32,000 nt of DNA from an uncultured archaeon (GCA_964648855.1 CAZYLT010000003.1:90001-122000); one strand, 5' to 3'; positions 1 through 32,000 are shown, numbered from the stretch's first letter. Made by a program: numbers and translations. The notes: generated by a model from the letters alone, not told the origin.

Positions 1-162
1 TTCTGAAAATTGTTCAATCTCTGATTGAATATAGTCTAACGCCAGGCCCAGCTCATCAGTTCCCTGTATTCTGTGATACTGAGAAATCCCTGTGGCATAG
101 TATTTGGCTTTGATTCCTGACACTGTCCGATGAACTGATTCTACAAAGTCCTCTGGAAGCAC
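1..162 (-). CDS. 5' part of a DUF4910/M28-like aminopeptidase-family protein (runs off the left edge; not in the ORF track)
   Basis: Manual translation from GTG at 162, preceded by GAGG: VLPEDFVESVHRTVSGIKAKYYATGISQYHRIQGTDELGLALDYIQSEIEQFSE, open to the edge. ISQYHRIQG resembles the N-terminal motif of archaeal DUF4910 proteins. TATA-like TTTATATA lies on the minus strand at about 234-241. Confidence 0.65.
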   Translation of the reverse strand, partial: MLPEDFVESVHRTVSGIKAKYYATGISQYHRIQGTDELGLALDYIQSEIEQFSE

Positions 163-238
163 ATTCTTTTCCTCAGTCCTGATTGAATCCTTACTGGCAT
201 AAGTAAGCTACGGCTGGCACTAAGCAATCATACTATAT

Positions 239-288
239 AAAAAACGAGCAAAAAATGAAAGATGTGGCGCAGAATGAAAATCTACGCC
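239..288 (-). terminator. Putative hairpin plus U-tract terminator after ferritin
   Basis: The minus strand reads GGCGTAGA-TTTTCAT-TCTGCGCC (288-266), an 8-bp stem with one G:U pair that forms only on this strand. It is followed by two T-tracts (255-250, 244-239). Confidence 0.6.
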
Positions 289-316
289 TTGTTATCTAGT
301 TTCTTAGAAGACTGGA

Positions 317-814
317 TTACCTGTCTTCTCGTTGTCGAAGTCGCGAATCCAACATGAATAGTGCATTAGTGGAATCACCAATCTTCTTCAGGAGGTCTCT
401 GACTGCCATAGTCTGCTCTTCCTCCTCGACCTGCTCATCATAGAACCAGTTGAGCATCGGAATTGCGGACTTGTCGTTCTCGCCCTCCGCAAGTTCACCA
501 ATCTTGAAAATGCGTTCAGTCACAATCTTTTCGTGATTATAGGCATCTTCCCAAGCCTCCAATGGTGAATCCCATTCGGTCTTGGGAGCTTTTATTGCCT
601 TCATGACGGCACGTCCACCACGATTGACGATGTGAGCCCAGAACCTCAATGCGTGCTCATACTCCTCTTTGGCTTGGATTTTCATCCAGTGCGCCATTCC
701 GTCGAGATTTTGTTCCTCAAACCATGATGCCATAGAGAGGTAGATATACCCACTATAGAGCTCGAAGTTGAGCTGGTCGTTAATCGCTTCAGCTAATTCT
801 TTACTTATCTCCAA
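317..814 (-). CDS. ftnA: Non-heme ferritin
   Basis: 165 aa; LNDQLNFELYSGYIY-like helix A, EEYEH, HEKIVT and EQVEEE ferroxidase ligands; TTG start with an upstream GGTGA SD. Confidence 0.95.
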   Translation of the reverse strand: MEISKELAEAINDQLNFELYSGYIYLSMASWFEEQNLDGMAHWMKIQAKEEYEHALRFWAHIVNRGGRAVMKAIKAPKTEWDSPLEAWEDAYNHEKIVTERIFKIGELAEGENDKSAIPMLNWFYDEQVEEEEQTMAVRDLLKKIGDSTNALFMLDSRLRQREDR

Positions 815-849
815 TTTTATTTCACCTTGTTAAGTTAGTGAAGAACCTA

Positions 850-916
850 CACTTATCTATAGTAAAGTGCATTGCAATTATAGCTTCCGATATGACCTTT
901 ATACAGAAACTGTATA
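850..916. promoter_or_regulatory. Divergent promoter region with candidate operators
   Basis: Imperfect palindrome CACTT-AT-CTATAG-TA-AAGTG (850-869), palindrome ATTGCAAT (871-878), minus-strand GGAAGCTATAATT BRE/TATA-like element (about 876-888) and a perfect inverted repeat TATACAG-AAA-CTGTATA (900-916). Confidence 0.5.
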
Positions 917-1000
917 GTAACTCCTTTTGGTCCACCCAACGAACCTTTTTTACTTAGAACACGATTCTGTTTCTTTCAGAAAGAGAAGGAGCTCTACAAT

Positions 1001-3664
1001 ATGGCTGATTTGACCCTTTTTACAATTCTCCTCGAATTTGTTCCAGCAATTGCAATCGCGGCTGTTTATCTGGCTCTATTTGGCAAGCGAAGAAACAGAT
1101 TCATAGAAGCCTTCATAATCCTGATGTTCATAAAGAGCATCACGTTTTTCCTCTACGCACTAACTCTATATCCGATAGGTCTGCCTATGACTTTCGATCC
1201 CGCTGTCGATGGTTCTACATTTCTGGACCTACTTTGGACCGATTTCTTATTTCACGTTTCCTTTGCAGTTCAAGACTACTTCACATGGATCATGTTGTCT
1301 TTCGTTGCGGTTCTTTTCGGTCAGTTGGTTCTGGGATTAAAGCTTGCATTACAAGATCCGCTCAAAATGAAGTTCAAGAATCTGATAAAAAGCATTGTCG
1401 GACGCGAACCAGAAACGGATGGATTCTCAGGATTTCGGGACCGTGTAGACAATGTTCGATTTGAACGGATTGAGTTACAGCCATTGGACCCTAAAGTCGT
1501 TGACAAAGCATGGCGCGAATCATGGAAGGATTACCTAGTAATTGGCTTGGCAACATTGCTCCCCTCTATCGATGTGTATACCGCCAGTTATCCAAATCCA
1601 TACTTCTATGCCGTAGTGGTGTTCGTGACTTGGATTTACAGATTTGCTTATCCTGCATCAAATCGTATTGCTAAAGGTGCAGGGCTCAAACTTGGTGACA
1701 GGGATATCGGTGGTGAGATGATGAGGGGTGTTCTTGGTTGGTTCTTTCGATTGAATATTCTTTTGTCGTTGGGAACAATAGCAATCCGCGTCATAAGTGC
1801 TATCTCTGCGGGGAATCTTGGCGGGTTATTTAGCTTCTATCTCAGTGGGTTAGCGCTTGCTTTTCCACCAATCATCTTTGCTATTTTGCTATTGCCAGTA
1901 TCAGAAGATTTCGCAATTCTGCTCTACAGCAAAGTATTCCATGGATTAGCGAACCTCAGGAGAAATCTCGGCTCAATAAACTCGGTTGGGCTGCTCAAGA
2001 CTCTTGGTGCCGCTGTATTGACTGCTGGTATCGTACTAGCTGCCTATATGGGAGGTATATTTGCAGTCACAATAAACTTCGCCGTTTCTCATGGACTTGG
2101 GTTGGTAATATTCCCTGGAGCCGTTGATAGCGTTGTAGCCCATATTATGATGAATGCGGTCAATAATATGATGTTGGTATCTCCGACGCTTTGGACTTTG
2201 ATGATTCTAATCATTCCTCTCAGCATGATAATATTTCTCGGAGTCCTAGGGCATTATGTTCAGAAGCGGACTGAAGGTAGCACAGAATGGTTTGCAGCAA
2301 TATCTGGATTCATTGTTTCAGCAGTAATTTGGTGGCGGCTGCCAGGCATGGATTATACCCTTGGAGCGGCTGCAACTCCAGCTGAACTTGGTGGGGCAGT
2401 TTGGTATCGGCTTCGTCCAATTGTGATCCCTCCCATGGATACTGACATTATAATTCGTCTAGCTTACCAATTTGTCTTTGCCCTGCCACTATTCATATCT
2501 GCAACTCTGTTTGTAATGTATTATCTCAAGTTCAGAGAATCGTATAGAGAAGAAGTAGGCGAGCTAGCTACTCCGCTACTTAATGTTCATTATGAGGATA
2601 TTCGTGACGCTATCGTCATGTTTGTTGCTGGCATTCTTGGATCAATTGTGGGAGTGCTTCTCCTATCAGCGTTTATTCATCCGGGCGAATTGCACTACCT
2701 CATTTTCAGTCTTATCAGCGAAATCGGGAATCCCGATGGGCTTGAACTCGTCTTAGCAGAGAGTGTTAGCCTATTTGTGATTGTGGCGGAACACAACATT
2801 ATCCGAACATTACTAATGTTGATTATTGGACCACTTTTCTGGACCGCCGTGCTTTGGCTTGTGGCAGCAAAAGAGAAGACAAAGAAACAGAAATACTCCA
2901 GCTACCTTGCTCTTCTTCTACTCATCATGGCGGGGATTGCCTCTTATCTTTGGACAATATTGGATATTACAAACGGGTTAATCACTCCTGCAATTAATTG
3001 GTTTGATCCAAATTGGCCTTGGACTTTTGCAGCGCATGTGGGATACAGAGCAGCCATCCTATACGGCATCATCTTTGTTCTCTATGGGTTGGTTTTTGTT
3101 GCCAATTATTTCGCTAAGGGCAATCTAGGTGGTTGGTGGTTTCCTCCGCTCGTATCATTATTTGCTTTAGAATACTTCATCTATGACGACCAGTTCACCT
3201 ACATCGCTCTGATTATTCTGCCCATGATTCTCGTAGCCTTCTACAAGATAATCTATGGCGGACGTCCTGAAGTCAAACAAGAAGACCCTCTGATCACATA
3301 TATCAGATTTAGTCTGATGGCATTAGCCATTTCAGAGGTATTGTCTACAGCACTCTGGGTAGCAGGAATTGGTACTATCGAAGTTATAATGGGACAGAAT
3401 CTTCTGTCCTACTTGATCAGTATTTTACCCCACGGTGTGGTAGAAATCCCGGCTTTCCTGTTTGCAGCTGCTGCATCAATTAGAATTGCTAGAGACCTCG
3501 CGCCTACTATTGTTGAGGAAAACTGGTCAGAGCTACCCGGTAAGACCAAAGATTTGCTATTCGATGGCCGGACTTGGAGAACCTATATTCTGGTAATCTT
3601 CTTCCTGCTAATAGCTGCTTTGATAGAAGAAAATGTGACTCAGCTCATAATGATCTTCTTCTAG
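1001..3664 (+). CDS. Large polytopic membrane protein with C-terminal SpoIIM-like (stage II sporulation protein M/DUF95) domain
   Basis: 887 aa with roughly 20 hydrophobic segments; SpoIIM-family motifs ILPHGVVEIPA and LLIAALIEENVT at the C-terminus; AGGAG SD. Confidence 0.8.
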   Translation: MADLTLFTILLEFVPAIAIAAVYLALFGKRRNRFIEAFIILMFIKSITFFLYALTLYPIGLPMTFDPAVDGSTFLDLLWTDFLFHVSFAVQDYFTWIMLSFVAVLFGQLVLGLKLALQDPLKMKFKNLIKSIVGREPETDGFSGFRDRVDNVRFERIELQPLDPKVVDKAWRESWKDYLVIGLATLLPSIDVYTASYPNPYFYAVVVFVTWIYRFAYPASNRIAKGAGLKLGDRDIGGEMMRGVLGWFFRLNILLSLGTIAIRVISAISAGNLGGLFSFYLSGLALAFPPIIFAILLLPVSEDFAILLYSKVFHGLANLRRNLGSINSVGLLKTLGAAVLTAGIVLAAYMGGIFAVTINFAVSHGLGLVIFPGAVDSVVAHIMMNAVNNMMLVSPTLWTLMILIIPLSMIIFLGVLGHYVQKRTEGSTEWFAAISGFIVSAVIWWRLPGMDYTLGAAATPAELGGAVWYRLRPIVIPPMDTDIIIRLAYQFVFALPLFISATLFVMYYLKFRESYREEVGELATPLLNVHYEDIRDAIVMFVAGILGSIVGVLLLSAFIHPGELHYLIFSLISEIGNPDGLELVLAESVSLFVIVAEHNIIRTLLMLIIGPLFWTAVLWLVAAKEKTKKQKYSSYLALLLLIMAGIASYLWTILDITNGLITPAINWFDPNWPWTFAAHVGYRAAILYGIIFVLYGLVFVANYFAKGNLGGWWFPPLVSLFALEYFIYDDQFTYIALIILPMILVAFYKIIYGGRPEVKQEDPLITYIRFSLMALAISEVLSTALWVAGIGTIEVIMGQNLLSYLISILPHGVVEIPAFLFAAAASIRIARDLAPTIVEENWSELPGKTKDLLFDGRTWRTYILVIFFLLIAALIEENVTQLIMIFF

Positions 3665-3676
3665 TTTCCTGACTCT

Positions 3677-3715
3677 ATGCCAATGGTTTTTTGCATTGGC
3701 ATTTCGTTCTTTTTT
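3677..3715 (+). terminator. Putative hairpin plus U-tract terminator
   Basis: ATGCCAATG (3677-3685) and CATTGGCAT (3694-3702) form a perfect 9-bp stem, followed by TTCGTTCTTTTTT, just after the stop codon. Confidence 0.65.
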
Positions 3716-3845
3716 CCTGTTCTCAGGGTATAATATGAAGAAAGCAACAATGTAATTTTGATTAAATTGTTGTCAGTATATCAGACATTACCTTATATTT
3801 AGAAACTAATGAGTTTTCATACAAGTATAATTAAGCGCGCCTAAC

Positions 3846-3859
3846 GTAAACTTGTTTAC
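3846..3859. promoter_or_regulatory. Candidate transcription-factor site upstream of the giant surface protein
   Basis: Perfect inverted repeat GTAAAC-TT-GTTTAC in an AT-rich 263-bp intergenic region. Confidence 0.35.
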
Positions 3860-3927
3860 ATGCCACTTGTATCTTCATAGCAGGATATAGTGATATTAAA
3901 CAAAAATTAGACGCGTAAGGAGACTTA

Positions 3928-6900
3928 ATGATGCAACTGAGAGAACACAAACGTTCATTCTTCTCTGTAGTTGCTATTGCACTTTTCTTCATTTCTATGG
4001 TTTCTGCAGGCTCAAGCTTCACCCCCTATACTCGATCAGAAGCGCCTCTGCAAGAATCAATCACTCATCAGGCAACATGGCCTGATTCAAGTTTTACAGA
4101 CGCACAGACCGAATCTGGGACAAACGTCTGGTGGAAAGAAAGCTCCAATAGCACTAGTGAAGAATGGACTTGGGAACACCGCAATTGGCTATTCGGACCA
4201 GAACCTACTTTTGAGATATATCACGAGAATGGCTCACTGATTGACAAGGATGGATACGCCGAAATCGGAGAAGATTTGAAGATTGTAACTACTGTCCCGA
4301 AAAGCATCTTTACAGAAGGTGCAGAATTGGGTTCGGTTGAATTTCGAGGCTGGTTCTTGTCACCTGATTGGAACTATTCGGCAAGTTTTACTCTTCGATT
4401 CACCCCTAGCGGCGATGAGTGGTCACCCATTTGGGAAGGCTACTCACATGAATACAATTCCACTGACGATAGTGGCTGGGACAGTGAACCTTTCATCGAT
4501 CTCAAGACTGAACAATGTACCAATACTTCTGATAGCCAGATGTATACTAGTACTTTCGTCGTCGAGTTTAACAATGATGCTCCCCTTGGACTATACCAAG
4601 TTGAGCTAAGCGTTATGGATACAGAATGGAACTGGATTGGGTCTTATGGCTACGCCAGTGGATGGGAATTCCAAGGGCTCGCTGTAGGTATGTCCCCAGC
4701 AGATGCTTGGTCATGGTCTCAGGGAGGTTCTTATACGCTCCATAAGCTGGACATGGAAGGCGACCCGCTATATTCAGTTAGTCGCGGCAATGACTTCAAG
4801 ATGCGTTTCAACGTGTCTGGGGAAGATCCAGAATATGTAATGCTCAAATTCCGGATTCCTGGGTGGATTGACACTCTTGTCAATGTCACTGGTTGGCATC
4901 AAGAACAGGTCACCGAAACTGGCGGTTGGGAGTATAATAAAACCCTCAATACCTATGTATGGAACCCCTCAATTGAAGTCACATACTTGGAGGACGTTTA
5001 TGGTCCTTACCAACAGCGGCAAAGTATCGAGACCGGTTCTTTCACTGAGATATCAGCATACCGTTTGGTTGAGGAATGGAATGATACAACTTCCACATGG
5101 GATCGATATGTAGTGAACGAAACGTTCTGGGTTGAGAAACAGTACCAGTTCGTTTACAATACAAGTACAACTTCATTCGAAACTTACTTCGGGTACACCT
5201 ATTGGGGCTATCCTTACGAGACCTATCAACCAGAGCTTCAAGAATGGAATGAAGAGATTATGGTCCTTGAACCCGTTCCTGAAGATATGCCTGTGTTCTA
5301 TGAACTCAACACATCATTGTGTGAGGCAGTTACTACTGAGCTTGGTCTCACGGTTGATTTCGTAGGTCACTTCACTGACAAGATGCCAAAAACTGGGCAG
5401 TACTCAAACTTCATGTTTGAAGACCGTGTAATGGGTCCTGAAGGATGGCAATACTATCCAGACGTCTGGGGGGATGGAGCCCGACAGACCTATACGGAAT
5501 ATGAGATTGCCAAGCAGATTGCAATCGAAACTCCCGTGACTCTTGCCAAGATCCTAAACGAAGACGGCACTTCACCATCTGGGTGGATGTTTGCAGTTGA
5601 GAAGGGCGAGAATTTCATGGTCCGAGGACGACTCCAGGGAGGCGGTGACATAGCCGCGGATATTGATGGAGTAAAATTCGCTCTAGAGGCTTATGACAGT
5701 ACTTGGAGCGAAGATGAATGGCGTTGGAGCCGATTGGTGTATCAAATCACCTATGATGAATTTGGTATTCCTACATTTGAGGCATTCAATCGAACAGAGA
5801 AACAGAATTACACCTATGGTACATACATGGACTGGGTGGAAGTTGAGATTGAGGGCTGGCATTATGTCTACAACTCAACAACAAACACGTGGGAGTGGCA
5901 TTATGGTAATTACACTGAATGGCAGTGGACCGAAGTAGAGGGCTACCACTGGCAGTGGTGGTACTACAACCAGAAGACTGGCAAATGGCAGACCAACTGG
6001 ATTAAGGAGAAGAGCGATGCCACAAAGGTGGCAGCTGATTTCTGCACCACATCCGATTACCAAAAATGGACTGATGGTGGCGACCTTTACATCTCATTCC
6101 TAGTTAACATGAGCCAGACTGTACCCGATACAAACTACTGGTGGAATTATGCCTTCCTTAACAACAGCTGGTACATTGACTATTCCAGTGAGTACGGTCT
6201 TCACGAGATTTATTCTTGGGACCGAGACTGGGTATATTCGTTTGAGTATAATAGCGAACGAGTATATATGGATCCATGGCAGCATGACCAGCTGGCATAC
6301 TACAATGACACCCTCTGTACCAATGAGGGGTCCGACTTCTTGTTAGCGGAAGAGAAACCCTACATTGAGATAGATAATGAGAAGCTTCCAGTCAAAGTGG
6401 TTGAGAACTTCGATCCTTGGTCCGGATCTACTTGGGAAAACATGTTCTTCTATGACCATTGGGACCCAGAAACAGGCAAGGATTACTACTACTACGAGCT
6501 TGCCAATGGAACCAAGATTGATGTGACATATACAGATGTTTTGTACCTCTACAATGTGACTCTTGGCACTGGCGAATCATTCCTGACTGGAAGAGAATGG
6601 GATGAGGGCTGGGATGTTGGTGGTACTTACTACTACACATGGATTGACACGAATGGTGTTGTCCATCAGGGTGTTGATTGGGAGGATTATGCTGCGAACA
6701 GTCCATATGTCACTGTTCAGTTATACGAGAAGATTGAACTCGATTTCAGAGAAGAGAAGTGGTACATCCGTTATGGAGTCGACGACATCAAGTTGCTCAA
6801 GGAGCATTGGAGATGGGACAGTCGTACAAGCAAGTACTATATGACAGATATTGACGGCAATCACTATTCTCTAGACTACAATAGCACAGATGGTTGGTAC

Positions 6901-9810
6901 TATACCACTATTGGTGGCACCTACCAGAGGATTTCTTGGCCGAGGCAATACTTCGAGGTGGAGTACGAAGGCTCCGACATCATGGTAACCACTTGGAATG
7001 TTTACCGAGCATGGTATCATGAGGATGATGGAATCAAACATGAGATGCCCTACAAGGGTGCTAATGCTGAGTGGGTTTGGGACTTGGAAAACACCGAGAG
7101 CTCTGGTGGGAAAGTTCCTACAACCAAGTCAGTTGTCTATGGTGGAAATAGCTATCCAGTATACAACATCAGCATGGATTACTTCACTGACATTGGTGGC
7201 ACTAGCTATCATCTCTTCGAAGCGATAGCCACATATTCCAGCGCGAATGGAACCCCTATATGGAATCCAGACGTGATTGGGTTCACCGCCAATGTGGGTA
7301 CTTTGGATAATACCTTAACATTTGACCTAGTTGAATCAATCCAGTATAACACAACTGACTCATATGGATATCCAGACGATTACAACGATGGCACGGGGAA
7401 TCAATACATCACCCTGTTCAATGAAACGGTCTGGAACGTCACCAACTCAGAGTTGGTTGTTGTGCACGAATATGATATGTCGGGAAGCGCTCTGTATTCC
7501 TTGATGGAATGGCCGTACTACTTTGAAGAGGGTAACAAGTCTCTCTATTACTATGAGGCATTGAATGGTACTTGGTACAACTTTACTGAGTATACTAAAC
7601 TGCCCATGGTCGCTTCATACAAAGCTGAAGCATACTATAACGACACTCACTGGGTAATCGACTTCATGGGTACAGAATATATTGACCCTGGCATGGGCAT
7701 GCGGATCTACACTTGGCGCGTGATGAACGCAACCTATCCCACTGACCTTTACCTAGAGCCATACAGCAATGCCATGAGGATATACAATTTCACCTACCAA
7801 TCACAAGAAGTCATGGCAACGGCTCATAGAGAGAATATCTATAGACAGCGACAGCGATGGGGTCATGAACTGAAATATGGACCAAACCCCATTATGAGTA
7901 CTGTCTACAAGAATATCTATGACTTAGTGATAGGAGTCCCCGAGTGGGGAATGTGGGGTGTTAAGAGCTGGACGGTTGATGATGAGACGGGTGCTCTAGA
8001 CCTTGATGGTGACACTGACACCACAGACGACCAATACTATGTGCTCGAGTTATACGAGTCAAAGGAGAACTTCACTCATCAGTGGGAACGGCTTGATGTC
8101 AATATCAACTGGGACCCGAATGTTACACAGTACGGTGACGAGATGAACATTCACTCCTGGATGGGACTGGATACATTCACTTGGAGCTATGAGTGGAATC
8201 AGACCTTCTACTGGTATCATGCCGACGACATGACACAGCTTGGTACAGCCGAGATGGATGATGTAAAGGCGACTATTTTGACTGAGGAGGGCGACCCGCG
8301 CCCCGGCTACTGGGACGTTTCCTGGATGGCACAGAATGTAACCTGGCAAGATATCATCGCTGAGGCTGAGGCTAATGGATGGGATTGGGTTACTTCGAAT
8401 GAACAGTCCTGGACCTGGCTGAGCTTTGGTATCAACCAACACTATGGTACATCCTACGTTGATGGAGAAGTTGATCACTGGCTCCAAGTTGGTTTGCACT
8501 ACGAATACAGTGGTCTTATGATCTGGGAAGATGAGAACAAGAATGACGTTATGGACGTCGATCTCACGAACCCAGGAAGTGGTGAGCTATCTCACTACTT
8601 GATACCGGACTCTGTTGGCAGTGTATCATTTGTCAAACCTGGTGAAGCCTATGGTAACTTCAATCTATCAGACACGATGCATTTGGGTCTGGAAGATGAG
8701 GTCACTTGGGGTGTGACATTCACAGAAGTCAATGGAACGGTCTTCCCATTCACCCTCCATGGTTATTGGGGTTGGTATAGTGGATCTAAGCAAACATCTG
8801 ATCTTCGGACCTTCGACGAACGTCCCACGAAGATTACGATCGACGAGCTCTCGTTCCTTGTTCACTTCCAAGGCTACATCAATGAAACAGCTGGTGCAAT
8901 GAATAACTATGCCGAGATAAAGGTCGACAACTACGTTGGTGATTGGGACGTCCATCGAATTGGTGGTCGTGACAACCTTGAGAACAGATCATTAGCTCTC
9001 AACTATTTCGCCGACATTAGAATGTCTGACTTTGCATTCAAAGCCAATGGCTCCTTTGCGGACAGTGAGACCACCGTTAGCTCGGAGCGATTCGAGCTCG
9101 AAACTGCGGGTGCCAAATTCGCAGAGATGATCATGGGAGGCGTTACCTACGACTGGTCCAAGAATACCACCGCCCCCTATGATGTATTGAGCTATACCAC
9201 ACCTGTGGGGACATTCAGACAGGCTTACGAGTCTGACTCGGGCAAGTCTGCCACCGCATGGACCTTTACCAATAGCATGTACTACGTAACGATTGGGTTC
9301 CCAGAGTGGGAGGGCTACAGTGTCCTCCAAGACCCTGTCTTTGTTAGCTACACATCGAATACGGGTACCGATATGGGTCCAGGACAGGTGCAATTTGGTG
9401 CTTTCAGTATCAGCCCAGTTGTTCCATCTGCATCAGATGCAGTGACTGTCAGCGTTGACATATTCACCGCTGATGAGATCTATGGAGCCGAATTGGTGTA
9501 TACGACGGATCAAGAGAATTGGGAAACCACTTCAATGTGGAACTCCGGAGGCTCGACCTGGACTGGAGAAATCCCAGCCTTTCCAGATGGCACGCAAATC
9601 TGGTACAAGGTTGTTGTCCACACCGAATCCGGATCATATGAGTCCACTGTGAACTCATATATTGTGGGTCAAGGAGTGGTGACAACGGGACCAACATCAC
9701 CGACAGGTGGCATTTTTGAGGGATTACCCACTGAAATCCTCGTGCTTGTTGGTGGGTCTATTGCAGTCATTGCGATAGTGGCTCTACTTGTGATGCGTAG
9801 ACGTCGATAG
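3928..9810 (+). CDS. Giant secreted, membrane-anchored surface glycoprotein (S-layer/adhesin-like, function unknown)
   Basis: 1960 aa; N-terminal signal peptide (basic residues then a hydrophobic stretch); acidic and very rich in W/Y/T; dozens of N-x-S/T sequons; C-terminal Ig-like domain, T/P linker, TM helix and RRRR; AGGAG SD. Confidence 0.85.
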   Translation: MMQLREHKRSFFSVVAIALFFISMVSAGSSFTPYTRSEAPLQESITHQATWPDSSFTDAQTESGTNVWWKESSNSTSEEWTWEHRNWLFGPEPTFEIYHENGSLIDKDGYAEIGEDLKIVTTVPKSIFTEGAELGSVEFRGWFLSPDWNYSASFTLRFTPSGDEWSPIWEGYSHEYNSTDDSGWDSEPFIDLKTEQCTNTSDSQMYTSTFVVEFNNDAPLGLYQVELSVMDTEWNWIGSYGYASGWEFQGLAVGMSPADAWSWSQGGSYTLHKLDMEGDPLYSVSRGNDFKMRFNVSGEDPEYVMLKFRIPGWIDTLVNVTGWHQEQVTETGGWEYNKTLNTYVWNPSIEVTYLEDVYGPYQQRQSIETGSFTEISAYRLVEEWNDTTSTWDRYVVNETFWVEKQYQFVYNTSTTSFETYFGYTYWGYPYETYQPELQEWNEEIMVLEPVPEDMPVFYELNTSLCEAVTTELGLTVDFVGHFTDKMPKTGQYSNFMFEDRVMGPEGWQYYPDVWGDGARQTYTEYEIAKQIAIETPVTLAKILNEDGTSPSGWMFAVEKGENFMVRGRLQGGGDIAADIDGVKFALEAYDSTWSEDEWRWSRLVYQITYDEFGIPTFEAFNRTEKQNYTYGTYMDWVEVEIEGWHYVYNSTTNTWEWHYGNYTEWQWTEVEGYHWQWWYYNQKTGKWQTNWIKEKSDATKVAADFCTTSDYQKWTDGGDLYISFLVNMSQTVPDTNYWWNYAFLNNSWYIDYSSEYGLHEIYSWDRDWVYSFEYNSERVYMDPWQHDQLAYYNDTLCTNEGSDFLLAEEKPYIEIDNEKLPVKVVENFDPWSGSTWENMFFYDHWDPETGKDYYYYELANGTKIDVTYTDVLYLYNVTLGTGESFLTGREWDEGWDVGGTYYYTWIDTNGVVHQGVDWEDYAANSPYVTVQLYEKIELDFREEKWYIRYGVDDIKLLKEHWRWDSRTSKYYMTDIDGNHYSLDYNSTDGWYYTTIGGTYQRISWPRQYFEVEYEGSDIMVTTWNVYRAWYHEDDGIKHEMPYKGANAEWVWDLENTESSGGKVPTTKSVVYGGNSYPVYNISMDYFTDIGGTSYHLFEAIATYSSANGTPIWNPDVIGFTANVGTLDNTLTFDLVESIQYNTTDSYGYPDDYNDGTGNQYITLFNETVWNVTNSELVVVHEYDMSGSALYSLMEWPYYFEEGNKSLYYYEALNGTWYNFTEYTKLPMVASYKAEAYYNDTHWVIDFMGTEYIDPGMGMRIYTWRVMNATYPTDLYLEPYSNAMRIYNFTYQSQEVMATAHRENIYRQRQRWGHELKYGPNPIMSTVYKNIYDLVIGVPEWGMWGVKSWTVDDETGALDLDGDTDTTDDQYYVLELYESKENFTHQWERLDVNINWDPNVTQYGDEMNIHSWMGLDTFTWSYEWNQTFYWYHADDMTQLGTAEMDDVKATILTEEGDPRPGYWDVSWMAQNVTWQDIIAEAEANGWDWVTSNEQSWTWLSFGINQHYGTSYVDGEVDHWLQVGLHYEYSGLMIWEDENKNDVMDVDLTNPGSGELSHYLIPDSVGSVSFVKPGEAYGNFNLSDTMHLGLEDEVTWGVTFTEVNGTVFPFTLHGYWGWYSGSKQTSDLRTFDERPTKITIDELSFLVHFQGYINETAGAMNNYAEIKVDNYVGDWDVHRIGGRDNLENRSLALNYFADIRMSDFAFKANGSFADSETTVSSERFELETAGAKFAEMIMGGVTYDWSKNTTAPYDVLSYTTPVGTFRQAYESDSGKSATAWTFTNSMYYVTIGFPEWEGYSVLQDPVFVSYTSNTGTDMGPGQVQFGAFSISPVVPSASDAVTVSVDIFTADEIYGAELVYTTDQENWETTSMWNSGGSTWTGEIPAFPDGTQIWYKVVVHTESGSYESTVNSYIVGQGVVTTGPTSPTGGIFEGLPTEILVLVGGSIAVIAIVALLVMRRRR

Positions 9811-9817
9811 AAGAATA

Positions 9818-9851
9818 TGAGGGGAACTGTCCCCTCACACGCTCTTTTTTT
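9818..9851 (+). terminator. Putative hairpin plus U-tract terminator
   Basis: TGAGGGGA-ACTG-TCCCCTCA (9818-9837) is a perfect 8-bp stem, followed by a T7 tract at 9845-9851, between convergent genes. Confidence 0.7.
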
Positions 9852-9872
9852 GATTGTAAACATGCTTCTCGG

Positions 9873-10274
9873 TTATTTTACTATGCTTTTCTTCAGATTT
9901 TCGTGAAAGAACTCAATACCGGATAGATGCGCCTCATATATGCTGCTGAATGAGTCATAAGATATTCCGTTTACAGGAACAGCATTCCGGAGAACTATGA
10001 AGCCATTCTTATCAATGCCAAAGGATATCTCAACGAGTTTAGCATTTGTTCGCAAGAGCTTTTCGCAAATATTGCTTCTATCCTTAGATTTTAGGTCAGA
10101 AATATCCATGAGTTTGGTTGTTAGAGTCACCCAATTATCTCCCGGGAATACTTCGATTTGTTTTGTTTCGGTAACCCCATAAGGGGAAAGACTGAATGTC
10201 TTCCTTTCATGCTCTTCGAAACTGAGCTCAAGCCTTTTGAGATACTCTTTCGCGATATACCATGTGGAGCTCAC
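9873..10274 (-). CDS. YbjN-domain (T3SS-chaperone-like fold) protein
   Basis: 133 aa; LLRTNAKLVEISFGIDKNGFIVL matches the YbjN/CesT pattern LLxxNxxxxxxxFxIDxxGxIxL; GTG start with AGGAGG SD. Confidence 0.75.
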   Translation of the reverse strand: MSSTWYIAKEYLKRLELSFEEHERKTFSLSPYGVTETKQIEVFPGDNWVTLTTKLMDISDLKSKDRSNICEKLLRTNAKLVEISFGIDKNGFIVLRNAVPVNGISYDSFSSIYEAHLSGIEFFHENLKKSIVK

Positions 10275-10483
10275 TGGAACCTAGCCTCCTAGGATTTCGC
10301 TGGTCGTTGCCAGGTTGATTTGGATTCAGGAAATCACTTTCAATATATCCTCGACTTCTAGTAAAAATCTTCGCTTTTTCAAAACGAGCCCTCTGAGTCT
10401 CAAGAATTGACGGAGATTGAAATAGACCTACCAAACAGTATTTGAGTGATACGCTACCATTCTTGAACAGAACCATTTGTGAG

Positions 10484-11155
10484 ATGAATGACGTGGCATG
10501 GGAAGTAAGAAACGATCAGGTTCCCTTCAAGAAACAATATGCTTCGATAATCATAATCCTTCTTAATGTAGTCATGTTCCTGCTGCAACTAACCGACCCT
10601 GATGGGCGCATGCTGCTAGAACTCGCTTTTGTGCCAGCATCATTTTTCAGGGGCGAAGAGCTTTGGACCATTTTCACATCTATGTTTATGCACGCCAATA
10701 TCACACATATTTTCTTCAATATGCTTTTCTTCTACGTTGTGGCAGATGATACCGAGAATGCATTGGGGCATGGATTCTTCGTTTTCACATACTTTGCATC
10801 AGGCATATTCGCAACGCTGTTACATACCGGTTTCACCCTTGTTGCCCCCGTTGCGCTGGATATACCGTTGGTTGGTGCATCGGGTGCAATCGCGGGCTTG
10901 ATAGCTGTATATGGATTGCTATTTCCTCAGAGACGTCTGAATGTTCTCTTAGGATTCTATTTTGTAAGACTAAGCGCAAGGAAATACGTTGTCGTCTTCG
11001 CTCTTATGCAGCTTCTATTTGGATTCATGTTATGGGGAACAGCGGCCACAGCATATTTTGCTCATCTTGGTGGACTTGTCGCAGGCGGAATCTGCGGATT
11101 GGCGTATAAATCGATGAATAAACCTCCTGAGCAAAGCTATTACTCCACCTGGTGA
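10484..11155 (+). CDS. Rhomboid-family intramembrane serine protease
   Basis: FTSMFMHANITHIFFNM, catalytic GASGA and AHLGG motifs. ATG at 10484 is preferred over the in-frame TTG at 10442. Confidence 0.93.
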   Translation: MNDVAWEVRNDQVPFKKQYASIIIILLNVVMFLLQLTDPDGRMLLELAFVPASFFRGEELWTIFTSMFMHANITHIFFNMLFFYVVADDTENALGHGFFVFTYFASGIFATLLHTGFTLVAPVALDIPLVGASGAIAGLIAVYGLLFPQRRLNVLLGFYFVRLSARKYVVVFALMQLLFGFMLWGTAATAYFAHLGGLVAGGICGLAYKSMNKPPEQSYYSTW

Positions 11156-11227
11156 GTTTTGGATAGGTTTTTTGCGCTGTTAGCCCCGCTTATATCAAGC
11201 TAGCAGGATTGCATCAGTGGGATTTCC

Positions 11228-12163
11228 ATGACTGTAAAGGACAGGTCGTTCGATTGGGAACAAGATTTTGACCTGATACGCCGATTCTTGATAGAAACAC
11301 ATGAAATTGAACCTCTTTTGAATTGGATTCCAACAAGATTTGAGAACAGGAAATTTGGCCCCTGTGGTCCTGTGTACAAAGATGACGAGGACAGGTTTGT
11401 TCAAATATGGGACGACAAAGCAAAATCCAAGTCTGCACCAACACCTATTGTGGGTGTTGGGATATTTTCTCCTCCAAGCGAAGGCCATGTTAACATACAT
11501 CCAGAATATCGGCATGTTGAAAGGGAAATCATTTCATGGCTAGAAACCCAAGCGAAACAGAAGAGAAACAGCTACTCCAATGGAGGAGAATTGAGCTTCT
11601 TTGTTCGGGAGGACAATGGGCACTTGACCAATCTGCTTGAAGAATTAGGGTATCAAAATGAAGGGCTGTATTCACACGACAGAGTTAGGCCTTTGGACTA
11701 TCCCATTCCGGAATTCGAACTGCCTGAAAGCATGGTGATTCGGTCATTCGATATTGTAAATGAACTGGATTCGTATCGCGCCGCCCAGGGTTCTGTCTTC
11801 AAGCATTGCCTATCCATGACTATGGAAAATGCTCGAATCTTCAAGAGTGCTTCATTCTATAATGCTGAATTGGATATAGCAGTGGTCACAGAGAATGGGG
11901 ACTTTGCGGCCTTCTGCACGGTCAGGGTGGACCCCATTAGCGGGATAGCCGAATTTGAGCCAGTTGGAACCCGCCCTGATTATCGAAATAGAGGTTTAGC
12001 CAAGATGCTCCTAGCAGAAGGATTACGACGGGCGGAAGACTATGATGTATCATTCATGTGCATTCCTGGTGCCAACCCAACTGAAGCGGCTAGTAGCCTC
12101 TATGAGTCATTGGGTTTTGAGTTGACTGCTCGAGAATATCGCTGGTCAAAGTTTCTTGCCTGA
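11228..12163 (+). CDS. GNAT-family N-acetyltransferase (tandem GNAT fold)
   Basis: VGTRPDYRNRGLA acetyl-CoA-binding motif and LYESLGF; TATA-like CTTATATC at about 11189. Confidence 0.88.
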   Translation: MTVKDRSFDWEQDFDLIRRFLIETHEIEPLLNWIPTRFENRKFGPCGPVYKDDEDRFVQIWDDKAKSKSAPTPIVGVGIFSPPSEGHVNIHPEYRHVEREIISWLETQAKQKRNSYSNGGELSFFVREDNGHLTNLLEELGYQNEGLYSHDRVRPLDYPIPEFELPESMVIRSFDIVNELDSYRAAQGSVFKHCLSMTMENARIFKSASFYNAELDIAVVTENGDFAAFCTVRVDPISGIAEFEPVGTRPDYRNRGLAKMLLAEGLRRAEDYDVSFMCIPGANPTEAASSLYESLGFELTAREYRWSKFLA

Positions 12164-12227
12164 AGTCATGACAAAGGATATTGGGTCCCTATTCGAATTA
12201 TCCTGTTCTTCTAAGCATCAGCATATA

Positions 12228-14033
12228 TCATGGACGATGACCGTGTCGTTGAATGTATCGTTCAATTGCTTCAGGACCCGTCCTTCCAAATGCCTTGTCT
12301 AGAGATTTCTTACTGATATGTAAAATCGAGGGTCTCCCATGACAACAATTGAATCTGTTTGGTGTTCTGACCAATTCTGTCACAAGATTGCTAATTTGTT
12401 GATTATTCAGACCCTGCCCCGCTCGAATGGCTGAGTGGCATGCGATGACTCGCATTACACTGTCCATGAATTCGTGTCGAGCACTATCCAAGTCGATTTC
12501 TAACAGCCTATCTACGAAGGCAAGTATCTCTTCTCTCGTAGCTCGTGAACCGAAAACATCTGGTAATGTCGAAACCAGAATCTCATTGCCCCCAAAGTTA
12601 CTGACGGAAAACCCAAGCTTATGCAACTCATCTGAGATCTCAAGAATCCGTTCCTTGTCAGGAGGGCTCAGCTCCAGAACTAGGGGTTCTAGTAACTCCT
12701 GGATTGGTGTCCGATTTTCTTGCACTCTACCCTTGAGCTGTTCATATAAAATCCGTTCATGAGCAGCATGCTGGTCAATCAAAAGAAGATTATCATCTAT
12801 CTCTACCAATAGGTAAAGATTATTGAATTGACCTAGGATGCGAAGTGTACCTTCAATTTCATCCAAGGTTTCCAGTATACCTGATTCCAGCTTTTGGGAA
12901 TCCAAAACAAGTTGTTCTGACACTGTTCTTTGTTGTGGACCTGTATCAACTGTTTTGGCTGAAACCCCTTTCTTTTCGGTTGCGGTTTCAGATTTTGTTC
13001 CAGTTTCTCCCTCATCTAGGGTGTCCTGTTGTTGCTTTGTGTGAGATACTCTCCCAATTGCTCTTTCAACAGCTTCACGCAACATAGTTACAATCTTGTC
13101 GATGTCTTGGATTCTGACTTCGCGCTTTGTTGGATGAACGTTTGCATCAACCATCTTCGGATTGAGCCCAATATCAATACAGCAAACGGGGAACCTGCCC
13201 TTCATAAGTAAAGTGGAGTAAGCCTGTTCTACCGCCAAGCTCAATCTATCATCAGTAATCGGTCTCTTGCGAACTGAGAAATATTCTCTTCCTCTATTGC
13301 CCCTTGAAACGGGCGGTTTGGCGACGAATCCGGATATTACCACTCCGTTTTCATCGTGCTGAAAGTCCACTAAATGCTTCGCAATATCAGCTCCCCAAAG
13401 ACAAAGAACGCGGTCTCTGGAGGTCTGTTTCGGCGGACATGCAAATGCTAAACTTCCATCACGAGCGAGTCTGAATCCAACATCGTTTCTTATGATTGCA
13501 TGACTGGCTACTGCTTCATACACACGGTGACTCTCAACTCGTGGGTCCGAGAGATGTTTTCTTCTAGCAGGTACGTTTTCGAAGAGATTGGCCACAGTTA
13601 CAGTAGTACCAGGAGGTCTTGCTGCATCCGAAACAGAAGGAATCCCCCCTGCTTCAGATTCAATTCGTGAGCCAACTTGTTCATCGATATGACGAGATGT
13701 AATAACAAGTTCAGCCATGGATGCAATGCTTGCCAGAGCCTCACCACGAAATCCGTAGGTTAGAACTGATTCAATATCATCCTTTGTTCGGATCTTGCTG
13801 GTTGAGTGTCGAAGAGCACACAAAGGTGCATCTTCTTTCAGAATCCCCTCACCATTGTCTGAGACCTTAATCCCTTCGATGCCTCCGGATTCTATCTCAA
13901 TCGTAATAGATGTAGCTTTTGCATCAAGTGAATTCTCAATTAGTTCTTTAACAATCGAGGCCGGGTTCTCTACAACTTCACCTGCAGAAATCAGGGAAAT
14001 GAGTGAGTCATCAAGAACCTCAATTTTGCCCAT
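12228..14033 (-). CDS. mutL: DNA mismatch repair endonuclease MutL
   Basis: AGEVVENPASIVKELIENSLDA, DNGEG, HSTSKI, GFRGEAL, DANVHPTK; endonuclease motifs DQHAAHERILYE, ACH and CCHGRP. Confidence 0.97.
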   Translation of the reverse strand: MGKIEVLDDSLISLISAGEVVENPASIVKELIENSLDAKATSITIEIESGGIEGIKVSDNGEGILKEDAPLCALRHSTSKIRTKDDIESVLTYGFRGEALASIASMAELVITSRHIDEQVGSRIESEAGGIPSVSDAARPPGTTVTVANLFENVPARRKHLSDPRVESHRVYEAVASHAIIRNDVGFRLARDGSLAFACPPKQTSRDRVLCLWGADIAKHLVDFQHDENGVVISGFVAKPPVSRGNRGREYFSVRKRPITDDRLSLAVEQAYSTLLMKGRFPVCCIDIGLNPKMVDANVHPTKREVRIQDIDKIVTMLREAVERAIGRVSHTKQQQDTLDEGETGTKSETATEKKGVSAKTVDTGPQQRTVSEQLVLDSQKLESGILETLDEIEGTLRILGQFNNLYLLVEIDDNLLLIDQHAAHERILYEQLKGRVQENRTPIQELLEPLVLELSPPDKERILEISDELHKLGFSVSNFGGNEILVSTLPDVFGSRATREEILAFVDRLLEIDLDSARHEFMDSVMRVIACHSAIRAGQGLNNQQISNLVTELVRTPNRFNCCHGRPSILHISKKSLDKAFGRTGPEAIERYIQRHGHRP

Positions 14034-14045
14034 TTAGACACCTCA

Positions 14046-15602
14046 CTAGTTAGATGACGAATACATCATTTCTCCACCAACAAAAGTCATTTCGATTTTT
14101 ATGTCTTTGATTCTTGCAGGCGGAATCTTCACAATATTATGGCTAAGAACAACGAAGTCAGCTCTCTTTCCCTCCTTGAGACTGCCCACAGTCTTGTCCA
14201 TAAACGATGCATAGGCGCTTTCAAGCGTATAACAACGAAGTGCCTCTTCAACATCAAGCTTTACAAAGGGATTGGAATTAGTAGTAGCTGACCAAATCCC
14301 GTACAGAGGCCCAAGCGGCATCCCATCAGAGCCGAAGCAAAGCCTAGCACCATTGTCTAGGACATTCCGGAAGTTGTTCATTAATCCCGTTCGCTTTTCT
14401 CCGAGTCTCTCGACATACAAACCATCTTCTTGCTGCCACTCCCCAACAAAATTGGGTTGCATTGAAAGAATCAAGCCTAAAGACGCGGCTCTTCGAATTT
14501 GGTCTTCAGTTATCAATTCAACATGTTCGAGTCTATGCCTTTGAAATTTTGCAGTTTCCCGGTCCTCTTCAGACAGAGATTCAAAGGATTCTAGAATCAT
14601 CTCAATAGCTCTGTCACCTATTGCATGGGTGACCGTTTGAATATCTGACCTTATTGCCGTTCGAATCCGATACTTGTATTTTCGTTTGCTCATCAACAGC
14701 ATTCCAGTGTTTTCGGTCTGATTTCGATATGGTTCTGATATCGCGGCGGTCGCTGCACCAATTGACCCATCAGTGAATATCTTAACGCCGCCGATTTTGC
14801 ACATTGGTGTTCCCATACCCGAGGTTATACCAAGTTTGACTAGATGGTTGAGTTGTTGACATGGAATATTGACTACCATTCTAATTGCTAAGTTGTTTTC
14901 CTTCTCTGCCTCTCTTATGGCGCGCAATTGCCCCTCTGAAACATTATCCACTGCAGTAGTAATTCCAAGTTTGGCTGCTATCTTAGTTCCAGCTACTGCT
15001 CCCTCAAGAATTGTTTGCTCATCAGGGCGAAGGTTCTTGGTCATACCTTCGATATCGCGAAAGATTCCAGTAGGGTTCCCCTTTTTATCCTTAACAACAC
15101 CCTCAAGTTCAGGGTCAAAGCCAAGCTTCTTTATTCCCATTGTGTTGGTTGAAAGTAGGTGACCATCAATACGAATGGCGGCTACTGGTTTCTTTTTGCT
15201 GACCTTATCAAGATCTTTTGCTGTGAGGTATCTCCCCTGAGGCCAATTACTTTCATCCCAGCCCCACGCTAGCACCCACTCCCCTTCTTCATACACCGAT
15301 TCCGCATCAGAGAGCCTAGCAATTGCGTCCTCGACTGATTTGGCTTTTGTCAAATCAACGTGAAATGACCTTATGCCCGTACTGGTGAGATGTGTATGTC
15401 CGTCAACGAAGCCTGGAACTACAGTCTTCCCACCTAGGTCAACGACTCGCTTAGCTGTCGGAATCAAGTCCATTACCGTTTCGTCATCACCGACGGCAAT
15501 AATCTTGTAGTTCTTTGACGCAAGAGTGGTTGCCCGCGGTCTCTCAGGATCCATGGTCACAATATTTGCATTGATAAGCACGAGGTCTGCTTGGAGCTCC
15601 AT
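14046..15602 (-). CDS. YtcJ-like metal-dependent amidohydrolase (amidohydrolase 3)
   Basis: PGFVDGHTH, KIFTDGS, HAIGDRA, RLEHVE, FGSDG and GKRADFVVL motifs. Confidence 0.9.
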   Translation of the reverse strand: MELQADLVLINANIVTMDPERPRATTLASKNYKIIAVGDDETVMDLIPTAKRVVDLGGKTVVPGFVDGHTHLTSTGIRSFHVDLTKAKSVEDAIARLSDAESVYEEGEWVLAWGWDESNWPQGRYLTAKDLDKVSKKKPVAAIRIDGHLLSTNTMGIKKLGFDPELEGVVKDKKGNPTGIFRDIEGMTKNLRPDEQTILEGAVAGTKIAAKLGITTAVDNVSEGQLRAIREAEKENNLAIRMVVNIPCQQLNHLVKLGITSGMGTPMCKIGGVKIFTDGSIGAATAAISEPYRNQTENTGMLLMSKRKYKYRIRTAIRSDIQTVTHAIGDRAIEMILESFESLSEEDRETAKFQRHRLEHVELITEDQIRRAASLGLILSMQPNFVGEWQQEDGLYVERLGEKRTGLMNNFRNVLDNGARLCFGSDGMPLGPLYGIWSATTNSNPFVKLDVEEALRCYTLESAYASFMDKTVGSLKEGKRADFVVLSHNIVKIPPARIKDIKIEMTFVGGEMMYSSSN

Positions 15603-15688
15603 TGAGAAACATCACACCCATACTATGCTGGAACGGACATCCATATGATTCTTCCTTATGTTGTTCTAGTGGTGTACCGGCTCTTCTG

Positions 15689-16333
15689 CTATTTCTTAGC
15701 CTTTTCCCAATCAGCCAAGAACCTGTCAATACCTATATCCGTCAGAGGATGATTCACCATTTTTTCTAGAACTGAAGGTGGAATAGTAGCTATGTCCGCA
15801 CCAATATACGCTGCCTGAAGAACATGCATCGGGTGACGGATGCTAGCTACTATGACCTCCGTTGCAAATCCATAGTTCATGTATATTTGTACAATCTCAT
15901 CAATTAGCTGCATACCTGACTTGCCTACATCATCCAGTCTACCTATGAATGGCGAGATGAATGAGGCCCCTGCCTTTGCTGCAAGAAGTGCCTGATTGGC
16001 GCTGAAACAAAGGGTCACATTTGTGTGTATATCTTCCTCTGACAAGACCTTAACAGCCTTCAGTCCCTCCCAGGTCATTGGGATTTTAATGGCTGCATTA
16101 TCTATCCAACCATTCAATTCGCGGGCCTCTTCTATCATTCCTTGAGCATCTTCGCTCACAACTTCAAGACTAATAGGTCCGTCAACAAAAGAGGCAATTT
16201 CATCTACAATCTCTCTGAAGTTTCGACCTTCCTTAGCCACGAGACTCGGGTTTGTGGTTACTCCATCCACCATTCCTCTCTCATGGGCCTTTCGTATTGC
16301 ATCTACATTTGCGGTATCAATGAAGAATTTCAT
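15689..16333 (-). CDS. tal: Transaldolase (TalC/FSA-like short family)
   Basis: [14 protein letters not shown], Schiff-base IKIP and ASIR motifs. Glu in SLEV and Phe in SPFIGR are the transaldolase-type residues rather than the FSA Gln/Tyr. Confidence 0.92.
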
Positions 16334-16430
16334 CGGGGTATTCGCTCCTAGTATTCTGTATACAAGAAATCGCAGGCATGAATATATCTTGCTGTCTGTT
16401 GAACCGATATCACTAGCTCCAAGAAATGAA

Positions 16431-17090
16431 TCATTGTTGTAATTCTTCCTTCAAGTTTTTCACGGCAGCCGTAATATCATCCGCCTTAAAGACCGCCGAT
16501 CCTGCAATGAAGAAATCAGCCCCTGCTTTATGTAACTCAGCAATGTTTGATTTCTTGACTCCGCCATCGATTGCAACCCTGACACTGGGTTTCAATTCAT
16601 CAAGAAGAGCCCTGAGTTTCGTTAGCTTGGGGGTAGTTGAAGGGATAAATTCCTGCCCCCCAAAACCAGGGCAGACACTCATAATCAAAACTGACTCAAT
16701 GACGTCAAGGAGGGGCTCTACCCAGTCGATAGGAGTACCAGGGTTCAAAGTTATCCCTGCTTTTCCTCCGAGGTCATTGATTAGCTGAACGGTACGGAAA
16801 ACATCATAGTCGGCCTCGATATGTGGATAGAGAATTTCCACACCAGCTTCAATGAAATCTGGGATATACTTTCGAGGGTCCGCAACCATAAGATGCGCAT
16901 CAAGCGGTAATTTGGTGATTCGCCTCATCGTTTGTGCTATTATTGGGCCGTAGGTAATGTTGGGGACGAAAATGCCGTCCATGATATCCAGATGAAAATA
17001 GTCTGCCCCCCCTTTTTCGGCGGCGCGAATATCTTGCTCAAGATGTGCGAAATCAGCTGATAGAATCGAAGGTGAGAGTAATGGTTCCAT
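16431..17090 (-). CDS. rpe: Ribulose-phosphate 3-epimerase
   Basis: [35 protein letters not shown] and AGSAVF motifs. ATG at 17090 follows a GGAG SD and is preferred over TTG 17120. Confidence 0.96.
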
Positions 17091-17140
17091 TTCTCCATCT
17101 CCCAAATGAGGTGTTAGCAACTCGGTTGTGTTCTATGATG

Positions 17141-17155
17141 TATTTAAGCTTCGCC
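17141..17155 (-). promoter_or_regulatory. BRE/TATA-like promoter of rpe
   Basis: The minus strand reads GGCGAAGCTTAAATA about 50 bp upstream of the ATG. Confidence 0.5.
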
Positions 17156-17189
17156 TAGGATTGCTTTCGTTAGTTACGAGGTGGTTGAA

Positions 17190-19793
17190 TCATTCTGTTC
17201 TCCGCTTGAGTTCATCCTGAATCTCCTTCAGACGGAGAAGAGCATCCATTGGTGTAGTTCTCTCAAGGTCCATGATTTTAATTCTCTCCAATAGCGGATC
17301 CTCTACTGTCAGTGGCTCAAGACTAGTTTGCATCACTTCCGTACTGTCAATATCCTCTTCAGTTATTGCAACTCGATTATCATTCTCAAGTTTTTGTAAC
17401 ATCTTCCTGGCTCGAATTACGACATTTTCGGGTACCCCGGCCAGAGAAGCCACATGGACCCCATAGCTCTTATCGGTACCACCATCGACAACCTTGTAAA
17501 GAAACACAATAGAATCTCCTGATTCCTTAGCAAGGGTATGTACATTCTTGACTCCATGGTATGTTTCTGCCATGTCCGTTAGCTGATGATAATGAGTGGC
17601 AAAGAGCGTACGTGTCTTCATTTTCACTATCTCTTCAGCAACTGCCCACGCCAAAGCCATCCCATCAAAGGTCGAGGTACCCCTGCCAATTTCATCCAAG
17701 ATTACGAGCGACCGGTCTGTCGCATTGTTTAGGATGTTCGCAGTTTCAACCATCTCTACCATGAATGTTGACTGCCTACCGGTCAGATCATCAAAAGCAC
17801 CCACTCTCGTAAAAATCCTATCAACGATGCCAATCTCTGCATTCCTTGCAGGAACAAAGGACCCCATCTGTGCCATCAACACAATGAGAGCAGACTGGCG
17901 CATGTAGGTACTCTTGCCCCCCATGTTTGGTCCAGTCACGATCAGAAGTGTTGTTCCTCCATCACCAATTTCTAAGCTGTTTGGAACAAACTCATTTTGC
18001 CCAAGAATCATCTCCATTGCTGGATGTCTGCCATCTGTTATCTTGATCTTGGTTGATTCAGAAAAGATTGGCCTAGAATATTGCCTCTTCACGGCTGTTT
18101 CTGCCAAACAATACAGGACATCTATGGCCGCAATAGCCTCTGTATTCTTTCTTAGCGCATCTAGGTTTTCTTTAACTTGCTCGCGCAGCTCCTCATATAT
18201 CTCATACTCGAGGTCATGAATCCTTTCTTCTCCTGAGAGAACGGCAGCCTCCTTTTCTTTCAGCTCAGGGATGATGTATCTTTCCGCATTTGTGAGAGTC
18301 TGTTTCCGCTCGTAATCGTCGGGTACAGATTCAACATTGGACTTGGTGACTTCAATATAATATCCAAATACTTTGTTGTATCCGACTTTCAGTGATTTTA
18401 TTCCTGTTCGCTTTCTCTCCTTTGTCTGCAGGGATGCAATCCATTTCTTATCACTTGATATTGAGTTCCTTAACTCGTCCAAGTCATCGTTAAAACCATC
18501 ACGAATTATTCCTCCCTCTCGAACCGTAACAGGAGGGTCTTCCACTAGTGCAGCCTTGAGAGTGTCTACCAACTCGGTTAAGGGGTCAATGGCGCCGAGG
18601 GAACCAACAATCATCTTGGATTCAAGACCACTCAAACTATCCTTTATGCTGGGAATCTTCAAAAGCGCATCTCGAAGCTGAGCAAGGTTTCTTGCTCCCC
18701 CTGTGCCAAACACAACCCGACTCGTTGTCCTTTCCAAGTCTCCCAATTCCCGGAGACTCCTGTAGGCCTCAGACCTATGCATAGCATTTCTTGCTAGTTC
18801 TTCCACTGAGTCAAGGCGCGTGCCAATGGATTTGATATCCTGTAAGGGTTGCAGTAGCCAAGATTTGAGTTTTCTTTTTCCCATTGGAGTGGCATTCTTC
18901 GAAAAAACCTCAAGAAGAGTGCCTCGCGTTGTATTCTCACGTGCATTACGTACAAGCTCAAGATTTCTTTGAGTAGTCGCATCAAGAATGAGGTAGTCAT
19001 TTAAGCTATAGGTCCGTAGACCGGAGATTGTCACCGCGTTCATCTTGTGCACCTCATGCAGGTACTCCAAAACAGCACCACAGGCTCCTACCGCGACTCT
19101 CTTTTCTGCCAGTCCGAATCCATCTAAAGTAGACACTCCAAATTGATTCTTGAGCAGCTTCTCGGCACTTCTTGCAGAAAAATCAGCAGAGGGCCTCGTG
19201 GTTATTTTTGTCCCCATATCTGTCAGGACTTCCCGAATCTTCTGATTCCTTGAGAAATCCTCAGGAAGTAATACTTCTGCCGGACCAATCCGGGCGACCT
19301 CACTCAATACTCCTTCATCGTAGATGCTTCCTTGCGTTTCGGTGGCGATGAAATCACCAGTTGAAACGTCAACGGCTGCAATCCCTATCTGGCCATCATG
19401 TTCAATAAACGCTGCAAGGTAGTTATTTGATTCTGCATCCAGCATATTTGATTCAATAATTGTACCTGGAGTCACGACGCGAACGACATCTCTTTTGACC
19501 AAACCCTTGGCTTGAGAGGCATCTTCCACTTGGTCTGCAATGGCAACAGTTTCACCCGCTTCAAGCAGCTTCGCCACATACCCATCAACAGAATGATACG
19601 GCACACCGCACATTGGCCATCTGTCCACTCCCTCTCCTCTTGCCGTTAGAACAATGTCAAGAATCTGACTTGCCTTTTTCGCATCTTCGTTAAACATCTC
19701 ATAGAAGTCGCCGAGTCTAAAGAGAAGAATACAATCTGGATACTGGCGTTTTATCTGCAAGTATTGACGCTGCATAGGCGTATTCTTCTTCAT
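17190..19793 (-). CDS. mutS: DNA mismatch repair protein MutS (MutS1)
   Basis: TPMQRQY, mismatch-binding GDFYEMF, Walker A TGPNMGGKST, STFMVEM, DEIGRGTST, ATHYH and SYG motifs. Confidence 0.98.
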   Translation of the reverse strand: MKKNTPMQRQYLQIKRQYPDCILLFRLGDFYEMFNEDAKKASQILDIVLTARGEGVDRWPMCGVPYHSVDGYVAKLLEAGETVAIADQVEDASQAKGLVKRDVVRVVTPGTIIESNMLDAESNNYLAAFIEHDGQIGIAAVDVSTGDFIATETQGSIYDEGVLSEVARIGPAEVLLPEDFSRNQKIREVLTDMGTKITTRPSADFSARSAEKLLKNQFGVSTLDGFGLAEKRVAVGACGAVLEYLHEVHKMNAVTISGLRTYSLNDYLILDATTQRNLELVRNARENTTRGTLLEVFSKNATPMGKRKLKSWLLQPLQDIKSIGTRLDSVEELARNAMHRSEAYRSLRELGDLERTTSRVVFGTGGARNLAQLRDALLKIPSIKDSLSGLESKMIVGSLGAIDPLTELVDTLKAALVEDPPVTVREGGIIRDGFNDDLDELRNSISSDKKWIASLQTKERKRTGIKSLKVGYNKVFGYYIEVTKSNVESVPDDYERKQTLTNAERYIIPELKEKEAAVLSGEERIHDLEYEIYEELREQVKENLDALRKNTEAIAAIDVLYCLAETAVKRQYSRPIFSESTKIKITDGRHPAMEMILGQNEFVPNSLEIGDGGTTLLIVTGPNMGGKSTYMRQSALIVLMAQMGSFVPARNAEIGIVDRIFTRVGAFDDLTGRQSTFMVEMVETANILNNATDRSLVILDEIGRGTSTFDGMALAWAVAEEIVKMKTRTLFATHYHQLTDMAETYHGVKNVHTLAKESGDSIVFLYKVVDGGTDKSYGVHVASLAGVPENVVIRARKMLQKLENDNRVAITEEDIDSTEVMQTSLEPLTVEDPLLERIKIMDLERTTPMDALLRLKEIQDELKRRTE

Positions 19794-19906
19794 TCAGATT
19801 CACAACATGAAATCCTAGACTAACCTGTCTAATATAATCGCATCGATGACCGGTACTCTCAAGGAAGACGTGATTTCTGCATTCAACATAGGATTTGATA
19901 CCTAAT

Positions 19907-20584
19907 CTACATGATTGGGTCTAATCCGGTAAAGAACGAAATTGCCAGCAATATCCCAATGGTCAATAGCCCTGCAAGAATTGTTTTTGCTGTGTATTTT
20001 GCAGTACTGGCTCCTGACATCTGACCCAAGTATATTCCCAAAATGAATAGGAGAATGAATCCCATCCCAATCGCAGCTACAAAAGATTCCCAATAACCAA
20101 TTACTCCAAAAAGGGCGAGAATCATTGGTATGATTGTGACCAGAATCGAGAGAGCTGGGGTGGCTCCATTCACAAATGAAACGAACATTGTTGTTTCTCG
20201 TTCAGCCCTTAGAATAAGCGAATGGCTCAGTTTTACACCACCGTCATTTTCCAATTCCTTGATGAGATGTTCGCCTTCTGCTGATTCGGTGAGGTAGGTC
20301 GCTCCAAAGCCGGCAATAAAGTGAGCTATTCCTGCTCCGAAGGCTGCTAGTAGAGTAGCTTGGAATACTAAGAACATGTCTTGGAAATGTATAGCGATGA
20401 AGCCACCAGTTATAATCCCTAGTACAGGCAGTACGCCATCAAACACATCTATGGCAATGTGGCGTCTCACAATTTCCATTCGATGAGTTACTCTGAGTTC
20501 CTCTTGTAGCCGCTCAAGTATGGTAGTTTCCTTCCCGGCGTTATATCCTTGATCATCTTTTTCGATACTAGATGCCATTCCCAA
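19907..20584 (-). CDS. VIT1/CCC1-family membrane transporter (Fe/Mn), paralog 2
   Basis: FDGVLPVLG and YLTESAE motifs; about 5 TM helices; clearly similar to the adjacent gene. The start may be ATG 20578. Confidence 0.75.
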   Translation of the reverse strand: MGMASSIEKDDQGYNAGKETTILERLQEELRVTHRMEIVRRHIAIDVFDGVLPVLGIITGGFIAIHFQDMFLVFQATLLAAFGAGIAHFIAGFGATYLTESAEGEHLIKELENDGGVKLSHSLILRAERETTMFVSFVNGATPALSILVTIIPMILALFGVIGYWESFVAAIGMGFILLFILGIYLGQMSGASTAKYTAKTILAGLLTIGILLAISFFTGLDPIM

Positions 20585-20637
20585 TCCCGTTTTCTGTTGT
20601 TGTTTTTACATATGAATTGTAGTAAGGGCCTCTTCCC

Positions 20638-21300
20638 TTACGCCCCAGTAAACAAGGATATCAACCACATTAAAATGACTACGATAAAACCAGCAGCTAG
20701 TGTCTTGAAACCATAAGAAATGGTATTCGTCTTTGAAACACTACCTAAGAACATTCCGAGGATAAATAGAAGGACAAGTCCTGCCGCTACGCAGTAAATG
20801 AATGCAGTAAACACAGATGCTATTCCGAGAGGGACCAGAATGAGGGGGGCTATTGTTGCCAAAACAGATAATGCTGGGGAGAAACCGTTTATCAAAGATA
20901 CTACTATTGTTGCAGTTCGCGTCGCCTTTGCATATGCTGACCGACTCAAATCTGATAGCATAGATCGTTCTAACTCTTTGAAATCTCGTTTCCTTTCTGC
21001 CTTCTCAGTTAGATATGAAGAAGAAATACCTGACACAAACATGGCGAGGCCAGTTCCGACTGCAGCCAAGAGGGTGGTTGTGTATACGGTTTCGGGTGCA
21101 GAATTTGCCAGAGCGATGATTCCCCCCAACACTATTCCCATCACCGGAAGAACGCCGTCAAAGGAATTCATCGCCAAGTAACGTCGCGCAATTTCTACAC
21201 CTTCCACATATTGCAGTTGAGTAGTTATTTTGTCAATGAAATTGGTTTTTCCATTCTCATTGTACCCAAATACAGCTTCATGGTTTTCGTCTTCAGCCAA
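20638..21300 (-). CDS. VIT1/CCC1-family membrane transporter (Fe/Mn), paralog 1
   Basis: NSFDGVLPVMG and AMFVSGISSSYLTEKAER motifs; about 5 TM helices; TTG start with GAGGA SD. Confidence 0.8.
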   Translation of the reverse strand: MAEDENHEAVFGYNENGKTNFIDKITTQLQYVEGVEIARRYLAMNSFDGVLPVMGIVLGGIIALANSAPETVYTTTLLAAVGTGLAMFVSGISSSYLTEKAERKRDFKELERSMLSDLSRSAYAKATRTATIVVSLINGFSPALSVLATIAPLILVPLGIASVFTAFIYCVAAGLVLLFILGMFLGSVSKTNTISYGFKTLAAGFIVVILMWLISLFTGA

Positions 21301-21443
21301 TCAGATTCCTCAGCCATGCTTCTGAGTAGATGTATATCAATGATTCTTAATGGTAAAATCATTCATATTTCTGATATCAACCGACTGATTTTTCATGGCG
21401 GATTTGCTATTGCACAAGACCGCTATGTCTGTGAGGGTATTCG

Positions 21444-22655
21444 TTGGAAGACATTGAACAGTACGATGCAGTAATCATAGGTGCTGGACCTGCGGGATTA
21501 TCAACTGCAGGGGTGATTGCCAAAAAGGGGTTTAGGACCCTCATAGTTGAACGAAAATCGAGGGTAGGTATTCCTGTGCTTTGTGGAGAATTCCTGCCTA
21601 CAGTACGGGAACTGCGAGATATACTGCCCAACTCGAAAAGGGTTGACAGAGTCTGCGATATTCACAACTCGATGGTTTTGAATCGTTGCAGGCATATCGT
21701 GTTAGTTTCACCTTATGGTTATGAATATGAGATTCCTATGAGAGCTAGGGTCATAGACCGTGCAGCTTTTGACCAGTATTTGGTGGAGCGCGCTGTCAAT
21801 GCTGGAGCTCATCTCGTAACAGGAACAAGACTCAAAGAACGAGTTGACCAGAATCAGGTCCGATTGATTTCAGGCAAAACGAGTAGGATTGTCAATTACA
21901 CTGCTTTGGTTGGTGCGGATGGTCCTTTGTCTAAAGTAGCACGCTGTGTGCCAGGACTGAGTCAGCAAGGAAAGAATGACCTGAGCACATCGATACAATA
22001 TACCATTGAAGGAACTGGATTTGATTCCGATAGAATCTTTATGTTCTTCGGTAATATGGCGCCTGGGGGATATGCATGGGTAATTCCGAGAGGTCCTTCT
22101 GAGGCCAATGTAGGGCTTGGGTTGAGACATTCCTATGCACACCCAGCAAAACCTCTGAGAGATTATCTTGAACATTTTATTGACAACTGCCTCAATGAAT
22201 CTTTGGGGATACGGCATTCCAAAATCAAGAGAAAAATTAGTGCGTTTATTCCTGTCAATGGACCTGTCCCTAATACTACTGCTGATGATGCTCTTCTTGT
22301 CGGTGATGCTGCATCTCATGTCATGTCAACAAATGGAGGCGGCATTCCAACAGCCCTGATTGGTGGTGATATTGCAGGCGAAGCCATAGCGAACTTTTTC
22401 GAAGAGGAAGCGCAATTATCCAATTACGAGGAAACGTGGCGCAGGGAATTTGGTCAGGAGCTGGCTACAGGCGCATCGCTTCTTTCAATAGCAGGCATCC
22501 CGATGTTGAGTGACTGCCTTACAGAACGGGCTATGAGATTCTTCGGAAGACGTATACTTAATGATGTCATCCGCTGCAGAATACCTTATCCGTTCCAACA
22601 AATGACTTCGTCCATCAATTTTGTAACTAGCACAATCAAACGTCTGTTCCAATGA
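21444..22655 (+). CDS. Geranylgeranyl reductase-family FAD oxidoreductase
   Basis: IIGAGPAG, LCGE, DRAAFD, GADG, PGGYAWVIP, VGDAA and GGGI motifs. Confidence 0.92.
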   Translation: MEDIEQYDAVIIGAGPAGLSTAGVIAKKGFRTLIVERKSRVGIPVLCGEFLPTVRELRDILPNSKRVDRVCDIHNSMVLNRCRHIVLVSPYGYEYEIPMRARVIDRAAFDQYLVERAVNAGAHLVTGTRLKERVDQNQVRLISGKTSRIVNYTALVGADGPLSKVARCVPGLSQQGKNDLSTSIQYTIEGTGFDSDRIFMFFGNMAPGGYAWVIPRGPSEANVGLGLRHSYAHPAKPLRDYLEHFIDNCLNESLGIRHSKIKRKISAFIPVNGPVPNTTADDALLVGDAASHVMSTNGGGIPTALIGGDIAGEAIANFFEEEAQLSNYEETWRREFGQELATGASLLSIAGIPMLSDCLTERAMRFFGRRILNDVIRCRIPYPFQQMTSSINFVTSTIKRLFQ

Positions 22656-22683
22656 CCCCATACCATGGCATCCGAATTGCCCA

Positions 22684-23757
22684 CTAGAATTTACGTTGAA
22701 CCACAAAGTCTGCAAGGTCAATAAAGAGTTCTTTGTTTGGAAACTTCATGGCCCTTATTGCTACCTTTGATGCATTGGCAAAATTCTTTGCACGGTCTGT
22801 TGCCCGGTCTATTGCTCCAGAGTCATCAATGAGTGTGAGAGCCAAGGAGTAATTTCCCCTGCTAATCTCCTCAACACACTCATCTCTCACGTCAGGCTCG
22901 CACGATTCTAATGCATATAACAGAACCAGATTGCTACTACCGGCTTGAAGGTCGGTTAGAACTGACTTTCCTGATACCTCTGAACCGGATGTGAAATCAA
23001 TCACATCATCGCGAATCTGAAATGCATATCCTAGATTCTCAGCATATTCAACCAATCCTCTGACTTCTCTATCACCTGCCCTGCCCACAGCTGATCCAAT
23101 ATTTACGGCTTCTATCATGAAAGAAACGGTCTTTCTTTTTGCAACTTGAAGGTATTCGTCTTCACTAAAAGAAAGGAGCTCGTTGACACTCAAAATTGAA
23201 TCCTGTGCTTCCCCTTCGCACATGGCAATGCCCGTTCTTCCAATCTGCTTTATCAGGTCAGGAGTTCCCCATTTTCCTATGATCTCAAAAGCTTGTGAGA
23301 TCAGCAAATCAGATGCCAATATTGCAATCTTCTCACCGAATTTCTTATGAACCGTCGTCACTCCTCTACGGATTTCTGCGTTATCGATTATATCATCATG
23401 GATTAGACTTGCTGTTTGAAGCAGTTCTGCGGCAACTGTGATTGGGAGAATTCTCTCCAATTCGCCATTCACAGACTCGCATGCCAAGTACGTCAAGAGA
23501 GACCTTATTCTTTTTCCACCTGCTTTAACCAGGTGATATGCCGCATGATAGAGAGCCTCAGGAGTGCCTTGATTGTTTGAAATGAATCTAGCAACTTCTT
23601 CATCGATGAGCTTCAGCCTTTTGCTAATGGCAACCCCAAGAGGCAGGAATGATGTTCGCTCGCTGTATTGAACATCTTTTGATTTAAAATGATTCTCAGA
23701 ATCTGTAGTGGACAAGCGGTGTTTGTCAGTAGACCCTTCCTTCAATTCATAATCCAT
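22684..23757 (-). CDS. Trans-polyprenyl diphosphate synthase, probably medium/long chain
   Basis: GGKRIR, first Asp-rich motif ASLIHDDIID followed by RRG, KT motif, and second Asp-rich motif FQIRDDVID. Confidence 0.93.
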   Translation of the reverse strand: MDYELKEGSTDKHRLSTTDSENHFKSKDVQYSERTSFLPLGVAISKRLKLIDEEVARFISNNQGTPEALYHAAYHLVKAGGKRIRSLLTYLACESVNGELERILPITVAAELLQTASLIHDDIIDNAEIRRGVTTVHKKFGEKIAILASDLLISQAFEIIGKWGTPDLIKQIGRTGIAMCEGEAQDSILSVNELLSFSEDEYLQVAKRKTVSFMIEAVNIGSAVGRAGDREVRGLVEYAENLGYAFQIRDDVIDFTSGSEVSGKSVLTDLQAGSSNLVLLYALESCEPDVRDECVEEISRGNYSLALTLIDDSGAIDRATDRAKNFANASKVAIRAMKFPNKELFIDLADFVVQRKF

Positions 23758-23849
23758 CCCCAGGATAATTTGCCCGATGGCATCGCTCAGCTATTATAGA
23801 TTCCGTAAATGACAGCATCTCTTCTTTTATTGATGTTTCATCTAATTGA

Positions 23850-23864
23850 TATCTCATTGAGATA
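23850..23864. promoter_or_regulatory. Candidate operator between the divergent polyprenyl synthase and menA-like genes
   Basis: Perfect 7-1-7 inverted repeat TATCTCA-T-TGAGATA near the centre of the 180-bp intergenic region. Confidence 0.45.
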
Positions 23865-23937
23865 GGACCGCCTTCAGGAAAGTTTTTACCGGCTCGTATT
23901 TTGAGCTTTGTTGCATTAATAGCATGCTATTCGTACA

Positions 23938-25008
23938 ATGAAACAGAAGAGAGCTGTAGATATGGCAGACGAATCGGTAGCCGCAAAGAAGAAAGTATTG
24001 GCGTGGAAATCTCAATTGCGTGCCCCTTTTCTCACTGCATCTGGATTGCCTATTGTGCTCGGTACGTGTGTTGCACTCTCAGTCCATGGAATGATATTTT
24101 GGGATTTCTTTATCCTCGCGATTGTTGCTGGACTCTTTCTTCATTTGGGTGCTAACTCTACCAATGACTACTTCGATCACACTGATGAAGGGTCCGGTTC
24201 TGATGACATCAATGTGGATTTGATCAGACCATTCACCGGAGGTAGCAGAATGATACAGAAAGGTTTGCTTCTTCCAAAAGAGGTTCTTGCTGGTTCTCTG
24301 TTATTCTTCACAATGGGCATAATACTTGGACTCTACCTAGCATACAGCCGTGGTTTCTTCATTCTTGTTTTAGGGATTATTGGCGCCAGCTCTGGATTTT
24401 TCTATTCAGCTCCGCCATTTCGATTTGTCAATCGTGGTGTTGGTGAAGCAGTAATTGGCCTGAATTTTGGCGTACTAACCACTTTTGGAGGATACTACGT
24501 CCAAGCGCTTGATTTCAACCCTGAACCTCTCTTCGCATCAATACCTCTTGCGATTCTAATTGCCGGTATTCTCTTCATTAACGAATTCCCAGATTATAAT
24601 GCCGATAAGGGGGCTGGCAAAAGAACTATCGTTGTTCGACTGGGACGGAAAAGGGCTTCAAGATTATATGGCGTCATGATTTTCATATTGTATATTTACA
24701 CACTCGTTGTCGGATTACTTCAATTCATCTCTCCTATGACATTGATGGCGTTTTCGACACTACCCATCGGATTATTCACTGCAAAACACACCCTTCAACA
24801 CTATGATTCTCCACAGGACTTGGCTCCTGCAAATGCATCAGGGGTTGCTCTGCATTTGCTATTTGGGATAAGTTTCAGCTTAGCCTATGTTCTAGAGCAT
24901 CTGAATTTTGGATTGGTTTGGATCACACTATTCGGTGTAGTGTTCCTGTTGTTCAGTTTTCTCTTTGTTTGGCGTATCCGCAAGCCTGTTCATCATGTGG
25001 AAAACTAA
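23938..25008 (+). CDS. menA: MenA/UBIAD1-like 1,4-dihydroxy-2-naphthoate polyprenyltransferase (UbiA superfamily)
   Basis: NSTNDYFD...GSD, GGSRMI, YSAPPF...GVGE...FG and NEFPDYNADKGAGKRTIVVRLG motifs; about 9-10 TM helices. Confidence 0.85.
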   Translation: MKQKRAVDMADESVAAKKKVLAWKSQLRAPFLTASGLPIVLGTCVALSVHGMIFWDFFILAIVAGLFLHLGANSTNDYFDHTDEGSGSDDINVDLIRPFTGGSRMIQKGLLLPKEVLAGSLLFFTMGIILGLYLAYSRGFFILVLGIIGASSGFFYSAPPFRFVNRGVGEAVIGLNFGVLTTFGGYYVQALDFNPEPLFASIPLAILIAGILFINEFPDYNADKGAGKRTIVVRLGRKRASRLYGVMIFILYIYTLVVGLLQFISPMTLMAFSTLPIGLFTAKHTLQHYDSPQDLAPANASGVALHLLFGISFSLAYVLEHLNFGLVWITLFGVVFLLFSFLFVWRIRKPVHHVEN

Positions 25009-25109
25009 TGGTAGACCCCATCCTTGATGTAATAGGGTCGAAACAACAAATAGGTTTTATACATTAAGGCATGATGCATCTATCGCTTATACTCCTGGGA
25101 AGGCGGCAC

Positions 25110-26336
25110 ATGAGATTCAATTCATTGGAAAAGTACGATTTGCGGGAGATGGCATTCAAGTGTGCTCAATGTAGCTACTGCCAGGTTGGGCATGGCGCGT
25201 GCCCTACCTACAAGGTCAAGCGGCTCGATTCTTACTCTGGAAAAGGAAAGATGCTCATCACAAAGGCTCTAATGCTTGACAGGCTAAAGCCAGAGGATGG
25301 ACTTGAAGGGCTTCGAGATGCCATTTTCGGGTGTACTCTCTGTGGCGGCTGTGAAGAAATTTGTCAAGTTGATATCCCATTCGTGAAGCTATACCAGCTA
25401 ATGCGTTTTGAATTTAGAGAGATGGGGCTTTGGCCTGAGGCTATGAATGCAGCTCGTGATACACTTGTCAAATATCGAAACGTACAGGGGCAACCACAGA
25501 CAGACAGGGTAGACGGATGGTCATACTGGCATCCGAATGAAGATAGTCTGGTAAGGCACGAGCGGAAAAACGCCAAGACCGCCTTCTTCATGGGATGTGT
25601 TTCGTCATTCAACGCGGTACCAATTCAAGCAACTATCTCCTCAACTCTCATTCTTGACAAGCTTGGTGAAGACTTCACATTTCTTGGAGATGAAGAGCAG
25701 TGTTGCGGTGCACCTCTTATCATGACAGGTGATTTTGAAACTGCTAGGGAATTTGCAAATCACAATATCAGGAAATTTCATGAATTAGGTGTTGAAAGAA
25801 TCATCACAAATTGTCCGGGGTGTTATCGAATCTGGAAGCAAGAGTATGAAGAATTATTGGGAATCAATCATTCCTTTGAAATTCTATATGGGTATGAGTA
25901 TTTGGCGAATCTTATGGATGAAGGTAGACTGAACAATCTACTTAACCCAGTGGATGTTACAGTTACATTCCATGATGGGTGTGATGCAGGCCGTAATACA
26001 GGTTTCTTTGAAGAACCTAGGAAAATACTAGAGAATATTCCAGGAATTGAGTTCGTGGAGCTACCCCATAATAAGAACAACTGTTACTGCTGCGGTTCGG
26101 GAGGAGTTCTACGTGCATATGATGAAGAATTTGCGTCGAGAATCAGCCAACTAAAAATTCAGGATATTGAAGATACACGGGCAGACTGGGTAATATCTGG
26201 TTGTCCTTCATGTGTCGATTTCCTTCAATATCAACTACCTAACTGGGAGTCAACCAAGAAATCCAAGGATTTGGCTGTTCTTCTTGGCGAGTCCATGGGC
26301 CTCCGGTGGGATGGCTTAGATGATGTATATCGCTAG
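25110..26336 (+). CDS. HdrD/GlpC/GlcF-like Fe-S protein (2x[4Fe-4S] plus two CCG domains)
   Basis: CAQCSYC...CP and CTLCGGCEEIC ferredoxin motifs; CCG domains FMGC..QCCG..NCPGC and HDGC..YCCG..GCPSC. ATG 25110 is preferred because TATA-like TTTTATAC at about 25055 is too close to ATG 25071. Confidence 0.9.
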   Translation: MRFNSLEKYDLREMAFKCAQCSYCQVGHGACPTYKVKRLDSYSGKGKMLITKALMLDRLKPEDGLEGLRDAIFGCTLCGGCEEICQVDIPFVKLYQLMRFEFREMGLWPEAMNAARDTLVKYRNVQGQPQTDRVDGWSYWHPNEDSLVRHERKNAKTAFFMGCVSSFNAVPIQATISSTLILDKLGEDFTFLGDEEQCCGAPLIMTGDFETAREFANHNIRKFHELGVERIITNCPGCYRIWKQEYEELLGINHSFEILYGYEYLANLMDEGRLNNLLNPVDVTVTFHDGCDAGRNTGFFEEPRKILENIPGIEFVELPHNKNNCYCCGSGGVLRAYDEEFASRISQLKIQDIEDTRADWVISGCPSCVDFLQYQLPNWESTKKSKDLAVLLGESMGLRWDGLDDVYR

Positions 26337-26440
26337 ATCTATTGACAGTAATGGCACAAAGAAAGCGGAGACAATCCGGTATGGAAATACCCGATCACTG
26401 TTTAATGAATCACCATTTAGCAAATTGAGCAGGGAATGAT

Positions 26441-27940
26441 TTGGACATGGCACTAAGCAAGAAACAAGAAAAGGAACTTGGCACACTATTTGGTGATCGA
26501 TTTATAGTGGCGAAACACGAGTTACTCCCATTTTCAACAGACATTGGCACACTTCCAAGAGAAGTTGGATTGATTATGAACAATAAGCCCGATGCACTGG
26601 TTCAGCCAATCAACGCGACGGAGATTAGGGATTTATATGGTATTGCTAGGCGCCACGGCATAGCTCTAATCCCCCGGGGCGCTGGAACGTCAGGCTACGG
26701 TGGTGCCATCCCCATAGACGGTGGAATAACTGTCGATATGCGACGAATGGATAGCATAATTGAAATCGATGAAGAGAACCTCACAGTGACGACCGAACCG
26801 GGAATCTCATGGTCTGAACTTCAATTTGAGCTAAACAGGAACGGTTTGGATTTGCGGTCTTATCCTAGTTCTGCATTATCCGCTACAGTCGGTGGTTGGA
26901 TCAGTCAGGGTGGGGACGGAATCGGATCATTGAAGTATGGTTCAATAAATGACAGTGTAATCGAGGTTGAAGTTGTTCTGCCAAATGGCAACATTATACG
27001 TAGCAGAGATATGCAGCTTTTCTGTGATACCGAGGGCATCTTGGGGATCATCATCAAAGCAAAACTGAGAATCAAAGAGTTGAAAGAAATTGAGCCAATC
27101 GTCTTCAGCATTCCAGATAACCATGGACTGATGACCGCTATCGAAGAAATTCTAGATGAAGGTCCGTTACCTTTTGCAATAAAGGTCGAGGAATCTAACT
27201 ATGTCCAGATAAAGAGGAGAATATGGTCTAAGGAGGAACGCTATCCGTATCCGAGAGGGCATAGTGTGGTCTTAGTTGCTTATGAAGGAAACAAGGATGA
27301 GATACAAGCAGGACTAGATACTGTTCGTGAAGTAGTAGGAAGGGATGATAGCATAATTCACAGTAAGTGGGTTGCAGATTATGAATGGGAGGAAAGATTC
27401 TATCCAATGCGCATCAAGCAACTCGGTCCCAGTCTTGTCGCAGGACAAGCCCACGTTCCGCTTGGGAGTATTGCTTCGGTCCTAAATGATTTCCAGTCAC
27501 AGCAAGTTCCAATGCGAGCTGGCGCAGATGGTTTTGTCACTAGCCGAAACGCCGTGACAATGATGGGATATTACTTAGAAGATGAGAGAGACCTCTTCTT
27601 CATGTTGTCGTGGGTGCAGAGTTTTTCCATTCTTGACATTGCTGAACGGTATGGGGGTCATACTCATTCAACAGGTTTGTGGCTGGCTGATCGCGCAGAG
27701 GAATACTTCGGTAAGGAGCTCCTGGCAAAAATCGCGGCTGCCAAATCGAAACTGGACCCAGAGAACATATCGAACCCCGGTAAGATATTCGGGTTCTGGT
27801 TTCCTTGGGTACTGGGATTCGGAAGGTACTTTATGAGGATAATATTTGAACTTTTGAATAATGGTCCAATCAGGACCATCCAGACTATGAAGTGGATGCT
27901 ACATGGTTTTCCGCCATTGAAATGGCTCAGAAATAGATAA
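26441..27940 (+). CDS. FAD-binding oxidoreductase, VAO/GlcD family
   Basis: PDALVQP, PRGAGTSGYGG, ATVGGWI, GSLKYG, TEGILGII and DPENISNPGK motifs. The start may be ATG 26447. Confidence 0.9.
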   Translation: MDMALSKKQEKELGTLFGDRFIVAKHELLPFSTDIGTLPREVGLIMNNKPDALVQPINATEIRDLYGIARRHGIALIPRGAGTSGYGGAIPIDGGITVDMRRMDSIIEIDEENLTVTTEPGISWSELQFELNRNGLDLRSYPSSALSATVGGWISQGGDGIGSLKYGSINDSVIEVEVVLPNGNIIRSRDMQLFCDTEGILGIIIKAKLRIKELKEIEPIVFSIPDNHGLMTAIEEILDEGPLPFAIKVEESNYVQIKRRIWSKEERYPYPRGHSVVLVAYEGNKDEIQAGLDTVREVVGRDDSIIHSKWVADYEWEERFYPMRIKQLGPSLVAGQAHVPLGSIASVLNDFQSQQVPMRAGADGFVTSRNAVTMMGYYLEDERDLFFMLSWVQSFSILDIAERYGGHTHSTGLWLADRAEEYFGKELLAKIAAAKSKLDPENISNPGKIFGFWFPWVLGFGRYFMRIIFELLNNGPIRTIQTMKWMLHGFPPLKWLRNR

Positions 27941-28066
27941 AATCACGTGAATTTTCTGTTCTGACTAATGTTCCTCCGGATTTTGGTCTTGAATTACGAA
28001 TTCATTTTCCAATACAAACTCATGATATCGAGGAAAACTGGAGACTTTTTCCATTTCTGACCCTTA

Positions 28067-29455
28067 TCAGGTAGCTCTCAAAGCGTTTGCCAATGCACGA
28101 CCTGCGCGCTGGGGACTAGCGAAGAATGGAATTCCCCCTTTTTCTAGAACATCTTTACCTTTCGGAGGAAGTCCTGCTGGTGAGTTCAACACGCTTATAG
28201 TAGGAAGTCTTGATTCTCGTGCGACAGCCACAATCTTACTTGCCGGCATTCCTCCGCCAATCCCCTCTTGGTAGTTGGGGGAAAAAACGGTCAGGACCGC
28301 GTCATATTCACCGGCATTAGCAACGATTTCGAATGCTCTGGCGAAAACATCAGGTTCCGCCCATCCTTTCGCGAGTAGGTCAATAGGATTCCGTATTGGT
28401 ATATGCACTGGCATTTGAAGAAGCTCTTCAATTGGTTTGGCAATAGCATCCGAAGGATATGGAAGCAATGCACCGCTCTGCTCAAGAGTCTGTGCAGCAA
28501 TGAGGGCAATACCCAATGAGTGTGTGATTACAGCCACTCTCCTACCTTTGGGAAGATGATCCCACATGGACATCAACTTGGCAGTATCAATCATGTCCTG
28601 CGCACTATCTACTTCGATACCACCCGCCTGTTTGATGGCTCCAGAATAGAGCTTTGGCTCACCTGCTAGACTCCCGGTGTGGCTCAAAGCTGCTGCCCGT
28701 GCAGTGGGAGTCTTCCCAACTTTGAAGACAATGACCGGTTTCTCTTTTGTTACCTGCATCATCTCATTCGCCATCTCTCTAGCTCTCTCAGTACCTTCCA
28801 CAAACAGGCAAATAACCCCTGTTTCCTTGTCATCTTTGAGATATTTCAGAAGGTCTGCAAAATCAATATTCACACGATTTCCTACACTAGCGAACTTAGA
28901 TATGCCAAGCTCGGACTCAACTGCCCGATAAACCATCAGGCCTGAAACGCCGCCGCTTTGGCTTACCAGTGCGACCTTTCCTTTCCTAGGTGCTATTGGG
29001 TGTGGAAAGAACGTTGCATTGAGATCCAGATTGACATTACCAGCTCCAAGACAATTAGGTCCGATGACAGCAATATGGGCATCATCAACCAACTTTTTTA
29101 TCCGTCTTTGTTCTGCTGCGCCTTCTTTGCCAAGTTCTTTGAATCCTGCGGCCAGAACTATTGCTGCTCGGACTCCTGCATTTGCACAATCTGAAAGCGC
29201 CTGATATACCAAGCCGCCGCGAAGACATATCATTGCAAGATCCACATCATGAGGAATATCTGAAACCGAGGGATAACATCGACGCCCATTCAGTTTCGAA
29301 AGGCGGGGATTTACAGGATAGATTTCTCCCTTGAACGAATTCAGTGCTACTAGAGCTAGAGCTCCCAATTTCTCTGATTTATCCGATGCCCCTATCACAG
29401 CCACTGATTTAGGATTGAATAGTCTATCAAGCGATTCTATCTTCCACATCGCCAT
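28067..29455 (-). CDS. ADP-forming acyl-CoA synthetase (acetate-CoA ligase) alpha-type subunit
   Basis: FNPKSVAVIGAS, GPNCLG, SQSGG, SVGN, phospho-His SHTGSLAG and NPIDL motifs; no ATP-grasp domain. ATG 29455 follows GAGGGAG; the alternative start is 29488, overlapping the upstream stop. Confidence 0.88.
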   Translation of the reverse strand: MAMWKIESLDRLFNPKSVAVIGASDKSEKLGALALVALNSFKGEIYPVNPRLSKLNGRRCYPSVSDIPHDVDLAMICLRGGLVYQALSDCANAGVRAAIVLAAGFKELGKEGAAEQRRIKKLVDDAHIAVIGPNCLGAGNVNLDLNATFFPHPIAPRKGKVALVSQSGGVSGLMVYRAVESELGISKFASVGNRVNIDFADLLKYLKDDKETGVICLFVEGTERAREMANEMMQVTKEKPVIVFKVGKTPTARAAALSHTGSLAGEPKLYSGAIKQAGGIEVDSAQDMIDTAKLMSMWDHLPKGRRVAVITHSLGIALIAAQTLEQSGALLPYPSDAIAKPIEELLQMPVHIPIRNPIDLLAKGWAEPDVFARAFEIVANAGEYDAVLTVFSPNYQEGIGGGMPASKIVAVARESRLPTISVLNSPAGLPPKGKDVLEKGGIPFFASPQRAGRALANALRAT

Positions 29456-29484
29456 ATTGCTTCTCCCTCTGAATGGACGGACAA

Positions 29485-30573
29485 TCATCCATAGATCTCT
29501 GTGAGGGCTTTTTCTAGCTTTTCAAGCCCTTTGATGAGTTCTTCCTTTTCTCCGCCATATCCCAGACGGAAGTATTCGTCCATCTCAAGGCCATAACCCG
29601 GAACCACGAAAGTTCTATATTTCTCCACCAGCAATTCGCAAAGGTTTCGTGTGGATCCTCCCTGCTTTAGTCGAGGAGCTGCGACAACGCCTCCTTCTGG
29701 TTCCTTCCATTCCAACCATTGCTGGTTGTCCATCCAATCCTTGAGGATTTCGTAATTCTCAAACATCATCTCTCTCATGCGTTGAAGGAATCTACCTCGG
29801 TCCTCTAACACTCGAAGAGCAACAGCCTCCCCTAATTGAGAATTGCAGATTGTCAGTTGCTCTCTTACAGCTCGTATGCCTTCTATTACGGGTCTATCTG
29901 CAACGACCCACCCTATGCGAATTCCTGGTAGTCCATATACCTTTGACATACTGGTAAGACTGATTGCCTTTTCACTCAAGGTGGCTGCTGGTGGCGGAGG
30001 ATCCTTGAAAGTCAGGTCTCTATATGTTTCGTCAACCATCAAGTAGAAATCGTTTTCTTCAGCCAATTCGACAGCTCTAATCAAAGACTGCTCGTCTATC
30101 TGTGATCCGGTTGGATTATTCGGATGCGTTAGAGTGACGAGTTTCGTATTAGGCTTGACTAGCTTCTCGAGTTCATCAATATTCGGCTTGAAGTCGTTCT
30201 CCCATCTTAGGTGCAGCAACGATAAGTCTCGTTCAAGAGACCTTGGAACTTGATACAGAGATGGATACGTGGGATGTTCCACTATCAGATGGTCATCTTT
30301 TCCAACGAGATGAGCGATAATCGAGAAGTTGCCCTCGCTTGCTCCTGTAGTCACCGCTATGTTTTCCCCTGTTCTTCCCTTGTACTGTTCTGAGATTATC
30401 TCCCTTAATTCAGGGGCTCCTAGATGATACCCGTATCGAAGGTCTACATCAACCAAGTCAAGACCCAGGTCATTCAGTGATAGAAATTTCATTCCGCTTT
30501 CGCCGATATCATAGTCAACCTCATACTGGTATGTATCGAACCAATCTTCAAGAGGCATCCGTTCAAAAACCAT
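29485..30573 (-). CDS. PLP-dependent aminotransferase class I/II
   Basis: PNNPTG, DETY and SMSKVYGLPGIRIGW (PLP lysine) motifs, plus FRLGYG. Confidence 0.92.
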   Translation of the reverse strand: MVFERMPLEDWFDTYQYEVDYDIGESGMKFLSLNDLGLDLVDVDLRYGYHLGAPELREIISEQYKGRTGENIAVTTGASEGNFSIIAHLVGKDDHLIVEHPTYPSLYQVPRSLERDLSLLHLRWENDFKPNIDELEKLVKPNTKLVTLTHPNNPTGSQIDEQSLIRAVELAEENDFYLMVDETYRDLTFKDPPPPAATLSEKAISLTSMSKVYGLPGIRIGWVVADRPVIEGIRAVREQLTICNSQLGEAVALRVLEDRGRFLQRMREMMFENYEILKDWMDNQQWLEWKEPEGGVVAAPRLKQGGSTRNLCELLVEKYRTFVVPGYGLEMDEYFRLGYGGEKEELIKGLEKLEKALTEIYG

Positions 30574-30666
30574 TGTTAGAACCTAGTAGACTCCAACTCA
30601 AGACCTAGATAAATAGATTCGGAAACGACCCAATCCTTTTTGTTTTATGGAACGCCTATTTTGGGT

Positions 30667-31560
30667 TCATCCTATCAAGGACTTCATCTTCTTGAGGATT
30701 ATCAGTGATATTTTCTCGGCAGATACAGAGTAGCTTTCAAGATTGATCACAGGAATGTTAGATTCTGTTGCTTTGCTGAGCATGTACTCCTGAATTTCTC
30801 TTGTTAATTGGAATTCCTTCTCTCTCTTTTCGGATGCTCCAGCAACCGTTTTCAGACCTGCCAGAGACTTCTTGCTCATGAACATGGAATAATGCATCTC
30901 TTCGCTTGGTTCGACTAGAATCTCGATGACAGAATCAGACAGCTTCGAGAAATCACCAGGGATTAAATGAACTCCCTCAACAATTGCTTCTGCCCCCTCT
31001 GACAGAACTCTTTCAACGCTTTGAATGACGATTGGTTTGATGATTTGCTGCTGAGCAAGAAACCCTCTAACACCTGTCCCGAGATGTTCGGGTCCCGCTT
31101 GCTTGAACTTATGTGCTTGATATGTGTGACAGAATAGTTCTGGATACTCATCTTCGCTCATTTGAGTTCTCAATACTTGTCTTATGCTATCGGTGCTTAC
31201 GAATCTCGTAGCCCCAAGCGCGTGAATCAATCGAAGAAGGAGCATTGATTTCCCAGTGGCGCTTGCTCCTTCAAGCACCAGAATAATAGGTGGAACATCG
31301 TTTCCTTCTCTTCGGTATTTGTAGAATGTATTTACGATATCTAGGTTTTTCCGATGCTTTTGGTCATAGGAGTTCAATATTTGTTCTAACTCAGAGAACA
31401 ATTTACTCTCCGTCGGCCACTGTTTACTTGCATCATATGATGCGGCTATTTCGTCGATAATGCTCTCTGCATGCCGTGGCTGAATACCGGATAGCAAGAG
31501 ACGCCCCTTAATGATGACCATTGGATATGGAATCAGCCAATCTTCAGCATATACTTTCAT
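30667..31560 (-). CDS. 2-phosphoglycerate kinase-family P-loop kinase
   Basis: ATP-cone-like N-terminus, ILVLEGASATGKS Walker A, STDSIRQVLR and IVEGVHLIP motifs; GAGGT SD. Confidence 0.75.
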   Translation of the reverse strand: MKVYAEDWLIPYPMVIIKGRLLLSGIQPRHAESIIDEIAASYDASKQWPTESKLFSELEQILNSYDQKHRKNLDIVNTFYKYRREGNDVPPIILVLEGASATGKSMLLLRLIHALGATRFVSTDSIRQVLRTQMSEDEYPELFCHTYQAHKFKQAGPEHLGTGVRGFLAQQQIIKPIVIQSVERVLSEGAEAIVEGVHLIPGDFSKLSDSVIEILVEPSEEMHYSMFMSKKSLAGLKTVAGASEKREKEFQLTREIQEYMLSKATESNIPVINLESYSVSAEKISLIILKKMKSLIG

Positions 31561-31620
31561 CTCGAGTTCTACCTCAAGAAGAACTGGTAGAAATCTTATT
31601 GAAAGAGCTTGCTATAGACA

Positions 31621-32000
31621 TTAGAAGTCTTTATGTCCGCAGTATTTTCTGAAATGAGATGGAGGAATTCCATCTAATGTTCGAACGTTGCTTTTGTTTG
31701 GTCTTACCCTTGTTTCTCTGCCAGCAAAGGGGAGGCTCATATTTTGTTCTTGGTTGATATTTTGGATCTCGGTAGTTGCAAGATCTAGTATCCCACGTCT
31801 GCTCTTGCATAGTTTCATGCACTCATTGTTTACAGAGATGTAAGCTCCTTCCATAAAATATGAATTGCCTTTTTCTATGAATTCTATGTCTTCATTCCAA
31901 AGGGTGAGAAATATTGTTGCAGTTTCATCTCCAACTAGAACCTCTGCCATTTGATACTTAATCAACCACTTCTTATTCTCTACAATTTCAACACTAGGTT
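31621..32000 (-). CDS. OB-fold single-stranded DNA-binding protein, 3' part (start lies beyond the window)
   Basis: AEVLVGDETATIFLTLWNE is typical of crenarchaeal SSB/RPA OB folds. The frame stays open from 31965 to the right edge (PSVEIVENKKWLIKYQM). Confidence 0.75.
   Translation of the reverse strand, partial: PSVEIVENKKWLIKYQMAEVLVGDETATIFLTLWNEDIEFIEKGNSYFMEGAYISVNNECMKLCKSRRGILDLATTEIQNINQEQNMSLPFAGRETRVRPNKSNVRTLDGIPPSHFRKYCGHKDF

Follow-up and report, generated by a model that had tools for sequence, protein, structure and literature searches.

A conserved five-gene locus of a Thor-type Asgard archaeon that should provide a lipid-tailed, quinone-like electron carrier and a docked flavin/Fe-S dehydrogenase

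Introduction

Asgard archaea are relatives of the eukaryotic host, and the locus described here raises the question of whether they operate an electron transport chain based on a lipid carrier and, if so, on which molecule. The usual picture of Asgard archaea outside the Heimdallarchaeia is one of fermentation or syntrophy, with no electron carrier in the membrane. Asgard 'MenA' annotations were taken, in the literature searched, at most as partial menaquinone pathways, and 'near-complete' menaquinone pathways are reported for Sif- and Jordarchaeia in a survey of Asgard archaea (PMC9723677).

The stretch of DNA analysed (32 kb, hereafter the window) comes from a Thor-type Asgard archaeon with a genome that is 94.6% complete and in 62 contigs. 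Read from its sequence, a conserved five-gene set in the window should provide a lipid-tailed, quinone-like electron carrier and a docked flavin/Fe-S dehydrogenase. The favoured interpretation, given a somewhat better than even chance, is a two-part module, with one part for synthesis of the carrier and the other (a flavoprotein/Fe-S pair) for its use, and with a head group that is either imported or made by a novel route.

The five-gene set

The original prediction placed five adjacent genes of unequal orientation at positions 21444-27940. Gene calling and domain searches recovered all five open reading frames with the domains claimed, in the order + - + + +:

21444..22655, + strand: GGR-family FAD-dependent prenyl reductase, 403 aa (TIGR02032 and PF22578)
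22684..23757, - strand: trans-isoprenyl diphosphate synthase, 357 aa (PF00348)
23938..25008, + strand: MenA/UBIAD1-type membrane prenyltransferase of the UbiA family, 356 aa (PF01040)
25056..25061, + strand: TATA-box-like TTTATA 5' of the Fe-S gene (direct sequence reading)
25071..26336, + strand: HdrD/GlpC/GlcF-type Fe-S protein (Fer4_8 and two PF02754 CCG domains)
26441..27940, + strand: FAD flavoprotein of the VAO/GlcD fold, 499 aa (PF01565 and PF02913)
27788..27937, + strand: C-terminal aromatic amphipathic tail of the flavoprotein, about aa 450-499 (presumed membrane-surface anchor)

The most likely start of the Fe-S gene is ATG 25110 and not 25071, because Met14 is invariant in the orthologues, whose N-termini begin there, and the flavoprotein gene probably starts at ATG 26447. 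The TTTATA lies about 49 nt before ATG 25110, which fits the earlier remark that the Fe-S gene has its own TATA box and is compatible with a putative archaeal promoter element of this gene. The start of the prenyltransferase gene may be 23962 according to the gene caller.

Enzymes of the proposed carrier synthesis

The synthase (PF00348, 204 bits) reaches no NCBIfam equivalog cut-off, the best being IdsA_Meth (226/468). It has the DDxxD motifs and, before the first of these (LLQTASLIHDDIID), the small residues at -4 and -5 that mark long-chain enzymes. In a motif alignment, its ASLIHDDIID, with Ala at -5 and Ser at -4, corresponds to ATLLHDDVVD of the C40 enzyme IspB of E. coli, which has Ala-Thr at -5/-4, and to YSLIHDD of the C15 enzyme IspA, which has Tyr at -5. 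Its product would be a polyprenyl diphosphate whose chain, as judged solely by these small residues, probably exceeds C20. Only two such synthases are present in the genome; the other (designated C12) scores best as GGPP-synthase-like.

The prenyltransferase (PF01040, 99 bits) has MenA models as all of its best NCBIfam matches and UBIAD1 as its best solved relative (E=1.4e-12). It shares with MenA and UBIAD1 the UbiA fold, the membrane location and the motifs NDYxD and INxxxDxxxDxxxGKxTLVVRLG; its own MenA-type Asp-rich motifs are NDYFD and INEFPDYNADKGAGKRTIVVRLG, and NDYFD and NEFPDYNADKGAGKRT align with E. coli MenA. By contrast with MenA, it carries a 6-residue insertion behind motif 1, is found in genomes that lack both DHNA synthesis and MenG, and is fused in some lineages to a PNPOx-like flavin domain. 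It also falls below all of the curated MenA cut-offs (159/277, 152/264 and 99.4/102.15 bits), while a control, the Asgard MenA of family f14, exceeds the latter two (300.8/264 and 224.2/102.15 bits).

A UbiA-family tree, built with few reference sequences, without UBIAD1 or ChlG and with long branches, places the prenyltransferase in one group with E. coli MenA and the MenA of MenD-bearing f14 genomes (99% SH-aLRT). Within this group it appears as a sister clade to the E. coli and f14 enzymes, outside the clade of MenA from genomes with a ring pathway. The predicted affinity to MenA, and not to the DGGGP synthase-like paralogue, is borne out by this tree. A role as a membrane-lipid enzyme was considered and ruled out, because a DGGGPS-like UbiA protein and a GGPPS-like synthase are encoded elsewhere in the genome. 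The prenyltransferase would join the polyprenyl chain to an aromatic, quinol-type head group to form a lipophilic redox carrier; as it is below the MenA cut-offs and sister to true MenA, however, its acceptor may be neither a naphthoquinol nor a redox head group.

The GGR is one of about 11 family paralogues in the genome. It scores 207 bits on TIGR02032 (cut-off 159), also matches PF22578 (GGR_cat) and has the catalytic-type motifs PVLCGE and GGYAWVIP. As a dedicated paralogue, it would saturate the side chain of the carrier. A GGR-family flavoenzyme that acts on a quinone side chain, not on membrane lipids, is known in AF_0648 of Archaeoglobus fulgidus, a menaquinone-specific prenyl reductase (PMC10821996). 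Similarly to AF_0648, which is likened by description only, and to mycobacterial MenJ, the GGR paralogue is here fixed beside the prenyltransferase; the MenJ equivalog model, which has a cut-off of 700, gives 63 bits.

Possible source of the head group

Profile searches of the whole window found no men, mqn or menG genes, as had been claimed. A search of the 94.6%-complete genome likewise found no MqnA/D, MqnC, MenD, MenB, UbiE/MenG or chorismate-binding enzyme of any kind, and a ring pathway elsewhere in the genome, which would have spoken against salvage, did not emerge. At this level of completeness the absences are not proof; they are, however, repeated in 17 genomes of the same family and in nearly all of 121 Asgard genomes, of which 53 have the prenyltransferase, three have MenD and one has Mqn (marginal).

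It is thus highly improbable that the locus serves a standard (demethyl)menaquinone made by a ring pathway that escaped detection, through incompleteness of the metagenome-assembled genome or divergence of its men/mqn genes. The fragmentation and completeness of the genome, and the pathways published for Sif- and Jordarchaeia, leave some room for such a pathway, but six independent ring and late-step families would have to be missed jointly, together with every chorismate-binding enzyme, and the same would have to hold across the relatives. The sensitivity of the searches is considered adequate because MenD and a cut-off-passing MenA were detected in f14.

As no known men, mqn or chorismate-utilising route was found in the genome, the head group would be imported, in a DHNA- or naphthoquinone-like form, or be the product of a novel pathway. 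A bolder version of the latter, possible although rather doubtful, is that the Asgard MenA-like clade makes no menaquinone and prenylates a new type of head group from an unrecognised anaerobic pathway. The product would add a new class to the membrane electron carriers of archaea, of a standing similar to that of methanophenazine, for the headless complex I, SQR-like enzymes and HdrD-like flavoprotein dehydrogenases of non-Heimdall Asgard archaea.

Conserved context in relatives

The genes of GGR, synthase and prenyltransferase (the trio) are adjacent in every sufficiently long locus of the window's own family (f1), of families f12 and f16 and of Hermod type, save for genus g4 and one g6 locus. 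The f1 loci retrieved with this arrangement are from g1, g2 and g6-g9, and one Hermod-type locus shares it; g4 has only the synthase and prenyltransferase, and in the g6 locus (L028) the GGR gene is about 5 kb away from the other two. The Fe-S and flavoprotein genes join the trio in f1 and f16, with an identity of only 29-40% between the two families. The clustered genes recur together across genomes in which the proteins are only 29-67% identical, and the clustering is far beyond chance, so that synteny in f1, f12, f16 and Hermod-type loci upholds the conservation that had been proposed. An orthologue of the flavoprotein is found in 18 of the 121 Asgard genomes, all 18 of which have the prenyltransferase.

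The redox partners of the trio vary. In f1 relatives, the flavoprotein is fused to NuoB and nuoA-J-K-C-D-H follows directly downstream, forming a headless complex I operon. The window flavoprotein is without the C-terminal NuoB (PF01058) and ends at the linker (aa 499), with ACD-alpha as the next gene; this NuoB-less state is common to two relatives with 74-79% prenyltransferase identity. In f12, complex I-like genes stand beside the trio without the flavoprotein pair, and a type III SQR-like gene adjoins the trio in f12 (with DsrE) and in the Hermod-type locus (with TusA); neither complex I-like nor SQR-like genes are found in the window's lineage. In one Thor lineage, a PNPOx::prenyltransferase fusion is surrounded by four Fe-S/flavoprotein pairs. 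Of the 42 Asgard genomes with a strong NuoA match, 33 carry the prenyltransferase, as do 20 of the 79 others, a purely descriptive co-occurrence, since related genomes do not count as independent cases.

The prediction of a module that builds and uses a quinone is therefore upheld in part. The carrier role is strengthened because complex I-like operons and an SQR-like gene adjoin the trio in relatives; on the other hand, the prenyltransferase is no bona fide MenA by cut-offs and the window's lineage is without complex I or another obvious oxidiser of the carrier. No complete electron path can be drawn for the window genome, as NuoA, SQR-like genes and other evident carrier-dependent enzymes were not found in it.

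The diversity of partners bears on an account, considered unlikely, in which the two halves of the locus are unrelated. The trio would make a non-redox prenylated lipid (e.g., a membrane regulator or pigment precursor), and the pair would be a dehydrogenase of a soluble substrate that feeds proteins, in relatives NuoB directly, as proposed for the Fpo-like complex and HdrD in Methanomassiliicoccales. The trio is, however, tied independently to three kinds of quinone-type partner across families: complex I-like genes without the pair (f12), an SQR-like gene (f12 and Hermod-type) and the pair without nuo genes (g1). While the NuoB fusion of the sister genera could wire electrons from protein to protein, the f16 pair has no adjoining nuoA-H, though two antiporter-like genes come after it. 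Carotenoid-type genes (SQS_PSY and amine oxidase-type flavoproteins) close to the trio, at loci of Hermod type and of f16, would suit a non-redox lipid, as would the sub-cut-off MenA scores and the lack of obvious quinone-dependent enzymes in the window genome; the MenA-type motifs and tree position instead indicate an aromatic quinol acceptor, and a membrane tail is borne only by the clustered flavoprotein. A joint module of carrier synthesis and use is thus preferred.

The flavoprotein/Fe-S pair

The Fe-S protein combines Fer4_8 with two complete CCG domains. It has two ferredoxin-type 4-Cys motifs and two CX(n)CCGX(m)CXXC motifs, of which all 18 Cys ligands are invariant in eight orthologues. 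In the PDB it is closest to an HdrD-like 'iron-sulfur-binding reductase' and to HdrB; no transmembrane segment is predicted, and the equivalog cut-offs for TfrB, LdhH, GlpC, GlcF and HdrB are not reached (best TfrB, 170/385).

The flavoprotein matches FAD_binding_4 (126 bits) and FAD-oxidase_C (39 bits), with LctD (E=1e-27), alkyl-DHAP synthase and D-LDH as its best solved relatives. The His-His-Glu metal/substrate site of GlcD and D-lactate dehydrogenases (GH.GDGN.H and EHG motifs) is missing; in its place, the window protein and the orthologues from f1 read DGFVTSRN..V and GGHTHSTG, and f16 differs. None of the seven flavoprotein paralogues of the genome has the aromatic amphipathic tail, a stretch that in the sister genera is the linker to the fused NuoB and in f16 is replaced by a transmembrane helix.

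Complex prediction of the flavoprotein with the Fe-S protein gives an ipSAE of 0.88 (best control 0.00) with a partner pLDDT of at least 86 and at least 97% of contacts in agreement between runs; of 80 solved complexes, 58 attain this ipSAE mark, against 2 of 110 mismatched pairs. The modelled interface supports binding of the two proteins and may mirror a likeness to solved GlcD-type complexes. With eight flavoprotein/Fe-S pairs in the genome, history could account in part for one of them being adjacent.

The flavoprotein would sit at the membrane surface via its amphipathic tail, in complex with the HdrD-like Fe-S protein, and the pair would exchange electrons between its substrate and the carrier. 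The likeliest direction would be from substrate to FAD, ferredoxin-type clusters, CCG clusters and carrier.

The same features could be read as those of a tailoring enzyme, an idea given little credence, in which the flavoprotein carries out an O2-independent VAO/PCMH-type oxidation or hydroxylation of a prenylated phenolic intermediate in the membrane and the Fe-S protein removes the electrons. Anaerobes require ring oxidation to be O2-independent, the tail would put the flavoprotein at a lipid substrate, the 2-hydroxyacid metal site is missing, and p-cresol methylhydroxylase and eugenol oxidase of the VAO family are among the solved relatives. The best of these relatives are, however, lactate/glycolate dehydrogenases and alkyl-DHAP synthase, not VAO/PCMH. 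A tailoring role is also hard to reconcile with the fact that most of f1 has the flavoprotein fused to a respiratory-complex subunit, NuoB, or with the f12 and Hermod-type genomes that retain the trio without the pair. A dehydrogenase that exchanges electrons with the carrier remains the preferred reading.

Comparison with known systems

Flavoproteins with a CCG Fe-S subunit (GlcF/GlpC-like) are exemplified by GlcDEF glycolate oxidase, GlpABC and LutABC/LldEFG-type dehydrogenases, which pass electrons to quinone and, as is presumed here, are membrane-seated without transmembrane helices. Compared to these, the Asgard flavoprotein is without the His-His-Glu site, reaches no equivalog cut-off, has an amphipathic tail of its own and is NuoB-fused in sister genera.

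The methanophenazine system includes a C25 prenyl synthase, a partly saturated tail, Fpo (a headless complex I) and HdrDE. The HdrD-type CCG protein is common to both systems, and a counterpart of the headless complex I exists only in relatives of the window's archaeon. By contrast, an HdrE-like cytochrome b, phenazine genes and PhzE-type enzymes were not found, the Asgard prenyltransferase is MenA-like, and the Asgard carrier is predicted from genes. Methanophenazine of Methanosarcina is the non-standard prenylated carrier of an anaerobic archaeon, with a ring biosynthesis that is still unsolved (PMC6315138).

Salvage has a precedent in DmkA/DmkB of Firmicutes, where the quinone auxotroph Lactiplantibacillus plantarum prenylates imported DHNA (PMC10746273) and MK-6/7 are present only upon DHNA feeding; 'late-steps-only' Men pathways are noted in gut bacteria (PMC4746308). 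DmkA/DmkB and the Asgard locus both retain a MenA-type prenyltransferase and a prenyl diphosphate synthase without ring synthesis, the Firmicutes obtaining the head group from neighbours. The Asgard case is instead archaeal, Asgard-wide and equipped with an extra side-chain reductase; it lacks MenG, and salvage is hypothetical. Its partner is a VAO-fold flavoprotein with an HdrD-like protein, whereas dmkA/dmkB at the Listeria-type locus are presumably paired with Ndh2.

Significance

An orphan MenA-type prenyltransferase is widespread in the Asgard phylum, accompanied by a chain synthase of its own and, at most loci, by a chain reductase. It is unmatched by any known ring pathway and is the shared neighbour of redox enzymes that resemble complex I, SQR and HdrD. 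Together, these three results revise the view of non-Heimdall Asgard archaea as carrier-free and make lipid-carrier electron transport in Asgard archaea directly testable. Thor-type archaea may use a membrane redox molecule that is scavenged or still uncharacterised. If the head group is imported, Asgard archaea would depend on quinone precursors in a manner undescribed in the literature searched, with a bearing on syntrophy models of eukaryogenesis; if it is endogenous, a new cofactor pathway would be there to be discovered.

Conservation of the gene cluster

The window belongs to a MAG of 3.11 Mb (62 contigs, 94.6% complete), and its proteins have their closest named relatives in Thorarchaeota. 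ORF calls and domain profiles recover the five genes of the original prediction, each with the family assigned to it:

21444-22655, +, GGR-family reductase (TIGR02032, 207 bits, above cut-off, plus GGR_cat)
22684-23757, -, polyprenyl synthase (PF00348)
23938-25008, +, UbiA-family prenyltransferase (top curated matches all MenA models, every one under cut-off)
25071-26336, +, Fe-S protein (Fer4_8 and two CCG domains)
26441-27940, +, flavoprotein (FAD_binding_4 and FAD-oxidase_C)

The first three genes are here termed the trio and the last two the pair. ATG 25110 is the most probable start of the Fe-S gene; TTTATA (25056-25061) then lies at a promoter-like distance from it, in agreement with the separate TATA box that had been proposed. 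A sigma-70 promoter/terminator scan, unsuited to archaea, gave no excess over shuffles, with promoters at and terminators below expectation. Other genes of the window encode a ferritin at its start (317-814), SpoIIM-like and rhomboid proteins, a giant protein without family match, pentose-phosphate enzymes, ACD-alpha, an aminotransferase and a 2-phosphoglycerate kinase-like protein, as well as MutL (12228-14033) and MutS (17190-19793), which are separated by a few kb. Divergent from the GGR gene are two tandem genes for TIGR00267 (VIT1/CCC1-like) membrane proteins (19907-21300), a position kept only in the window's own lineage; MutS lies near the GGR gene in the window and in several genera of the family.

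A prenyltransferase homolog (E<=1e-30) is found in 53 of the 121 Asgard genomes sampled, including 14 of the 17 from the window's own family (f1), and gene order was compared in ~20 kb fetched around 30 of these 53. The clustering in relatives that the original prediction called for is seen for all five genes in f1 and in a second family (f16), and for the trio in a third (f12) and on a Hermod-type contig. The two nearest relatives of the window (prenyltransferase 79% and 74% identical) have an identical gene order, flanks included. Five other f1 genera (g2, g6, g7, g8 and g9) hold the five genes together in variable orientations, with GGR ~5 kb off from the other genes at the g6 locus L028; the g10 contig starts inside the prenyltransferase gene, so the cluster is only partly visible there, and g4 is the exception, keeping the synthase and prenyltransferase alone. 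In f16 (three genomes, 29-40% identity) the five genes are on a single strand with an amine-oxidase/phytoene-desaturase-like gene interposed, and in f12 and the Hermod-type contig the trio is co-directional and lacks the pair. The flavoprotein ortholog (E<=1e-60) occurs in 18 of the 121 genomes, all 18 of which have the prenyltransferase. The literature searched held no paper describing this Asgard cluster or the flavoprotein::NuoB fusion of sister genera discussed below.

Prenyltransferase and tail enzymes

The genome encodes four UbiA-family proteins: the MenA-like one of the window, a DGGGP-synthase-like protein, a decaprenyl-phosphate phosphoribosyltransferase-like protein and a match to the uncharacterised model PRK12875. 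Among solved structures, UBIAD1 is the closest to the window protein (E=1.4e-12), with chlorophyll synthase next. Both Asp-rich regions of the window protein align closely to E. coli MenA, the TLVVRLG-type stretch included. The UbiA-family tree, built from E. coli MenA, UbiA and CyoE, the genome's own paralogs and the Asgard orthologs, groups every Asgard ortholog, the window protein among them, with E. coli MenA and the MenA of family f14 (99% SH-aLRT), apart from the DGGGPS-like protein. Assignment of the trio to DGGGP synthesis and membrane lipids is thus ruled out, by this split and by the presence of a separate DGGGPS-like UbiA protein and GGPPS-like synthase. Within the MenA group of this tree, which has long branches and omits UBIAD1 and ChlG, the Asgard orthologs form the sister group of true MenA and do not branch within it; the f14 MenA, from MenD-bearing genomes, passes the MenA cut-offs, whereas the window protein fails them. 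Motifs, sister placement and sub-cut-off scores together indicate that, as judged from sequence, the prenyltransferase is MenA-type in fold and motifs but of a distinct subfamily.

MenA-like prenyltransferases with long N-terminal extensions, 444-512 aa in total, are noted at L042:9001-10539 and L043:9001-10533 and at loci of families f5, f22 and f25 (L031, L034-L037 and L055). Two of the extensions, one from a Thor lineage and one from a Chloroflexi MAG, were checked and proved to be PNPOx-like FMN/F420 split-barrel domains of ~110-170 aa, which could serve in head-group reduction or delivery ahead of prenylation.

Only two trans-prenyl synthases are found in the genome, that of the window and one on contig C12, best matched as GGPP-synthase-like and presumably used for membrane lipids. 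In the window synthase DDIID is preceded by Ala-Ser (-5/-4), close to the Ala-Thr of E. coli IspB and different from the Tyr of IspA, and the f1, f12 and Hermod-type orthologs conserve this; it fits a product longer than C20, although the motif does not fix the length. The C12 synthase has a long insert after its first Asp-rich motif, and its gene adjoins one for a PhzF-family isomerase (229 bits, cut-off 76) at L040:1694-3905. The window GGR is one of ~11 paralogs in the genome, distinguished by its fixed place beside the synthase and prenyltransferase.

Ring genes and the head group

Domain and curated profile searches of the 32-kb window find no ring or methylation genes, as the original prediction had it (no ring genes, no menG), and the wider search for men/mqn ring genes that it proposed likewise finds none in the 94.6%-complete MAG. 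MqnA/D and MqnC are absent from the genome, and MenD, MenB and UbiE/MenG give nothing above cut-off, the MenB matches being ordinary crotonases. Chorismate synthase is present. No chorismate-binding enzyme of any kind is found in the genome, which excludes MenF, PhzE, PabB and TrpE at once and suggests either auxotrophy for Trp and a folate precursor or the use of non-orthologous enzymes. Across the 121 Asgard genomes, MqnA/D is detected in one (marginally) and MenD in three, all f14; the searches did give positives in the control genomes where these were expected, and the orphan state is thus phylum-wide and not a single-MAG gap. Near-complete menaquinone pathways have been reported for Sif- and Jordarchaeia (PMC9723677), but the genomes sampled here do not bear this out for Mqn or MenD. 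A phenazine-type head group made by the known route is ruled out by the missing PhzE-type enzyme; the PhzF-family gene beside the C12 synthase and the PNPOx (PhzG-like) domains fused to prenyltransferases of relatives leave a phenazine-type head group as a remote lead only.

Flavoprotein/Fe-S pair

The Fe-S protein combines two ferredoxin-type 4-Cys motifs with two complete CCG motifs. Of its 18 Cys all 18 are invariant, no transmembrane segment is predicted, and among solved structures it comes closest to HdrD-like and HdrB proteins. The flavoprotein has its nearest solved relatives in LctD, alkyl-DHAP synthase, D-LDH and glycolate oxidase. The window flavoprotein is missing the GH.GDGN.H and EHG motifs and has conserved motifs of its own (GAGTSGYGGAIP, GGDGIGSLKYG and GGH.HSTG). 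Seven further adjacent FAD_binding_4 flavoprotein/CCG Fe-S pairs (contigs C1, C2, C7, C8, C9, C14 and C26) bring the genome's total to eight, and in most of these seven, too, the EHG motif seen in GlcD-type enzymes is missing. An aromatic amphipathic C-terminal tail of ~50 residues is found only in the window flavoprotein among the eight.

Complex prediction supports binding of the two proteins to each other (ipSAE 0.88; best control 0.00). Of 80 solved complexes 58 attain this level, as do 2 of 110 mismatched pairs; runs share at least 97% of their contacts, partner pLDDT is 86 or higher, and the ferredoxin-like domain of the Fe-S protein is placed on the FAD domain of the flavoprotein. As a solved glycolate oxidase exists, part of this result may come from likeness.

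Neighboring complex I-like and SQR-like genes in relatives

In six other f1 genera, the flavoprotein ortholog is 646-669 aa long, with the same fold and amphipathic stretch followed by a complete in-frame NuoB domain (PF01058) (L021:12252-14192; also L019, L023, L026, L027, L052 and L053). Downstream are a small membrane protein and then nuoA, J, K, C, D and H, a complex I without NuoEFG, and NiFe cysteine motifs are missing from NuoD of these loci. In f12, the trio adjoins a complex I-like operon with free NuoB, a type III SQR-like gene and DsrE, while the Hermod-type contig brings together TusA, an SQR-like gene, the trio and flavodoxin; the type III sulfide:quinone reductase-like gene and DsrE or TusA are directly beside the trio (L025:13039-15289 and L044:5035-6499). 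The f16 flavoprotein ends in a TM helix and is followed by two antiporter-like (NuoM/N-type) genes. One Thor lineage has four Fe-S/flavoprotein pairs around a PNPOx::prenyltransferase fusion. Of the 42 genomes that match NuoA strongly, 33 have the prenyltransferase, versus 20 of the other 79, a descriptive comparison only, as the genomes are related. That the trio neighbors three kinds of enzymes that act on quinones elsewhere is the main argument, from gene context, that its product would be a membrane redox carrier.

Also kept downstream of the prenyltransferase in f12 and the Hermod-type contig are a fucose-isomerase-like gene and LarE/LarC/LarB-type genes of nickel-pincer cofactor synthesis (L018:10504-14422, L024:5319-9443 and L044:10677-15083), called by Pfam for L044 and the L018 fucose-isomerase-like gene only and by similar ORF sizes and N-termini for the other f12 loci.

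The window's own lineage (g1) lacks the fusion: its flavoprotein terminates precisely where the linker does (...PPLKWLRNR), with the ACD-alpha gene next. Truncation by misassembly is ruled out by two independent assemblies (prenyltransferase 74-79% identity, flavoprotein 82-87%) with the same 497-498 aa gene and downstream genes. With f16 as root, the flavoprotein tree sets the unfused g1 clade apart as the sister group of every fused protein; thus, the NuoB fusion may never have been gained in this lineage or may have been lost. NuoA is absent from the genome, and its only NuoB/NuoD-like genes are within a group-4 NiFe hydrogenase-type membrane complex (contig C1, 326333-333888), the sole complex I relative, with a large subunit carrying RICGICS and DPCMSC and with NuoB-, NuoH- and Mrp-like subunits. 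The genome yields by tblastn (E<=1e-6) no match to the SQR-like gene, f16-type amine oxidase, PNPOx domain, flavodoxin or the small membrane protein.

Comparison with known systems

The nearest working analog is found in L. plantarum, in the MenA-type DmkA together with the prenyl synthase DmkB; this organism has no ring synthesis, and MK-6/7 is present in it only if DHNA is supplied (PMC10746273). Precedents include the saturation of a side chain by a GGR paralog in A. fulgidus (PMC10821996) and methanophenazine, a carrier of archaea with no known ring pathway (PMC6315138), while 'late-steps-only' Men pathways are proposed as a sign of soluble precursor exchange among microbes (PMC4746308). 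The module itself stands as observed, and its original reading, for building or salvaging a quinone and using it, is supported in part: the cluster may represent a carrier-building kit with a dedicated dehydrogenase.
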